IMG/VR virus record: IMGVR_UViG_3300027370_000004
Coordinates: 1 to 63,636 of that record
Length of the DNA: 63,636 nucleotides
From: a virus
Taxonomy: Duplodnaviria > Caudoviricetes
Reading direction: 5' to 3' (one strand)
The first letter of the stretch is position 1. The number at the start of each line of letters is the position of its first letter. Position numbers and translations under genes: made by a program. Under the pieces are notes generated by a model. It was not told the origin of the DNA. It searched no databases and saw nothing but the letters and a program-made list of their open reading frames with translations. This document shows positions 1-63,636 of this stretch, one piece after another.

Positions 1-8
1 GGTGACAT
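1..8. repeat. Terminal direct overlap GGTGACAT (also 63629-63636); circular assembly junction
   Basis: The first and last 8 nt are identical, and merging them restores a reading frame. Confidence 0.85.
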
Positions 9-63
9 CCCCTGCCGCCGTATCCGCTCCGAACGCGCCAAAATGCTGCACGCCTCTCGCCAT
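1..63 (-). CDS. 5' part of a 134-aa putative structural/head-associated protein spanning the circular junction (continues 63636->63287)
   Basis: ATG at 63-61 directly follows the TAA of ORF 64..327. After merging the 8-nt overlap the frame MARGVQHFGAFGADTAAGD-VTQTDAFQ... is open into ORF 63287..63541. Confidence 0.8.
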   Translation of the reverse strand, partial: MARGVQHFGAFGADTAAGDVT

Positions 64-327
64 TTATGCTTCCTCCTCTTGCCCTTCTTCTTCGCCTTCG
101 TGCTCGGAAGGTTTCATGCCCATTGTGTCGGCAATGTGGGACATCGCTTCTTCGCCTTGCTCCGGCCCGAAAGGATGCGGCTCAGGATCATGGTATGGCC
201 CCGGCCCGCTATTTACGAAGTGGTGCGTAACGATATGCCCACCTTCCGCACCTTGAGCAACTTCGATGTGATGCAGCGATTTGGCCGGCGCATGGCTTTC
301 ACCCCGCGCCGATCTCATTTTCTTCAT
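64..327 (-). CDS. Small His/Glu-rich phage protein
   Basis: GGGGGAG RBS before the ATG. Lies in the late-operon cluster between terminase and portal. Confidence 0.7.
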   Translation of the reverse strand: MKKMRSARGESHAPAKSLHHIEVAQGAEGGHIVTHHFVNSGPGPYHDPEPHPFGPEQGEEAMSHIADTMGMKPSEHEGEEEGQEEEA

Positions 328-553
328 AAGACTCCCCCAGCGTCATTCATAGGTATTTTACGACACGCCGCTGTAGGTAATTTGGGAGATACCAAACAAT
401 CGCCCACAGTACGGTTTGCAGTCTAGTGTTTTTAGGCGCTGGCTTAACCGCTAGAGGAAGCAGCAGCGCAGAGCAATTACACATTGAACGCTCCCTGAAA
501 AGATGCCGGAGAGCTAATCTGCACCCTCCGGCTGTTCATTTGGAGGATGAAAC

Positions 554-1165
554 TTAGAACGTGACCGCAGCCGTCCCAGACTTCGTGGGGTCCGTGACGC
601 TCGTCGCGATCACTGTATCCGTTCCGCCCGGTGTCGTTGGAGGCGCATAGAGGCCAGCCGCGCTGATCGTCCCCGTCAGCGCAGGAGCGACCACTGGAGC
701 CAAGGACCACGTTACGCCCGCATTCTTGGCATCATTGGAGACTGTCGCGGAAAACTGCTGCGTCGTCCCTTGTGCCACAGTCGCTGTAGCGGGAGTCACG
801 CTCACGCTGATGGCCGGTGGATTCAGAGCGGTCCCGATGTTTGCTGTCTGAGTGGTCAAATCTGCCACTACGGGCTTAATTCCATTCGAGGCCGTAGTCA
901 ACTGTGCGACCAAAGCTTCCACGGCTGCCGGAGCTACTCCCTGTCCAGCGGACTGCGCTGCCAGAAGCGTCGCCAAAGCTGCGTCAATGTTCGTGTCTGC
1001 GGTTTGCAGGCCAGTTACTCCTGCCTGTACCGACTGTACCGCTGCGGTAAGGTCGGCTAATGCTTGCGTTGCTGTTGCGGTAGACATAAGAATTCTCCTT
1101 GTTTGATAGAGCAAAACGATTTCGAGTCCCAGCACAAGTGCCAGAACGATGGCTATGGCAGTCAT
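554..1165 (-). CDS. Coiled-coil plus C-terminal Ig-like (Big_2-type) protein, N-terminal hydrophobic segment
   Basis: ISVSVTPATATVAQGTTQQFSATV...GVTWS...GTISAAGLY...TVIATS is an Ig group-2 pattern. The N-half is Ala/Thr-rich and heptad-like. Confidence 0.7.
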   Translation of the reverse strand: MTAIAIVLALVLGLEIVLLYQTRRILMSTATATQALADLTAAVQSVQAGVTGLQTADTNIDAALATLLAAQSAGQGVAPAAVEALVAQLTTASNGIKPVVADLTTQTANIGTALNPPAISVSVTPATATVAQGTTQQFSATVSNDAKNAGVTWSLAPVVAPALTGTISAAGLYAPPTTPGGTDTVIATSVTDPTKSGTAAVTF

Positions 1166-1213
1166 TTCTTCAGCCTACCGCTTTCCTTTGCACGCGACTG
1201 AGCAAAATGACTC

Positions 1214-1483
1214 TTACTTCAAGCGAGTCCGAATTGAGTCCAAGTGCGCCAGCGTCGGGAACTTTCCCGTTTTCTTGGCGTTGTAATCCACTGGAGGCTT
1301 GTAGTTCGCCGACAGCGGGTTGTGCACGTCATTGAAGTGCTTTTTGAAGTCTGCCTCGCTGGTAAACGTCATTCCGCAGCACTGGTGCCCGCTATTCACT
1401 GCGGAGTTGACAATCTGGTGGTTCGACGGTGTAGGTGTAGCTGAGGGATGATGATACTTGCCCTCAAGTACTGGACTCGGCAT
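1214..1483 (-). CDS. Small protein with C2H2-like zinc finger
   Basis: AAGGAGAA RBS before ATG 1483. Motif CCGMTFTSEADFKKHFNDVH. Confidence 0.55.
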   Translation of the reverse strand: MPSPVLEGKYHHPSATPTPSNHQIVNSAVNSGHQCCGMTFTSEADFKKHFNDVHNPLSANYKPPVDYNAKKTGKFPTLAHLDSIRTRLK

Positions 1484-1674
1484 ATTCTGTTCTCCTTTGG
1501 AAAGTCTGGTCACTGCCTCAATTCTTGCTTCGCGCTCTATCGTGCGGAATTTCAAAGCCTTTCGGCAACGGTTCGTTGCTAACGTATTTTTGCGCCTTCT
1601 CTACCGTGGTAAAAAGCCTGTGATTGACGATCTCGCCCTTGGCGTTGAGCATTTGGACGAGTTGGATGATTGCG

Positions 1675-3153
1675 CTAGACATTCATCCAGCCTAAGTCTT
1701 CTTGCCCAGCGTACCTGAACTCCGGTTTCGGCTCAGGCTTCCTCGGCGCGGCGATCTTCACTTGGAATGTCATCGCCAGCATATCCCCGCAGTCAGGAGA
1801 ATTCAACCCTCTCGCCTTCATGTCATCCTTGGATTCAAGTTGTATCTGGCTCTTTGAGGAAAAATAGTACTCAGGTCCGCACAAATCAGAAGCTAGTTCA
1901 GGGTCGTCAGGAATCTCCGCTCCGGTCTGTAGCCATTCTCTCATCAATCCCCAAAGCTCGGACCTGCGGTTAAAGTACGCCTGCTCATTGTCTGCCTTGG
2001 CTCCCGGCGCGTATTCAAACAACCTCGTCCCAAATCCTCGGAACCTGACTTGATCGACTACCCCAGCCCCCACCCCGATTCCGTCAATGATCGTCGCGTC
2101 CGGCGTCTCTGACTGGATAAACTCAATCAGTCGCTCGGCCAGCTGCACCGTACTGAGGCCACGATACCGCGCCAAAATCTTTGCTTTCCGGCCCTGCCGG
2201 GTTCCAACGACTGCCTGATCGTCGCCATACCTCGCTACATCGCAGCTAAGAATCTTGGGCAAGGTCTCATATCCGACTGCATGATATTTGCGGCAGTTTT
2301 CCACTATATCCGATGGAATGAACTGGGAACTCCCAGACCTCGGAAACTCCCCCTTGACGCGCACTCTGACAAAGTCCGAATCCTCGCCGTAGTCATCAAT
2401 CCACTTCTGAATCTGAGCCTTGTTCGTGCCTTCTACTGTGCGAGAGTCGATCTGAAACGTCTTCCAGCGATGTTTAAACTTGCCGAAACACTCTCGAAAA
2501 CGCCCTGTGTTCTGCGTAGGATTGCCAAACACCAGCCAGATGATTTCCGTGTTCTCATCCGTCATGGCGCCTTCGGCGGTCTCGTAAATCTTGTCCGAAA
2601 TGGCTGATCCTTCATCGAACATCAGAACTACGCGCTTGCCTTCGTTGTGCAAGCCAGCGAAAGCTTCTACGTTATAGTCAGACCACGGGATTAAGTCCGT
2701 CCGCCACGTCGCCTCAGAACCTTTTGCCTTGATGGACGTTATCGCCAAATCCCACCAGTGCGCGTTTATGCTCATCCGGTACCACTTGAATAACTCCGGC
2801 TGAGTTTTAGTGTCTAACTGCGTCTTGGTGTTGGCGGTTATGACGATCTTGCAGTCTCGGCAGGTACTCGAAGCCCACTCATCAATCCAGCTAATCAGGC
2901 ATGACTTCCCTACACCATGGCCGGATGCGACCGCGATCTTGCAAGGCTCAAATCTCGTAGCTGGATTCCTTAAGTGAGCGCCGATGTGATTCAGAATCTC
3001 GCTTTGCCAAGGTCGCGGGCCTCCATGCTTCGCGATCTCCGCGCCAGTTTCACCCCACGGGTATGCATAGTTCACAAATCCTTCAGGATCGTGCCGATAG
3101 GAGTAAATGCGCTCAACTAACTCTTGCTCAAGCTGCGGATCGACTGCAATCAC
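1675..3153 (-). CDS. terL: Terminase large subunit
   Basis: Walker A ASGHGVGKS, Walker B LMFDEG, GNP coupling motif, RNase H-like nuclease DVARYGDD...SPDCGD. Confidence 0.95.
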   Translation of the reverse strand: MIAVDPQLEQELVERIYSYRHDPEGFVNYAYPWGETGAEIAKHGGPRPWQSEILNHIGAHLRNPATRFEPCKIAVASGHGVGKSCLISWIDEWASSTCRDCKIVITANTKTQLDTKTQPELFKWYRMSINAHWWDLAITSIKAKGSEATWRTDLIPWSDYNVEAFAGLHNEGKRVVLMFDEGSAISDKIYETAEGAMTDENTEIIWLVFGNPTQNTGRFRECFGKFKHRWKTFQIDSRTVEGTNKAQIQKWIDDYGEDSDFVRVRVKGEFPRSGSSQFIPSDIVENCRKYHAVGYETLPKILSCDVARYGDDQAVVGTRQGRKAKILARYRGLSTVQLAERLIEFIQSETPDATIIDGIGVGAGVVDQVRFRGFGTRLFEYAPGAKADNEQAYFNRRSELWGLMREWLQTGAEIPDDPELASDLCGPEYYFSSKSQIQLESKDDMKARGLNSPDCGDMLAMTFQVKIAAPRKPEPKPEFRYAGQEDLGWMNV

Positions 3154-3515
3154 TCCGAAACCTCTGTGCGCTCCGCCGCTTTCTTCATTCTCTCTGCAAG
3201 GGTCAGCGTTATTTCTCCGCTATGTTCCATTGCCTGCACTACTTTGCCCTCGATACGCTCCGCCGCCTCTTTCAATGTCAGCACTGATCCCATGCGACCG
3301 GAAAGAATTGTCTTAAGTATCGCCGCTTCAATTAGTTCCAAGTTGCCAGAATCGGCGAAGATGCGCTCATAAATCTCAGTGATTGGTGTCTTTTTTGGCC
3401 TGCCACCTGGGTTACGTACCTCTCCGGGTTGAATCTGTGTAGCCTTCCCTACAGAGGGGTCAACCGTATAGCCAAATCCATGCTTTTTCTGAGGCGAATT
3501 TTGCTCATCCGCCAT
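3150..3515 (-). CDS. terS: Terminase small subunit (DUF5681-like)
   Basis: QIQPGEVRNPGGRPKK motif and C-terminal EHSGEI. Overlaps the TerL start. Confidence 0.8.
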   Translation of the reverse strand: MADEQNSPQKKHGFGYTVDPSVGKATQIQPGEVRNPGGRPKKTPITEIYERIFADSGNLELIEAAILKTILSGRMGSVLTLKEAAERIEGKVVQAMEHSGEITLTLAERMKKAAERTEVSE

Positions 3516-3569
3516 AACTTAAAATCCTCACAATGTGAGCCTTGAATTCTGGGACGGAGAGATCGGATT

Positions 3570-3992
3570 TCATGACATTGCATAGCCGTTCGCATAAATC
3601 GCCTGTTCCTGTGCAAATCTTGGGTCTTGTTGCTTGCGCAACTTCACAATGAGGGGGTTGTCTTGATGCTTGATGCGGAATTTAATGCCGAGGAGTTCTG
3701 GAGATGGGAAGCCAGAAGGGATGTAATCTGTGCGCTGAATTGTTTCTTGCCGAGCGCGGATGAATGCAATTCTCTGCGGGGTCTCAATCCTTGGTTGCGC
3801 GTATCGCTGCCGTATGCAAGACCATGGAGTATCTACAGTTAGCTGTATGCCAGCAAAGAATGGATCGCCCCCTTGACTCAGCGTGCGTGCGAATAATCCT
3901 GAGACCACAAGCGCAGCTAATCGCCGTGAGCAATTGTGCGCTGCACGCTCAGTTTTTGGATTTTGATGTGCTGCGAAGACAGAGATTCTCAA
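3570..3992 (-). CDS. Hypothetical protein, first gene of late operon
   Basis: 140-aa ORF downstream of a sigma70-like promoter. Confidence 0.5.
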   Translation of the reverse strand: MRISVFAAHQNPKTERAAHNCSRRLAALVVSGLFARTLSQGGDPFFAGIQLTVDTPWSCIRQRYAQPRIETPQRIAFIRARQETIQRTDYIPSGFPSPELLGIKFRIKHQDNPLIVKLRKQQDPRFAQEQAIYANGYAMS

Positions 3993-4042
3993 GGACGGGT
4001 TCTAACGCCGATTGGCTCGGGTGAGGGCCTGATGCTTTGCGA

Positions 4043-4071
4043 GATATAGCCCAAAGGCTTAGAAAATGCAA
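4043..4071 (-). promoter_or_regulatory. Sigma70-like promoter (TTGCAT-17-TATATC), candidate late promoter
   Basis: Consensus-like hexamers with a 17-nt spacer in the intergenic gap upstream of the packaging genes. Confidence 0.45.
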
Positions 4072-4179
4072 ACTAAATCTGCAACTTTCGTAATCTAGAC
4101 TGATTTATGCTGCCAGTAACGTTCTTTGAGCGAGTCTGGGGGATGCTCGAAAGAATCGACGCGCAGGCCCAAAGGAATT

Positions 4180-4908
4180 TCATGACGGGAATTCCTGAAT
4201 CATTAGATCAGGTGGGATTAAAGCCTTGCCCTCATCGGGAGTTCTTGCGGACATTTGCTTCATAAAGAACGGGATGTTTCTGTCTCGGCATTCTTTGAGC
4301 AAATTCCGTGCCCACGCTTCTTCGCAAGGTCGTCTGCCATTCCCACTTTCCCCGCCGAATACGAACCAGTTCGGCTTGTGCCAGACTTTGAATGTGGTCA
4401 GGGGTCCGATGGCTGGCTCGTAGCTGCACCAGGTAATCCCCGGCCATCTTTTCATCTGGTGCCAGCGTTCGTCGTAGCGCTCCTGATCTTCTGCGGTGAA
4501 ACCTTTCCAAACGGAGAGATTTTCGAGGATGTCCAAGGGCATCGCTTCGTAACCTTCCACCCGCTTCGTGAGTAGCTGCCAAATGAGATTCGGCGTTCCG
4601 CGAATCAATTCCCACAGGCGTTCTCGCTGGCCTTCAGGAGCCTCTACGTCGAATATGTCCGCCATTGACGCGCAGAACACTTTTCTCCCAAACTCGCCCG
4701 CAGCAGCCTTGGCATCCCATTTCAGCGGTTCGTTCCAGTGCTTTATCCCAAACTCCCTCCGAGGCTTCCCTGGGCCCCAATGATCCCCGCCCACGCGCTT
4801 GTCGAACGTTTCCGCATAACAGTTCACGCATCCCGGCGAGACTCGAGTGCATCCATGCCAGGGATTAAAAGTATGGTCGGTCCACGAGATAGAAGTTTTC
4901 TCACCCAT
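4180..4908 (-). CDS. DUF5131 / phage Gp37Gp68 family (radical-SAM-like) protein
   Basis: TSISWTDHTFNPWHGCTRVSPGCVNCYAE, VFCASMAD, QLLTKR, SYEPAIGP, GGESG, PFFMKQ. Confidence 0.9.
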   Translation of the reverse strand: MGEKTSISWTDHTFNPWHGCTRVSPGCVNCYAETFDKRVGGDHWGPGKPRREFGIKHWNEPLKWDAKAAAGEFGRKVFCASMADIFDVEAPEGQRERLWELIRGTPNLIWQLLTKRVEGYEAMPLDILENLSVWKGFTAEDQERYDERWHQMKRWPGITWCSYEPAIGPLTTFKVWHKPNWFVFGGESGNGRRPCEEAWARNLLKECRDRNIPFFMKQMSARTPDEGKALIPPDLMIQEFPS

Positions 4909-5317
4909 TGGAATCCACCTTTCGTCTCAATCTCCACGCCCGCCACCACATAGCGGTGCGCTTTCTTTTCTTCTGAACTCTCCGACAAGCTCTACATTCG
5001 CGCGTTCCATTGCGCCGCCGATGTGTATTGCCCTCGGTATATTCATGGCCATTTTTGCAATGCGTTAAGACCGGATGATGTCTGGAGTGGTGACACTTGG
5101 TGCAAAGAGATACAACCTTAAACGCACCCTCCTGCGAATACCCAGAATCGTGGTGGTACTCGTGCCTTCTCTCACTCTCCGACCATTGATGACCACAATC
5201 AGCGCATAGCAAATCGTTTGGGTCAGGCCGAAGCCCAAGATTTACCTGAATGTTGACGAACTGCCGAGCGGCTTCTTTCTCCGCATCCGTCCACGAAATT
5301 CCTGTCGTTTCGCCCAT
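4901..5317 (-). CDS. HNH-type endonuclease fused to a duplicated DUF5131 N-terminus
   Basis: CADC...HEYHH...LCTKCHHSRH nuclease motif and THCKNGHEY...RECRAC zinc domain. Starts MGETTGISWTD. Confidence 0.75.
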   Translation of the reverse strand: MGETTGISWTDAEKEAARQFVNIQVNLGLRPDPNDLLCADCGHQWSESERRHEYHHDSGYSQEGAFKVVSLCTKCHHSRHHPVLTHCKNGHEYTEGNTHRRRNGTRECRACRRVQKKRKRTAMWWRAWRLRRKVDSNG

Positions 5318-5797
5318 AGTTTCTCCCTATCTGTGAAAACGTTCCCATTTCGCCCAAGCCTTCTCCAGCCACTCCGGAAACGTACACGGAAATTCATCGT
5401 CCGGCAGTACTAAAGCCTGCTCCAATTTTACCGCTGTACGCCAGTCGTGTCTCTGTAAAGCTGCATTCATCTGATCTAAAATAGTCATAAGCCTCCAGTT
5501 TTCTTCATGTAATTATCGTGCGCTTGCTTGTCCGTGAGCGGCGGTTTCTTCGGCGCCGGGCATGGTTTACTCACGTCGCGTGCTGCGGTTTTCAATGACC
5601 AGATCACGGCGAAACATCGCGGAAGGTAGAGATATTCAGTGTCGGTTTTCATTTGCCGATGGCCTCTATCGCCTCCTGAATCTTCTCGGCTGACATCAAC
5701 GCTGCCAGATATGCGTTGCCTGTGAGCTGTTTGGCGAGAACGCGAATCTCCAGTTTGATTCGCGCGAGTTCTTTGGCAACCGCCCGTTCTTGATCTG

Positions 5798-7078
5798 TCA
5801 TCCACGCATCTCCCGTCTGTGAAATTTACCCCGTGAACGCTCAAAGAATACTGGCACCGACCCGGTCGGGCCTTCCCGCTGCTTGCCGATGATAATATCG
5901 TCTTCGCCTGTGGGCGCTCCCCGATCATCTACTGGGCCGTAGAGCAAGAGAACGACGTGCGCGTGCGCTTCTATGTCTCCAGACTCTTTCAGGTCAATCA
6001 TGCTGGGACGGTCATTAAGCCTCTCAGGGCGACGAAGCTGAGAAAGGGCCAACACGGGTACCCCCGTGTCCTTTGCCAGCCTCCTGAGGGCATCTGTGGC
6101 ATCTCCTACACGGTCTCTGCGATCCCTGCCTGCCCCGCGAATCAATTGCAGGTAGTCCACCACCACCAAACTGATTCCGTACCGCGCAATCTTGATCCTC
6201 GCGTGCGCTGTGAGCTCTGAAATTTCCATGGAGGACGAGTCGTTGATGTGCAGCGGGATGGTCCTCAGGTCCGCCGCATATTCCAAAGCTGCTTTAGCAA
6301 ACTTGTCCGAGCGGTCAATGACAGAAGGCCCAAACTGAGTTTTGAGATTTCGTCGGAAGATTTCCTCCGCACTCATTTCGAGCGAGATGAAATATACGGG
6401 AAATCCCTGCCCCGCCACGTTCAACGCTACTTGAATCGCGAAGGCTGTTTTTCCCCGCCCCGGCATCGCGCCGACGACCCATAACTCCCCGGCATTAATC
6501 CCCGTCGTAGTCACGTCGAGGTCTTCCACGCCAGTCTGCAATCCCCGCTTGGAATAATCTCCCGCCGCGCGATCCGCCAGAGCGTTCAGCACTGGCATCG
6601 CCACATCGCACAGCATTTGATCGTCATTCGATTGTTTGTCTGATTCGATGGTCTCTATGTCGAAAACCAAGTCGGCCTTGACTTCCGTAACGCTTTGACC
6701 CTCGGATAATCTCTCGTTCGCCAGCCCAATAGTGCGCTCCAGTTTCCTTGATCGCGAGAGTTCTTTCACCCGCCTTACATAGCCGGGGACATCCGGGAGG
6801 GGGGCGCTTTCGATGATCGTCGCGTCCGCCATAAGCACGGCCTGTTCGGAGGTCTCGCCCATGATTTCCAGTTCCGCTACCAATCCGCACAGGTCCAACG
6901 GTTTAGCGGCCTTTCGCATCCGAACTAGCGCGGTAAACACCTTGCGGGGAAATTCTTCCGCAAAGTCATCCGTACTTAACGCCGTCGCGGCTTCATCAAG
7001 ATGAATCGCCGCGGACTCGGGATTGCCACCGAAAAAAAACATCGCGCCCAACAAATTAGCTTCCACGCTGTAATTCAT
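5798..7078 (-). CDS. dnaB: Replicative DNA helicase, DnaB family
   Basis: GAMPGRGKT Walker A, SLEMS, VVVDYLQL, LSQL.R, DLKESGDIE, KQREGPTG. Confidence 0.95.
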   Translation of the reverse strand: MNYSVEANLLGAMFFFGGNPESAAIHLDEAATALSTDDFAEEFPRKVFTALVRMRKAAKPLDLCGLVAELEIMGETSEQAVLMADATIIESAPLPDVPGYVRRVKELSRSRKLERTIGLANERLSEGQSVTEVKADLVFDIETIESDKQSNDDQMLCDVAMPVLNALADRAAGDYSKRGLQTGVEDLDVTTTGINAGELWVVGAMPGRGKTAFAIQVALNVAGQGFPVYFISLEMSAEEIFRRNLKTQFGPSVIDRSDKFAKAALEYAADLRTIPLHINDSSSMEISELTAHARIKIARYGISLVVVDYLQLIRGAGRDRRDRVGDATDALRRLAKDTGVPVLALSQLRRPERLNDRPSMIDLKESGDIEAHAHVVLLLYGPVDDRGAPTGEDDIIIGKQREGPTGSVPVFFERSRGKFHRREMRG

Positions 7079-7857
7079 CAGTCGCCCGCCTCCCGCATCT
7101 GTCTTCGTTTTTCCTCAACCGCACTCACCATCGGCGCTATACGCTTTTCTTTGGGATCGTTGTACCCCGCCCGTCGCATCCAACCCGGCCCAACTTTCTT
7201 CCCGGCAGCTACACACTTCCGATATTGACCAATAGCCCAATCCAGCGCAGCCTTACAGATTAATTTTTCTTGCCCCATGATCGCCTCGATCCCGGCCCGA
7301 GTATCTTTTAACTCGAATTCACTTGCTGGAATATTCACGTCTTCGTGACAGAGAAACATTCGCGCTGCCTCAATGGGGGTTAGATTTGAAAAAATCGGGG
7401 GAGTACTTTCCCCTCCTTTCCTCTCCAAGTCCACGTCCACATCCGGGGGCGTTCCCTCAGCGTGCGTTCGGCGAACATTCGGCGTTGCAACGGCTGGTGC
7501 CCGCCGTTTATCGGGCGTGCTTGGGACACTCCCAGAAGGTAAAGGGTGCTTGAATGTCGGTTGGTCTATCTTCTGGTGTTTCCAACCAGTTACCTGCCAA
7601 TACCGCACCCCCAAAACCTCGTATTCTTCCAATAATCCAGATGCAACCAACTCAGCGATCATGGACTTGATTTGGGTGTCGGTGAATTCATCGGCGGGGA
7701 AGACTTCCATTTTTAGGCGCTTCGTTGAGGCAGGGTGAACACCGGAATCATCACAAAATGACCACATGCCAATGAACACTAGGCGTGCGTTCGGCGAACA
7801 TTCGGCGATTTGCTCCGATGTCCAAAACTCCGGTTTTATGCAACGGATTCGTGCCAA
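7078..7857 (-). CDS. Phage replication initiator protein
   Basis: N-terminus MARIRCIKPEFWTSE...ARLVFIGMWSFCDD.G...W.KHQKID typical of phage replisome organisers. Directly upstream of DnaB. TTG start. Confidence 0.85.
   Translation of the reverse strand: MARIRCIKPEFWTSEQIAECSPNARLVFIGMWSFCDDSGVHPASTKRLKMEVFPADEFTDTQIKSMIAELVASGLLEEYEVLGVRYWQVTGWKHQKIDQPTFKHPLPSGSVPSTPDKRRAPAVATPNVRRTHAEGTPPDVDVDLERKGGESTPPIFSNLTPIEAARMFLCHEDVNIPASEFELKDTRAGIEAIMGQEKLICKAALDWAIGQYRKCVAAGKKVGPGWMRRAGYNDPKEKRIAPMVSAVEEKRRQMREAGD
7460..7807. repeat. Exact 25-bp direct repeat GCGTGCGTTCGGCGAACATTCGGCG (7460-7484, 7783-7807); candidate origin iterons
   Basis: Identical copies are read in different frames of the initiator gene. 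Confidence 0.7.
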
Positions 7858-7860
7858 GAT

Positions 7861-7918
7861 TTCGACCCTACTAAGCCCTCTCGCTGGCCGGGGTCGAATC
7901 GGCCAACAGAGAGAGCTT
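7861..7918 (-). promoter_or_regulatory. Hairpin/pseudoknot in the 5' leader of the initiator mRNA
   Basis: Stem 7873-7890/7900-7918. Loop UUCGACCC is complementary to GGGUCGAA 3 nt upstream of the TTG start. Confidence 0.6.
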
Positions 7919-8108
7919 GAATTGGCTTGGGAGCCAACTGTCTTCTACCGCAATTCACTCGTTGGTTCAAGTACAAAATGCTGTGCAAAACTCAGTAGGC
8001 AGTGCATAACTTGGTTGCGCGCCGAAATCATCCTCGCCCCACCCTATAGACCCTCACCCCAGACTTAATTATCGCTCTACGGGCAAGGAAACCTAGCTGG
8101 CGTCGGGA

Positions 8109-8489
8109 TTACCGCCCTTCCTCATCTACTTCTCCGTCTCCCTTGCGAATAGCAGCCCTCAGTATGCTTCCTTGCCGTCCTTTGCGTTGCATCCAATCCG
8201 CGACTTTCTTCTTGTGGCATTCCACTGTCGCCATATCCTTGCGCGTTAAAAATATCCGCAGCAACATGAGTGCATCCTGTAAATCACGTGTATCTCGTTC
8301 GTCCGCAGTCCTTCCTGCGGAGTAAGCGGCCTGCCAAAGTTCCTGCATGCAACCGTGAATCCACGCCGGGTCAGTGGTCACCGGGGTATCGGTCGTGTCG
8401 GGATAGTGCATCGCCTGATTCGCGAACTTGCAGATCAATTCTTCCTGCTCCGGCGTCGTCTCTGGGATTGGATCGGGGCTAGGATTCAT
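8109..8489 (-). CDS. Hypothetical protein
   Basis: Coupled ORF in the leftward early operon. Confidence 0.55.
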   Translation of the reverse strand: MNPSPDPIPETTPEQEELICKFANQAMHYPDTTDTPVTTDPAWIHGCMQELWQAAYSAGRTADERDTRDLQDALMLLRIFLTRKDMATVECHKKKVADWMQRKGRQGSILRAAIRKGDGEVDEEGR

Positions 8490-8770
8490 ATCTGCCCTTT
8501 GAATCGCTCGGTCATTATCCGCAAGGCCACAGTGCTACACCAGATAGATAGCAGGCTGGTCAACTGATCGACCTCTGCGATCAGCCGCTTATCCGTGGCA
8601 TGTCGCCGCTTGAAGCGAGCCTCGGCCTCTAGGTACTTATCTCCGCACAATTTCTTTCCCGCTCTATTCTTTCTCTCTGCCATTAGAGCCTCCCCGCCAA
8701 TCCACACAACGCAATTCCCAGCATTACACCGAGAATCAGACTAAGGTACATCCAGAATGCTATGCCCATA

Positions 8771-8911
8771 TCACTTCCCCTCCTGCCCTCGGACGTTCTC
8801 CCGACACTCCTCATCGTGCAAATCGTCGCTTATCCAGCCAATCCCCAAGCCGAGAAGCAGGCCGCCAACGAATGCTAGTATCACCAAGAAATCAATTTGT
8901 CCCTGCGTCAT
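8771..8911 (-). CDS. Small single-TM protein (46 aa)
   Basis: MTQGQIDFLVILAFVGGLLLGLGIGW..., ATGA overlap with the upstream gene. Confidence 0.55.
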   Translation of the reverse strand: MTQGQIDFLVILAFVGGLLLGLGIGWISDDLHDEECRENVRGQEGK

Positions 8912-10083
8912 TCCTTCTCCTCCTTGGCTGGCGCGGATGCCGCTATTACATCCTCTGTGATCTTGTCGATATCGTGCGTGATGTGGGCGAAGTCGGCTGG
9001 TGCGGACGCCAGAGCCTCAGCCAATCCGCAGGTGCATAAGTACGGCCCCTTGTAGGTGCTGCATCCGTCCAAATGCGCTCCGTACTTTCGCAGCGCCGCT
9101 TCCCGCTGATCGGCCAACGCCTTTTGCTCGTCATATAGCTCTTGGCGCACCCAACTTGCTACGCCCTCTATCCGCTGTCCGAAGCACATATCTTTCCCGC
9201 ATTTGTCCAGTTCCTTGCGGGCCTCGGCAAGCTCTGCACACACGCCAACATGGGCTGAGCCTAATGTCTCCAATCGCGTGCGGGCCTCGGCAAGCTCCCG
9301 CTCCGCCTTCTCGACACACTTCAGCAAACGATCTACCGCAGATGTAGCGAGTCCCAAAGAGGCTTTCGGAGTTGGGCATGATTTTCCTTCAATCATCTCG
9401 TACAGTACTTCATGTCCGCGCCAGCCGATGCGGTCATGCTCTCGGAGCAACACTATTTCGCGTGGCTCCCCTGTGGCGCTGGGCGATGCGTGACGCACTC
9501 CGTTGACCGCCGCAACTATCAGGCTGGCGTCAAATTCTGAGTGGCACTGGCAGACCGGGCGTTCTCCGGCGTAGACGTTCGTTCTTACTTTCCTGCCCAC
9601 TCGCCAATCCTCGTCGCCATACACGGTGCTGAGCGATGCGGAGAGAGCCTGTCGCAACTTCTGCGCCGCACGTCGATACGTGTCCGCCTTGGCAGAATGC
9701 CAGTGCTGGTTTATTTCCAGCTCGGCAGTGTCTGCCCGCCTAGAATTTTCCTCTGCGCGTTCCTCAAAATACGCTGGCAGTTTTTCAAGGGCGCTCCGTT
9801 CTGCTGGCCGGGGAGCCGCCTCTTTTAGTATGTTTCCGATAAGTACTTCCCCATCCGTTATCGTGGCAGCACCATTTCTCAAAACGCCGACGTACAGCGT
9901 CCGCAACTGCAAGGCTATCGCGTGAATTATTCCCTCCGGCTGTCCCTTCCCTGATTCGTAAGGTTTCGGATTGACACAATCGAGTTTCTGTGCGTGGCCA
10001 TATCTTGTGCCAGTTGCGCTCGTATGGTAATCGCATTTCACCATCGGCTCAATCTCCGTCTGTCCATTCCCCTTCGTCTCCAT
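8908..10083 (-). CDS. Mosaic hypothetical protein (Ead/Ea22-like modular type)
   Basis: Multiple short modules, coiled coil with a 19-nt duplicated ELAEAR segment, and a C-terminal H..GC...CTCGL motif. Confidence 0.6.
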   Translation of the reverse strand: METKGNGQTEIEPMVKCDYHTSATGTRYGHAQKLDCVNPKPYESGKGQPEGIIHAIALQLRTLYVGVLRNGAATITDGEVLIGNILKEAAPRPAERSALEKLPAYFEERAEENSRRADTAELEINQHWHSAKADTYRRAAQKLRQALSASLSTVYGDEDWRVGRKVRTNVYAGERPVCQCHSEFDASLIVAAVNGVRHASPSATGEPREIVLLREHDRIGWRGHEVLYEMIEGKSCPTPKASLGLATSAVDRLLKCVEKAERELAEARTRLETLGSAHVGVCAELAEARKELDKCGKDMCFGQRIEGVASWVRQELYDEQKALADQREAALRKYGAHLDGCSTYKGPYLCTCGLAEALASAPADFAHITHDIDKITEDVIAASAPAKEEKE

Positions 10084-10470
10084 GCTGCCTCCGTCGTTCC
10101 TCGTAATACTCCTCGTCGCTGTCCACTCCTATTTGATGGGCATACTTCTCGAAGAACTCCCTGTTCGATAATGAGCCGAATATCCGCTGTCCCTTCCGCT
10201 GTCCCTTCCCTGATTCAGTCATCGAAATATCCCTCACTCAATATCGTTGGTATCCGCCGCATTTCACGGCTCCGCTCTCAGCGGCCTGCTTACCGATGCG
10301 CTCAATATCATCAGCAGTCAGCACTCGCGCTTCAACCCAATCGCGGCATCGCTTGCCTTGGGGATGAGCGTCCGAAGTCTTGTGTGCCGTTTTGCAATAA
10401 CCCAGCTTGACATCCTGAGGCCATCCGCCATCAGTAGTTCGTTGTCCCTTCCCTGCCGCCCCGGTCTCAG

Positions 10471-11166
10471 TCATCGCGTTGGCTCCTGTGAAAGTTTGAA
10501 TTGTTCTCCGATGTAGCGGCTGTATGCAGGCGGCACGGCTTGCGTTAATTCTTCCCACGTCATCCAGTCGATGCCCATATCCCTTGGTGCTCGATCAAGC
10601 GTGCCGCGCAAAGTGTCTTTATTGCCGCGTTTCTTTGCCCTGAAAGCTTCGCGTCCCCATGCGCCATAGTAAGCCCGTACTTCTCGACCTGCGTGATCGC
10701 AACTACTTGGCGCTGAGATCGGAAAGTTGGCCTCGAATTTTCTATGCCGCCGGACTCCAAGATCGAACATTGATCCGCACAAAACTACTGGGTTCAGAAG
10801 AGGCGCACCAACAACGTTCTCAATTACAAACGGAAGTCCAGTCATTCTCAGATGTTCGCGTACCGGGCCTATCAACTTCGGGTGATTCTTGCCGCTAACC
10901 TTTCCCTGATTCGTATACGCTTGGCAGGGAGGACTCGCCCAGATAAAATCGAACTCATAAACACAGTAACAAAATCCCAAATACCACACCGCATCCGCTT
11001 GCACGAACGTAAATGGGTAATGCGGCTGCGATTCAATGTCCACACCTACAATCTCAGCGTCGGGGAATGCTTGGTGCAGCCCCATCGCCGCGCCGCCAGC
11101 CTTGCAGAAGAGATCAAGCACCCGCATGCTTCTCCGTCCCGCTCTCTCCCGCTTGTCAGCCATCAC
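10471..11166 (-). CDS. DNA cytosine-5 methyltransferase-like protein
   Basis: Motif I VLDLFCKAGG, catalytic WASPPCQ, IENV and RHRKFE. Confidence 0.8.
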   Translation of the reverse strand: MMADKRERAGRRSMRVLDLFCKAGGAAMGLHQAFPDAEIVGVDIESQPHYPFTFVQADAVWYLGFCYCVYEFDFIWASPPCQAYTNQGKVSGKNHPKLIGPVREHLRMTGLPFVIENVVGAPLLNPVVLCGSMFDLGVRRHRKFEANFPISAPSSCDHAGREVRAYYGAWGREAFRAKKRGNKDTLRGTLDRAPRDMGIDWMTWEELTQAVPPAYSRYIGEQFKLSQEPTR

Positions 11167-11375
11167 GCCCGCCCTCTTCTGCGCTGTTTCGGCGGGTCAA
11201 TACCGAGCACCCACGCCAGCGTTCGGGCTTGCGTTTCTAGCACCGTCTGAATAAGCGCCAGCGGGGCATTCGTCTCGATAATTGCGGGCGGATAGTGATA
11301 GCGCGGGTCGGCATCAACCTCGGCCATCCGGGCCTCGATTTCCGCTTGCGTCTTCATTGTTTTGTCAGCCATCAT
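11163..11375 (-). CDS. Hypothetical protein
   Basis: Coupled ORF; ETNAPLALIQ motif. Confidence 0.55.
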   Translation of the reverse strand: MMADKTMKTQAEIEARMAEVDADPRYHYPPAIIETNAPLALIQTVLETQARTLAWVLGIDPPKQRRRGRA

Positions 11376-11587
11376 GCCCCTCGCTTGTTAATGCCGTCGA
11401 TGCAGTGCCAAGGAATGAACTGAGTGCCATCGTCAGTCCACATGCCGGAATTCTGTACCGCGCGTTGAACATACTCGGCGGCTTGCGCTTCGTTTGCGAA
11501 CGTCATTGATAGCACGTCGCTATCGCCGCGGCGATAGAGAAACCAAATATCGAGCGTAACCTTCATCGGCGTCTTGTTCTCATCCAC
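11372..11587 (-). CDS. Hypothetical protein
   Basis: Coupled ORF with RBS. Confidence 0.55.
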   Translation of the reverse strand: MDENKTPMKVTLDIWFLYRRGDSDVLSMTFANEAQAAEYVQRAVQNSGMWTDDGTQFIPWHCIDGINKRGA

Positions 11588-11590
11588 GGT

Positions 11591-11797
11591 CTACTCTCCT
11601 CTCTGGGCCTTTAGCGCCATTTTCGCCAGATTTATGACGTACTCGACCTGATATCCGCGTAGCGCCTTCGCCCGCTTAACTCCCGGCGCTTCTAACAGCC
11701 ACAAACAACGCGCAAGAGCATCAACTAATTTCGCATGTGGTTCCTTCGGTACGGGAACTACCCCGCGCTCATAAACTTCGTAATCCTCATGGCTCAC
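11591..11797 (-). CDS. Hypothetical protein
   Basis: ORF with GAGG RBS in operon. Confidence 0.5.
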   Translation of the reverse strand: MSHEDYEVYERGVVPVPKEPHAKLVDALARCLWLLEAPGVKRAKALRGYQVEYVINLAKMALKAQRGE

Positions 11798-11821
11798 GAT
11801 TTTCTTCCTCGCTTCCCGGAG

Positions 11822-12049
11822 TCAGCCACGGTCAGCCTCCCCGCGTGCGATATTTTCCAATATGACTGAAATCCTCTGCTCGGGCGTTGGATGGAGGTTC
11901 TGTCGGAATCCGCACCATCGACACCAGCGTTGGTAGTTGCGGCCATCTTCGCTAGGAGGACTCAGCGGGCCGATTACTGGCGCATAGTGCCAATCGAAGC
12001 GATGCGCCAACTTCATTAGCGAGCGGTAGAGATATCCTCGAATGCTCAC
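11822..12049 (-). CDS. Hypothetical protein with CxxC
   Basis: ORF with GGAGG RBS in operon. Confidence 0.5.
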   Translation of the reverse strand: MSIRGYLYRSLMKLAHRFDWHYAPVIGPLSPPSEDGRNYQRWCRWCGFRQNLHPTPEQRISVILENIARGEADRG

Positions 12050-12355
12050 TTTGCTTCCTCCCTGTCATGCCAAGCATGAATACGTGCGGACGGGCCTTGA
12101 TATCCGGCTACAGAGGATTAGGCTGCTTAATTACCGAGCGCATTTTGACGCCCAGCCCCGTAGCTATTTCGGCAGATGCCTATAGCATTCCGCCCCTCCG
12201 CATCATTGCCCTCTTCGCGTCCTTCCGCGATGCCGCACGTTTACACTTTCCAGAATTTAAGGTCGCCCCACCACGCGTACCGCAAACCAGCCAGGAAGCC
12301 AATGGCTAATCCTGCCAAGCCGCCGATAAACGCCATCGCAAATTCTCTCAGCATG

Positions 12356-12577
12356 TCATTGCCTCCGCCAATCAAGGAGCCAAACTAGTCTTGGACTTCT
12401 AGCATCCGGACTGTTAGCAAGCCCGCCCTCAATTTCAATCGCCACGCGCCCCCTCTCGTTCCACGCCAAATAATCGAAGCGCCACTTACGTGCGGGATGG
12501 AACCAGTGCTCCGGTATCCACGAAAACCCCAGTTCTTCCAAGTGTTTGGTCAGGAGGATGCCCGCTTCGTTCTTTAC
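12356..12577 (-). pseudogene. PD-(D/E)xK endonuclease (Vsr/DUF559-like), apparently C-terminally truncated
   Basis: EHWFHPARKWRFDYLAW...VAIEIEGG is present, but the usual continuation (GRH.RG...D.EKYN...GW.V) is absent. Confidence 0.5.
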
Positions 12578-12596
12578 TAAGCCTTTCGCCACTGGT

Positions 12597-12926
12597 TTAC
12601 TCTTTCTCCCAGAGTCTATGCAGATCGTTGATTTCGTCCGCGCCCTCGGTAATAGAAAAAGCCAGCATTCGCTCGATATCCAGCACGAATACGCGACCGA
12701 CAGTCCGCGCCTCTTTCGCATTGTGCGAACGCACTGCACGCATGTTTTCGAGGTCTTGATACGCAGCAAGGTATCTTTCCTTGTGCCGCTTCGATGCTTG
12801 GACCCCCGCCCACGTCTGGACCCAAGTACACCAGAAAATCTTCCCTTGGTGCATCTCTACCACAAGCCAGTTCCCTCGCGGGCTGCGCCGTGTGGCCTTT
12901 TTGGTGCTTACTAAGCCTTCGCTCAC
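12597..12926 (-). CDS. Hypothetical protein
   Basis: AGGAGA RBS; in operon. Confidence 0.5.
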   Translation of the reverse strand: MSEGLVSTKKATRRSPRGNWLVVEMHQGKIFWCTWVQTWAGVQASKRHKERYLAAYQDLENMRAVRSHNAKEARTVGRVFVLDIERMLAFSITEGADEINDLHRLWEKE

Positions 12927-13404
12927 AAACTCAGTCTCCTGCTTCTATTTGATGACGGCACACGTGAGCCGTTTCGAGCCTTACAGGAATTCTTCGCCTT
13001 CCGGAAGTTTTTCTACCTGCGTCCACGCGAGAAGGCTTTGGGGCATGATGCCCATAAACTTCTCGAATCGGTCATTGGCGGCTTGGAAATCTTCCGCTTC
13101 GATATACAACGTGTCGCCTTCTGCTTCAACTTTCCAAATTTGCATACCCCCCTCCTCGGTTGAGATTCACCCGCGCCCCCAACGTGCCCCTACAGGAATC
13201 TACGCCGATCATCCGCGGAAACTTCGATTCCGGCCCGTTCCAGCAATTCGTAAATTAGGCTAAGTGCGATATTGCACGCGGCCCCTTCGCAATGTTCGCG
13301 GTGTTGGTCCGCAAGTCGTAGTGCGTTATCGAGAAGTAATTTTTCCTTGGCTATCATCAACGGCATAATTTTTCCTTTTCCCTTCCCTCGGTTCCCCCTG
13401 AGAC

Positions 13405-13584
13405 TTACTCGGATTCAAGTGACTCTTTGCACGCGCGGAGATTCGGAAAAAGTTCACCGCCAAAGTTCTGACCCTTAGGCCAGTAGCGCCAAACGCCCCG
13501 CTCACTACGAATATCGCCCGTCCGTTTTCCATCCACGTAGACCGGAATCCCAGTTAGCGTGTTCAGCCCGTATTCGATCCCCAT
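13405..13584 (-). CDS. Hypothetical protein
   Basis: MGIEYG...GELFPNLRACKESLE; RBS lies within a repeated intergenic element. Confidence 0.55.
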   Translation of the reverse strand: MGIEYGLNTLTGIPVYVDGKRTGDIRSERGVWRYWPKGQNFGGELFPNLRACKESLESE

Positions 13585-13640
13585 AACCTTCCCTCTCCGG
13601 TTGAGATTCACTGCCCGTCTACCGCTGTCACTCGGACGGG

Positions 13641-13940
13641 CTACAGTTGCACAGCAGCGTGATTGGCTTCGTATCTGCGTCGAATAGGCCGCTCACGTTG
13701 TTCTTCCTCGATAAACGGGAGCAAGCCCTTCGCCATGTCATAGCGCCCGAACCAGCAATTAGCCGAAGTTGCTCGACTGCAAGCCTTTGAAAGAACGGCC
13801 AGTTCGTCATCTGTCAGAGCCTTCATTTCTTCGATTATGCCTTCTGCGAGACGATCCAAAACCGCACTACCTGCACCACGCTCCGAAGCTGCTTTAGAAA
13901 ACCATGCGCTCATTATGTCCTCCGTTGAATCTCCGGTCAC
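13641..13940 (-). CDS. Hypothetical protein
   Basis: ORF in operon; the start may be 13913. Confidence 0.5.
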   Translation of the reverse strand: MTGDSTEDIMSAWFSKAASERGAGSAVLDRLAEGIIEEMKALTDDELAVLSKACSRATSANCWFGRYDMAKGLLPFIEEEQRERPIRRRYEANHAAVQL

Positions 13941-13958
13941 TGCCCGTCTACCGCACCC

Positions 13959-14498
13959 CTATCGGCCTTCTCTGCGAAGTTGCTCAAAAAACTCATCCGA
14001 AGGCATCTTGAGTTCAGGATTAACCTCGCGCAATTCGTGGGAGCCAGAAACTACCAACTGATAGGTGGCAAGCGCTTGATGTATAACCTTCGCTGGACGC
14101 AGCTCCTGTTTGGCGGAGATTTCGGAGATAACAAGTTTCTCTTTCTCCGAAAATTCCAGGCCTATGTCGTCTGTAGCGGGTACTGCCGCCACCTTGCCTT
14201 TGGTGGGGATCAACTTGCGGATGAACTCATCGTTGCCGAAATACATGTTGAGCGTGCCTGTCTTCTTCTCTAGCTCGAATACATGACCGCGTTCACACCA
14301 AAAGATAAAATCGTTGGTCGATAGCGGCTCAGAGCACTTTGGACACGCGAACTTGAGTGCATGCTCTAGCTGTTGAATGCAGGTAGTGCGGTAAGCGCCC
14401 TCGTTCTCTGGCATGCGCCGCAGACACTCCAACGCATCCTTTGCGGATTCGTACAGCGATGGCCAAATTCGTTCTAAATTCTTGTTCGTGTGCGTCAT
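13959..14498 (-). CDS. Hypothetical protein with CPKC zinc ribbon
   Basis: GAAAGGAA RBS; CPKC...WCERGH. Confidence 0.6.
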   Translation of the reverse strand: MTHTNKNLERIWPSLYESAKDALECLRRMPENEGAYRTTCIQQLEHALKFACPKCSEPLSTNDFIFWCERGHVFELEKKTGTLNMYFGNDEFIRKLIPTKGKVAAVPATDDIGLEFSEKEKLVISEISAKQELRPAKVIHQALATYQLVVSGSHELREVNPELKMPSDEFFEQLRREGR

Positions 14499-14519
14499 AT
14501 ATTCCTTTCTGACCCTCGG

Positions 14520-14780
14520 TTACGTGAGAAGTTCGTCTACCAGTTCGCCCTGCCAACCTGTCGCGGCATTGCCGAGAATCGCCACGTTGTAAACGATGCT
14601 GCCATCGCTGAGGCACTCCGCTTCTAGCGCGATCCGGCCTTCTGTGTGGATCACGTCCGCAATCTGGTTGCTCACAAGTTCGGCCTTGGCAATCGCCAGT
14701 TTCAAATCCTCTAGCGTGTTAAAGTAATCCGCGAACATCTTGCGGTGCTCACCCGGCTTCATGTTCAAATCGTTTCGCAT
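14520..14780 (-). CDS. Hypothetical protein
   Basis: GAAAGGAA RBS before ATG 14780. Confidence 0.55.
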   Translation of the reverse strand: MRNDLNMKPGEHRKMFADYFNTLEDLKLAIAKAELVSNQIADVIHTEGRIALEAECLSDGSIVYNVAILGNAATGWQGELVDELLT

Positions 14781-14802
14781 ATGTTCCTTTCTGACTGCCC
14801 CC

Positions 14803-15114
14803 TCACAGGACTCTCCGGCTGCCAACTTGTTGATTGCAAATAGCATGAGCCGCGCAGTTCATCGGATTTCCGTGTTCGTCTACGATGCGGTCGTCCTGTT
14901 TTCCCGCGCCGCGCTTGTTGACGTGCTCGAAGGTCATGTCGAATATCTGCATTAACTTGCCGGGGGTCAGGCAATGCCCCGATTCCTCGAAGCCGCATAC
15001 ACCAAACTGCCGCGCTGCCATCGCGACCGTTCTCCGTGAATATTCTTCCCGGACCGCCTTATTGCTTTGGCAGACCTCGCGGCCTGTATCAAAGTATCGT
15101 CGCACTCCCAGCAT
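14803..15114 (-). CDS. HNH-fold nuclease (NinG/Ref-like)
   Basis: TFEH...GAG..DDRI...NCAAHAICNQQVGS pattern. Confidence 0.55.
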   Translation of the reverse strand: MLGVRRYFDTGREVCQSNKAVREEYSRRTVAMAARQFGVCGFEESGHCLTPGKLMQIFDMTFEHVNKRGAGKQDDRIVDEHGNPMNCAAHAICNQQVGSRRVL

Positions 15115-15248
15115 TGATCGACTTCGCCTTTATCCACGAGAGACCAGAATCGCTCGACCTTTTCCGTATGATTCAACCATCGGAACGCTTTCCCTTTGTA
15201 GGTAGTTCCGTTTCCAGTCTGCGATCTCTTGAGGGGTGAACGCTTCAC
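14967..15248 (-). pseudogene. Basic N-terminus fused to an HNH endonuclease remnant
   Basis: MKRSPLKR followed by ERFWSLVDKGEVDQCWE, with no HNH core after it. Confidence 0.45.
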
Positions 15249-15259
15249 GATTTAGAGAC

Positions 15260-15304
15260 AGTATACGAATTTACTTGACGTGTCAACTAAAATAAGCGTA
15301 CAGT
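15260..15304. promoter_or_regulatory. Divergent early promoters with palindrome TTGAC-GT-GTCAA
   Basis: + strand TTGACG(15275)-18-TACAGT(15299); - strand TTGACA(15286)-15-TATACT(15265). Located at the strand switch. Confidence 0.65.
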
Positions 15305-15311
15305 GCTTTTC

Positions 15312-15527
15312 ATGACGCACGAACAAATGGTTGAGGTTCTAAAGAAGCATCAGGGAACATTGAGTTTGCGGCAATTCGCAGAGAAGATTGGATTCTCCGC
15401 CGCCTACGTATCCGATATTATGCGGGGCAACAGACAGGCTGGGCGCGGAATTCTCAAGAAGGTCGGCATGACCAAAACGGTGACTGTCTCGGTCAGCTAC
15501 CAGCAATCCAACGGGAGGACGCGATGA
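15312..15527 (+). CDS. Cro/XRE-family HTH regulator (probably leaderless)
   Basis: SLRQFAEKIGFSAAYVSDIMRGNR HTH. ATG lies 7 nt after the -10. Confidence 0.85.
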   Translation: MTHEQMVEVLKKHQGTLSLRQFAEKIGFSAAYVSDIMRGNRQAGRGILKKVGMTKTVTVSVSYQQSNGRTR

Positions 15528-15757
15528 TCGACCAAGTTTATGACGGCCATCTTCTCGACGGACTCGCCGCAATGGTGGATGCGCGCCTGAACCAACAGCA
15601 GGAAGCGGACTACCTCGCGGGCAACATGCTTCGGCGCGATCCGTGGGAGATTTTGTTGCGGGCGAAGTACAGATTGGCGGAGTTGGGGATGGGTATGGAA
15701 GAAGCCGACATGCAGGCATTCCGAAAGCTGGACGAGATTCAGAGTTCTTTGGTATGA
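15524..15757 (+). CDS. Hypothetical protein
   Basis: GGGAGG RBS, coupled to the HTH gene. Confidence 0.6.
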   Translation: MIDQVYDGHLLDGLAAMVDARLNQQQEADYLAGNMLRRDPWEILLRAKYRLAELGMGMEEADMQAFRKLDEIQSSLV

Positions 15758-15779
15758 CTGCGCGAAGAAGGAACAGCGA

Positions 15780-16055
15780 ATGAGTAAAAAGAAAGTCGAA
15801 TCTGGCTTTAACGGCTTACAGGCAGCCATAACTGCGGCGTGCGGCGAAATGGACCGCCTGCGAAAAGTGCGGAAGGAAGCACTGGAAGCAATCGCTGGTT
15901 ACAGTGACGAGCGCATGGTGCGCTTTATCATGGAAAATCCGCCTGAGATGGTCGCGATTCGCGGCAAAGAATTGGAGGAGTGGGCTTACGATCTTACGAT
16001 GGGAGAGTTGCGAATGATGGTGGCAATCGCCGCCTTAGGCAAGGAGGGCGAATAA
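15780..16055 (+). CDS. Hypothetical protein
   Basis: AAGGA RBS; in operon. Confidence 0.55.
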   Translation: MSKKKVESGFNGLQAAITAACGEMDRLRKVRKEALEAIAGYSDERMVRFIMENPPEMVAIRGKELEEWAYDLTMGELRMMVAIAALGKEGE

Positions 16056-16904
16056 TCCGCGACTACTGGCTATGGCTGGCCGTGCTGTTGGTTATTGCGT
16101 TCTGTTTTGTGACGCTTTATTTCATGCCGAGAATGCCGTACTGAAAGGATTTATGAGCGAAACGCACGTGGAATATTACTGCCAAGATTGCGGCTTCGTA
16201 ACGCACGACGGTTATCAAGCGGAGGAGCACAACCGTGTCACGGATCACTGCATGGATGAGCGTACGCGCACGGATGCAGCGTGTGAATGCGATCTCAAAG
16301 ATTTCGATTGAAAGGACTTATGCCCCACGACTTTGACGATCTGGTAGAGATGGACGAGAACGAGCCAGTGCCAGAACTGAGTTTCCGCAGCTTCGTGATT
16401 GCGCTGGTTGTCTGTGCGGCGGCGGTAGGCGGGCTTCTGAGCTTACTGGCGAGGTTTCATAAATAATTCTGTCGGCTTGGAGGTGGCTATGGCATGGAGG
16501 GGGTCGGATTGGTTCCTCTACTACATCATTGTGGGAATGATAAATTTCGCTATTTACTGTGCGTGGGGCACTATATTTTGCTTGTTCGTGGCAGTGTTCG
16601 CCGTGACCTTCGCTTTCATTCCTCGGAGGGACCTATGAAACTTACTGAATCTCAGGTGGAAGAACTGTGGAAAACTGGCCTTCTTTGAAGCTTATTCGTC
16701 ATCCCGGAAACAAAATGTACAGACCCGGAGAGTTCGTGCCGTTAAGCAAGAATCAGGCTGTGCGGATCATGCTGGAGAAATCTGCGCTGGACAAAGAGAA
16801 CGTGCCGTTACTTCGCGGCCTTCTCTGGTTGGCAAGGAGGGTAATCCGATGAGCTACTCCGAGAAGGACGGGCAGGTGATCCTCACCCTGAGCCGGGAGG
16901 AACG

Positions 16905-17981
16905 ATGAGCGTGAACACTTTAGGACATGCAGTCAATCAGAGCACCGGTGAAACGGTCGCGCAGTTTTTCGGCCCGCCGAACGCTTTCTCGAATGAGGGC
17001 GATGTGCTTTCCCGGTGTCTCTATCACTTGTCTGAAGTTATCATTCGCGGCATTCAGCCTGACAAGCGCGGCGGGTTCCTTGGTGGGGAGTTTGGGTACG
17101 GAGCCGACTACGAAAACGACGTATTCCTCATGCACCCAGATTATCAGGACGTGGAATGCGATTGCGGAGTTTCTAAACTAAGGGAAAGGTGGGATCGGCA
17201 CGGCGGATGCGTTAAAACGTGTTTCAGTCGTCTCTGCTTGAAAGCGCGCAAGGACGCGGAAAAGCCGTATCGCGCAATTATTGATTGGCTTTGTTGGGGG
17301 CGGAACCAACTCCCGTGGCTCAGCAAGGAAACGGAGTCGTGGCAGCGCCAGATTGAATCATTCAGCAAGCAGGAGCGTGCTGCCGAGGCTAAAGCACAAG
17401 CCGATCTCGCAAAGCAGATGGGGGTCGGAGGCGGCGATGCTTGGGCGTGTACTTGCGGCGGCAAAGAGCGCTGGGCCAAGTGGCGGGAACTGCATCCGCA
17501 CGCCGAACGTTGCGCGATTATGCTCCCGAACTTCTGGTACAAACCGAACGGACTGAGGATTACTTGGTACAAGTGGATCGGACGCGATATGAAAATGAAG
17601 CCAGCGACGATCAGCGGCGAGGAGTGGGGCAATCTCTTTCACGAATGCCTCAATTCTCTGCCACCAGATGCGGTTAGTAAGGCTAAAACGGAGGCCGAAG
17701 CCGAACACGTTGAGAGCAACGGGCCGGAATATAAGGAAGCTCAGCAGGCGGGCATGGCTCGGATGATGGAAGTCCTTAGCGCCCCGGAGTCGCATGGAGC
17801 ACCCCCGGAAAAGCGCGTCTGCAACACTTGTAAGAAAGTAGAATTCGGCCCTCCAAGTTGGAGCACTCCGCTCTTTTGGGAATGCGATGATTGCCAGAAG
17901 AAACGCGGCGCGGCGATCAAGAGAAAAGCTATGAAAGCCGCGAGAGAACTAGGAATAGTCTTAAATGTGGTGACCGCCTGA
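16905..17981 (+). CDS. Cys-rich hypothetical protein (358 aa)
   Basis: GGAGG RBS; CDCG, CTCG, PNFWYKP...WYKWIGRDM, and a CxxC...CxxC C-terminus. Confidence 0.7.
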   Translation: MSVNTLGHAVNQSTGETVAQFFGPPNAFSNEGDVLSRCLYHLSEVIIRGIQPDKRGGFLGGEFGYGADYENDVFLMHPDYQDVECDCGVSKLRERWDRHGGCVKTCFSRLCLKARKDAEKPYRAIIDWLCWGRNQLPWLSKETESWQRQIESFSKQERAAEAKAQADLAKQMGVGGGDAWACTCGGKERWAKWRELHPHAERCAIMLPNFWYKPNGLRITWYKWIGRDMKMKPATISGEEWGNLFHECLNSLPPDAVSKAKTEAEAEHVESNGPEYKEAQQAGMARMMEVLSAPESHGAPPEKRVCNTCKKVEFGPPSWSTPLFWECDDCQKKRGAAIKRKAMKAARELGIVLNVVTA

Positions 17982-18026
17982 ACGCGGGCAACCCCAACTA
18001 CACGCCGTACCGGGTGGAGGAAAAAC

Positions 18027-18302
18027 GTGGATAGAGATGAAGGGCTTTTAGAAATAGTGCGCGCGCTTTACTGCAATCTTGCGGTTATCATGGATCAGAT
18101 AGATTCATGCGGGCCAACCGAGATGATTGGCGCGGCTTTCGATGGGCGTGAACTGGAAACGGCTCGACACTTGATCGCGCAACACCGTGAGCTTGTCTAC
18201 GGAAAATATCTTAGCCCCTCACCCCATTGCACACCCAATGCGGGCAACCCCAATTACGCGCGCCAAATCACTGAAAGGAATAGCCGTGCACAACGAGACT
18301 AG
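18027..18302 (+). CDS. Hypothetical protein
   Basis: GGAGG RBS, GTG start. Confidence 0.5.
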   Translation: MDRDEGLLEIVRALYCNLAVIMDQIDSCGPTEMIGAAFDGRELETARHLIAQHRELVYGKYLSPSPHCTPNAGNPNYARQITERNSRAQRD

Positions 18303-18536
18303 AAAATCTATCGAGGAGTTGCAGAGCGCGGTAAACGCTCTAGGCGGGGCTTTTGAAGCATTCAACCGCGACAGAGAAAACAATCCGCAGTTCATCGACC
18401 TAGCGGGTAGCGTGGGTGCAGTCGAAGGCTGCATGCGGGCGCTGCAAACCGCCATAGCGATTTACGATCCGCCCGAGCCGCTTTATGCCAACGAAAAAAT
18501 GCAGGACGCGGCGATCCGCAGAATGGACGAAGGGCA

Positions 18537-18809
18537 ATGAGAGTGCATCTCTATTCCTCCATTGAGCCAATCAAGAAGTGGGAAGGATCAAGGGTAGCGT
18601 TGTGCGGCACTGAGATTGCCGAGGCGCGGCCAGTCTTAACTCTGAATTTAGCTTCTGGAGAGCTTGAGGCGATGAGCACTTTGTTACTTTGCAAGGAGTG
18701 TTTGGCGGGGGCAAGGATTACCGTGGAAACGCGAACGTGGATTTACGGCATTGCGCCCGCAGATGAGGCTTTGAAGATCAACCGCAAAATAGGAGGACCG
18801 GATGAGTAA
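18537..18809 (+). CDS. Hypothetical zinc-finger-like protein
   Basis: ALCG...LCKEC; coupled. Confidence 0.5.
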   Translation: MRVHLYSSIEPIKKWEGSRVALCGTEIAEARPVLTLNLASGELEAMSTLLLCKECLAGARITVETRTWIYGIAPADEALKINRKIGGPDE

Positions 18810-19086
18810 GGCACCTTACGTCAAAGTGCTTGCGAAGGCGTTAAATCAGCCGCCTATCGCCAATAACAAGCGCAGCCGAGCCGAACTAGAGAAGGCCGCT
18901 GAGGAAATAAGCGCCATGCTAAAAGGGCCAATGTGCTACGAGGAACGATTAATGCTTGTGGCCGACCGTTCCGCGATCCGCGCAACGATTGCAGAAATAG
19001 ACAAGGAAATCTCCGAACGCGCGGAACTGGTCCGCCTGACACAGAAATACGCTATCAATCGCAAGCTGGGAGAAGGAGAAGTATGA
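18802..19086 (+). CDS. Hypothetical coiled-coil protein
   Basis: AGGAGG RBS; coupled. Confidence 0.55.
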   Translation: MSKAPYVKVLAKALNQPPIANNKRSRAELEKAAEEISAMLKGPMCYEERLMLVADRSAIRATIAEIDKEISERAELVRLTQKYAINRKLGEGEV

Positions 19087-19862
19087 GCAACGAACAAGAA
19101 TTAATCCTGACGCCTCCGGAACCAGTTCCTTCGGAGGATAAGTGGGAGCGGTTGATGCGCGTGGCGATTGAGCGCGGATCGGGGGCGGAGCAGTTCGCAA
19201 TGCTGGTAGATGCAATAACCAAGGCCCAGCGAGAGGATGCGCGGCGGGAATTCGAGGCCGCACTCGGGCGTTTCAAGGATCATCTTCCTGTCGTATTCAA
19301 AACGAAGAAAGTTACTTTCCCCACCAAAGATGGGAAGGAAACTGGATACTCTCACGCCGAACTTGAGCTAGCTTCCGAGATTTGCGGCGACGAACTCCGC
19401 AAAGAAGGATTGATTCATACTTGGCGACCGAGCGAAGGGGCAAATGGACGCACTGTAGTGACCTGCGTGTTCCGTCATTCCGCGTCCGGCCACGTAGAAG
19501 ATATGGCGACGTTAGGCGGACCACCGGATACTTCGGGATCGAAGAACAGCGTCCAGGCTATCGGGTCGACAACCTACTATCTTCAACGTTATACGCTATT
19601 AGCGGGATGCGGAATTGTGGCCAAAGGCATTGACGACGATGGCCGAAGCGCCGAAGGCATGGGAGAGAACGCGATCACCGATTACTGTATCCAGATGCAG
19701 GATGCGACGAAGATTGGACCGAAGGATGAAAAAGCTACTTTGCAATTCGTTTTCGGGGAATGCTACGCGAAGGCCAACCAAATGGGGGATAAGTCGGCGC
19801 GAGATCGCTTCGTCAAAGTCTATCAAGGCAGATTGCGCGAGTTGAGGGAGGTAAGACAATGA
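19083..19862 (+). CDS. erf: ERF-family single-strand annealing protein
   Basis: YSHAEL...HSASGH.E...DTSGSKNSVQAIGSTTYYLQRYTL...DDDG. AAGGAG RBS before ATG 19083. Confidence 0.9.
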   Translation: MSNEQELILTPPEPVPSEDKWERLMRVAIERGSGAEQFAMLVDAITKAQREDARREFEAALGRFKDHLPVVFKTKKVTFPTKDGKETGYSHAELELASEICGDELRKEGLIHTWRPSEGANGRTVVTCVFRHSASGHVEDMATLGGPPDTSGSKNSVQAIGSTTYYLQRYTLLAGCGIVAKGIDDDGRSAEGMGENAITDYCIQMQDATKIGPKDEKATLQFVFGECYAKANQMGDKSARDRFVKVYQGRLRELREVRQ

Positions 19863-20569
19863 GCGACCACGAGCAGGGGACTGACGGCTGGAAAGATGAA
19901 CGCGCCGGTAACATAACTGCGTCCCGAATCGACGACGTAATGGCAAAAGGCAAGAGCGGGAAGGAATCAGTCACCCGAAAAGCCTACCTCGCGCAGATTG
20001 TTTTCGAGCGGCTTGGGCATAAATCGCTTGAAGATGATAAGGGCAATTACTGGGACATTAAGCGCGGCAAAGATTTAGAGGGTATAGCGCGGGTCGAATA
20101 CGGTTTGCGGAATGACTACATCGTGGACACGGCGGGATTCATCAAGCACCCTCGACTTCCGTGGGCGGGATGCAGTCCAGACGGGCTGATCGGGAAATTG
20201 GGGATGGCTCAATTCAAATGTCCCCGCCGTCACGTCCATCTCGATTGGTACATGCGGGGAGCCGTCCCGGCAGAACATCGCGATCAGATGCTATTTGAAC
20301 TGGCCTGTCATCCCGAGCGCGAGTGGAGCGACTTTGTTTCTTATGTGGACGATCTAGCGGAACTCCCGCAATATCAATTATTTGTAGTTCGGCTCAAGCG
20401 GGACGCAGCGCGGATCGCGGAACTGGAAGCGGGAGCCGCCAAGTTTAATGCCGAAGTTGAGGCGCTTCTAGCCCGCCTAGCGAACAAAGAGAAGAGCTTG
20501 GAGGAATTACTGGGCGAAAGCCTAAAGATGGCCCAGAACGAACAGGAGCAGCCGGAAACCACAGTCTAA
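19859..20569 (+). CDS. YqaJ/lambda-exonuclease family recombination nuclease
   Basis: EQGTDGW..ER.G.ITAS, RG.DLE, GCSPDGLI, FKCP, DFVSY. Confidence 0.9.
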   Translation: MSDHEQGTDGWKDERAGNITASRIDDVMAKGKSGKESVTRKAYLAQIVFERLGHKSLEDDKGNYWDIKRGKDLEGIARVEYGLRNDYIVDTAGFIKHPRLPWAGCSPDGLIGKLGMAQFKCPRRHVHLDWYMRGAVPAEHRDQMLFELACHPEREWSDFVSYVDDLAELPQYQLFVVRLKRDAARIAELEAGAAKFNAEVEALLARLANKEKSLEELLGESLKMAQNEQEQPETTV

Positions 20570-21019
20570 GGAGAGAGCGCAATGGCAAAGTGCTATTTCA
20601 GCCGGGGAACAAACTGAACTTGCGGAAGGTTGAGGAGGAGGCATGACCGGAGCGGTTCTTTACGAAGATTGCCCTATGCGCACCAAGTGGGGCGGTCGAG
20701 TCTGCCGATGCGGGCGTTGTAAACAGTGCGGCCATCGCAAACACACGGCGATCCATGGACCGTTCGACGGCGGGGCTGAGGGATCAAGACCATTCGGGCA
20801 TGAGTTTGTAGAGCGGGGGCCTGAGCATGAAGAATGAATGGAAGCTCGGTTTGTGGTGGTCGGGATTTATTTTAGGCTGGCTATTGGGGGTAGTGGCGAT
20901 GGGGGCTTTGTGCTTCCATATAACTTATGGACGCTGGCCATAGGGCAGGGCTAACTTTCATCAGACAAGAGTGTGCCGCCCACTCACTCTGGAATACGGA
21001 AACAGGAAAGGAAGCACGA

Positions 21020-21664
21020 ATGGCGAAGCATGAATTGCAGCCGACCATTGAATCGACTTTACGCTGGCCTGATGGCTGGCCGCGAACGCTTATCGAGCAT
21101 CGCGCCTCTCGCACGGCGTGGAAGAAGCCTGTTATGGACTATCAGAAGGCGATCACACGTGAACTGGTAGCGATGAAGGTCACTGCTGCGAGCATTACAT
21201 TCAATCCGGGCAGTTCGCGCGATCCGGGCGTTGCCGTCTGGTATTCCTTGGAATCGGCTGAGGATGTGTCTTGGCAGATTGGCTTGCAAATCGACAATCC
21301 CGCTCCGACACTCAGCGAGATTGATTCGGCCTTTAAGCGATTGGCCCTGAAATGCCACCCGGACACGCATCCGAACGATCTTAGCGCCCTTGAGATGTTT
21401 AAGAAGCTTACGATCTTCCGAGAATCGGCCCGCTCTTACATTCTCGGAACCGCCGCTCCGAAGTTGGAAAACTGCATTCCGATGGATCAGTTTGTAGATG
21501 TGAAACAGAACTTGGCAGGAGTCCGCTTGTTTATTTCTTACCTGCGAGGGATGGAGCGTCTGGGCGGTCCGGCTGTCGTCAAACGAATTATGGAACGTAC
21601 ATTCCGCACCGCGTTAACCGCTGGTGCATCTACGGAGGAAACTAATGTCACTACCGCAGCTTAA
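21020..21664 (+). CDS. J-domain (DnaJ-like) protein
   Basis: LRWPDGWPRT N-terminus, DPGVAVW, and IDSAFKRLALKCHPD (HPD motif). Confidence 0.8.
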   Translation: MAKHELQPTIESTLRWPDGWPRTLIEHRASRTAWKKPVMDYQKAITRELVAMKVTAASITFNPGSSRDPGVAVWYSLESAEDVSWQIGLQIDNPAPTLSEIDSAFKRLALKCHPDTHPNDLSALEMFKKLTIFRESARSYILGTAAPKLENCIPMDQFVDVKQNLAGVRLFISYLRGMERLGGPAVVKRIMERTFRTALTAGASTEETNVTTAA

Positions 21665-22058
21665 CGGCGTCGTGGAGCCGGAATACGTGGAACCCGGCTC
21701 CGATCTAGGCAACGAAGTCGAGATGCTCCGCGCGCAGGTGACTGAGATGCAAGAGGATTTAAATATGCTCAAGAACATTCTGATGCGGCAGTACGGCGCA
21801 TTTAAGGCGTCCTTCGGCGATCAGGTCATTATGACTACGGACTCAGCAGACAAGTGGACGGCGATCAAGGCCAGACTCGCTCCGCGTCTCCGTGAAGCCG
21901 TGGAAATGTTGCAGTTACAGGGCAGCATGAAGCGCACGCAAATCGCCTCCGCGCTAAGGATGGATTATTCTAACTGCACGAAGAATGTTATCGGCGTGCT
22001 TAAGGCCCAAGGCTGGATCATCGAGAACAACGGTAGTCTCTCGCTCAAGCAACTATGA
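21645..22058 (+). CDS. Coiled-coil plus winged-helix protein
   Basis: C-terminal GSMKRTQIASALRM...IGVLKAQGWII wHTH pattern. Confidence 0.55.
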   Translation: MSLPQLNGVVEPEYVEPGSDLGNEVEMLRAQVTEMQEDLNMLKNILMRQYGAFKASFGDQVIMTTDSADKWTAIKARLAPRLREAVEMLQLQGSMKRTQIASALRMDYSNCTKNVIGVLKAQGWIIENNGSLSLKQL

Positions 22059-22261
22059 TCTGCTCCAAATGCTCTCGCGACAAGCATCCGCAACTGTTCG
22101 CGGAATCACAAAGGAAACTCAGATCAGAAGGACTTTACGGCCTTTGTATGGCGTGTAAGAAACTGGAACGAGAGAGGATTGACCGCTACAATCTACGCTC
22201 TGGGAATATACCGAGAGGGAAAGACTGGAGACATGCGCTCATTTTCAGAAACTCGAACTAA
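22055..22261 (+). CDS. Small zinc-binding protein
   Basis: CSKC...CMAC. Confidence 0.5.
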   Translation: MICSKCSRDKHPQLFAESQRKLRSEGLYGLCMACKKLERERIDRYNLRSGNIPRGKDWRHALIFRNSN

Positions 22262-22267
22262 TCCGCC

Positions 22268-22465
22268 TCACTGACTACACACTTCTCCAAACCCAGATTG
22301 CTCACAGGCAGGAAAACTCAGAACAGGGCAGCGGTCTTGCCCGTTCCTTGGCGGATACTTCGCTTCACATTTAGCCAGTTGCCGATCATTGAAGGCGTGG
22401 ACCCGGCGCTGTACCGCACATCCCGATAACAGCGCCAGACACAAGATGAGAGTCACATGGCGCAT
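22268..22465 (-). CDS. Small lipoprotein (o-spanin candidate)
   Basis: Lipobox LSGC after a hydrophobic stretch; at the end of the lysis cassette. Confidence 0.55.
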   Translation of the reverse strand: MRHVTLILCLALLSGCAVQRRVHAFNDRQLAKCEAKYPPRNGQDRCPVLSFPACEQSGFGEVCSQ

Positions 22466-22466
22466 C

Positions 22467-23060
22467 CTACTTCACCTGAAACTTCGGATTCACTGTGGCG
22501 ATCTTGGCATTTAGTTCTTTCTTGAACTGCTTCGCCGATTTCAGTTTGTTGAGGCGCTTCATTACTTCCTCATGTTCTGTTACTGCATCGGCGGGCACGG
22601 GCGTCAGCGATCCTTTGATGACAGGAATTAAATTGAGCAAGGCTTCCAATTCCTGCGCCCAATCAGCAAACAGGCCCGTAATCGTACTCTGGGTTTTCGG
22701 GTCTTTCACGTTCAAGGTAGGAAGTAAAGGCTGCAATTCGTCGAGCACCGCGGTAATCGCGCTGTCGATCTGGCCTAAGATTCCCGGTTGCGCTGTTGCC
22801 TCTGCCTTGTTGTAGTCCTGCACTAACTGGCCGACGATATTCAGTGAAGTGGTCGCTTTTGTGCTCCATGCTGTGAAGGCTGCGAGAACTGCTGGACCTA
22901 CGCCCAAGGTGCCGAGCAAACCGAGCAAAGCAGCGGCGGCGGGAATCAATGTTTGCAGAATGGAGCTTGCTTCGCCGATCCAATTGGCGGTGCACCCGAG
23001 GGCGAAGACAAGCAGATTGACTAGGATTACGAGAAGGCAGAGTCGCTGAAATGTTCGCAT
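22467..23060 (-). CDS. Helical lipoprotein (spanin-like candidate)
   Basis: Signal with ALG-C lipobox; AAGGAG RBS. Confidence 0.6.
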   Translation of the reverse strand: MRTFQRLCLLVILVNLLVFALGCTANWIGEASSILQTLIPAAAALLGLLGTLGVGPAVLAAFTAWSTKATTSLNIVGQLVQDYNKAEATAQPGILGQIDSAITAVLDELQPLLPTLNVKDPKTQSTITGLFADWAQELEALLNLIPVIKGSLTPVPADAVTEHEEVMKRLNKLKSAKQFKKELNAKIATVNPKFQVK

Positions 23061-23069
23061 AAGCTCTCC

Positions 23070-23445
23070 TTGAATTGTCCGCGAAGAGTGCTGTCGTTTA
23101 ACTCTTCGCGGGGTCGTGCTGCATTATGCGCTCGGCCACCTAGAGAGAGCCATCTGAGGCTGGAATTCCCGTTTCGCCGGTCCTCTGCGACAGCCCAGTA
23201 GCAGGATCACGTGTCGGCCCCCTTTACCCTCAGCCGCCTCGGGGACGAAAATGTCCGGTGATACTCTCTTTCGGTACAACGGCCTTGCTGTTTGTGGAAG
23301 ATCGTCACGACATTCCGTCGTAAAAGTCTATGAATTTATAAAACCTTCACCGGAGCCGCCCGTTGCGGGACGGGAAGTAGCGGCTCCGGCTTGCTTTTTC
23401 CCAAACAACTGTTGCCGACCTTTATAGGCGCAAGAGAGAGGAAAG
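23070..23445. ncRNA. Candidate structured non-coding RNA in the lysis region
   Basis: No convincing CDS in ~370 nt. Perfect stems at 23079-23089/23101-23111 and 23350-23359/23380-23389, plus nested pairings at 23134-23284. Confidence 0.45.
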
Positions 23446-23838
23446 TCAACTCTTATAGAATATCTGCCGCCCAATCTGCACCGTCTTGGTCATACTTTCT
23501 GCCCAAGCTGGAGGCTCTATTGTCGTGGCATAGTAACTCGTAGCGCCCTGCGTGAGGTCGTCATCCGTGCCTGCTGCAACCGCCTCGACAATCTGCCACG
23601 CATCCGCAAACTGTGGGTCTGGCACGACCGGGACATTTGTCAACTGTGGATCGTTCCAATAGGTCATGGAAGAAAACTGTAGTCTGGCGTAGACGATCTG
23701 CGCCCATGACTTCTTTTGCGCGATGGCCCGGTTATTAATCACGTGAGCGACTGCCCGCATTCCGTCATGACCTTCGCCTCGGCCTTCTCTCCAAATACAG
23801 AGCGCGGCGCACGATTTGTCGAAATCTTCCCAACTCAT
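23446..23838 (-). CDS. Endolysin, SleB-like cell wall hydrolase (Hydrolase_2)
   Basis: IWREGRGEG..GMRAVAHVINNR, QFSS, DLTQGATSYY, IGRQIFY. Confidence 0.9.
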   Translation of the reverse strand: MSWEDFDKSCAALCIWREGRGEGHDGMRAVAHVINNRAIAQKKSWAQIVYARLQFSSMTYWNDPQLTNVPVVPDPQFADAWQIVEAVAAGTDDDLTQGATSYYATTIEPPAWAESMTKTVQIGRQIFYKS

Positions 23839-24728
23839 AGCGTTGCCCAGTTCACTCCGGCAGCCTCAGCCACCTTCGGCTCTATGGCGGTGCATTCATC
23901 TACGTCGTCCCACGTGACCAAGGCCACAATAGGCACATTCGGAGGAATCGTCGCTATTTGCTGCTGAGCGAACTCGCCCTCATAGCTGTAGAGGATTCGG
24001 GCAGGCCCTCCCCACACGCTTTGAGTCCAATCTCGCTTCCCGCCCGCCGCGAGGAACGCTGTCATGCTCTGCACATTCGCTGGGAGGGGCATTCCTGCGT
24101 CATTAAAGCCCATACAGAAGCTCGCAACCTTCATGGCAGGGTTGGAGTGCTGGGATTTCAAATTCGCCACGCTAGCGGCATTGCAGGCGGGATTATCTGG
24201 GGTAAGATTCGGCGGGATGCTGATCCAGCTAAAGCCGGCGCCTTGGGCGAGAAAGTCGTACTGCGGAAACTGTTTGGCCAGTGTGCCGAGATTCGCGCCT
24301 GTATTGAAATCGAGGATAAATTTCTCTGGCACGTAGCTCGAAGCGTTCAGGATTGCGGAAGACGCGCTCAAGGAGTCGATGACGTTCTGCGTCGAGGGTG
24401 CGGTCACTACTCCGTTGGGCGGCCCAAGTTTAGCGCACCACGGGTCCAGAAGCAGGGCGTGCTGCATTCCGACTTCGGCACACATCTTCGCCATGAGAAT
24501 GGTGTCGCTATTCGACTCTGGCGCATAAATTCCCTGCCACGTACTGATTACAACGTCGATACCGACGGACTGCATTAGGGCAAGCTTCGTGGCGACAACT
24601 TTGGGATCGAGCGGATTGTAAGGTACGGCCCGATGAACGTGCCCGTCTCCGAGGTAACTCACGTGGTGTGCCGCGAGTCTGCCATTCCATCCCGGAAGCG
24701 AGTTTTGGAGCATTTCTTTGTAATTCAC
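23835..24728 (-). CDS. Glycoside hydrolase, GH99/GH71-like TIM barrel
   Basis: Y..LDP.VV...M...GIDVVISTWQG, GFND, VTWDDVDECTAIEP. Confidence 0.6.
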   Translation of the reverse strand: MNYKEMLQNSLPGWNGRLAAHHVSYLGDGHVHRAVPYNPLDPKVVATKLALMQSVGIDVVISTWQGIYAPESNSDTILMAKMCAEVGMQHALLLDPWCAKLGPPNGVVTAPSTQNVIDSLSASSAILNASSYVPEKFILDFNTGANLGTLAKQFPQYDFLAQGAGFSWISIPPNLTPDNPACNAASVANLKSQHSNPAMKVASFCMGFNDAGMPLPANVQSMTAFLAAGGKRDWTQSVWGGPARILYSYEGEFAQQQIATIPPNVPIVALVTWDDVDECTAIEPKVAEAAGVNWATL

Positions 24729-24882
24729 ATCAGCCCCTTTTCCAGATTATCTAGCTCCGCCAGCAGTCGCTTGATCTCCGCATCAATCACGTGAATCAGC
24801 GACGGATTTGTAGGTTTGGCGTTCTCTTTCTTCTCGATGGTTCTGAGAATAATGCGGCGCTTCTCGGCTCTCTCCGCTTCGT

Positions 24883-25251
24883 TCATTTCAAAAATCTCAT
24901 CAGGATCGTGATAGCAGTGAAGATGAAGCCTACCACGACAATCAGTGTGCGGTTAGAGCCTACGGACTCGCTGATCGACTTCGTTACTGCCTCCCGCCAC
25001 TTCGCGTTATCGTTGGTGAACTGTTCAAATAACTGCCTTGGGAGCAGCTCTTGCTTGTCGGCTGTTGCCTGAACGTGAGCGTGGTTTAACTCATCTAATC
25101 GCCGCAGAATTTCCAAATGATTCAACCTGACCGCCATTGCTTCCAGATCGGCGCGCAGCGTAGTCTTCTCCCCCAAATGGCCGATCTCCCGGTCGATAAA
25201 CTGGACGACCGGGAGGGTGACGTATATCTCGGTTGGCGGAGTAGCGCTCAA
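24883..25251 (-). CDS. Coiled-coil protein with C-terminal TM (holin/antiholin-like)
   Basis: RRLDELNH and a C-terminal hydrophobic helix; lysis context. Confidence 0.5.
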   Translation of the reverse strand: MSATPPTEIYVTLPVVQFIDREIGHLGEKTTLRADLEAMAVRLNHLEILRRLDELNHAHVQATADKQELLPRQLFEQFTNDNAKWREAVTKSISESVGSNRTLIVVVGFIFTAITILMRFLK

Positions 25252-25263
25252 TCGAACCTACCG

Positions 25264-25437
25264 TTAACTGTAGTAGCCGCCGAACAAGAAGGTGCCATCG
25301 CTACAAACGGCAGCGAAAGCGCCATTGATGGGAAAATTGTTATTCAACCAGTTGAGCACCCAATTGCTCGTCTGAGCATTCGGGTCCGAAGTGGTGGACA
25401 TTTGCGTTTTGCTCCACTTGTCTGGGGGTCCACTCAT
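25264..25437 (-). CDS. Hypothetical 57-aa protein
   Basis: ATGA overlap with the upstream gene; open frame MSGPPDKWSK...GGYYS. Confidence 0.45.
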   Translation of the reverse strand: MSGPPDKWSKTQMSTTSDPNAQTSNWVLNWLNNNFPINGAFAAVCSDGTFLFGGYYS

Positions 25438-25800
25438 GGCGTAATCCTCCGCACATCGTCATTTCCATCTACTGCCCACCAAAATCCGAGATCGGCGCGG
25501 CGGATGCTCTTGCAAGCGCCCTGCTCTTCCCATTTCGCGTGATCTGCAACATAGCCAACCCAAATCACGCTATTATTCGGAAAATCGTCGCAGCCCCGGT
25601 AGCGGAACTTGCCTTCTTCATCGTCGGTCATCATCCATTCGTTCGGGCCGATCTGCCGGAGAACCTTGATATTGTGCTCTGTCACCGTCTCGTAATGATG
25701 CCCCGTGAACGCATAGACCATCAAGCCAGAGCAGAGGGCCACAAATAAGATTGGCGCGTATCGCGCAATCCCATCATTTTTCCTTATTCCATTGCGGGCA
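25434..25800 (-). CDS. Membrane-anchored periplasmic protein (start uncertain)
   Basis: TM PILFVALCSGLMVYAF followed by a soluble domain. Confidence 0.45.
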
Positions 25801-26139
25801 TGGAAGATTGCTCCTACCGAGAAAGTTGCTAAAGACCTCGCGTATCTGCGATATGTCGCGGCCCAGGGATTCGCACTTGTCATGGAGATCGCGCTCGGCT
25901 TTTTCTCTTCGATCGGTCTCTTCAGCAAGACGGAGACCGAGTTGAGCAATGCTTGTCTGTACTCCTGTCTTTTCTTTCTCCTCCGCATGGTCATCCTTAT
26001 CCCAGCGGCGCTTAAAACGCTCAACCAGATAATTAGTAGCAACACCAGCCACAACAGCAAGAAATATGCTGGATGCGGCGAATACCCACCACGGGTTGAC
26101 CACGCCGTCAACGAGTATTGCAGAAAGCATAGCATCCAT
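25774..26139 (-). CDS. TM plus coiled-coil protein (holin-like)
   Basis: GGAGA RBS; N-terminal TM. Confidence 0.55.
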   Translation of the reverse strand: MDAMLSAILVDGVVNPWWVFAASSIFLAVVAGVATNYLVERFKRRWDKDDHAEEKEKTGVQTSIAQLGLRLAEETDRREKAERDLHDKCESLGRDISQIREVFSNFLGRSNLPCPQWNKEK

Positions 26140-26170
26140 CGCGCTCCGCTGTTCTCCCGCCCCCGAGAGA

Positions 26171-26467
26171 TTACTTCTGCGAATTCACTGCTGCCGTAGC
26201 CGCTACCGCCTGCGCCTGAGTCTTGGTTGCGCCCGTACCCTGTACTGAGGCAATCGCCACATTGTTTCGCAGCCAGCCCTTCACCGATCCCCAAATAAAT
26301 CCGCCCACAAATAGGCCGGCGGCAATCAAAGATGCCTTATTTGTCGGCAATCCGCCCCCGTAGGAAGTCAAGCCGCTGGATGCTCCAACTTCAAGTGCGA
26401 CGACAAAACTATGGAATTTGCCGTTCGCGGAATAGAGGGTAACGAGCTTCTGAACGAATGAATTCAT
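26171..26467 (-). CDS. Holin candidate
   Basis: Two hydrophobic segments; AGGAGA RBS; upstream of the endolysin. Confidence 0.5.
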   Translation of the reverse strand: MNSFVQKLVTLYSANGKFHSFVVALEVGASSGLTSYGGGLPTNKASLIAAGLFVGGFIWGSVKGWLRNNVAIASVQGTGATKTQAQAVAATAAVNSQK

Positions 26468-26483
26468 GGTTCTCCTTTGCGCC

Positions 26484-27005
26484 TTACTTTACTGGAATCT
26501 GCACATTATTTGCACGGACAAAGTTCGTTCCCGGAGGCACTAAAATCGCAACCTTATTCTCCTGCGGGGTTAGCTTAAATTCCAGCATTTGCGCCACAAT
26601 CGAAGAGTCTGTCACCGTGATGCTCAAACAGGTTCCCGTGCCGCTGCAAGGATCAGTCGCCGATGCCGCAAGCGTTAAGGTGTTAGTCAACCCGGTAGAG
26701 TTGCCGAGCGTTACGCCAGCGGGAAGTTTAACCGCACTCCACGTGTATGGCGCTGTCCCTCCGCTAACTGCCAACGTGACAGTCACAGCGGTATTCGGCA
26801 CGGCCTGAATGTTGCACAAGGCAAGGATTTGCGCGGGCGTGCAGACAATATTTCCTCCTGCGGTCGCATTTGCCCAAACAAGCTGCTGCACAAAGGTGAA
26901 GGTAAAATTCCCCGTGGTTGTCTGGCCTTGACCTTGGGCGGCAGCGAAAGCCGGCAACGCAAGAAATACCGATAACAGGGCGAGAGAGAAGAGTCTTAGT
27001 TTCAT
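26484..27005 (-). CDS. Secreted Ig-like (He_PIG-type) protein
   Basis: Signal MKLRLFSLALLSVFLALPAFA; SGGTAPYTWS...LPAGVTL; GGAGA RBS. Confidence 0.7.
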   Translation of the reverse strand: MKLRLFSLALLSVFLALPAFAAAQGQGQTTTGNFTFTFVQQLVWANATAGGNIVCTPAQILALCNIQAVPNTAVTVTLAVSGGTAPYTWSAVKLPAGVTLGNSTGLTNTLTLAASATDPCSGTGTCLSITVTDSSIVAQMLEFKLTPQENKVAILVPPGTNFVRANNVQIPVK

Positions 27006-27198
27006 GCAGTCTCCAAAGTTGCAACGATTCGGATTGATGCAAATAGCCTCGGGCGGTTCCGTCAGCCCCAGTTCCCACGGCTCCCTTGTGCTGGTTACAA
27101 AAGCGGCAGTAGCATCTTCGGACAGGTTGGATGTGATTTGCAGAATATAGTCGGCATCCACATGGCACTCAACATCTACGCCGCGAATTTGCTGCAAG

Positions 27199-30100
27199 TT
27201 AATGATCAGCATAAGGTCCGCTCCCACACGGGTTACTGCATGTATATTGATTGTTGGTTTGGGCAGAGTCAATCAAATTCGGAGCGAACCCTAGCGAAGT
27301 GCCATCCGTCGCCTGCCCCGCATTCCCTGCCGCGTAAGTGCTGCCCGACACCAAACTCCAACTGTGCCAGTCGTTCAAAAACGCCGGAATGCTCGAAGTG
27401 CTCATTACGCCCGTAAATCCCGCACATCCCGAAGTTGGACTAGAGCCAGTGCAATTCGCCGTAGGCGTGACGTAGACGTTTGTGGGCGGCGAGATCGTGC
27501 CCGGATATTGCGTGTAGCAGGAAGCTCCAGTGAAGCCCGGACAGGTGATTGCAGAGCGGCCCGTAATCAGTAGATTGTTGAAACTCAGGGTAGAGGGATC
27601 GAATGCCTTTGTTTCTGTTCTGGTGCCTTCGGCATAGACTGAATTGGCTCCGCCATTCACGATAATGGAGTTGGCCAGAGAGAGGCCGCGAGAAAGTGAG
27701 AACGGATTCGTTCCGCCAGACGTAGGGCTGTATGGATCTTGGCCTTGCGTGCCCAAGATATTTGTATTGTGGTTATAGATGACATTTTCAGTCCAGCCTT
27801 GGTTATTTGAGAAGGTGCAGCCTGTCGTGGTCGCTGAGGGCGTTCCTGCGTTGGCATAAACCACTGTGAGGCCCGTAGGGTTGGTTCCTGTGAGCGCCAG
27901 TGGTCCCATTGCCGAAGGGCTGGTATTGAATGTCGCATCGGCACAATTCAGGACGGCTACCGGGTCACCGATGTTTTGATCGCTTTGCGTGAGACCTGCC
28001 GCACTGGTTAGGGTCAATATGGCTATCGTGCCCGTGACATCTCGCGAAGCTGTTGCGGTCCAGGTATTCGTCGCCCCTGCGATTCTGAAACCGTACTGAG
28101 GCCCAGAAGTCCCGACTCCTCCGCAGCCCGGATTGTTTACGCTCACATTCTGCATCAGGTTATTCGAGTAATTGTAGAGTTGCGCCGGAAGCGTGACGCC
28201 GCCACCATTGCCAGAACCTGATGCCGAACGCGAACCTAAGCTCACTCCGTTGCAGGAAGAGCGAATCAGATTATTGGTGATCGTCGTATTGTTCTGCGCT
28301 ACCCAGAAGTTGGAGCCTGTCCCGGAAGAAATGTTATCGGTTTTCCACGAAAGAACGAGTCCGCCTTGAGCGCCAGAGTCGTCTACGTTTTCGTCAATAT
28401 TGCCGTCATGAACGATGCGAGTTCCGACCTTGAATTCATGGGCATTCTTTCTCACATAAGAACCTTGCGTCGGAGCCGTTGCCCCTAACCATGCATAGGG
28501 ATAGGTGTAGCGATTCGCCCGATCTTCGATGTCCGAAACGAGAAAGTTTGTAATCGGAATTGCCGCCGAGTACCCTCCGGCAAAAAGTCCTATGGACTGG
28601 CCTTCTACCCAATTGTGATTAATCTTGATTTGCTGCGCGAGGCCCAGATAAATCCCGTGGCCTTCGGACGCGGGCCTTAACGATTTGTCGATATAGCCAT
28701 ACATGGCCGAGCACTGATTGCAGTTGAAAACAATGTCATTCGGAATGACGTTGGTTCCTACTGCCGGAGGTCCGTCTGCCCAATCGCCATGCACGTAGTA
28801 GTAGCCAAGGTGAATGTGTGTTGGTAATTGCAATACCGCGGTTTCCGTCCCGAGGCCGATCTTCACAATAGCCGAAGGCTGTGCAAGTCCTGCCTGTGGG
28901 CGGGCTTCAAAGTTCAGCAGAGCGAAGTTGTGGGGCGCTACGCCGTTACCATCTGGAGAAGCGGTTGAGATCGCATCGCAGTTCGTGGCCGAGCATTCGA
29001 TAGTCCACAGGGAGGCGATATCATTGTAGGCCGACGTATTGGTATTCGTTCCGTTGGCCAAAGTGAATGCGCCAGAAGAAATTGGCGTTACAGTCTGGCC
29101 TAACTGATAGCTCATGGCCGTGCCAGCGCAGCCTATATTTCTGATTCCGGGTTGAGTCGAGGCGGAGAGGTTATCTTGGATTCCGTGGGAGCACGCTGTT
29201 TGACCAATAGTAAGGGGCGAGGTTGACGTAAGGATAATAAAATTGTTCGAGGAATCGCCCGTCGTCTGCGGTAGGAGCAGGCCCGATGTTGCGGTGAATA
29301 GTCCCGGTGGAATATTGATTGTCGTCCCGCTGCCATTCGCCGTTCTGCACGTTTCCGCATCCGCTATCGCCTGATTCAGACTGCTGAGGCTGTTCGCCGT
29401 GTACGCTCCGTAATGAGTCGTCCCGCATATCCAGTTTCCTCCTGTGAGCGTTGCAGGGAAGTTTATCGTATTTGTCGTCGTGCCCACATACTCTAAATTG
29501 TTTACCCAGTTCTGCGGAAGCGTAATCAGACTTGTTGCGCCGCCAGTGAATGAGAAGGTGAAATTTCCAGAAGTGCACCCTGAGTTCGGGGCGCAGCCCT
29601 GAGTATTCCCGCCTACCATCGTCAAAACAAACGCCTGATTCGCCGAGCCTGCCGAATTCGTCGCCGTGAACTGCAACGTTGTAATGGCCGCTACAGTGGG
29701 ATCGCCGCTCAAGGTCGCAGAGCCGTTCCCGTTATCTACAAACGTCACACCCGAAGGGAGAGTGCCGCCCGTCAATGTGAATGTTGGCGTGGGACTGCCT
29801 GTCGCCGTCACCGCGAAACAATTGATTGACGGGCAATTAGCCGCGAGATTCACCGTAAACGTTGCCAGAGGCGCACTGGTGAAGACCGGAGCAGTCCCTG
29901 TCGAAGCGCCGATATAAGTCTGCTGCGCCGCTTTGTAGGGCGCTTGCCACGTCGCTTGCGGGTAAGAAGTTGGGCAGATTCCAGTGGGCAGCGGATAAGT
30001 AGAATCTTCCGCCAACGCCGTATCGCAGAAGTACTCTTCTACGTTATTTGTATAGGGCTGCATCGCCGGAAGATTTCCGGGATAGCCATTTGGCGCTGGG

Positions 30101-33100
30101 AATGCCGGAGGGTTAGTACATGAGGCGTCTGCGGACATTGCTCCTACGGTGCCGCCAGTTGAACACGAGCAAGAGCTTTGTGAACAACTCCCTAGTCCCG
30201 CCGCATTCCCTCCGATATAACAAGCCCCCGGAGTCGATCCCGGAGTCGAGTCCTGCGAAGTTTGGACTGTGATGACGCCATACTGGCCGTTGGGCATTGG
30301 AGAGTTCCAAACCGTTGTCGCCAGCAAAAGAAAATTTCCGCCGTGGTACAAATCTCCGTTCGGAGGCACGCCACCATTGCACCCAATGCTGAAAAGCCAG
30401 TTCGCTTGCAAAGCGTTGTTATCCGGCCCAACATTGTTGGCGAACATGTAGGTTGCTTCGACGTTGGGATTTGTATTTAGGTTCCCGCGCCCTGCAAATG
30501 AGGTTCCTACGCCGTTGGCGCCCTCGAATTGATATTCAATCTTTTCATAGCTCAGATATTCATTCGCGGACTCGAAGGGACAAGCGATAGTGCAGTCCTG
30601 CGACGACTCCCCGCCTTTGGTCAAGCCCATCCCCAAATAGCCGATGGAGTTGGCATAGTGTAAAGCCATCTGCTGAAACAGGGTGTTTTGCCAAACGCGG
30701 CGGGGAAGCTCCCACGGCACGGGTAACGTCGTCGCAAGTACAGCGGTCGTGGGAGAGTTGGGCGAGTTGATATTGATGGCCATGTCCCCAGACATGGTTC
30801 CCGCTACCGACCCGCCCGCGTCCGAGCCACTAAGGCCCGAAATTGTGACTGTATTTGTGCCTACCCCAGTGACCGTGCAGCCCGAGGCACAGGTGTAGTC
30901 CGAGAATCCGCCCGTGGTGATATTTGTGACAATGGCCGTTCCAGTTGGATAGTAAGGCACCGTATTCGTGGTGAAGGTTGCCGAACCGCCCGAGATCGCG
31001 GAAACCGAAAGAACAGGAAGCGAATTACATTGTGGAACGCTGTAGCTGGCTCCGCAGAAACCATCAAGGGGCGGGGCGTGAAGGCCGGAAGAAGCGGTTA
31101 GAGTCCAGACGGCTGCGTTGACTCCCGTGCCATCGGTACAGGGTGAAGTCCCTTTTCCTCCGGCTGCGTTTGTGAAGCAAGCGGGCTGAGAGGTTCCTGT
31201 CTTGCATTCGATGTCGTGCGTGTCGCCATCACCGCGAGGGTTAGAGCATGTCGTTTGCGTCATACGCCAGTATTGAGCAGATGACGCGATGTAGATGTAA
31301 TCACTCGGCGGATAATAGGCAGAATTCTGCCGAGTCAGAATCGGATTCATCGTCACGCCATCGAGAGCCAGTTTATCCGCCCACGCCTGCGAGAAGATGT
31401 AGGCCGGGACCATAGAATTCCCGCCCCCGCCCCCATTGTAGGAAGACGTGTAGAGAATAATGTTATTTATCCGCCCGTAACTTGCGGTCAGATCGACCAT
31501 TGGATCAAAAGAAGAGAAGTTCATTATGGGGAACGATGAACCTTGATCCATGAAAGTGGCGTTCCCCGCTGTACAGGAACCCACACAACTCGCGGGGAGG
31601 GCATAGGTCGCTCCCGTATCGTACTGGCCCGCCGTGTTGCCGGTAAGAATCGAAAGATAATGAGAGTAGCCGGGAGCACTGGAATTCAGGGGCGCTCCGA
31701 ACGTATTGAGTTGCCGTTTCGGATGAGGGCCGCCCAAACACATTCCATTACATGTACCTAAGCCAGTAATCGTAATGACATTGGGACTTGAGGCCGCGTT
31801 CGATTCGACGCTGATCGTGGCAGACTGTGGCGCAGGATAAGTAGGAGCAAACTTGACCGTGATTTGGCACTGTGCGCCAGCCGCCAAGTTACTCGGACAG
31901 TTATCGCTCGGGATGAATATTCCGGCATTCGTCTCAGCGATTCCAGAAATAACCAGCGTTGACGATCCGCCGTTCGAGAGCGTCACGGCCTGAGTAGCGG
32001 AAGTTGTGCCCGCAAGCTGTGCGGCGAATGTCAAAGTCGTGACTGAAAGATTTGCTTGCGGCAACCCTGAATCGACGCTGAGATACCCGCATCCGGAAGT
32101 TGTGGACGTAAACCCGTTGAGCGCCGCCCCAGTCCCTAAGGCCGTGCCGCCCATCCCGTAGTAACAAAGCATAGCCGCATTGGGATAGACCATCGCATCC
32201 GGGATGAAAGTGCCTGTGCCGCACTGCGAGGATTGAGTGACTTCTGCCCCATCCGCGACTCCTCCAGAACACTGCCCTTCCGTTCCTCCAGTCACATCTG
32301 GCCCGATGTTCGGCCAAGGTATGCCAGCGGGCCACCAAGAGGGCTTGGCTGAGTAAATAAACGACGGAGGCAGGGAAGTAGAGGCTGGAACGGGATTCTC
32401 GTACAGGGCGCTTGGAAGGCCCGTGTAGGGCACTTCTGAAAGTCCTCCGCAATAAGACGGCAAGGTTCCCGATCCGCAGAATCGAGCGGCTTTGCTCACT
32501 ACATCCCAGTTGCCCCAGAACATGCTCGTCGTGTTGACTAAGGCGTCTTGCGTCCCGGTTTCAGGGTAAGCCCCGGAATCGATGACGGAGTTGTAAATCG
32601 AAGTTGCCGTCGAAAGGGATTTGTAGCTCGTATGGTAAGCCGCCGTGCAAGCGACCATCGACCCTGCGGTGCAGGTGCCAAAGATATTGCCAATGGCGTT
32701 ATTGTAGCGAGTTCCCGGATTCAGTCTTAGGGCTATCGTGTTCGAGGAAGTCGGCTGCCCATTGTTCTGCTGATGGCCGTCCCAGCGATTCCTGAATTGA
32801 TTATTGAAGACATGCGTCCCATGGAAGCTGTCGGCATAAAGTCCCGCGCCGATATTGCCCTCTTCTAACGTGTAGAGTTGCACGCCGTGAAATTCATCGC
32901 CCTGACTTAGCCAGTTTGCGGAGGCTCCATAGTACGGGTTGCTGCTAAAGTTGTAAGTGGCTACCGAACCTTCACAATCGGAATTGCAAAAGAAAGCCTC
33001 GGCTGGGAACTGGCCGATATTATTCTCGAACAGATCGTCGGACCCGACGAAAACGGAGTATCCATAATCATCTCCTATGTTGCCAAAGTGGTAGGAGTCT

Positions 33101-35418
33101 CTCACTGTGCAGTGATTACAGACGGCAAGCTGAACATGCGCCCAATTTTGCCCGCCACTTACATTTGTGACTGTGCGAACCCCTTTGACCCAGCATCCAG
33201 TGCAGTTATAGAGCGTGATCGGATAGGCATTCGTACTGGTCACGTCCATAGAGAGGTTTTCGACGCCGAAGTTCTGCACGGGACTTGTGGGCCACCATGC
33301 GCCCGGAGTCTGCGATGTTCTCCAGTTTGGCGCATAAATGCCCGGCGTGATTCCTATCGTGTACGGCCCTGTCCCTGTGATACTGGTTACGTTGACGATT
33401 TGCTGCTGGCCGCGAATCGTGCCCAAGGCGGTACTGCCCCGTTCAAACCCATTCGGCCCAGCACCTTGATAACACGCGGCAGAATGGTCGCCGCCCGTGG
33501 TATTCCCCCCGATCTCACAACCCGCATAGAGATTTCCGGTGTCCGATTGATCGTCGATCTGATCCAGAATGATAGGGTTGCCGACCGCGAGATTCGTCTT
33601 GCTGCTGAGGATGATTGAGGTTGCGGCTTGTGTATAAGTTCCTGAGACACCGTTGGTGCCTGTCCATGTGGCCGTATTCGAGGGCCCTCCCGCATAGTTG
33701 TTATCCACAGGCCCAGCACAGATTTGCGTGTTATTGCAATTACTGGAGCCGGAAGAGCCTGTCGGAACAAGGAAAGTCGATGCCGCGCCCGCGCCACGCA
33801 AAGTCACGTTGCTTTTGCCGATAATCTGACCCGTAGGAGCGAAACTGCCAGCGGGAAGGAGGACGTAGGTATTAGCAGGCGCTGAGACGATTGCGGCGTT
33901 AATGGAAGCTGCCGTTACGGTGCCTCCGGTGACGGTCGCGCAAGCTGTTGTCACGCATTGCGTTCGGGCATCGTTAATGTGAGCTGCTCCCGCCTGAGAA
34001 AAATCGATTGCGCGGGATGGACTGAGTACACTGGCCCAAGCTGTAGAACTTTCGGTGAAAGAGAATTCATCCAAGACTTCGGTTGCCGATCCGCCCGCTG
34101 CGCTCACGTCCAATTGCGTTTGGATGCCGGAGTTGTCTCCTTCTGAGTTCGGGAAGGAAGGCTCGGCTGGGAATCCCGTGTATACCGTGCCATCGACAGT
34201 CAGGGAGTCATAGTACATGCAGGGCTGGCCGGAGCAGTTTGTGCTGCCGATGGGATCTCTGTGCGTGACCCAAACAATCGTGTGCCACACTGCTGCCGTG
34301 GTGAGAATCTGGCACGGTACTGCGGTAGCGACCCACGCCCCTCCGCCTGAGTTCGCCGCTTGATTCCAGATATCCCACTTGCCGTTGCCGAGCGTCGGGG
34401 ATTCGCATTGCGAACCCATCATAAAACGCTGGCCGGAATTGAACTGGAATTGATCTTTCTCCGAGGATTGGATATTAGAAACACTCGGATAGCAAACGTG
34501 GTAAATGCCTATGAAGTGCGAGGCGTAATTCTGGATTCCTCCTTTCCACGGCCACAGTACATTTGTCGTCTGTCCGCTGGACAGTCCAGACTGGCCAACA
34601 AGCGTGACTTGCATGGCCGCACCATCAAGCGATGCACATGTCCCTGAATTATTATTGATGGTCTGCGTCGGGAGCGAGGTAGGAGTTCCGGAGCCTCCAG
34701 CGCACAGACTTCCAGCCGGATTGAGGTTACTGCAAGGCGGATTTTGCCAACCCGTCAAAGTGTCGTCTAAGTTTGTAAAGGTTACCGTTTGCGAGAGACA
34801 AGGAAGGCTTGCAAGACAAAGCAGTTGTGCTAGAATCAGTGGGCGCTTGACTGCCTGACACAGCCGAGCGCCCAACACCCTCGCTATGAAGGAGCGAAGA
34901 TGACAAAGAAGTCTACCACTAATCCCCGAGACAAGCGACTCCAGTGGTTCCTTAAGGCGCTTGCCGCACATAATTCTGACGAATGTTTGCTCTGGCCGTT
35001 CGCCCGCCGCAAAGCCTATGGCGTGATTTGGTATAAGAACAAGCGATATGGAGTTCACCGTCTGGCCTATTTTTTCACTTATGGCAAGTGGCCAGAGCCA
35101 GAAGGGATGCACGCTTGCGATGTGGCCTTGTGCTTCAATCCGCGCCACATAGAACCGGGTACACGTCTTGAGAATGAGCAACACTCCCGCGAACGAGGCA
35201 AGTATGCTTGTAACGTGAAATTGACAGAAGATCAGGTGCGGCAGATTCGCGCTGAGTATGTCAGAGGGGATCGCCAGCGAGGTTCGCATGGCCTTGCGCG
35301 AAAATACAAGACAAGTCACGGCCAAATAAAGCGAATTGTAACGCGCCGCTGCTGGGCAAATATCACATAGCCAAAGCCACATCCCAACGAAGGCGAGAGT
35401 GAGAAACCATTTCCGCAT
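27199..35418 (-). CDS. Giant (2739 aa) secreted multidomain putative polysaccharide-binding/depolymerase protein
   Basis: ATG overlaps the upstream TAA. Hydrophobic N-terminus and a second signal-like stretch before Q210. Contains beta-helix repeats, an ASH/choice-of-anchor-D-like domain, a He_PIG Ig domain and many Cys pairs. Confidence 0.75.
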   Translation of the reverse strand: MRKWFLTLAFVGMWLWLCDICPAAARYNSLYLAVTCLVFSRKAMRTSLAIPSDILSANLPHLIFCQFHVTSILASFAGVLLILKTCTRFYVARIEAQGHIASVHPFWLWPLAISEKIGQTVNSISLVLIPNHAIGFAAGERPEQTFVRIMCGKRLKEPLESLVSGISGRLLCHLRSFIARVLGARLCQAVKRPLILAQLLCLASLPCLSQTVTFTNLDDTLTGWQNPPCSNLNPAGSLCAGGSGTPTSLPTQTINNNSGTCASLDGAAMQVTLVGQSGLSSGQTTNVLWPWKGGIQNYASHFIGIYHVCYPSVSNIQSSEKDQFQFNSGQRFMMGSQCESPTLGNGKWDIWNQAANSGGGAWVATAVPCQILTTAAVWHTIVWVTHRDPIGSTNCSGQPCMYYDSLTVDGTVYTGFPAEPSFPNSEGDNSGIQTQLDVSAAGGSATEVLDEFSFTESSTAWASVLSPSRAIDFSQAGAAHINDARTQCVTTACATVTGGTVTAASINAAIVSAPANTYVLLPAGSFAPTGQIIGKSNVTLRGAGAASTFLVPTGSSGSSNCNNTQICAGPVDNNYAGGPSNTATWTGTNGVSGTYTQAATSIILSSKTNLAVGNPIILDQIDDQSDTGNLYAGCEIGGNTTGGDHSAACYQGAGPNGFERGSTALGTIRGQQQIVNVTSITGTGPYTIGITPGIYAPNWRTSQTPGAWWPTSPVQNFGVENLSMDVTSTNAYPITLYNCTGCWVKGVRTVTNVSGGQNWAHVQLAVCNHCTVRDSYHFGNIGDDYGYSVFVGSDDLFENNIGQFPAEAFFCNSDCEGSVATYNFSSNPYYGASANWLSQGDEFHGVQLYTLEEGNIGAGLYADSFHGTHVFNNQFRNRWDGHQQNNGQPTSSNTIALRLNPGTRYNNAIGNIFGTCTAGSMVACTAAYHTSYKSLSTATSIYNSVIDSGAYPETGTQDALVNTTSMFWGNWDVVSKAARFCGSGTLPSYCGGLSEVPYTGLPSALYENPVPASTSLPPSFIYSAKPSWWPAGIPWPNIGPDVTGGTEGQCSGGVADGAEVTQSSQCGTGTFIPDAMVYPNAAMLCYYGMGGTALGTGAALNGFTSTTSGCGYLSVDSGLPQANLSVTTLTFAAQLAGTTSATQAVTLSNGGSSTLVISGIAETNAGIFIPSDNCPSNLAAGAQCQITVKFAPTYPAPQSATISVESNAASSPNVITITGLGTCNGMCLGGPHPKRQLNTFGAPLNSSAPGYSHYLSILTGNTAGQYDTGATYALPASCVGSCTAGNATFMDQGSSFPIMNFSSFDPMVDLTASYGRINNIILYTSSYNGGGGGNSMVPAYIFSQAWADKLALDGVTMNPILTRQNSAYYPPSDYIYIASSAQYWRMTQTTCSNPRGDGDTHDIECKTGTSQPACFTNAAGGKGTSPCTDGTGVNAAVWTLTASSGLHAPPLDGFCGASYSVPQCNSLPVLSVSAISGGSATFTTNTVPYYPTGTAIVTNITTGGFSDYTCASGCTVTGVGTNTVTISGLSGSDAGGSVAGTMSGDMAININSPNSPTTAVLATTLPVPWELPRRVWQNTLFQQMALHYANSIGYLGMGLTKGGESSQDCTIACPFESANEYLSYEKIEYQFEGANGVGTSFAGRGNLNTNPNVEATYMFANNVGPDNNALQANWLFSIGCNGGVPPNGDLYHGGNFLLLATTVWNSPMPNGQYGVITVQTSQDSTPGSTPGACYIGGNAAGLGSCSQSSCSCSTGGTVGAMSADASCTNPPAFPAPNGYPGNLPAMQPYTNNVEEYFCDTALAEDSTYPLPTGICPTSYPQATWQAPYKAAQQTYIGASTGTAPVFTSAPLATFTVNLAANCPSINCFAVTATGSPTPTFTLTGGTLPSGVTFVDNGNGSATLSGDPTVAAITTLQFTATNSAGSANQAFVLTMVGGNTQGCAPNSGCTSGNFTFSFTGGATSLITLPQNWVNNLEYVGTTTNTINFPATLTGGNWICGTTHYGAYTANSLSSLNQAIADAETCRTANGSGTTINIPPGLFTATSGLLLPQTTGDSSNNFIILTSTSPLTIGQTACSHGIQDNLSASTQPGIRNIGCAGTAMSYQLGQTVTPISSGAFTLANGTNTNTSAYNDIASLWTIECSATNCDAISTASPDGNGVAPHNFALLNFEARPQAGLAQPSAIVKIGLGTETAVLQLPTHIHLGYYYVHGDWADGPPAVGTNVIPNDIVFNCNQCSAMYGYIDKSLRPASEGHGIYLGLAQQIKINHNWVEGQSIGLFAGGYSAAIPITNFLVSDIEDRANRYTYPYAWLGATAPTQGSYVRKNAHEFKVGTRIVHDGNIDENVDDSGAQGGLVLSWKTDNISSGTGSNFWVAQNNTTITNNLIRSSCNGVSLGSRSASGSGNGGGVTLPAQLYNYSNNLMQNVSVNNPGCGGVGTSGPQYGFRIAGATNTWTATASRDVTGTIAILTLTSAAGLTQSDQNIGDPVAVLNCADATFNTSPSAMGPLALTGTNPTGLTVVYANAGTPSATTTGCTFSNNQGWTENVIYNHNTNILGTQGQDPYSPTSGGTNPFSLSRGLSLANSIIVNGGANSVYAEGTRTETKAFDPSTLSFNNLLITGRSAITCPGFTGASCYTQYPGTISPPTNVYVTPTANCTGSSPTSGCAGFTGVMSTSSIPAFLNDWHSWSLVSGSTYAAGNAGQATDGTSLGFAPNLIDSAQTNNQYTCSNPCGSGPYADH
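34809..34897 (+). promoter_or_regulatory. Promoter (TTGCAA-16-TAGAAT, extended -10) and hairpinned leader of the nested HNH gene
   Basis: Stems 34840-34847/34867-34874 and TCGCT/AGCGA covering the SD. Confidence 0.55.
34900..35370 (+). mobile_element. HNH homing endonuclease nested antisense in the giant gene
   Basis: CLLWP...YG...VHRLAY...MHACDVALCFNPRH...TRLEN, plus a KLTEDQVRQIR HTH tail. Confidence 0.9.
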
Positions 35419-38400
35419 TATTTCGGGCCACAGTGATAATTCAGCCAATAAGCGGTTGAGGCCGTCAAGGCCGTAGGCGTTGTGCCATTCGTCCAAGTGA
35501 ACAGATCACTGGCAGTTGTCGGGGTTTTATCTTTTAGCACGGCGATTCCATTCCATGCTCCCGCGCCCGCATCCGAAGCGGTATAGGTGCAGGAAGGCTT
35601 GTTGTAGCCCTGCGGAACGGTGAAAGTCAGAGTAATTGTCCCCGTTCCTGCCGGGGAGCCGCTTCCCGTCGTGGCGATGATGATGCCAGAAGTGTCGGAG
35701 CTTCCCGTATCCAGAGTGCAGGCCGGGGAAGTCCCGCCACCGCTGGTAAATGTGCAGGTCGGAGTACCCGTGGAATTATTCGCCGATCTTGGGGCACCTA
35801 CTACCGTGACTCCGCCACCCGTAACGGAGAATTGCGTGGGAGCCGTCGCAAACATCTGATTATCGTGGAAATCCACATTTGTGATGGTCAGGGTTCCGGC
35901 TGTTGAGGGATCGTAATTACGAATTCCTTGCGCGAAGCTTCCCCCGCCAGTCGAATCGCAAATGTTGTCGGCAATAACGATGTTTTGCTCGACGATATTA
36001 GTTACGCCTGTGCCTAACTGAATTGAATAGCAATAGGGCGTCGTCAGAGAGTTCGTCAAGACCGCAGTGTTGTGGGTGAAGGTGGAATCGCCGAAATAAC
36101 CCTGCGTTTCCAAGCCTCCGTTATGGGTGACGCTCATCATAAAGCAGCCATTGCCGCCATTGATCGCATTCGGGTTCACGCACTTATTGTCGTGGATTCG
36201 ATTTCCGGTACCAGAAGTTGCGAACATCTCGCGCCAAGAGTTCAGTCCTTCATTTCCGGCAAACTCCGTAGCCGTAGCTTTGTCTGTCATCTGGTACATC
36301 TCTGAACATCCGTGAGCATTTGTGCCATGCCCCGCGACAACGTAGGTGATGGTTCCCGTCGCTGTTTGAGAGCCTACGGACGTGGTGAAGGTAAATTGAG
36401 TCGAAGATGCCGTTACGATGGTTTGATTTCCGTTGATTGATCCGCCCGTCGTAGTCGCGCCCGCGATGACCACCGTGGAAGCAACCGGGCTGGTAATCAG
36501 ATTCGGATTGATTGGCACTGTTGCTGTAGCTGTCGTACCGGAGATCACGATGGAAGTTACTGCCAGAGCCGTCGCGCCCGTAGTATCTCCATTGCAGACC
36601 GGGAGATCGTTATAGAAATAATTACCCCTGATGATTGTGCCGTCTGTGAGTCCGAGTCCACCAGAAGACGTAATTCCTACTTCCGCATCGCCTGTGTCTA
36701 CAGTGTTATTATTCGCGCCTTTGTTGTCGAGAAATTCATTGCCTACGGACGGGACCGTATACGTGCAACCTGTGGGAGAGCCGGAAACCACCGAAGTCAA
36801 GGTGTTGTAAGTGAACGAAGTCGTTCCGGTTGAAGTCGCCTGAAACTGGCCGTTGTAAGTGGTGTCTGAACACGTGCCCACAGCGACCTGCATTTGATTG
36901 CCTGTGGAACCCACGAGAGACGCGGCGGAAGTGGTTGCTGTCGCCAAAGTTCCCGAGCCGCTCATCGCGCTCAAATTGATCGTGCCTGTATTGACGCCCC
37001 ACGCGGCCTTGACCGAATGATTGAAGTGCGAATCAATCGTCTTGCAGCGGTAGCAGTTCGCCTGCGAAACTCCGAACGACCCCGCGAAGTCTACGGAGCC
37101 ATGCTCGAACGTATGATAGGCTCCGGACATCGTGACTTCTGTGCCCGCCTGATTAGTTAACGACCCTCCCTTAATTGCGACTCCTAGGATGTGAGAGTCT
37201 TTTCCGCTGGTAATGTTGACTGTTCCTAAAGCTCCGTTGGTCGAGCCGTCCAAAGTGCAGGAGCGCCATTCGTTACACTCGATGATATTGTGATTTCCTG
37301 AGATGTTAATCGTGTTTCCAGAGCCTTCGACGATTGTGGCCGGAGGAAGAATAACGACTTGCCCCGTAGTTGAGGTCATTGTTAGAGAGGTTGAGAATGT
37401 TAGAGTAGCCGTCTCTCCAGAAGCATCCGCGACGACAACTCCAGAGGTTGCAAGGCACGCGGCAATTCTCAGTCCTGCGTTCGCGCCCGTGGCCTTTGTC
37501 GTGTCGCAGTAGCCCGTAATTACTCCAGAGCCGCCCCCGCCCGAAGTCCCGCAAGTAATCCCACCCGAGTGGGTATAGTTAAGATGGTTTCCGCCTGTAT
37601 CGGCGCACGCCGGGAAAGTCAGCGTTTCATAGACCCCAGCAGAGAGTCCGACTACGATTTGATCCGCCGCAACTTGCCCCGTGGGATAAAAAGGAATCTG
37701 CCCAAACGTTCCACCGTTGACGCTTAGATACCAGTTCGTATCACTGGAGACCGCGAAAGCCGATTGCCCTGCGGTTGGCGTGACGCTGCCCGAGGGATAA
37801 GTCGTTTTGAGGTAGTAAGGGCCGGTTCCGATAAAGCTAGTAGCCGTCACTGTGCCATTGACGCTGAGGTTTCCGGTAGACCAAACAAGATTAGAGTTCC
37901 ATCCCGGCAGGCCCGACCCTGTGACATTCATCAAATAGCCCGTGCCGCCGATAGGGAGGGCTGCGAACGCTCCGCCAGTTACATATGGCAACGTTCCGTT
38001 GGCCGCACCAGAGAGATTATTTTGCGCTAATGTCACTGGAGTTAGCGTGTTCATGACTCGCTGCTTGGTCGTGCCGTCGTAATAAGACAATCCTCCAGAA
38101 GTCGCATACCAGACTTGCCCCGTAGACGGGCTTCCGGGATCAGAGCCGGGAGTCAAAAGAATGTTACCTTGGAAGGTTTGCAGGAACGCGCCGAATGTGT
38201 TGACCTGATTATTTAAGACAGCCGGAGCCGTCAGTGAGAGCGTGAAGGTCGATCCCGTGCCACCGCCAGTGATTCCCGTACCGTTATTGATGGTGATAGA
38301 ACTCGTGCTGCACGATCCCCATGTGAGGGCCGAGCCAGTCCAGCAAAGTCCGCCGATAGCAAGAGTAGGCAGATTATGCGAGAGGATGCCCGTTACTTCC

Positions 38401-41400
38401 TGCGAAGTGTTCGAGCCTGAGAGATCGCCGCCAGCGGTGAAATTCGTGCTCCCCGATCCACTGCCGGAAGCCGCAATCAGGATCGGTACTTGGCATGGAG
38501 TCGAAGTATTGCAGGTTCCCGTGGTTGCGCCTGCGACCAATCCAACTCGCAAAGGTCCGTCCGTCCCCGAGCAGTAGCCGCGTCCATTTACTGACGAAGA
38601 GACTTGCGAAATCAGGTAGAACTTGTTTGTCGTGAGATCGCAAGAGCTTTCTGTCAGAGCCGTGGGATACAAGCCGCCAATCTGAATGTCAGTCGGGTTG
38701 CCGATGGATGAGCCAGCGTAGACGATGCCGATTGCGCCATTCGTATCCCCTGAATCCGAGATCGTGATTCTGACTGCATTGGCTTGAACTAAGACGCCGC
38801 TAGAGCAATCCGATGAGAAGTTCTGGCAGAATCGGGCAATAGAACCTTCTTTGCCCGTAGTCGAGGCTCCTGCTTCAAATGTCTGAATGATTTTTACGCT
38901 GCCATTTTTCCCCGACGCTGGCGCATGCCCGGTTTGCAGGATTGCGTTGCCACCCGTCCCCGTTGAATCATTCGTATTTCCGCCCGTGACTGCGATGCTT
39001 CCACCATTGTTCCCGGCTGAGGTCGAACTCAACCAGCTTCCAGCCAGCAGATTGATATTCACATTCGAGAGCGCCGCCGCCACTTGATCCAAGGGGATTG
39101 AAGGATTGCCCGGCTCCGTAAACCAGTTATTTCCATCCGTCCATAGGGTCACGCCTTGTTGAATCGAAAGATTCCTTGGGGCGGTTAGGCCGTCAAGCGT
39201 GACTCCACTCGCGCCGCCGCATTGCTGCCCGTACAGCGACGTTTGGCCCGGAGGGGTTACTGAGAGGTAGTTCGGCCCGGTCGAGGGCGCAAATGAAGGA
39301 CTCCATGTGTAATTCGGCGGATAGCCATTCGCTACGCCGGGGATCGGCAAGCAGACTGTCGTGCCATTCGTATTCGTCGCCGCTGCTTTGCCTTTGTCAT
39401 CTGAACTTGGGCAAGGGACGGCGGTCTGCGGATTTGGCACTAAGAGCGCGGAGCAATTCGGAACGCTGGCCACTCCATACCCTGCCGTCGTCGTGGGCTG
39501 CGGTGTGTAAGTATTCGTCGTCGTGCCTGTTAGTCGAATCGAAGGCCCATCCGAGAGATGCAGGACGCCGCCGTTGTTTTCGATTAGATCAAAATAGGTT
39601 CCGTCAAAGCAGGTTGTCGCTGTTCCCGAGAGTCCAAGGATGGGGCAGTTCGAGACGCCTTGGAAAGTTTGATTTTGGGTGATCTGCTCTCCGGTGATTA
39701 CAAGCACTCCAACGCCAGAATTAAGCACCGTCGATTGGGGCTGGAGGCAGGTTCCTGCGCCATTGCAGCCCGCTGGATAGGGATTAATCGTCGCGCTTTC
39801 ATTCGCGCCCGTCTGACTCCAAGTGCAAGTGCTGACTCCCGTTGCGTCGTTTGTCGAGCACGTGGCCGGAAACGTGCCATTGAATGAGGTCGTACCGCCA
39901 GTAGAGTTGGAAAGCGTAAGCAATGTTCCGGACTGCGTGCCCAGATTCCCGTTGTCTGAGTTCGCGTAGGTTGTGCAGGTTACCACATTGGAAGCACGCG
40001 AACACGCGGAAACGTTGGTATTCCATCCCGTCAATTCCTTTGAAGGCTTAAGAACCGTTGTCGCGTAGGCGTTGGCATCTTCCACTACATCGACGCCATT
40101 GGTCCCAGTGAAGATCGGTGGCGGGTCGAAGACAGTATAATTCGCAAAGGGAGAAAGATTAATTCCAATCGCGGCCCGGTTGACTTGAATCCCTTCAAAT
40201 GTGTTTCCAGTGGTCAGGGATTGCGTGTCGCCATCGACCTTTACGCCAAAGGTATTGCTTCCTCTGGAGAGGACTGTATTTTCGAGCGCCTTGCCTTTGA
40301 ATTTATTTGCGCCGCCGTTGTATACCGAGATGCCGCCTTCGCAGTTTTGCGACTGCACATCTACAGACCATTCCGAGCCGGTTCCTGTCGAGGCCGTGTG
40401 ATTTCTCTCGCCAATGTCGATACCACGCGATCCCGCAATCACGTCGGTCGATCCGGCATTCTGACAATTAAACTCTCCGCCCAGTACGGTAATGGAAGCA
40501 GTTTTTCCAGTCGTGAAAATGCCGTACTTTGTCATCCACGTATAGGGATTGATTAGCGTGCCGAACTGAGTGAAGTTTACGCCGCCATCGAGATTAAATC
40601 CGCCGCCCACCGGGTAGCCGTAGGCCGCCACATTGGTCAGCAAGAAATCTCGCGTGGCTTCGATGTGGATTCCCGATAATCCATTTCCGGTCACGTCCTG
40701 AAATGCGACATCCTTGAGGATGAACCCCGAGGAATTGGCAGTCGTGCCGTTGCCCACGATCATTCCGTCAATTCCACTTTTAGTTTGAATGACTGTGCAG
40801 GCCCCTCCCGTCCCCAAAGACCCTCCGCCCCAGATTTCCATGCCTTTCGTGAGGCCGATATTCCAAGCTGCACTCTCATAGAAGTGGCCGCAGGGCAGAA
40901 CGATAATGCACCCTACCTGTGTACTGGTTTGCGGGCAAGATGCCGTAGCCGTGCTAAAGATTGAAGCGTTATCTGTGGTTCCGTCGCCAACTACGGGAGG
41001 AATAATTACAGGCAGAGAGCCGGAGCACACCCAAGATGTTCCGTTCCACGCCTCTACTTGGCCATTCGTGCATGTTTTTAGTAGCCCTAGAGTTGTTCCC
41101 GTGGCGACTAAGCCGCCGCCCGAAGTGGCACCAGTGATCCCTCCGCCCCCGCCGCCTCCTCCACCGATGGTTACCGCGAAAGGCCCATACACCGTAGAGC
41201 CGCTGGTTAAGGTGTAGGCATACGTTCCAACCTGCGTCCAGACGCCGAGATTTCCCAAAACGTCGCTAGTGGTTTGGCAGATATTGCTGCCTTGAAGCGT
41301 GATTGGTTGTGTGCTGGAGCATGGAGTGCTGAGAGTAGAATCCGTATACGTTGGCGCATAGTTTGTGCAGGCCGAGCCTTGCGTGCTGTTCGCCGGGTAT

Positions 41401-41558
41401 TCGCACCAATTCAATTGCACGTTCGGGATCGTAATCAGGTAGGGAATTGGGCCGGACGAGACGGTAACGACTCCGGCAATAGGGCCGCCCAAATCCCAGC
41501 GTTGTGCATAGGCGCACGAACACACAACCGCAATGAACAGCAGCAGTTTCTTTATCAT
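35418..41558 (-). CDS. Signal-peptide-bearing tailspike/fibre-like protein (2046 aa) with two beta-helix regions
   Basis: MIKKLLLFIAVVCSCAYA|Q; N-terminal head-binding-like segment (TYTDSTLSTP...GNLGVW...GTY.Y); VGDGTTDN pectate-lyase-3-type start. Confidence 0.75.
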   Translation of the reverse strand: MIKKLLLFIAVVCSCAYAQRWDLGGPIAGVVTVSSGPIPYLITIPNVQLNWCEYPANSTQGSACTNYAPTYTDSTLSTPCSSTQPITLQGSNICQTTSDVLGNLGVWTQVGTYAYTLTSGSTVYGPFAVTIGGGGGGGGGITGATSGGGLVATGTTLGLLKTCTNGQVEAWNGTSWVCSGSLPVIIPPVVGDGTTDNASIFSTATASCPQTSTQVGCIIVLPCGHFYESAAWNIGLTKGMEIWGGGSLGTGGACTVIQTKSGIDGMIVGNGTTANSSGFILKDVAFQDVTGNGLSGIHIEATRDFLLTNVAAYGYPVGGGFNLDGGVNFTQFGTLINPYTWMTKYGIFTTGKTASITVLGGEFNCQNAGSTDVIAGSRGIDIGERNHTASTGTGSEWSVDVQSQNCEGGISVYNGGANKFKGKALENTVLSRGSNTFGVKVDGDTQSLTTGNTFEGIQVNRAAIGINLSPFANYTVFDPPPIFTGTNGVDVVEDANAYATTVLKPSKELTGWNTNVSACSRASNVVTCTTYANSDNGNLGTQSGTLLTLSNSTGGTTSFNGTFPATCSTNDATGVSTCTWSQTGANESATINPYPAGCNGAGTCLQPQSTVLNSGVGVLVITGEQITQNQTFQGVSNCPILGLSGTATTCFDGTYFDLIENNGGVLHLSDGPSIRLTGTTTNTYTPQPTTTAGYGVASVPNCSALLVPNPQTAVPCPSSDDKGKAAATNTNGTTVCLPIPGVANGYPPNYTWSPSFAPSTGPNYLSVTPPGQTSLYGQQCGGASGVTLDGLTAPRNLSIQQGVTLWTDGNNWFTEPGNPSIPLDQVAAALSNVNINLLAGSWLSSTSAGNNGGSIAVTGGNTNDSTGTGGNAILQTGHAPASGKNGSVKIIQTFEAGASTTGKEGSIARFCQNFSSDCSSGVLVQANAVRITISDSGDTNGAIGIVYAGSSIGNPTDIQIGGLYPTALTESSCDLTTNKFYLISQVSSSVNGRGYCSGTDGPLRVGLVAGATTGTCNTSTPCQVPILIAASGSGSGSTNFTAGGDLSGSNTSQEVTGILSHNLPTLAIGGLCWTGSALTWGSCSTSSITINNGTGITGGGTGSTFTLSLTAPAVLNNQVNTFGAFLQTFQGNILLTPGSDPGSPSTGQVWYATSGGLSYYDGTTKQRVMNTLTPVTLAQNNLSGAANGTLPYVTGGAFAALPIGGTGYLMNVTGSGLPGWNSNLVWSTGNLSVNGTVTATSFIGTGPYYLKTTYPSGSVTPTAGQSAFAVSSDTNWYLSVNGGTFGQIPFYPTGQVAADQIVVGLSAGVYETLTFPACADTGGNHLNYTHSGGITCGTSGGGGSGVITGYCDTTKATGANAGLRIAACLATSGVVVADASGETATLTFSTSLTMTSTTGQVVILPPATIVEGSGNTINISGNHNIIECNEWRSCTLDGSTNGALGTVNITSGKDSHILGVAIKGGSLTNQAGTEVTMSGAYHTFEHGSVDFAGSFGVSQANCYRCKTIDSHFNHSVKAAWGVNTGTINLSAMSGSGTLATATTSAASLVGSTGNQMQVAVGTCSDTTYNGQFQATSTGTTSFTYNTLTSVVSGSPTGCTYTVPSVGNEFLDNKGANNNTVDTGDAEVGITSSGGLGLTDGTIIRGNYFYNDLPVCNGDTTGATALAVTSIVISGTTATATVPINPNLITSPVASTVVIAGATTTGGSINGNQTIVTASSTQFTFTTSVGSQTATGTITYVVAGHGTNAHGCSEMYQMTDKATATEFAGNEGLNSWREMFATSGTGNRIHDNKCVNPNAINGGNGCFMMSVTHNGGLETQGYFGDSTFTHNTAVLTNSLTTPYCYSIQLGTGVTNIVEQNIVIADNICDSTGGGSFAQGIRNYDPSTAGTLTITNVDFHDNQMFATAPTQFSVTGGGVTVVGAPRSANNSTGTPTCTFTSGGGTSPACTLDTGSSDTSGIIIATTGSGSPAGTGTITLTFTVPQGYNKPSCTYTASDAGAGAWNGIAVLKDKTPTTASDLFTWTNGTTPTALTASTAYWLNYHCGPK

Positions 41559-41632
41559 TTGCGTTCTTGGTTTGCCAGCTTTGCGGCCTGAAAGATTACC
41601 CAATCCACGACCCTTTGCCAGAGTTTCCGCAT
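41555..41632 (-). CDS. 25-aa peptide bridging two large genes
   Basis: TAA-ATG junction at its 5' end and ATGA overlap at its 3' end. Confidence 0.5.
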   Translation of the reverse strand: MRKLWQRVVDWVIFQAAKLANQERK

Positions 41633-44600
41633 TTAGTTCACGATGGTATAACTCACGCATAACGGGTTGGTCACAATTGCGACATTGTTAGCGATGGTGA
41701 AAGACGCTCCCGCTGATCGCGCCGATATGGTCAGACCGCCAACGAGAGTTGCCACCGTAGAGTTGCAGGTAACTCCCAGCTTTGTTCCCAGCGTGTCGTC
41801 TGTCTGAACGAAGATTTCACTGTTGGCTGTAACGGCGGTAGTGTTCACCACGATAGAACTGGATACGGCATTCGTGGGAAGGGCTACTGTACCCGCCGCT
41901 GCTGAACCACACACCGCTGGAGATGCAGAACTAGAGCAATTTGTCGTGGTCCTATAACCGCCAGCCGACACAGTTGCACTGGCCCCTATAGTGCCGCAAG
42001 TCGCCGTAGTGCAGCCCCAAGCAATCGAGCCGCTGGTTGCTCCAAGGTAAGTCGTGGCTCCCGTGGTTCCTCCCACGTTTCCCACGGTCTGAGCGGTAAA
42101 CGTAGCGGAATTTGGAGTGGTTCCACCGATAGCCGGAGGGGCAGCGAGTTTGGCTATTGTGCCCGCCGTGGTCTCAAGTTTGGTGGAGTTGTCACTCGCG
42201 GCCTGCGTTGTGGCGGTGATGCCGTTGTTGAAAGCGCCCGTAGCGCTGCCGTTGCCAGCATAAAGATTGGTGCCACCATCTTGAATATTGCAGGTGATTC
42301 CGGAAAAGGCACAAATATTGGTCGAGGTAAGAGCCGTGGTAGGCGTGCCGTGATTGTAGGCGAAATTGTACAGGGTAGTAGCTCCGCCTCCATTGCCATT
42401 AGTGCCTAGATACAGACCTGCAAAGTTGTTTTGGTTGCTGGGACCTCCGCCCGAACCACCACCAGACAGATAAATACCCCCATTCGCTGAACCGACAGGC
42501 TGAAATATGTTATCGGCAGCCAGCCCGGACCCCGTGTAACTGCTTAGCCCAAAGTTCGTATTGAAAACGCTGAATACTCCCGCAGTAGTGGCGATTTTAG
42601 TCGAGGAATCACTGCTGCTTTGCGTTGTGGCCGTCGTGCCGCTCGGCAGCGCCGGAGTACCCGACAGGTTAGCCGCCGTTCCTGAAGTATTGAACGCCCC
42701 GGTCCCCGTCAAGTTAGTGACCACACCGGAAGTGGGCGTGCCGAGAGCGCCGGAATAAGTAACCAATCCTCCTGTAGCGTTCGTCGCAGCGCCGAGCGCG
42801 GTCACTACTCCAGTTCCCGGAGAAATCGTGGTTCCCCATGAAGTCCCGCTAATAACTTGCGGAATGCCCGTGCCACTCGGATAGGTTATTCCACTAGCGG
42901 GGCACGGGCTTCCCGAACAAGTGAACCCTGTAACCGTTAAAGCTCCCGCTTGGCTTACCGTGGCATTGGCGCTGCCGAGATTGAGCGTTCCGCCACTGTT
43001 CAGCACCGTCCCATTATCGAAAGAATTACCCGCACGAAGCACCCATGTCGGCGTCTGGTCGAATTGCGCCGCACTGCCGTTGAAACTCCCAGCAGTGAGA
43101 TTGTTATTGAATTGCGTTATCGCGGTTGCGTTGAATTCGTATGCATTAAAGGTCGTGTGTTTGAGAACATAAGCCGTCGCCGAGGCAATGGCGGTCGGCG
43201 TGTCCAGCTGGATGTAATTCGCAGCTGGAAAACCTGAGATCGGGTCGCAGGTTCCAGCGATGAACAGGCAACGATTCGTCGAGCCTTGCGCCCAAGTGCT
43301 ACCTGTGACGTGAACCCAGTAGGTAGCCGTGCCTGTACAAGTAGTGCTCGACGTGGACGCCACGGAGCAAGCCGTGCCCGTAGAATTAGACAACTGATCG
43401 TCCACCACCAGATTATTGCCGAATACGGTGAGCGCCCCACCTACATAAATCGCCTGATTCGCTCCACTCGCGGAATAGGCTTCGGCGTTCTTGACCACAT
43501 TGCCATAGACCTCAGTGGCCGAACTGCAATTGATTCCCTGCCCATCCGTTCCGGGCTGGCCATATCGAATTACATTGTAGGTAACCGAGATATCGTTCGA
43601 TGCGGGAGACGCGCCGCAAGTCACATTCCCGTCAATGATGTCGTTGTGCGCGACCGTGAGCCGGCCTATAAACGTTCCGGCGTTGACCACCGCTCCAAGA
43701 TTGATCGACCCTTTATGGAAGTCGTTGTGTGCGATGGTTGCGCCCGTCGCGTTCACCGTGTTTCCCGTCTGCTGTGCGAAATAGACACCCGCTCCGCCGC
43801 CCGTCGTGCCATAGAAATGATTGCTGGTATAAGAACTGTTTGAGACTGAGCCGAAGATGCTGCAAGTCTGACAGCGGACTGTATTTCCGCTGAAATTCAG
43901 GCCAGCCGCCATGTTGCCATTCTGGTCCTGCCCCGCCTCCACGGGATTGACAAGGTTGGGATTGGAAGCGGTGAGATCGAACATGTTGTTAGTCGCCGAT
44001 ACGTTTGACTGCGTAATAACCAGCAGCGATCCGGGAGTGCCCGTGGCCGAAGTCTCAACAAACAGATCGTTGTAGATCGACACCCCCGTCGAAGGGTACG
44101 GAGTGTTCCCCGCGTCGATGCCAACCGCGCTGCTTCCGGTTGCACCATCCGTTCCCGTGGCTACCAGAAAGATGTTGTCGTGGTCTCTGCCTTTGCTTGC
44201 GCCATGCCACTCGATATCGCGGTCGGGGGCGAGGCCAGTAGTGCTGAACGTTACATGGTCCACTTCGCACTGCACGCAATCAAGAGTAACTGGCGTAGAG
44301 ACGGTATTAATGGTGGATGATAAATTGTCGTTCCACACAATGGACAAGTTGCTGACATGCGCCCCGGTCACGCCCGTTCCCGCATAGAACAATTCGCACG
44401 CCGGGTCGGTCGATATGCGATTCACGGTGATTACCGTTTTGCCCTGCCCTGCACCCTGAATCCAGACGTTAGATGGGATGATGACTCCAGCAGTCGTGCC
44501 GTCTCCACCTGACTGCCACGAAGCGCAATCGCTAGCCGTGTAGTTCCCAGCGGGGATAAACACCCCGCCTAGGCTTCCCGTGGCTGCGGTCGCCGCCGCT

Positions 44601-45115
44601 TGCGTCTGCTCGACGATACTGGCACCGGATTGCGCCGACGCGTTGATCGCGCCGGGAACTGGCGTAACGGATGAACTGCTGGAATATACCAGCGAATAGC
44701 CCGTAGTGCCGGAAGGTATGCTCCCTCCTCCGCCCGAGCTTCCAAACAGTGCTGCATTGACCAGCGACGTTGGCCGATAAGAGATTACCGCCGTCCCAGA
44801 AGCATAGGAAGTGAAGCAGATTTGAAACACATCATATCCGGCCACGCTTGCAACGTATGCTCCACTGGCCGTGATCGTTGATTGTGCGGTTGAAGAAGTG
44901 GAAGGCGTCACCTGCGTATTCACGAAAGCGTTACCGCCGATGGAGACTTCGGGCTGTAAGGTTGTCGCCCAAGTTCCAGTCACCTGAATGCCCAATGTGG
45001 CCACTCCTGTAACGGGAATTTGAGCGCACGCACCAGACGCCGCGAGGGATTGCTGCGCTCGAAGACTTAGAGGGAACACGGACAGAAAAATCAGCCAGAT
45101 AAATAGCTTTTTCAT
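41633..45115 (-). CDS. Signal-peptide-bearing beta-helix tailspike/fibre-like protein (1160 aa)
   Basis: MKKLFIWLIFLSVFPLSLRA|Q; VFIPAGNY, IQGAGQGKT beta-helix; fibre-type repeats TATTQ..SD.STK..TTA (x2). Confidence 0.75.
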   Translation of the reverse strand: MKKLFIWLIFLSVFPLSLRAQQSLAASGACAQIPVTGVATLGIQVTGTWATTLQPEVSIGGNAFVNTQVTPSTSSTAQSTITASGAYVASVAGYDVFQICFTSYASGTAVISYRPTSLVNAALFGSSGGGGSIPSGTTGYSLVYSSSSSVTPVPGAINASAQSGASIVEQTQAAATAATGSLGGVFIPAGNYTASDCASWQSGGDGTTAGVIIPSNVWIQGAGQGKTVITVNRISTDPACELFYAGTGVTGAHVSNLSIVWNDNLSSTINTVSTPVTLDCVQCEVDHVTFSTTGLAPDRDIEWHGASKGRDHDNIFLVATGTDGATGSSAVGIDAGNTPYPSTGVSIYNDLFVETSATGTPGSLLVITQSNVSATNNMFDLTASNPNLVNPVEAGQDQNGNMAAGLNFSGNTVRCQTCSIFGSVSNSSYTSNHFYGTTGGGAGVYFAQQTGNTVNATGATIAHNDFHKGSINLGAVVNAGTFIGRLTVAHNDIIDGNVTCGASPASNDISVTYNVIRYGQPGTDGQGINCSSATEVYGNVVKNAEAYSASGANQAIYVGGALTVFGNNLVVDDQLSNSTGTACSVASTSSTTCTGTATYWVHVTGSTWAQGSTNRCLFIAGTCDPISGFPAANYIQLDTPTAIASATAYVLKHTTFNAYEFNATAITQFNNNLTAGSFNGSAAQFDQTPTWVLRAGNSFDNGTVLNSGGTLNLGSANATVSQAGALTVTGFTCSGSPCPASGITYPSGTGIPQVISGTSWGTTISPGTGVVTALGAATNATGGLVTYSGALGTPTSGVVTNLTGTGAFNTSGTAANLSGTPALPSGTTATTQSSSDSSTKIATTAGVFSVFNTNFGLSSYTGSGLAADNIFQPVGSANGGIYLSGGGSGGGPSNQNNFAGLYLGTNGNGGGATTLYNFAYNHGTPTTALTSTNICAFSGITCNIQDGGTNLYAGNGSATGAFNNGITATTQAASDNSTKLETTAGTIAKLAAPPAIGGTTPNSATFTAQTVGNVGGTTGATTYLGATSGSIAWGCTTATCGTIGASATVSAGGYRTTTNCSSSASPAVCGSAAAGTVALPTNAVSSSIVVNTTAVTANSEIFVQTDDTLGTKLGVTCNSTVATLVGGLTISARSAGASFTIANNVAIVTNPLCVSYTIVN

Positions 45116-45124
45116 GGAGTCCTT

Positions 45125-46594
45125 TCAGTTGTTACGAACAGTGAAAACTCTCTCGCCGCAAGTGTTCGACGTTGAGGCCGTATTGAACGCGCAAGCCGTG
45201 CCCACATATAGTGCGGTTGTGAGGTTGTAACCAAACTGAAATGGCGCTTGGAAAACCGTGGGCGCGGGCGATCCTCCTAAAGCTCCATCCCATGTCACCA
45301 TCGGAACGCAGGCTACTACGCCTCCGCTTCCGGCCACTTCCACGACGCATGTAATCGTAGTTACACCCTCCACGGATGCTGGATTGCTGGTTTGCGCTAT
45401 GAAATTGCTATAACTCCCCAATGACGCTGTGGTTCCCCATCCGAATGCAAAGCTACTGGTTACCGTGATTCCTGGCAGAATGCTGAAATTGCCCGTCAAG
45501 CTAAAGGTTGCACCAACAGAATTCAGGATTCCTGCCGGGATGACGCATGTATTGATTATTTGGCTGGAAGTGGTATTTCCGCTTACTGGAACATACGTGC
45601 CATTCGCGCAGAGTGTTTTACCCGTGCCCGAGCCTGCCTGTATTTCCGGGCCAAACAATTCGATCAACACGGGGACGCTTCCGGGCGAGGATACCGTATT
45701 CAGAATCCTTCCGATTATCTGTCCCGAGGTCGGATAACTTGCTCCAGCATCATGGCCATATCCAGCCGTGATTGTACTGTTCTGGACGTAATCTCCGCCT
45801 ACCGTCGAACCATCGAATAAAAGATTGGTTTCGCCGCTGGAGACGACGACTGCATTTCCCGTAGTTCCCGATGAGACTATGGTTACTCCAACAATGCCGC
45901 TCGTGTCCGATGTTTGGGCCTGCGTGACTGCCGACACTCCGCCTGTATTAGCTATTTTAGTCAACGTGTTCAAGAATGTGCCGCCGACGCTGTAATTTTG
46001 CAGCACAAAGCCCGTAGTAACTCCGCCGAATTGCGGCACGCCGTTGATGGTAGGAGTCACCAACAAACAATCGACTGTCAAGCACAGGCTGCCAGTCCCG
46101 CTTTGTGCTGTACTCGCCAAGGCTGGCGCCCCCCCTGCCGAAATAGCAGTCACGGCCAAAGGCCCGGCGATACTCTGCAACGCTCCGCTGATCGGGTTCA
46201 GGAGCACGGCCTGCGTCAAGAGTATGTCGCCTACATCCTCGATCTGGTCGATAGACCATATCTGCGCATGATTCGAGTCCTGCAAGGTCATTTTGTAAGG
46301 GGCAGGCTGGAGACGGACCTCTGCGGAGCCTAATGAATCAAGGATGATCGGATTTTGATTCTGCGTCAGGTTTCCGAGAGTATCTAAATGAAAGGTAGCC
46401 AATGGAACGGAGGTGCCAGCGGCGTAAGTATAAAGAAACCCTCCGACCAATGGATTGCCGCTGGCATCGAAGGCTTGAAACCTGGGGGGGGTTAAAAACG
46501 GATATGTAATTTGGCCCGAACTATTTGGTACAATTGCGGTCATGGCGAAGACTAGAATGGTGACCCCTATCCAGTGTTTACGCTGTAAGTGCAT
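45125..46594 (-). CDS. Tailspike/adaptor protein with head-binding-like domain and signal peptide (489 aa)
   Basis: PRFQAFDASGNPLVGGFLYTYAAGT..P.AT...NPIILD..G is the podophage tailspike N-terminal type. AGGGG SD before ATG 46594. Confidence 0.75.
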   Translation of the reverse strand: MHLQRKHWIGVTILVFAMTAIVPNSSGQITYPFLTPPRFQAFDASGNPLVGGFLYTYAAGTSVPLATFHLDTLGNLTQNQNPIILDSLGSAEVRLQPAPYKMTLQDSNHAQIWSIDQIEDVGDILLTQAVLLNPISGALQSIAGPLAVTAISAGGAPALASTAQSGTGSLCLTVDCLLVTPTINGVPQFGGVTTGFVLQNYSVGGTFLNTLTKIANTGGVSAVTQAQTSDTSGIVGVTIVSSGTTGNAVVVSSGETNLLFDGSTVGGDYVQNSTITAGYGHDAGASYPTSGQIIGRILNTVSSPGSVPVLIELFGPEIQAGSGTGKTLCANGTYVPVSGNTTSSQIINTCVIPAGILNSVGATFSLTGNFSILPGITVTSSFAFGWGTTASLGSYSNFIAQTSNPASVEGVTTITCVVEVAGSGGVVACVPMVTWDGALGGSPAPTVFQAPFQFGYNLTTALYVGTACAFNTASTSNTCGERVFTVRNN

Positions 46595-47114
46595 GTTTTT
46601 CCCCTGGCAGCAAAATTCCAAACGTGGACCACAAAGATTTTGCAGTCGAGCGTGTAAAGCCAAGCCACTCGCCGAGCGATTCTGGCCTAACGTCACAAAG
46701 ACTGATACCTGTTGGCTGTGGGGTGGACCAAGTGACCGGGATAGATACGGCGTGATTGGTGCTTACCCGAAGCGGGGTAAGAATCTTCGAGCAACCCATG
46801 CATCGCTCATTCTCCACAATCGCGGGGTTCCAGACGGAACGGTTATTTTGCATACCTGCGATAATCCGCCGTGCGTGCGACCAGATCATCTGGTTCCCGG
46901 TACTCATCGCCTTAATCGTGCTGACACTATTGCGAAGAATCGACACGCCAAGGGGGAGAGAGATGGGCGAAGCAAACTCAAGGAGAATTCCGTCCTTGAG
47001 ATAAGAGACCGATTCGCGCGCGGTGAAACTATGGGCTTCATTGCGCGAATTTTTAAAGTTTCGGATGTACAAGTCTCCAACATCGTTCGCCGCAAACAAT
47101 GGAAGCACATCTAG
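46542..47114 (+). mobile_element. HNH homing endonuclease inserted antisense at the 5' end of the tailspike gene
   Basis: CLRC...FCSRAC zinc ribbon, ERFWPNV...CWLW, LHTCDNPPCVRPDHL...N, HTH tail. TG-G-TACAAT 7 nt upstream. Confidence 0.9.
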
Positions 47115-47168
47115 CGCGATGCAGCCCAGTGCTAGAATTGCGAATATGTGGATTGTTTTCTTGGCCAT
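46578..47168 (-). CDS. Orphaned signal peptide read through the antisense HNH (possible coupling ORF)
   Basis: MAKKTIHIFAILALGCIA, then the antisense HNH. Stops just past the ATG at 46594. Confidence 0.45.
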   Translation of the reverse strand: MAKKTIHIFAILALGCIALDVLPLFAANDVGDLYIRNFKNSRNEAHSFTARESVSYLKDGILLEFASPISLPLGVSILRNSVSTIKAMSTGNQMIWSHARRIIAGMQNNRSVWNPAIVENERCMGCSKILTPLRVSTNHAVSIPVTWSTPQPTGISLCDVRPESLGEWLGFTRSTAKSLWSTFGILLPGEKHALTA

Positions 47169-47244
47169 TGTGATTACGCTTTTAGATTCTCACCGCGAAC
47201 AAAGGCGTAGACGCTGGTATCGTAAGTTTTGGTTCGGCTACTGA
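47146..47244 (+). CDS. 32-aa TM peptide, leaderless antisense moron
   Basis: TG-C-TAGAAT (47130-47138), ATG 7 nt later; MWIVFLAIVITLL...RRRRWYRK. Confidence 0.5.
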   Translation: MWIVFLAIVITLLDSHREQRRRRWYRKFWFGY

Positions 47245-48170
47245 CCCGCAACTTTGTCTAGACCGACGATCTTTGATGCGCCGTATAGTCCCGCCCCGGT
47301 CAAAGCTGCTTTCCATGCCGCGTTGATTGCATCTTCACTAAATCCCTTAAGCTGCATAGCATGGTGATACTCTTTCATGGCATCGGCGAATTTCTGTCCC
47401 TTTCCTACGGTATCGGCAGCATCTTCCAAACTCCCCTTTAGATTTTGATTCAATTGCCCCACAAGACGTTTGGTATTCGGATTCAGCTTCATCTGCTCAT
47501 CGGCTGACAGTTTCGAGATATTAGACTGAAAATCTTTCGCTTCCTCATAGGTCATTGGAGCGGAATTGGGAGCCGTGAGTCTGCGGACCAACTTATTTAC
47601 GGAACTTGGGAGATTCGCCCCCCTCTGCGATTGCTCATAAATCTTCAGCGCGGTATCTCCCACGTCTGACGTATCAATCGGAATAGACCCCGCCGACGCT
47701 TTCACATCCTGAAGTGCCGCTTCTGCTCTGGAAGCACTCGGGATTGCGTTTGCAGCCGCGCCTACGGCCTTTGCCGCCCCAGCGGTGCCCAAAGCGACCA
47801 GAGCCTGCCCTGCGCCTTGTCCAGCCGTCTCTTGGGCTGCTTTCGCATATGTGCCGACTGGATCAGGAGAGGCATTGATATCTTGAATTGCTGCTGGAAC
47901 CTGCGCCGCTTGCTCTGGTATCTGCGCGATGCTTTTGGCGGTATCAATCGGGTGCGCGATCATATGGCCTACGCCCGTAACCGCGTCCCTTACGCCCCTG
48001 CCGATACTCTGCACTCCCGATAGAGTCGCGTCCTTGTAGGAATCAAGTGGAATGTCCTTATCCAGAAATCCCTTCTCTGGCGCTGGCGCATAGCTCGCGC
48101 TCGGGTCGAATCCCGCCGCAACTGGCGCGTAAGACTGACTTGGATCGAAAGTTACTGCCGCTGTGCTCAT
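47238..48170 (-). CDS. Ejection (internal virion) protein
   Basis: Ala-rich helical protein, FDPS..YAP repeat; third gene in the ejection cluster. Confidence 0.65.
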   Translation of the reverse strand: MSTAAVTFDPSQSYAPVAAGFDPSASYAPAPEKGFLDKDIPLDSYKDATLSGVQSIGRGVRDAVTGVGHMIAHPIDTAKSIAQIPEQAAQVPAAIQDINASPDPVGTYAKAAQETAGQGAGQALVALGTAGAAKAVGAAANAIPSASRAEAALQDVKASAGSIPIDTSDVGDTALKIYEQSQRGANLPSSVNKLVRRLTAPNSAPMTYEEAKDFQSNISKLSADEQMKLNPNTKRLVGQLNQNLKGSLEDAADTVGKGQKFADAMKEYHHAMQLKGFSEDAINAAWKAALTGAGLYGASKIVGLDKVAGQ

Positions 48171-49801
48171 TGCGGGTCTGCCGCCAAGACTTTGCCGTCT
48201 TTGTCTACCTTCGTTGCCTTGAACGTTCGCCCGTTCTGCACGATGGCATCGCCTACCTTATGGCCTGTCGTTTGCGCTGGAGGGGTCTGCCCGCCACTTT
48301 GCGCTCCCTGCCCCACTCCGTGCTTCTGGAACACTGCCTGCGCGGAAGGCAGTACCGGAGTGTACGTCGTGTCGCCCGGTATCTGCTGCTCGTAGCGCTC
48401 TTTGTAAGTCTGGAGCTTTTGCCCCAAGATGCCCAACTGCGAGTTGACCAAACTGGAAAGTTGTTTTGGCGAACTCGCCCCGCTGATGGTTGATTTGATT
48501 TGCGCGATTTCTGAGTCAGTGGCGTTGCCTTTCAAAGCCGAGGCCATTTCACCGGACACCGCATTTCTCACGCCTTCAAATGTCGTAGGGGCATCTCCGC
48601 CGAAGGTTGTTTTCAGGTAGTTGTAGGCTTGATTTCCCGGCTTGAAATTACCGTTATCGAGGGCTTGCGCAGCCTCATCCAAGGCGTCTAAATGAACTGA
48701 GGCCGTATTCAGCGCCCCGATATTTCTGCCATCGGCTCCCGTTGTGAACGCCTTCCTGATCTGCGCTCTCTGCTCACTCCACTGGGGGTCGATTTGGTAA
48801 ACAGACTGCATTACGCCTTGCCAGTAAGGTGTCTTTTGCGCGAATCCTGACGGCGGAGATTGACGGCCTTCCACGATAGCCTTGACCACCCCTGCCTTTG
48901 GCCCAAGGGAGTTGTAAATCTGTTCTGGTGTCGATCCTGCCGGAGCACCCCCGGTACTCGGGGGATTGTTCTGCAAACTGAAGTTGAAGGCGGGAACAAG
49001 AGTCTTCGCATATTTCTGATAATCCGCGAGAGTCTTTCCGGGGTGTTGCGCTAGCCATGAAGTTGCTTCCTGATTCTCCAGCGGTACGCCGGGGACTAAT
49101 CCACCTTGTTGCGCCCCGGTCAATTGCGCCTGATGGAGTTGACTTTCCGTATCCGCCGACTTCGCTTGCGCTGCGTTCTTAATTGCCTCTTGCTGCTTGG
49201 GCGAGGCTGCTATGGCCGCATCCGCGACTTTCTGAATTGAAGTCGGGTCTTGCGAGAACTGCTGCCTCAACTGCGCCGCCATGTTTGGATCGACTTCCGA
49301 AAGATGCGCGAGTGCGACACCAGCCGCCGCTGGAGAATACCCAGCAGATTTAATTTCCGCCCCCAAGCTGCCCATATAATCCTGCTGAGCCGAGGCCGTG
49401 TCCTGCTTCGTCTTTAGCAGCGTGGCTTTTTCTTGGTCGATCTTGTTGAATGTCTCCGTGAGTTGCGGAACAAGAGAACCGTTGCCGGAGGCCGCAACCT
49501 GACTCAGTACCTTCCCAGAATCAAATTTTGGAGCACCCGTTACAGGATCGGGCGTCAAAGCTCCTTGAAATGCCGCGTCCATTGCCTGCGATTGTTTCAG
49601 TTGCCGCTGTTTCTGCTGGTTGTCGAGTAAACCAGCTTCTAATTCTTGCTGCTGCTGCTGAAGCTGTCCCGGTGCAAGGGCTTGTTTCTGTTGAGTCTGA
49701 GATTGAAGCGCCTGAATCGAGGCGAGTTTCTGGTAGTCCCCCAAAGGTTCGGGGGTTTGGGGCTGAATCGCGAGGTTAGGAAGATGAATCAGGGAACTCA
49801 T
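48167..49801 (-). CDS. Ejection/DNA transfer protein (gp20-like position)
   Basis: Gln/Ala-rich helical protein; synteny. Confidence 0.7.
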   Translation of the reverse strand: MSSLIHLPNLAIQPQTPEPLGDYQKLASIQALQSQTQQKQALAPGQLQQQQQELEAGLLDNQQKQRQLKQSQAMDAAFQGALTPDPVTGAPKFDSGKVLSQVAASGNGSLVPQLTETFNKIDQEKATLLKTKQDTASAQQDYMGSLGAEIKSAGYSPAAAGVALAHLSEVDPNMAAQLRQQFSQDPTSIQKVADAAIAASPKQQEAIKNAAQAKSADTESQLHQAQLTGAQQGGLVPGVPLENQEATSWLAQHPGKTLADYQKYAKTLVPAFNFSLQNNPPSTGGAPAGSTPEQIYNSLGPKAGVVKAIVEGRQSPPSGFAQKTPYWQGVMQSVYQIDPQWSEQRAQIRKAFTTGADGRNIGALNTASVHLDALDEAAQALDNGNFKPGNQAYNYLKTTFGGDAPTTFEGVRNAVSGEMASALKGNATDSEIAQIKSTISGASSPKQLSSLVNSQLGILGQKLQTYKERYEQQIPGDTTYTPVLPSAQAVFQKHGVGQGAQSGGQTPPAQTTGHKVGDAIVQNGRTFKATKVDKDGKVLAADPQ

Positions 49802-50616
49802 TGATTAAGCCAATCGTCTACGCTCGGGGGGCCGGGAGCATTGTTCTGACCCGCCTGGGATAAAGCGTAGATTGATGCCAGCGTTCCGTAATTACCTAAG
49901 CTATTCCCAATCGCGTTGTAGCCCGACGCTGTAGCACTAGCAGCGTTCACCGCATCCTGCCCTTGCTGCGCTCCCGCCGTCAGATCGATGTTCGATGTAT
50001 TCGACGCTGCTTGCTGGCCCTCCTGTCCTAGTTGGCCCGCTGTCGTCTGCCCCAATCCCGCGACCGACGCGAGGCGGTTGAACTGATTCGTCTGCCCCTG
50101 CTGGAATTGGTTGTAGGACTGCTGATACTGAGTGAGAGCGTTATTAAAAGACTGCTGATAAGTGTTGGAGGCGAGACCCTGAGAGTACTGATCTAACGCC
50201 GCTTCTGTGCCGCCAGAAAGCAATCCGCCCTGTGCCGCAGCCGAATTCGCAATCGCATCCTGACCCTGCTTAAGGGTGAACTGATAGCCGGGAGTCGCTT
50301 CCGCCTGTGCTGCGGTCGGTGCTGCAAATTGACCTTGCCACTGCTGAGTAAGACCACCGCCCGGAGCTAATAGGCCGGATAGGTCGCCTACTGCGGCTTG
50401 CCCCGCTTGCAGGAATGGAGCCTGATTCTGCTCTTGAGTATCGAATTCCTGCTCTTGGAAATTGAGGGCATTTTGTGCTTCTTGCGCTTGAAGGTCGGAG
50501 GCACTTTCCGAGGCATTGGCAACACCCTTTTCGCCTTCATAGCTGGCAATCCCCCCAGCCGCCGCGCCCGCTACCCCAACTCCAAGAGCAATCGCTGTTC
50601 CAGTGGCTACGCTCAA
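49798..50616 (-). CDS. DNA transfer protein (P22 gp7-like)
   Basis: Gly/Ala-rich N-terminus, APFLQAG, TPGYQF...G..AI.NSAAAQGGLLSG. Confidence 0.8.
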   Translation of the reverse strand: MSVATGTAIALGVGVAGAAAGGIASYEGEKGVANASESASDLQAQEAQNALNFQEQEFDTQEQNQAPFLQAGQAAVGDLSGLLAPGGGLTQQWQGQFAAPTAAQAEATPGYQFTLKQGQDAIANSAAAQGGLLSGGTEAALDQYSQGLASNTYQQSFNNALTQYQQSYNQFQQGQTNQFNRLASVAGLGQTTAGQLGQEGQQAASNTSNIDLTAGAQQGQDAVNAASATASGYNAIGNSLGNYGTLASIYALSQAGQNNAPGPPSVDDWLNQ

Positions 50617-51182
50617 TTTTTCACCCGATCATAGAAACATATCCAGATCAGCCGCCCGTCGCTCGGCCCTGCTCCAAATGCTTCATGCGGCCATCGGGAA
50701 TGAAACCATGAAGTCGGATAGGTCACAAATCTATTCCAGCGCATCGGCACAAGCGAAGTCTGCCGCCACAAGCTCAAGTCTTTCCAGTCCTTCGTCATCT
50801 GGGAGTAAAACTCCGGAGTTTGGTTGAATGTGAGTCTTTCCGCGCCCGAAGGAATATGTTTCCAGAACGCCGTTCCGCCTTTGCACTGCTCCGGAGTGTT
50901 TAGGTACAAAACACTCGCAAAGTCAGCGCAGATTTCATCCGAATGCACCCAGCTATGCGGCAATTCGCCTTTAAGGTTCAGCCGGAAGCAAGAGAGTTTC
51001 GGCGTAATCTTGCAACCCGCGATGTGAGCTATTCGCTCAAACCAGTGCTCAACGGGATAAGTCGAGATTCCTGTGTACGTCCCGCCGTCCGGACCTTCTC
51101 GCGTAACGAATGGGCTGTATATGACGGCTTTTCTAACCGCCGCTAGGTCGGGCGCGAAGTTATCAGCGATGAGTGGATTCAC
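50613..51182 (-). CDS. 2OG-Fe(II) oxygenase (DUF6445-like)
   Basis: WVHSD (HxD), VLYL, GGTAFW, NRFVTY...FHSR, GRL. Confidence 0.8.
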   Translation of the reverse strand: MNPLIADNFAPDLAAVRKAVIYSPFVTREGPDGGTYTGISTYPVEHWFERIAHIAGCKITPKLSCFRLNLKGELPHSWVHSDEICADFASVLYLNTPEQCKGGTAFWKHIPSGAERLTFNQTPEFYSQMTKDWKDLSLWRQTSLVPMRWNRFVTYPTSWFHSRWPHEAFGAGPSDGRLIWICFYDRVKN

Positions 51183-51598
51183 AAAGTAGCCTGAAATGTA
51201 CTTTCTACGAACTGATAGCCCATGCGCTCATAGAAACTACCTACCTTCTCGTTGGGCGCGATCATCTGCATTCGCTTCGCGCCAGCTTTCTTCGCCAATT
51301 TTTCTGCTTCTTTCAGCAGTTTGATCCCTTCCCCAAGCACTTCTGACCACCAGAAAACCTCGCCTGCTACGGTCTCCCCGGACAGAAAGTGCGGATACAC
51401 AATGTAGCCGAGCATAGCTACAATTTTGCCTTGCCGCTCCGATACCAACAGTGTATTCATCGCGATCAGTTGCTTGGCAGTCTTCGCCATCTGCTCTGGA
51501 TTGTCATTGATGTGCTGCCCGTAGGTCGTTTCCTCGCGGAACCTCTGCCCCATCTGGACTAATCGCGGGATGTCGAACTCTTTGGCGAGGCGAATCAA
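51179..51598 (-). CDS. GNAT acetyltransferase-like virion assembly protein
   Basis: EVFWW, G.KLLKEAE..AKKAG, FYERMGY; TTG start inferred. Confidence 0.75.
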   Translation of the reverse strand: MIRLAKEFDIPRLVQMGQRFREETTYGQHINDNPEQMAKTAKQLIAMNTLLVSERQGKIVAMLGYIVYPHFLSGETVAGEVFWWSEVLGEGIKLLKEAEKLAKKAGAKRMQMIAPNEKVGSFYERMGYQFVESTFQATL

Positions 51599-51849
51599 AA
51601 TGGCACACTCGCAAACTTGATCCACTGGTCTGTAGCTATGCAGACGAAAAGCGATGTCCCGTCCGTGGCGATCTGTCCCGCGCTGCCTGTCGAATCCGAC
51701 GCAGTTGGCACTTCGCCCGACAGCGCCGGAGAATTAACAGCCTGCGTAAGCTGCGTAAAACCTTTCTGCCACTGCCAACTGAGTGTTCCATCTTTTTCGA
51801 GAACAGGAGTGCGGAAAAGGCCCGCAAATACTTGAGGAATTGCGCTCAT
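51595..51849 (-). CDS. Small tail-associated protein
   Basis: P.AS..TG.AGQIA.D...L.VC.ATD.W fibre-type motif; follows gp10. Confidence 0.6.
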   Translation of the reverse strand: MSAIPQVFAGLFRTPVLEKDGTLSWQWQKGFTQLTQAVNSPALSGEVPTASDSTGSAGQIATDGTSLFVCIATDQWIKFASVPF

Positions 51850-53354
51850 TGCATCTGTGCCAGTTTCAAGGGCAGTCTCCTCTGCTTTTCCATGCCCGGA
51901 GCGTCAAGGTAAGCATCTACGATTCTTGCAGGGAATGGATCGGTAGTGCTTACTTCAAAGATCACGCTTCTTGCCCTGCCCATTCTGCGAACTAAAAGTC
52001 TCCTCGCAAATTCTCCAGCCTGCCCACCATCCATAACTACGGGATCAGTCCAAGTGTGCCCACCATCTTTCGACATCCTGAAATAAAACTCCGGCCCTCT
52101 GGGATTGCCTTCGGTGTCAGTAAGGGGCGGTTGCGGGCCTAAGCCGGACTCGATGTAAAGCTGGAATTGATTCAGGAACATGAACTCTTGTTCGGACGAT
52201 ACTGGAGGCCCTCTGCGAATCCTTTGAATCGGCTTGCCATTGTCCGTCAAGTAGGCGTTCGACATGATGTAGATGTTGCCCGAAGCCCTATCGCCGACTA
52301 AGTGCTGTACTCCGTCAAACATATGACAAGCACTCAAGTGCGCTTGCAGCCCACCAATTCCTGACGCGGGTTCATGCCAGAGACCCGTTGCCACGTCGTA
52401 TCTCCATGACTTATTGGCTGTAGGAAAGTACCAATGGGCGCAAGAGTGGCCAAGATATTGGAAAGAGTAACCGATAGCGTCCGCCATTGTCGGATAGTTC
52501 TGCCATTGGTTCTCGATAGCATGCGTGGAAATCCTTGTGGGAAGATAGCCATTCGCCCTCCACGCAACTCCAGCGCCTCTCTCGTCTCCGCCTATCCACA
52601 TGACCGAGTTGTCGAGCTTCACTGGACTCTGCGGGGCGATGATACCTTGCTCGATAAATCCACCGGGCACTGGCAGATAGGGAAATATCGGAGCGCCCGC
52701 ATCGAAGTAAGGAATTGTCTGCTTTGACCCCCAAAACCAAACCTCTCGATGGTCTACCAGCATCGAGAGCACTTGGTCTGGAAAAACCGACACTATCGTA
52801 AAATTTAGCGGACTCCAGCCTGTCGCCGATCCGTTCAGCAGAGAGGAAACCTGGATCGTTTGCGAGTTCGCAATTAGGGCAATAAAGAAGCCGTCCGAGA
52901 AGCTGATCTGAGCCACAGGGCCAATGACTACCGTGCCGGAAGTCGTGTCGATCTGCGTCAGAGTATTGATGTTTAACTGGAAGAGAAACAAGAGTCCAGA
53001 ACTGCACACCATCAACTGATTCGCATTGTTGGCCGCAAAGGAACTCGGCCCGTTCGCCACGCCAAGCTTGCCAAAATTCGTTACAAACTGCGTGTTGACG
53101 ACTTCAAAAAGGTACTGGTTGTATAAGTCTTGCCCAATGAAGAATCGCCGCCCAGCGAAGTGAAAGCATGTAGGAACCGACAGCATGCCGGGCAAAGTCG
53201 CATAGAGTCCCAGCCCCGGCGTGGGGTACAGAGCCATTGCTGACTGACCGACGCCGCTTTCAATCTGCTCTGGATACCAATTTACTGCGACCTCACAATC
53301 GGCATTGGGGCTTTGGGAAGTGTAAAAGCCACTCGTGAAGGCTATTCTAGCCAT
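51846..53354 (-). CDS. Packaged-DNA stabilisation / tail hub protein (P22 gp10-like)
   Basis: NWYPE, LYPTPGL, DGFFI, RISTHAIE, YDVATGLWHE, SKDGGHTW. Confidence 0.9.
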   Translation of the reverse strand: MARIAFTSGFYTSQSPNADCEVAVNWYPEQIESGVGQSAMALYPTPGLGLYATLPGMLSVPTCFHFAGRRFFIGQDLYNQYLFEVVNTQFVTNFGKLGVANGPSSFAANNANQLMVCSSGLLFLFQLNINTLTQIDTTSGTVVIGPVAQISFSDGFFIALIANSQTIQVSSLLNGSATGWSPLNFTIVSVFPDQVLSMLVDHREVWFWGSKQTIPYFDAGAPIFPYLPVPGGFIEQGIIAPQSPVKLDNSVMWIGGDERGAGVAWRANGYLPTRISTHAIENQWQNYPTMADAIGYSFQYLGHSCAHWYFPTANKSWRYDVATGLWHEPASGIGGLQAHLSACHMFDGVQHLVGDRASGNIYIMSNAYLTDNGKPIQRIRRGPPVSSEQEFMFLNQFQLYIESGLGPQPPLTDTEGNPRGPEFYFRMSKDGGHTWTDPVVMDGGQAGEFARRLLVRRMGRARSVIFEVSTTDPFPARIVDAYLDAPGMEKQRRLPLKLAQMQ

Positions 53355-53368
53355 GCTAGACTGTCACC

Positions 53369-53587
53369 ATGAATCGCTTTCTGGCCAACGATGAGGTAAC
53401 AGCCGAAGTCAATGCGGGATGGAATAAAGCATGTCTGGAAGTCGGCATTGACCCCCTTGCTTCCCTTATCGAGATGATGTATCGACCATCCCGAGAACGC
53501 GGCATATATTTGCGACGACTGAAGAAAACAGCCCCAAACCTGCTAGAAGTTTCTCCCGCGAATGACGGGCGTGTCAGAGAGCCATGA
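53369..53587 (+). CDS. Antisense moron, 72 aa, probably leaderless
   Basis: TG-C-TAGACT (53354-53362), ATG 6 nt later; fills the gap between gp4-like and gp10-like genes. Confidence 0.55.
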   Translation: MNRFLANDEVTAEVNAGWNKACLEVGIDPLASLIEMMYRPSRERGIYLRRLKKTAPNLLEVSPANDGRVREP

Positions 53588-54322
53588 ATACGCTGCTGCC
53601 CTTGGGTCAAGTAGCGCCGTGTCGGGAGTTACCTGCAAGATGGGCGCGTTAAAGCCCTTGATTCTCGCCTTGCTCTCCGCCGCCAATCCCTGCACCTGTG
53701 GCGAAATCTGCGCGTTATCCAAACGGATGGCGAGATTCCAGCGGAGAAATTCCAAATAGCCGGGAGGGAAGGTTAGTTTCGTTTTCAGGTCAGGAAAGAA
53801 ACTCAGCGCCGTCCACGCATAGAACACTGTCTGCACCTGTACCGTTGGGTACGGCCAGTAGTTCAGCGTCATGAACGGGAAATTGCCGTCATTCCAGACC
53901 TTTTGCGGGAGAGGCCCGCCAAGGTTCTTCACCGGAATCGCCGCCCAATCGTTGTCATCCAGCATGTCCAAGCCGATTTCTGCCGGCGTTGCGGGATTGT
54001 TCAGATAGATGATTGTAATGATTTCAATACGCGGCGGGCGCGGGATGTTGATGTTTCCCCCGATCCCCACGGTGTACGCTTGTTGGTTCTGAACGAGATT
54101 GAACGGCCCTAATCTCTGAATCGTGAAGATCATCAGCCTCTCGGCATTGCATGAGTCGAGGAACTGATTCAGGATGGCGAGGTAGTCTTCCGCCTCTTGT
54201 GCAGTCGGATTCTCCCCAGCCCCAGCCCCTAAAATGTTCACGGCCCGCATTGCGCCTCGAATGATATCGAGGCCGCTGGCTTGCAGGCCGGGAATCGGTT
54301 CTACGATGGGAGGTACAGGCAT
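53543..54322 (-). CDS. Head-to-tail adaptor (P22 gp4-like)
   Basis: DII..A.R...LGAGE.PTAQE..D.L..LN, FPPGY...LRWNLAIRL. Confidence 0.85.
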   Translation of the reverse strand: MPVPPIVEPIPGLQASGLDIIRGAMRAVNILGAGAGENPTAQEAEDYLAILNQFLDSCNAERLMIFTIQRLGPFNLVQNQQAYTVGIGGNINIPRPPRIEIITIIYLNNPATPAEIGLDMLDDNDWAAIPVKNLGGPLPQKVWNDGNFPFMTLNYWPYPTVQVQTVFYAWTALSFFPDLKTKLTFPPGYLEFLRWNLAIRLDNAQISPQVQGLAAESKARIKGFNAPILQVTPDTALLDPRAAAYSWLSDTPVIRGRNF

Positions 54323-54712
54323 CTAAGCAGTCTTGCGGGGCGTCTCAGCGACAGTCGGAGCGGTCGTGGGCTGCTTCGCTTCGAGAGCCGCGAGTTTGTC
54401 GCCCATTTCCTTCATCGTCTGCATTTGCTGAAGAACGATCAGCGCGAGGTCTGCCGAGGGCGCGACAACCGTTTCCTTGGCGGGCTTCGCCGGGAAAGGT
54501 TTCGTCTGCCAGCCGTCCTTCTCCAGCTTCGCCTCATGCCGCGCGTCCATCGCTTCGCAACTGGAGCCATCCGCGTGAAACATCATCACCGGATAGTGCG
54601 GCCATCCACCAGAAATCTCTTCATACTTCCGCGTAGCTTCGTTGTATTTGTGCGGCCCGCGTGCAATCGCGTCGGCGGGCTTCAAAACTCCATTCATCAT
54701 TGGTTCCTGCAT
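54323..54712 (-). CDS. Hypothetical head-completion region protein
   Basis: AAGGAGAA RBS; YP.MM.H...E..L...GW motif. Confidence 0.6.
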   Translation of the reverse strand: MQEPMMNGVLKPADAIARGPHKYNEATRKYEEISGGWPHYPVMMFHADGSSCEAMDARHEAKLEKDGWQTKPFPAKPAKETVVAPSADLALIVLQQMQTMKEMGDKLAALEAKQPTTAPTVAETPRKTA

Positions 54713-54730
54713 GAATTCTCCTTTAAATCA

Positions 54731-54758
54731 GCAGGCGCACCAATTACGATGCGCCTGC
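54731..54758. terminator. Hairpin after the capsid/decoration genes
   Basis: GCAGGCGCA/TGCGCCTGC 9-bp stem; weak U tract. Confidence 0.4.
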
Positions 54759-54770
54759 ATGTTATTGATT

Positions 54771-55556
54771 CTAGTACAAATACGAGATTGGCCCGACGTT
54801 AACCGTGAACGTTGTCGGCACCGTGATGTTATTGGGCGGAGAGCCAGCAGTTCCGGTCAGAGTTTCCGTTACTACATCAAGCCATGTCGCGGTCTTGATG
54901 GTTTGGAAGTTGTCTGTGGTTCCGTTGGTCTGATAGACGATGAAATACTGCCCAGATGCGAGGACGGTTGGCTGAACCCATGCCCTTTGCTGGAAGGCCG
55001 AGGCTCCCGATGTGACAGCGGCGGCGCTCGATGCAATGAGCGTTCCGCTATAGTCGTAGAGGTACACGGCATTGGAATCGGCCCCCACCGTGGCTCCATT
55101 CAGTACCGCAGCCCCAGTGCTGACCATGAGCCGATCCACCTTAACATCGGCCACGAACAGGCCCCCAGCGGTATCGGCGGTCGAGTTCCCCAATCCCGTC
55201 AAGCTGCCCTGAATCCCGGTCGCCGTAAAGAAGCGGAAACGCCCCTGCGTGGACGGAAATGTGGTCTGGGCATATTGCGGGAAGTACTGCGGAAGCCCGA
55301 ACCACACAATCGCCCCATTGCCGTGATTGGCGACCTTGGTTCCGTTCATGCCCCGCTGCACAGAAGCAGTCAAGGTTGTTGAGTTTACGGATTCCACCAC
55401 CATAAGCTCGGAATCCACTAACAGCATGGTTTGGATGCCGCCACCAGCCGTAGGAGCCGCCATTCCTGTCACTGAGGCCATAATGACGTTGTTCTGTGCA
55501 TTTGGCCCCGAGTTCAGAAGCGCGGTGAGTGTCGTGCTAGTCAAATTTGTTGCCAT
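54771..55556 (-). CDS. Capsid decoration/minor structural protein
   Basis: Follows the coat gene; VDSELM.V...V.RG.NGT...H..GA.V motif; AAGGAG RBS. Confidence 0.65.
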   Translation of the reverse strand: MATNLTSTTLTALLNSGPNAQNNVIMASVTGMAAPTAGGGIQTMLLVDSELMVVESVNSTTLTASVQRGMNGTKVANHGNGAIVWFGLPQYFPQYAQTTFPSTQGRFRFFTATGIQGSLTGLGNSTADTAGGLFVADVKVDRLMVSTGAAVLNGATVGADSNAVYLYDYSGTLIASSAAAVTSGASAFQQRAWVQPTVLASGQYFIVYQTNGTTDNFQTIKTATWLDVVTETLTGTAGSPPNNITVPTTFTVNVGPISYLY

Positions 55557-56232
55557 TCAAAGTCTCCTTTAGCAGTTTCCTGCCTATTCCGTTTTTCAGG
55601 CTAGTGACAAGGTTTTGTATCGTTAACCCTGTGCCTCTGCAAGCTGCCCGCATGGATTCATACACGACGCCATTGAATTCCAGGGGCTGCACATTGTGCC
55701 GATCAGAACCCTTGGGAGCAGATTCGCGCATTTTCCTTTTAGTCTCTTCACTGTGCGCCATCCCCTTGTTCCATGCTGGCTTCCCCTTCCTCGAACTGGC
55801 GTCGGAAAGTTTCTTCCGAATATCGTCCGACAGGGGTCCAGTTTTCTTGCCTTTGTTCCAAGGTTCGCGAGTTTTGTTGCGATACGACTCCAAGGCACGG
55901 GCAGCAATTCTAGCCCGCGTTTCAGGAGAGCATACCCGTCGCGCTCCCTTGCCTCCATCGGTAATGTTGTAACCGTTAGGGGCAAGTGTCCCATGAGACT
56001 TGATCGCCTCAGCCTCCATCCGCAGGAGTTCTTCATAGTCGCTCGATTCTCCGATACATTCGATTGAAAATGCATCCATCCCGTGCTTGCGGATGGCACA
56101 CGCAATCGCCATATCCTTGCGACCACATTTCGCTGCATACAGATGGCGGCTGACTCGTTTGCTGATTGCATTGACACTGGTTCCGATGTAAGCTTTGGCG
56201 CTTCGCCTGTGAGTTAGCTTGTATAACCACAT
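55537..56232 (-). mobile_element. GIY-YIG homing endonuclease with NUMOD3 repeats
   Basis: LYKLT...AYIG, AIRKHG..AF, E...I, PNGYNITDGG, PWNKG repeats, HSEETKRKM. Has its own TG-A-TATACT promoter and AAGGAG RBS. Confidence 0.9.
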
Positions 56233-56283
56233 AAGAGTTCTATCTCCTTGTGGCTACAGTATATCATTATTCTTACTGCTAAC

Positions 56284-57510
56284 TCAATTCGCGATGCGCA
56301 CGCACAATTCGGGATATTTCGTGACGAACCCGTACAAAACGTCTAAGCGGCACGGTGCCCGGTCCTCGAAAATGTCGTAGGCGCGAATCATGCGGATCGA
56401 CATGCCGATTTCCTTGGAGGCCACTCGTTCTCCGATGTCCACTCCGCCGTAGAGAGGCAAGTCCGCGCACCCCATAGCGAAAGCTTCATCAGAGACGAAC
56501 ATCAAGCCGCGCAACGAGCTGGTCGAGGCAGCGCCTTGAACGTTGATAACCATTCCCGTAGTCGGCGATTGAGTCACCGTCTGGAACGGTCCTGCGGTCA
56601 CAATGCCGAAGCCGGAAGGCCCGGAAATCGGGATCGTTGCGTTACCCGAGCCATCTGCCGTCACGTTTGCGGTCACAACAAACTGCCGCAACGCTCCGGT
56701 AGACTGCCTATTCTGCGGATTCACCGCCAAAACGCCCGAAGTCAGGGTCCCAATGGAAATCACGTCGCCCAAGTTCAGGACTGCATTGTTCGCCGTCCAG
56801 CCGTTGGTGATGAGCGAGTTTCCTGTCTGGCCGGAACCGTTGACTACTGGAGACCCGCCCTGCTTCCCGACTGTCTGGAGGCGCACGTTCTGGTCAATCA
56901 TCGAATCCACGCCCAAACCGAGACCTTGACGGCCTGAGTTGTACTGTTCGCGGATTTTGTCCGAGGCTTGAAACAAGCCTGCCTGCGCATCCACCAAGTT
57001 GGTATTTTGCGCGGGCGACATGATGTTTACCCGGTCCTTGAAGGGTGCAGCTTCTTCGTTCAGCCGTTGATTGGCTTGCAAATAAATCAGCCGCGTCGAG
57101 GGTACTGTTCCCGGCGTGCCGATTTCGTTGTAGACGTTCACATACTGGCCCAAGGCGTCGTAGTCGATCATGTTCGACATGGTGGCCACCTGCGGGCGGA
57201 TGAATCGCTTCGAGAAGTCATCGACTTGGAGGCCAAGTTCCTGCGAAGTGAACGCAATCGCGCACTGCCGTTGCTGGGTCAGGACAAGAGGTACGCTGGT
57301 TTCAGTCGCATCTTCCAACTGAAGAGCCTGCCCCAAGGACGTAAGGAATCGAGGCGGCTTACGGAGGTTGAGAATGTTGCCGATTTTCGCGCCTTCGACT
57401 CCGAACCTGTCGTCGTATTGGCGATCAAAGTGCTTGGCCGCATTCAGTTCATTCTCAAGAATCATCAGAGCTTCTTGAGTAATCATCAGCGGTGTTAAAA
57501 GGGTATTCAA
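56284..57510 (-). CDS. Major capsid protein (P22 coat gp5 family)
   Basis: N.LLT..MIT.EAL.ILEN, GAKIG..L..RKP, DDFSKRFI.P, RLDVLYG. Confidence 0.95.
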   Translation of the reverse strand: MNTLLTPLMITQEALMILENELNAAKHFDRQYDDRFGVEGAKIGNILNLRKPPRFLTSLGQALQLEDATETSVPLVLTQQRQCAIAFTSQELGLQVDDFSKRFIRPQVATMSNMIDYDALGQYVNVYNEIGTPGTVPSTRLIYLQANQRLNEEAAPFKDRVNIMSPAQNTNLVDAQAGLFQASDKIREQYNSGRQGLGLGVDSMIDQNVRLQTVGKQGGSPVVNGSGQTGNSLITNGWTANNAVLNLGDVISIGTLTSGVLAVNPQNRQSTGALRQFVVTANVTADGSGNATIPISGPSGFGIVTAGPFQTVTQSPTTGMVINVQGAASTSSLRGLMFVSDEAFAMGCADLPLYGGVDIGERVASKEIGMSIRMIRAYDIFEDRAPCRLDVLYGFVTKYPELCVRIAN

Positions 57511-57544
57511 AGGGTCTCTCGGATTCTGCCATCCGCGTTAGCGG

Positions 57545-58555
57545 CTAAGAGTACCGGGCCTTGTCACGCTGCGCGATCTGAGTTTTGCGGGCACGGATGT
57601 AGTCATCGGTACCCTGCTTGCTCAAATCTTCGAGGGTTAAAGTGCCTCTCGCGGAAGCCCCCGTCACTGGTTTATGGGCCGGGGGTGCGGTACTCACGAC
57701 TTTTTTGGCAGGAGTTACAGCTTTAGGCTTGGCTTCCGATTCCAGACCTTGAGAAATTCTCCCGATTGCGGCGAATCCCATCGCCGGAGACATTTGCACC
57801 AAGGCAAGCGCCTCATCGAGATTTCGCACAAGATAATTGGTCACAGCGGGGCCATTTGGCAGTTCTTTGATAAGTTCAATGATTGGGACCGGGAGCTTCA
57901 TGCCGGCTTTCGCGGCAGCGTTCACGGCTTCATTGAAATCAGGAACTTCCTCTTGGAACTTAGTAGCAGCCTCTTTGTAACCTGCGTCTCGTGATTCCTC
58001 AATTTCTTTCGCCTCTCGCTCTTGCGCGGATTGATCGCGTTCGGCGAGTCTGGCTTGAATCTTCTGCTCGGCTGTCCAGTCGATCAGGGCCTCGTTGTAC
58101 TCGGTCCAATCCTTGTACTTGGTCCCAATCTCACTCTCAAGGGGCTTGCCTGCAATCTCGGTTTTCGGCTTCTCTTGCGGCGTCTCAGCTTTTGGGGCCA
58201 AACGCTGCTCGATAGCGTCAAACTTTGCGCGGAATTCCGACAGTTGTTGCTCCAGCCTGTCGGCCCGGTCTTTCTCTTCGCCTCTTTCCCTTGTGAGTTT
58301 GTCGATTTTCTTCTGAAAGCCGCCCTTGCTCTTCGGTTTCTCCTGCGTAGTCTCCGCTTCCGGCGCGGATTCGGTTTCAACCTGCTCAGTTTCCTGAGCG
58401 GTCGCGGGTGTTTCGGGTTCCACTGTTTCAGTCGGTTCTGGTTTAACTTCCGGCTTTACTTCGGGGTTAGGAACTCGTTCACGCCAGTTTTCAGACACAG
58501 CATGATCGACTTCTTCCTGAGTGGCAGTGGTGGAAGCTACGATAAAGTCAGGCAT
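57545..58555 (-). CDS. Scaffolding protein
   Basis: Acidic N-terminus, FQKKIDKLTRE coiled coil, GPAV..YL, C-terminal DDYIRAR; upstream of coat. Confidence 0.85.
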   Translation of the reverse strand: MPDFIVASTTATQEEVDHAVSENWRERVPNPEVKPEVKPEPTETVEPETPATAQETEQVETESAPEAETTQEKPKSKGGFQKKIDKLTRERGEEKDRADRLEQQLSEFRAKFDAIEQRLAPKAETPQEKPKTEIAGKPLESEIGTKYKDWTEYNEALIDWTAEQKIQARLAERDQSAQEREAKEIEESRDAGYKEAATKFQEEVPDFNEAVNAAAKAGMKLPVPIIELIKELPNGPAVTNYLVRNLDEALALVQMSPAMGFAAIGRISQGLESEAKPKAVTPAKKVVSTAPPAHKPVTGASARGTLTLEDLSKQGTDDYIRARKTQIAQRDKARYS

Positions 58556-58624
58556 TGTTCTCCTGGATTTTTACCGGGCAAATTAAGCCTACCCGTGGGC
58601 TGGAGTGGTGCTAAAATCGGTCGC

Positions 58625-58831
58625 ATGTTCGACAATTTTATATTTCTGTGCAATGGCTGCAACCAGAGCCAGTGCGATTGCGCGATCACGAAATCAATCC
58701 CAGAACGCGGGATTTGGATGGGCGACACTTACCATCAATGTTGCTTGCCGCCAAACGTAGAATTCCACGTCGCACGCGGGCCGCGAGTCAAACCGCCCAC
58801 TGAAGCTGCTTCGCATGGAATCTTGTACTGA
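58625..58831 (+). CDS. Cys-rich antisense moron, probably leaderless
   Basis: TG-C-TAAAAT (58609-58617), ATG 7 nt later; CNGCNQSQCDC. Confidence 0.5.
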   Translation: MFDNFIFLCNGCNQSQCDCAITKSIPERGIWMGDTYHQCCLPPNVEFHVARGPRVKPPTEAASHGILY

Positions 58832-58851
58832 GTGGTGCTAAACTTGTGGGC

Positions 58852-59217
58852 ATGTGGTTGCCGATAGCATCTGCCCCTAAAAACGGCTCCCTGATTGTCT
58901 GCTGGTCCTCTGAATGGCGAGATGAGCCATACTTACTTTGCTGGAAGACCAATCCTCGAATTGCGTACGCTCACACACGGTTTGGAATGGACGAGTTACT
59001 GGATACCTATTTTGGCGATCCAGCCGAGATGGATGACTATGACTTTGCTAAACGTAATGGCGGCCCAACTCACTGGCACCCTCTATCCCCATTACCTCTT
59101 AGGGTTCCGGCTGATTCTCTTGCGCCTGCTGCGCCATCTGCTGCTCATGTTGCTGACCCTGCGCCGTCATGTCCGCTTCATGATCCTGATCCGACTGCTG
59201 AGAATCCGCCTGAGTGA
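58852..59217 (+). CDS. DUF551-like antisense moron, probably leaderless
   Basis: W.PI.SAPKNG...PTHW.PL..LP; TG-C-TAAACT 7 nt upstream. Confidence 0.65.
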   Translation: MWLPIASAPKNGSLIVCWSSEWRDEPYLLCWKTNPRIAYAHTRFGMDELLDTYFGDPAEMDDYDFAKRNGGPTHWHPLSPLPLRVPADSLAPAAPSAAHVADPAPSCPLHDPDPTAENPPE

Positions 59218-61396
59218 CCGCTTGCTGCGCGGCCATGCCCTGCTCGTGCTCCTGATCGACGGCCTGCATTCCGACTTCATGGGCTGACTGATGCAGGATC
59301 TTCCACTGGTCGATTTCCCATTGCAGGCGTTCTCTTGCGGCCTGAGCCTTCGTGGTAATCTCTGCCACAGTGACCTGCGTCTCCGCCTGTAATCGAGCGA
59401 TAGCTTGCCTGCTGGCTTCCTGCTCCTTGACGGTCGCCAGCTTGCCTTGCTGCTCGACCTGCTTGGTCTGGATTATCTGCGAGGCGTTCTTGAGTTCGGT
59501 CGCTAACTGCTGATGCTGCTGCATTAACGTCGAAAGTTCGCTCTGCATCCGCGCTAAAGTCTCTTCTGGGTCCGATCCATCTTCCGGACCTAAGATATTC
59601 GGCGGAATCGTGCGCTTAATTCTCTCTGCGATCTCTTTTGCCAGCGGAATATCCATCTGGCCTACCATGAGGTCTCCGCAGACATGCAGCATTTCCGGAT
59701 AGGCGGCAATAAGTTGCTGAATCTCCGCTGCCGCCTGCTGCCTCTTGGTCTGGAACGACGGCCCTACGTCTACCGTTACGTCATAGCGCCCAACACCAAT
59801 GTTGTAGATTTTCTTGATGGCCTTCGCGTCAAGTGCGTCCTGCAATGCTTCCTGAGCCTGTTGCTGGGCTTCCTGCGGGTCTCCGCCTTTCGAGTTGTAA
59901 ATTCCTACATGGTCCACCGTGCCATCCGGCTTGATAATTCTCTGCACTCGCGGCGCGTCATAGATTATCGGTATCCACGTCAGAATCCCGCGAATCAACT
60001 CTCGTTTTGACCTTGCCAGATTGTCCGAGAAATTAGCCGTAGCGACGTTGCCCTGCCTCTGGAGGGCCACAATTGCCTTGCCAGACTGGTCAGGCGTCTT
60101 CTGGCCCAATGAAGGATCAAAAAGCCCTGTAACCGCCTTCATGTCGGTATCGGCGGTGACGAGCAGTTGAGACATTGCTTGAATAGGAGGCTCCGCCGTC
60201 TCGCGCTGAGGCCGTTCCGGAGCCTGAGGGTCGGGATTGTAGTGCAAAACCGCCAAATCGCCAGTATTCGCCGACTGCCACTCTCTTTCAAATCCTTCCG
60301 TCTGCCGCGCCGTGGCGATAAATGGCATTTTCGGCGCAATCGCAACCATGTCCGTAGCTTTTGACAGATGATAGTTATAGGCTCTCGCTGGATCTTTCGC
60401 CGTCCTCACTAATCCCGCGAGGTAGGGCTTGCCATCGACATTCAAGTTGTAGCCGAGCACCGGAACGGAGGGAATGACCTTGCCGGGTACTTCATGTTCC
60501 TCCAGCTTCCGCATCGCATTCATCAGAGTCCACATGACTTTGGGCTTTTGGCGTTTGCGAGTGTTGGCTATCTTTGCGCCTTCGGGGAGTTTTTCAAGTC
60601 CGACGACCGTCGAGCCGTCCTGAAGCTGATAGAGCGTCTCTTCTGTATATTCGATGTGGTAGTACTCGGCAATCCTGATCACATCTTTGCTGATCCACTG
60701 AGAAGCCGTGTCTCCTGTACTCTTGAACTGCTCCAGAGACGACGCAGCAACCATATCCTTGCCGTACTGTGCGGTGTACTCCTCAATTGGCATATCCTCG
60801 ACAAAGAATCGCCACTTCGCGTCGATCCGCAGAGGATGTCTGGCATTCGGATCGTCATAAACCGTGAACGGATTCGGCACGGCGCCGATCTTGATTTCCT
60901 GCGCCCAAGGATTGTCCGGGTCGTCGTCTTCGTACTCTGACCAATAGCGAAGCCATCCCAGACCACCAATCACCATGTGCTCAAACGAAATATCGTCCGC
61001 AACTTCCGCATCGCATTGCACTTCAATATGCCTCACGATGCCTTGCAGAATTTCCGCAGTCTCAGGATCGGAGTCAGAACCTACTGGATTGATCGTCGCC
61101 GAGGGCCTTTGCTGCCTTTGCTCGTTTGTGACCTGATTGCAGAACGCCGCCGTGCGGTTGATCGTCAGCGCGACTTTCTTCCCTAATCTGCGCTTTACTT
61201 CCTCCGGCCACTGCTGCCCAATCCTAAATTTGAAATCTTCTAAAGCCTCCCGCCTCCAATCTGCCGTAGCATCCGCAGACGCTTTCCAGCGTTTCAGGGC
61301 AAGGTCAATGAAGGCCCTATCTTTCTGGGCTGCCAGTTGCTCTGGAGTAGGTCCTTTTTTCGCGGGAGTCCCGCTGGCGTTATGCTGAGGCTTCAT
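59099..61396 (-). CDS. Portal protein (P22 gp1-like)
   Basis: F..G.QWP, LTIN, GLVR.AKDP.R.YN, SGKAI...Q.QG, G.YDV.V..GPSF.T.RQ, C-terminal coiled barrel. Confidence 0.95.
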   Translation of the reverse strand: MKPQHNASGTPAKKGPTPEQLAAQKDRAFIDLALKRWKASADATADWRREALEDFKFRIGQQWPEEVKRRLGKKVALTINRTAAFCNQVTNEQRQQRPSATINPVGSDSDPETAEILQGIVRHIEVQCDAEVADDISFEHMVIGGLGWLRYWSEYEDDDPDNPWAQEIKIGAVPNPFTVYDDPNARHPLRIDAKWRFFVEDMPIEEYTAQYGKDMVAASSLEQFKSTGDTASQWISKDVIRIAEYYHIEYTEETLYQLQDGSTVVGLEKLPEGAKIANTRKRQKPKVMWTLMNAMRKLEEHEVPGKVIPSVPVLGYNLNVDGKPYLAGLVRTAKDPARAYNYHLSKATDMVAIAPKMPFIATARQTEGFEREWQSANTGDLAVLHYNPDPQAPERPQRETAEPPIQAMSQLLVTADTDMKAVTGLFDPSLGQKTPDQSGKAIVALQRQGNVATANFSDNLARSKRELIRGILTWIPIIYDAPRVQRIIKPDGTVDHVGIYNSKGGDPQEAQQQAQEALQDALDAKAIKKIYNIGVGRYDVTVDVGPSFQTKRQQAAAEIQQLIAAYPEMLHVCGDLMVGQMDIPLAKEIAERIKRTIPPNILGPEDGSDPEETLARMQSELSTLMQQHQQLATELKNASQIIQTKQVEQQGKLATVKEQEASRQAIARLQAETQVTVAEITTKAQAARERLQWEIDQWKILHQSAHEVGMQAVDQEHEQGMAAQQAVTQADSQQSDQDHEADMTAQGQQHEQQMAQQAQENQPEP

Positions 61397-61781
61397 TCTG
61401 AAGTGCTATCGGAATAAACTGCGACAACCTGTCCTTGCTCAATTTTGGCCGCGGCCCGTAAATCCCCGCAATATCCCCTTCACGGATCATTAAGCGCGGC
61501 CCATCTTCAATGTCGGGATAGCAGTTTCCCGCGCCGGGTACATCCACAATATCGCCCACTTGCACGCCCTGAACTTTCAACCCAATCGAGAGCACGCGGC
61601 ACTTTCTGCCTTTGTAGTGCGAGAGTTCAGGCGGTTCCAGCCCACTGCTCATTAGTGCGTCTCTGTGGGCTGGAGCCATAACAATTAAACCTTCACCCAT
61701 CTCGCCGGGATTCAGGCGTTCGACTAACAACCGCTTGCCGAGTGGACGGAACTTTGCAGGATCTATGCTGAGAAGGTTCAT
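61380..61781 (-). CDS. groES: Co-chaperonin GroES-like protein
   Basis: RPLGKRLLVE, GLIV, VLSIG..V..VQVGD.V, L.IRE.DI.GI. Confidence 0.75.
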   Translation of the reverse strand: MNLLSIDPAKFRPLGKRLLVERLNPGEMGEGLIVMAPAHRDALMSSGLEPPELSHYKGRKCRVLSIGLKVQGVQVGDIVDVPGAGNCYPDIEDGPRLMIREGDIAGIYGPRPKLSKDRLSQFIPIALQNEASA

Positions 61782-62230
61782 AAGGAAAAAAGCATGTCAA
61801 AGCGCATCTGGTAACGATCTTCCAGGATGTCGTAGGCGCGTAGTACTCTAATACATACGCCAGCTTCCTCATCGCACATACGCTCAGAAATCTCCAATCC
61901 AGCGGGAAGCGGAAGATTGAAGCACGTAATTCTTTTCTCAGGTGCGTGCTCGACGATGCGCTGCACCAGTTTGTCAATTTCAGGGTCTACGAATCGCTGC
62001 TTGAAGTCTTCGGGATCGCGGTCGAAGTCGGTGGTTGATGGCCAGTTCGGTTCTATATTCGGCGCCCAATTGCTGACTTGAGCGCCAGGATAGGGTAAGT
62101 CGCTTAAGAGCTTGTCTGAACGGTCTTCGTCCATCCGCGACGAAATTCCAGCTTTCCGCATCGCTGACAGCACTGCCACCAGCGCCATTTGAGCTACTTG
62201 CCATCCGTCGATTCGCGTCATTGTCGCCAT
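61778..62230 (-). CDS. Truncated paralog of the major capsid protein
   Basis: By hand alignment, 23 of 46 residues are identical to the coat C-terminus, plus a DF..RF..P helix match. Confidence 0.75.
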   Translation of the reverse strand: MATMTRIDGWQVAQMALVAVLSAMRKAGISSRMDEDRSDKLLSDLPYPGAQVSNWAPNIEPNWPSTTDFDRDPEDFKQRFVDPEIDKLVQRIVEHAPEKRITCFNLPLPAGLEISERMCDEEAGVCIRVLRAYDILEDRYQMRFDMLFSL

Positions 62231-62460
62231 CAGAACTTCGCTATCTTCGGCAATCTTTGCGGCACCATATGCGGGGCCAGGGCTTGTATGCCGAGCATTT
62301 TTACACGAGGCTTCTGCACCGCTGGCATGTGCGGCACACCCGAAGGCTGAGTGAACTTCGCAATCGACCTTGGAATTCCCGGTTTCGCCAGTCTTGGTTT
62401 CCGCAGATTGAAAGTTCCCGGAGGATTAACTGTCGCCGGACTGGAGAGGAAGTTGGGCAT
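62230..62460 (-). CDS. Small Pro/Lys-rich basic protein
   Basis: ORF in the small-gene cluster; start inferred. Confidence 0.5.
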   Translation of the reverse strand: MPNFLSSPATVNPPGTFNLRKPRLAKPGIPRSIAKFTQPSGVPHMPAVQKPRVKMLGIQALAPHMVPQRLPKIAKF

Positions 62461-62551
62461 TACAGCATTGGCCCCGAGAAGGCTATAATCAACAACGCTC
62501 CTGCAACAATCCCCAGAACAAATCCGGCAGTGAACCACAAAGCGCGGCGTG

Positions 62552-62776
62552 TCACGCTTTCAACTCCGCTACAGATTTCATTGCCCCTAACTTGTGCGCT
62601 TTCGTCCGAATCCGATTCGTAAACGCAGAATGTGCGCCGTGATGCATTGTAGCCAATGCTACAGCTTCCGCCCTGTGTTTTGGCGTATTCAGCGGGTAAG
62701 AGCCTGTGCCGGATTTCGAGGGTACCCCGCGCTGACTTTTAGGTACAGCCCGCTTTGCCGCCTCAGACATTGCCAT
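62552..62776 (-). CDS. Small basic protein
   Basis: KRAVPKS...SYPL....H...A motif; ends MKSVAELKA. Confidence 0.65.
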   Translation of the reverse strand: MAMSEAAKRAVPKSQRGVPSKSGTGSYPLNTPKHRAEAVALATMHHGAHSAFTNRIRTKAHKLGAMKSVAELKA

Positions 62777-62777
62777 G

Positions 62778-63086
62778 CTAGGCCATCAACTCCTTCACCG
62801 AGGCCAACTTTTGCGGCTTGCGGTTGGTCATCTTGCGGCCCTTAGCTACTACGTGTTCGCCAGCTTTCAAAAAGTACGAACCTGTTTTTGGCACCTTTCC
62901 GCCTTTGTGAAACGCTCCCAGCGGTCGATAAGGGGCTGGTTGTCCTATCGGAGCGCGTGGCGCTACAGGCATCGGCGTTGGACCGCTGACACCTATCGGA
63001 TCGCCAATTGGCGCACGCGGAGCCACAGGAGTAGGCCGCATCGGAGCGTAAGGCATCCTGCCGCCGCCCATTAGTTGAGGAAACAT
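62778..63086 (-). CDS. Small Pro-rich basic protein
   Basis: PVAPRAPIG x2; FHKGGKVPKTG...L.AGEHV; ends LASVKELMA. Confidence 0.65.
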   Translation of the reverse strand: MFPQLMGGGRMPYAPMRPTPVAPRAPIGDPIGVSGPTPMPVAPRAPIGQPAPYRPLGAFHKGGKVPKTGSYFLKAGEHVVAKGRKMTNRKPQKLASVKELMA

Positions 63087-63283
63087 TACGCTTTCAACCT
63101 TTCCACGGAGGCCATCTTGCGGTCGTGCTTCGCTTGCATCCGTTCGCCTTTTGCCGTCTCTTTATTGCCGTGCATTGCGCCGATTGCGTTCATTCCGCCA
63201 TAGACGTACCTATCGGCATGGCGGCCTGTCAGCCCCTTCTTGCGGGCTTCATGACGCAAGGCATTTTCCAGAAACTTTGGCAT
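63086..63283 (-). CDS. Small basic protein
   Basis: MPKFLE..L..EA.KKG...YVYG.MN; ends MASVERLKA. Confidence 0.65.
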   Translation of the reverse strand: MPKFLENALRHEARKKGLTGRHADRYVYGGMNAIGAMHGNKETAKGERMQAKHDRKMASVERLKA

Positions 63284-63286
63284 AGG

Positions 63287-63636
63287 CTACGAGTAAGTGA
63301 TGGTCCCCGTCGATCCGATGACGTGCCAAGTGCCTTGCCATGCCCGTAGAACAATTCCAGCGCCGATGTTCGCGGCAAAGGTCGCTGTCGTCTTCGCCCC
63401 ACCGCCCGCGTACAGTAATGCCGAAGGCAAAGTCACTGAATGGGCATGAGCCGACGCGGAAGCTATGGCTACAGTCAGGTTGTCATCGGTGCCGGATACA
63501 GGCAGCGGAATAGTCGTCGCATCCGTTCCGCCTGTAATCATGTAGTTGTTGCCAAGCGGATTGTAGATGTTGATGGCGTCCGCCGAGCCTGTGAGAGTTT
63601 GCGGGACCGATTGAAAGGCATCGGTTTGGGTGACAT
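63287..63636 (-). CDS. 3' part of the junction-spanning 134-aa protein
   Basis: The frame is open from the window end to the stop at 63287; beta-rich C-terminus (AHSVTLP...W.VI). Confidence 0.8.
   Translation of the reverse strand, partial: VTQTDAFQSVPQTLTGSADAINIYNPLGNNYMITGGTDATTIPLPVSGTDDNLTVAIASASAHAHSVTLPSALLYAGGGAKTTATFAANIGAGIVLRAWQGTWHVIGSTGTITYS

Follow-up and report, generated by a model that had tools for sequence, protein, structure and literature searches.

An antisense HNH homing-endonuclease gene in the leader of a phage tail-fibre gene, with a new signal-like leader on its opposite strand

Results

Organization of the fibre locus

The window, by which we mean the complete stretch of 63,636 nucleotides analysed here, represents a 63.6-kb soil phage whose late operon lies on the minus strand, with an HNH gene placed antisense within this operon. 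The host is probably a Terriglobales acidobacterium, and relatives were found in Terriglobales and Terriglobus records; because of these records, the Bacteroidetes Q-rule was dropped as a host marker. A search of the locus DNA against the phage GenBank collection gave no match. The locus comprises the following features:

45125..46513, minus strand: mature fibre/tailspike-type protein, 462 aa plus stop, starting at an invariant Gln (130 homologs; 98.5% identity to the HNH-less P0001)
46514..46594, minus strand: new signal-like leader, 27 codons (leader rule and control counts; the gene call P0244 starts here)
46526..46534, plus strand: TGGTACAAT, a candidate extended -10-like element predicted from sequence, ending 7 bases before the HNH ATG
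46542..47114, plus strand: intact HNH homing-endonuclease gene, 190 aa (Pfam and PHROG matches)
46578..47168, minus strand: 196-codon ORF, composed of the old leader and then of HNH codons 190-13 read antisense and in phase; taken as a candidate ribosome bridge (coupling ORF)
46601..46605, minus strand: AGGGG, SD-like, 6 bases before ATG 46594, antisense of HNH codons 20-22
47115..47168, minus strand: remnant of the original signal-like leader, 18 codons (matches leaders of HNH-less homologs; passes the leader rule)
47169..47237, minus strand: intergenic stretch before the old start, its first part kept in L002 (DNA alignment A3)
47238..48170, minus strand: upstream late-operon gene, 310 aa, syntenic anchor (72% identity to its L002 counterpart)

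In the 190-aa HNH protein, a Cys4 ribbon at the N-terminus is followed by the HNH_3 core and, at the C-terminus, by an HTH-like tail. Its ORF passes the cutoff of the HNH_3 profile (PF13392; 26.4 bits, cutoff 24.8) and matches PHROG 1872 (E 5.7e-23) and PHROG 826 (E 2.8e-21), and 490 homologs were found, the best listed of which share 35-51% identity with it. All 13 invariant columns of alignment A2 are present in the window HNH, and H104, C106, H116 and N125, which we take to be the catalytic residues of the HNH family, are invariant over 17 rows of this alignment, the window HNH included. The HNH ATG lacks an SD, and the mRNA may therefore be leaderless; in this form the endonuclease would probably be expressed from the -10-like sequence of its gene. 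This element, TGGTACAAT, was not among the hits of the two-hexamer promoter scan; both that scan (2 found versus 2.6 expected) and the terminator scan (3 found versus 3.5 expected) were at background.

On the other side of the locus, the 310-aa upstream gene found no match in Pfam and PHROG searches and belongs to no known family. No SD-like motif was seen before the old-leader ATG at 47168; such motifs stand at -8 to -13 ahead of many genes in the same phage.

The minus-strand ORF that begins with MAKKTIHIFAILALGCIA at 47168 runs into the antisense of the HNH gene, as the first-pass annotation had described: its codon 19, CTA at 47114-47112, is the complement of the HNH stop codon TAG. We likewise confirmed that this ORF stays open for 196 codons, down to its stop TAA at 46580-46578, and that an ATG at 46594-46592, preceded by AGGGG at a normal spacing, opens another frame. 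This ATG starts a 489-codon fibre ORF, the first 27 residues of which precede Q-I-T-Y-P-F, and the two ORFs overlap by 17 bases. Since (47168-46513) mod 3 = 1, the fibre is not in frame with the 196-codon ORF. An intein with an antisense endonuclease was not detectable: at E up to 0.01 the 196-aa ORF matches no Pfam family, a Hint splicing domain included, and it is out of the fibre frame; PHROG gave no family match for its product either. Public gene callers annotate the 196-codon ORF (P0241) and not the HNH gene, so that elements of this type are under-counted.

Insertion site and HNH-less homologs

A protein search found 130 homologs of the fibre. The 12 rows of alignment A1 all carry Gln28, and in each of the 11 aligned fibre homologs a leader ends immediately ahead of this Gln. 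To describe these leaders we used a home-made signal-peptide rule (a positively charged N-region, a hydrophobic core of 8 or more residues without charges, and small residues at -3 and -1), which is passed by the 11 homolog leaders, the old leader and the new leader alike. Neither leaderless fibres nor leaders lacking signal character, which would argue against a replaced signal, were found among the aligned homologs.

Homologs without the HNH show the original arrangement. In L002, the counterpart of the 310-aa gene lies directly 5' of an HNH-less fibre homolog, whose leader is joined to Q-I-N-Y-P. P0001, also without the HNH, has a mature fibre 98.5% identical to that of the window (7 of 462 residues differ) and a leader unrelated to the window's new leader. 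P0242 and P0002 are identical in 18 of their first 19 residues, up to 'CIA', beyond which P0002 continues into the mature fibre and P0242 into antisense HNH. The prediction that HNH-less homologs would join their leader directly to the mature fibre was borne out, with Q-I-x-Y-P at the joint. The old-leader remnant in the window breaks off directly behind "CIA", where the complement of the HNH stop codon follows, about 2 codons before a predicted signal-peptidase-type cleavage site, and the mature-side DNA junction could be placed to within about 6 bases. The same site is therefore polymorphic, with the HNH absent in P0001, P0002 and L002, and present in the window, in contigs of the runs X3-X6 and in P0242. 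By these alignments, the HNH gene is shown to have inserted antisense directly after leader codon 18 of the fibre gene.

Among viral contigs, a direct search with the fibre protein gave no match, and a fibre profile found only L002 and four weak N-domain matches. A metagenome contig scan yielded one short locus, L004, in which the upstream context is absent.

A new leader on the opposite strand of the HNH gene

Read in another frame, the new leader covers HNH codons 1-18 together with the 28 bases that precede the HNH ATG, TGGTACAAT among them. It satisfies the signal rule with a core of 18 residues, 2 positive charges and S-x-G, ending S-S-G before the mature Gln, and may direct export of the fibre and be cleaved off, as these features would predict. 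Such leaders are rare, and the arrangement exceeds what chance would give: an ATG-started leader passing the rule was found at 47 of 37,728 antisense control positions (0.12%), and only one of 76 HNH relatives has a rule-passing leader in the same frame. More than half of the synonymous recodings of HNH codons 1-19 (56%) still yield a passing leader, and the HNH codon choice therefore shows no sign of selection for the leader. Variants do not differ within the new-leader region, and RNA folding near the new start shows nothing unusual (z 0.14). In alignment, the CxxC at the HNH N-terminus coincides with that of the HNH homologs. With the HNH frame older by homology, the new leader is the overprinted frame, which upholds the earlier proposal of a replacement signal written over the invader.

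The fibre gene in HNH-carrying variants

Differences in the fibre among HNH-carrying variants (38 listed) are synonymous in 32 and non-synonymous in 6 cases, and the fibre gene is therefore still used; this purifying selection argues against the view that the insertion disabled the fibre, leaving either a decaying pseudogene or a leaderless start at ATG 46543, with the other four fibre-like proteins serving the phage. The phage does possess several other leader-bearing fibre genes, and ATG 46543 exists, sharing a CATG with the HNH start. However, this shorter start has no SD-like motif and yields a 10-residue stub which fails the leader rule, whereas a leader is kept throughout the aligned homologs, the 489-codon frame is intact, and the mature part is nearly identical to that of the HNH-less relative. 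We therefore consider loss of the fibre very improbable.

Independent occurrences and mobility

Contigs of four additional soil runs (X3-X6), which belong to four studies apart from the two possible source samples, carry the same HNH and the same new leader. This pair also occurs in a MAG contig of Terriglobales and among database proteins, P0241-P0244; of these, P0242 is ENA-derived and differs in its leader N-end. As the window is a viral contig assembled from a metagenome, misassembly of the HNH into the fibre gene has to be weighed; because the same junctions recur in X3-X6, in the MAG contig and in P0242, the locus is not an assembly artefact, and we give a chimera practically no weight.

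The contigs of X3 and X4 show 0 differences over positions 46415-47144 (730 bases, the cassette with its flanks) versus 13 in the adjacent 442 bases, which fits a recent transfer of the cassette. One contig of X5, in which 24 differences were counted, continues from fibre sequence into that of the insert. At least two different leader N-ends, three by hand reading, stand ahead of the cassette; as judged from these contigs and proteins, spread of the cassette among variants is shown. In the X3-X6 runs no contig joins across the HNH site, and no empty allele was seen there.

Absence of antisense stops in the two opposite-strand HNH genes

The codons TTA, CTA and TCA, which read as stops on the opposite strand, together make up 2.13% of 15,836 phage codons and are absent from HNH codons 14-190 despite an HNH GC3 of only 0.513. 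Windows of 190 codons free of all three occur in 141 of 8,872 cases. The probability of a stop-free antisense frame is about 0.02 unconditionally, and 0.055 given the Leu and Ser content of the HNH. The two same-strand HEGs of the phage contain 2 of 138 and 5 of 231 such codons.

A second antisense HNH gene of the phage, HNH#1, has a similar arrangement:

34792..35418, no strand assigned: sister case HNH#1 locus, all in one frame with a 2765-aa fibre ORF
34900-35370, plus strand: HNH#1 gene, between the old leader and a second signal-like leader
35418-35371, minus strand: HNH#1 old leader, 16 codons, in frame with the 2765-aa fibre ORF
GTG 34878 to 34792, minus strand: HNH#1 second signal-like leader, in frame with the 2765-aa fibre ORF

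HNH#1 has no antisense stop in 156 codons (probability 0.079 given its Leu and Ser content). The L002 phage provides no empty-site partner for HNH#1, since the N-part of the 2765-aa fibre lacks a homolog there. The earlier claim of two such events in one genome holds at the level of geometry; the 'recurrent safe harbour' derived from it is drawn from these two cases only.

A rather unlikely alternative is that the insertion and the new leader are real and the 196-codon ORF is open by luck, in which case the fibre would initiate independently at AGGGG/ATG 46594 and the old leader would make a useless peptide. The in-phase antisense frame is the one most often open by chance, the conditional probability given above is only 0.055, an SD-like motif is present, and no RNA structure hides the start. 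Against chance stands the fact that both opposite-strand HNH genes are stop-free and in register with their old leaders (joint P about 0.004), whereas the two same-strand HEGs are not.

Antisense ORFs of HNH relatives in other phages

Relatives in other phages provide evidence on both sides of this question. The ratio of observed to expected antisense stops is 1.09 at loci with opposite-strand genes on both sides, a class assigned by a crude longest-ORF rule, and 1.46 for same-strand HNH relatives; there is therefore no general depletion of antisense stops in opposite-strand relatives, as a chance opening would have it. L010, on the other hand, has 0 antisense stops where 6-9 are expected at 45% GC.

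Coupling was defined strictly: the antisense ORF had to overlap, or end at most 10 bases from, the first ATG of an ORF that lies on the minus strand and is 100 aa or longer. By this rule, 8 of 21 stop-free in-phase antisense frames of HNH relatives run to the next gene's ATG, versus 6 of 151 control frames (Fisher P 2.4e-5; 1.1e-4 with the near-duplicates L051 and L053 counted once), which speaks against luck as the sole cause. At least one flanking gene was confirmed by PHROG in 5 of the 7 distinct loci of this set. Only the strict rule separates the in-phase frame from the controls: under loose coupling criteria, control frames show coupling-like geometry almost as often. The first-pass annotation had proposed that the old leader now acts as a coupling ORF. 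The shortage of antisense stops in this phage and the similarly built bridge ORFs elsewhere favour this proposal, and the putative coupling is suggested by these comparisons.

Discussion

We propose that a free-standing HNH gene inserted antisense in the leader-coding part of a tail-fibre gene, and that the fibre survived because the other strand of the insert supplies what was lost: a bridge ORF and a new leader. Ribosomes would start at the old ATG 47168, read 18 leader codons and 178 stop-free antisense codons, and stop at the TAA 14 bases past the new start. At this start, ATG 46594 would open the fibre frame and provide a positive N-end, a hydrophobic core and S-S-G, followed by the same mature Gln as in the homologs. 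Translation of the 196-codon bridge would keep the foreign part of the late transcript, about 600 bases, covered by ribosomes, which could avoid polarity and hand ribosomes to the new start by translational coupling. We regard this as the probable explanation of the locus. Its established parts are the insertion and its site, the intact HNH gene, the geometry of the frames, the signal-like character and rarity of the new leader, the purifying selection seen on the fibre of variants with the HNH, and the cassette's spread among variants. Points that we count against it include the modest stop shortage of this locus taken singly and the putative cleavable export signal on a virion fibre.

A broader hypothesis, which we put forward tentatively and consider possible yet short of even chances, is that homing-endonuclease cassettes lying antisense in the late operons of phages bring along a 'repair kit' on the non-coding strand: a stop-free bridge ORF that leads ribosomes from the interrupted or upstream gene to the next start and, in the present case, also a ribosome-binding site and a replacement signal peptide. 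Homing into the leader DNA of secreted fibre genes would then be non-lethal, both strands of the cassette would be selected, and leader DNA would be a preferred landing site.

The locus offers a natural, datable replacement of a targeting peptide by antisense-strand sequence of a mobile gene, with the undamaged fibre allele persisting in close relatives. It could also show how a HEG that lands backward in a packed operon, with neither intron nor intein, may be accommodated: the invaded frame would remain open to translation, and the host gene would start anew where that frame ends. This bridge-ORF idea could apply to many uncultured phages.

Known free-standing HEGs that split phage genes include mobE in nrdA of Aeromonas phage Aeh1, mobA in T4 gene 60/39, and seg in gene 43 of phage 25 (PMC2988022). 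As in these systems, a coding region is interrupted by a free-standing gene for an HNH-type endonuclease, and the host gene consists of two cistrons and still works. Presence/absence between close relatives is shared as well, and co-conversion of flanks and translational coupling, both features of such genes, may apply here too. Unlike in these systems, the endonuclease gene here is antisense to the operon, and an ORF without stops runs the length of the insert. A signal-like leader, dispensable in the product, is all that the 5' piece encodes, and the 3' piece would gain its leader and ribosome-binding site from the invader's opposite strand.

The ShiLan domain, a 'hidden HNH' insertion found in the DNA methylase genes of actinophages (Arsenault, Gosselin and Gogarten 2025, PMC11855218), resembles our locus in that an HNH lies inside a host ORF, the frame entered from upstream has no stops, and no intein or intron is involved; the ShiLan HNH is actively homing. 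However, the ShiLan HNH shares the strand of its host gene, though not the frame, and the host frame goes on into the host protein. At our locus, in contrast, the two strands are opposite, the frame read from upstream comes to an end within the insert, and the host protein begins again in a third frame, behind a new leader. An open host frame continuing into the host protein, the mark of ShiLan, is thus absent at the 46542..47114 HNH and present at HNH#1, which represents an in-frame version of a ShiLan-like arrangement.

Finally, overprinting, the de novo origin of overlapping genes, is documented in bacteria and viruses (e.g. PMC4683798, PMC8850804), and here, too, a new coding frame arose atop an older gene, in this case on its antisense strand. 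In contrast to such cases, its product is a 27-residue targeting peptide which replaces a lost one, rather than a whole protein, and the older frame belongs to a mobile element.

An HNH gene antisense to the leader region of a fibre gene

Inspection of ORFs and sequence recovered every element that the first-pass annotation had described at this locus, each where it had been placed:

46542-47114, plus strand, HNH endonuclease gene (Pfam HNH_3, 26.4 bits, cutoff 24.8; PHROG 1872, E 5.7e-23)
ATG 47168 to TAA 46580-46578, minus strand, 196-codon ORF (candidate bridge ORF), whose first 18 codons encode a signal-like leader (old leader)
ATG 46594 (start), minus strand, fibre ORF of 489 codons in a different frame from the 196-codon ORF, with AGGGG six bases upstream; its first 27 residues form the new leader

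In the 196-codon ORF, codon 19 complements the HNH stop; from there on the ORF reads HNH codons 190 down to 13 antisense and in phase. Eight consecutive C on the minus strand (46487-46494) fall in fibre codons 34-37 (T-P-P-R), and the soil-run contigs showed no change in the length of this run.

The HNH protein has 490 database homologs, the best ones listed being 35-51% identical, and shares their architecture of an N-terminal CxxC...CSxxC ribbon, an HNH core with every invariant residue kept in the alignment, and a C-terminal helix-turn-helix-like tail. Among the matches listed from a collection of 5.8 billion proteins, none exceeded 51% identity, yet the same DNA occurs in several records. 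Public gene calls annotate the 196-aa antisense ORF as a protein (P0241-P0243; 4 contigs), and public gene callers seem to choose the wrong strand at 46542-47168. The HNH start (46526-46544) has no Shine-Dalgarno (SD) motif and is preceded by TGGTACAAT, which ends 7 bases before the ATG; this suggests expression from a leaderless mRNA. A -10-like hexamer 6-7 bases before the HNH ATG, again without SD, is found in the window (46526-46544) and in the viral loci L051/L053 (~2455-2491) and L043 (~2459-2476), hinting at leaderless expression of the antisense HNH genes there as well.

Insertion into leader-coding DNA

As the first-pass annotation had predicted, HNH-less homologs carry a leader joined directly to the mature fibre. 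The related complete phage L002, whose upstream gene is 72% identical, lacks the HNH gene; its fibre homolog directly follows the upstream gene, with the leader joined straight to Q-I-N-Y-P, and window positions 47237-47115 align at the DNA level with the L002 intergenic stretch and part of this leader. The fibre has 130 database homologs, 11 of which were aligned with the window protein. All 12 rows have Gln at the position following the leader, and in 11/11 homologs the leader ends directly before it, mostly with an A-x-A-type motif. The mature fibre of P0001, a homolog without HNH, differs from that of the window at only 7 of 462 residues, and its leader is unrelated to the new leader. HNH-less P0002 shares 18 of its first 19 residues with P0242, a variant of the 196-aa ORF from the database, and the two split exactly after 'CIA', P0002 continuing into Q-A-Q-I-P and the mature fibre, P0242 into antisense HNH. 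The HNH gene was thus inserted into the stretch that codes for the leader, about two codons ahead of the cleavage site, and the insertion is recent on the scale of fibre divergence.

A leader overprinted on the HNH N-terminus

A simple rule was used to define leaders: a net positive N-end, a hydrophobic core of 8 or more residues without charge, small side chains at -3/-1 and a length of 14-40. This rule is passed by the new leader (27 residues), by the old one (18 residues) and by all 11 homolog leaders. Such leaders are rare by chance: 47 of 37,728 antisense control positions in the phage pass (0.12%; 0.42% when GTG and TTG starts are included), and of 76 HNH relatives one passes in the corresponding antisense frame. 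Since its CxxC aligns with homologs, the HNH frame is the older one, and the new leader is therefore the overprinted frame, in agreement with the earlier proposal that a signal was overprinted on the invader. When HNH codons 1-19 were recoded synonymously, 56% of the recodings still satisfied the rule; the leader property thus resides in the amino-acid sequence of the HNH N-end, which is rich in codons beginning with A, and not in codon choice. Either this N-end may have been shaped after insertion, or the insertion may have survived through a chance fit.

One CATG palindrome (46541-46544) is common to the HNH ATG (46542-46544) and a minus-strand ATG (46543-46541) that encodes residue 18 of the new leader. 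As an alternative fibre start, the latter would yield a 10-residue stub that fails the leader rule, and no SD-like motif precedes it.

A sister case and the absence of antisense stops

The phage carries at least four homing-endonuclease genes in its 63.6 kb. Besides the gene at 46542-47114, these are:

34792-35418, sister locus with a second HNH gene (HNH#1, 34900-35370, opposite strand to the operon)
4901-5317 and 55537-56232, operon strand, further homing-endonuclease genes, one HNH-like and one GIY-YIG-like between head and tail genes

The two opposite-strand HNH proteins are 31% identical. At the sister locus, the preceding fibre gene ends in a stop that shares bases with the old leader ATG at 35418 (TAATG). 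The old leader is 16 codons long and continues directly into the complement of the HNH#1 stop. No stop interrupts the antisense frame over its 156 codons, which are in frame with the 2765-aa fibre, and a second leader-like stretch (GTG 34878) satisfies the leader rule directly before the mature Gln. A search for an empty-site homolog of HNH#1 found none.

In-phase antisense stops arise only from TTA, CTA and TCA, which make up 2.13% of the 15,836 phage codons; 141 of 8,872 windows of 190 codons are free of them. HNH codons 14-190 contain none despite a low GC3 of 0.513, and the remaining two antisense frames hold 4 and 12 stops. Allowing for Leu and Ser content, a stop-free antisense frame has a probability of 0.055 in this gene and 0.079 in HNH#1; TTA, CTA and TCA codons number 2 and 5 in the two endonuclease genes on the operon strand. 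For both opposite-strand genes, translation starting at the old leader's ATG would run into exactly this open frame. As a sign of a bridge, stop-free frames in register with the old leaders are suggestive, not conclusive.

Candidate bridge ORFs in relatives

We fetched 80 viral loci with HNH relatives (77 unique, 75 analysable). Relatives classed as opposite-strand flanked, taken together, showed no depletion of antisense stops (observed/expected 1.09), and under loose coupling criteria the in-phase frame was not set apart, control frames being similar. A strict rule counted only antisense ORFs whose end overlapped, by 1 base, the first ATG of a minus-strand ORF (100 aa or longer) or lay no more than 10 bases from it. 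Such ends occurred in 8 of the 21 loci whose in-phase antisense frame is free of stops and in 1 of the 54 with stops; against 6 of 151 control frames, the 8/21 gives a Fisher P of 2.4e-5, or 1.1e-4 with the near-duplicates L051 and L053 taken as one.

In unrelated phages, a stop-free antisense ORF crosses the whole HNH gene and ends at or a few bases from the next ATG.

HNH-spanning antisense ORFs in fetched viral loci
L010: 401-1285
L043: 2420-3058
L051: 2444-2986
L052: 2438-2956
L029: 2375-2974
L061: 2336-3115
L076: 2453-3112

L010, the best match to the HNH profile among the relatives (E 5e-45; 45% GC), has 0 antisense stops versus 6-9 expected, and the stop of its 294-codon antisense ORF lies one base before the ATG of the next gene. 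In several loci the bridge starts about 10 bases or less from the stop of the preceding gene. At least one real flanking gene was identified by PHROG in 5 of 7 distinct loci (major head, large terminase, Neck1 and others); bridge ORFs had PHROG matches in 0 of 7.

Population variants and selection on the fibre

The locus is present in contigs of four further soil sequencing runs. In runs X3 and X4, two overlapping contigs across 46415-47144 show 0 differences and the adjacent 442 fibre bases 13. A 1,029-base fibre contig from X5 has 24 differences and reaches position 46556 within the insert; between 46765 and 47144, in the HNH part, this run has 4. All three runs diverge from the window at 47144/47145, within the old leader, beyond which one variant (P0242) has another leader N-end; reading by hand suggests that the loose end of X5 is a third. 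This pattern fits that expected for a homing cassette copied between related phages along with a short stretch of flanking DNA. Among the differences listed (40 of 44), 38 lie in the fibre ORF, 32 of them synonymous and 6 non-synonymous; the fibre is therefore under purifying selection in insert-carrying lineages.

The phage and its host

The IMG/VR virus record, of 63,636 bases, is about 92% complete. Its minus-strand genes encode terminase, portal, scaffold, major head, head-closure and DNA-ejection proteins; after these come five large fibre-like genes and lysis genes:

26484-46594, fibre-like genes of 262, 2765, 2080, 1160 and 489 aa

Signal-peptide-like leaders open all five fibre-like proteins, mostly with Gln next, and the same holds in homologs elsewhere. 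Virion-type fibres with export signals are unusual. The host is probably an acidobacterium, because a MAG contig assigned to Terriglobales is identical to the window at the HNH/fibre locus, and a Terriglobus genome (L091) encodes a fibre homolog with its own leader before Q-T-I-Y-P.

Proposed expression and comparison with known systems

We infer all expression steps from the sequence. In the most likely mechanism, ribosomes would start at the old leader as before insertion, stay in the open antisense frame across the HNH insert and stop 14 bases beyond ATG 46594, at which the fibre could be started by restarting ribosomes or by fresh ones via AGGGG. The predicted product is a fibre precursor whose leader is new and whose mature N-terminus is unchanged, and ribosome cover would shield from polarity about 600 bases of late transcript that would otherwise lack translation.

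Searches of open-access text on antisense, coupling and homing endonucleases, and on overprinting and signal peptides, listed no paper in which the antisense strand of an endonuclease gene supplies a replacement leader. The 'hidden HNH' of ShiLan (PMC11855218) lies on the same strand, out of frame, and the host methylase frame reads through it. Passages of a T4 review (PMC2988022) describe gene-splitting free-standing endonucleases (mobE/nrdA, mobA, seg), give segD as antisense and state that invaders must suit the host expression programme. The same passages describe no bridge ORF.
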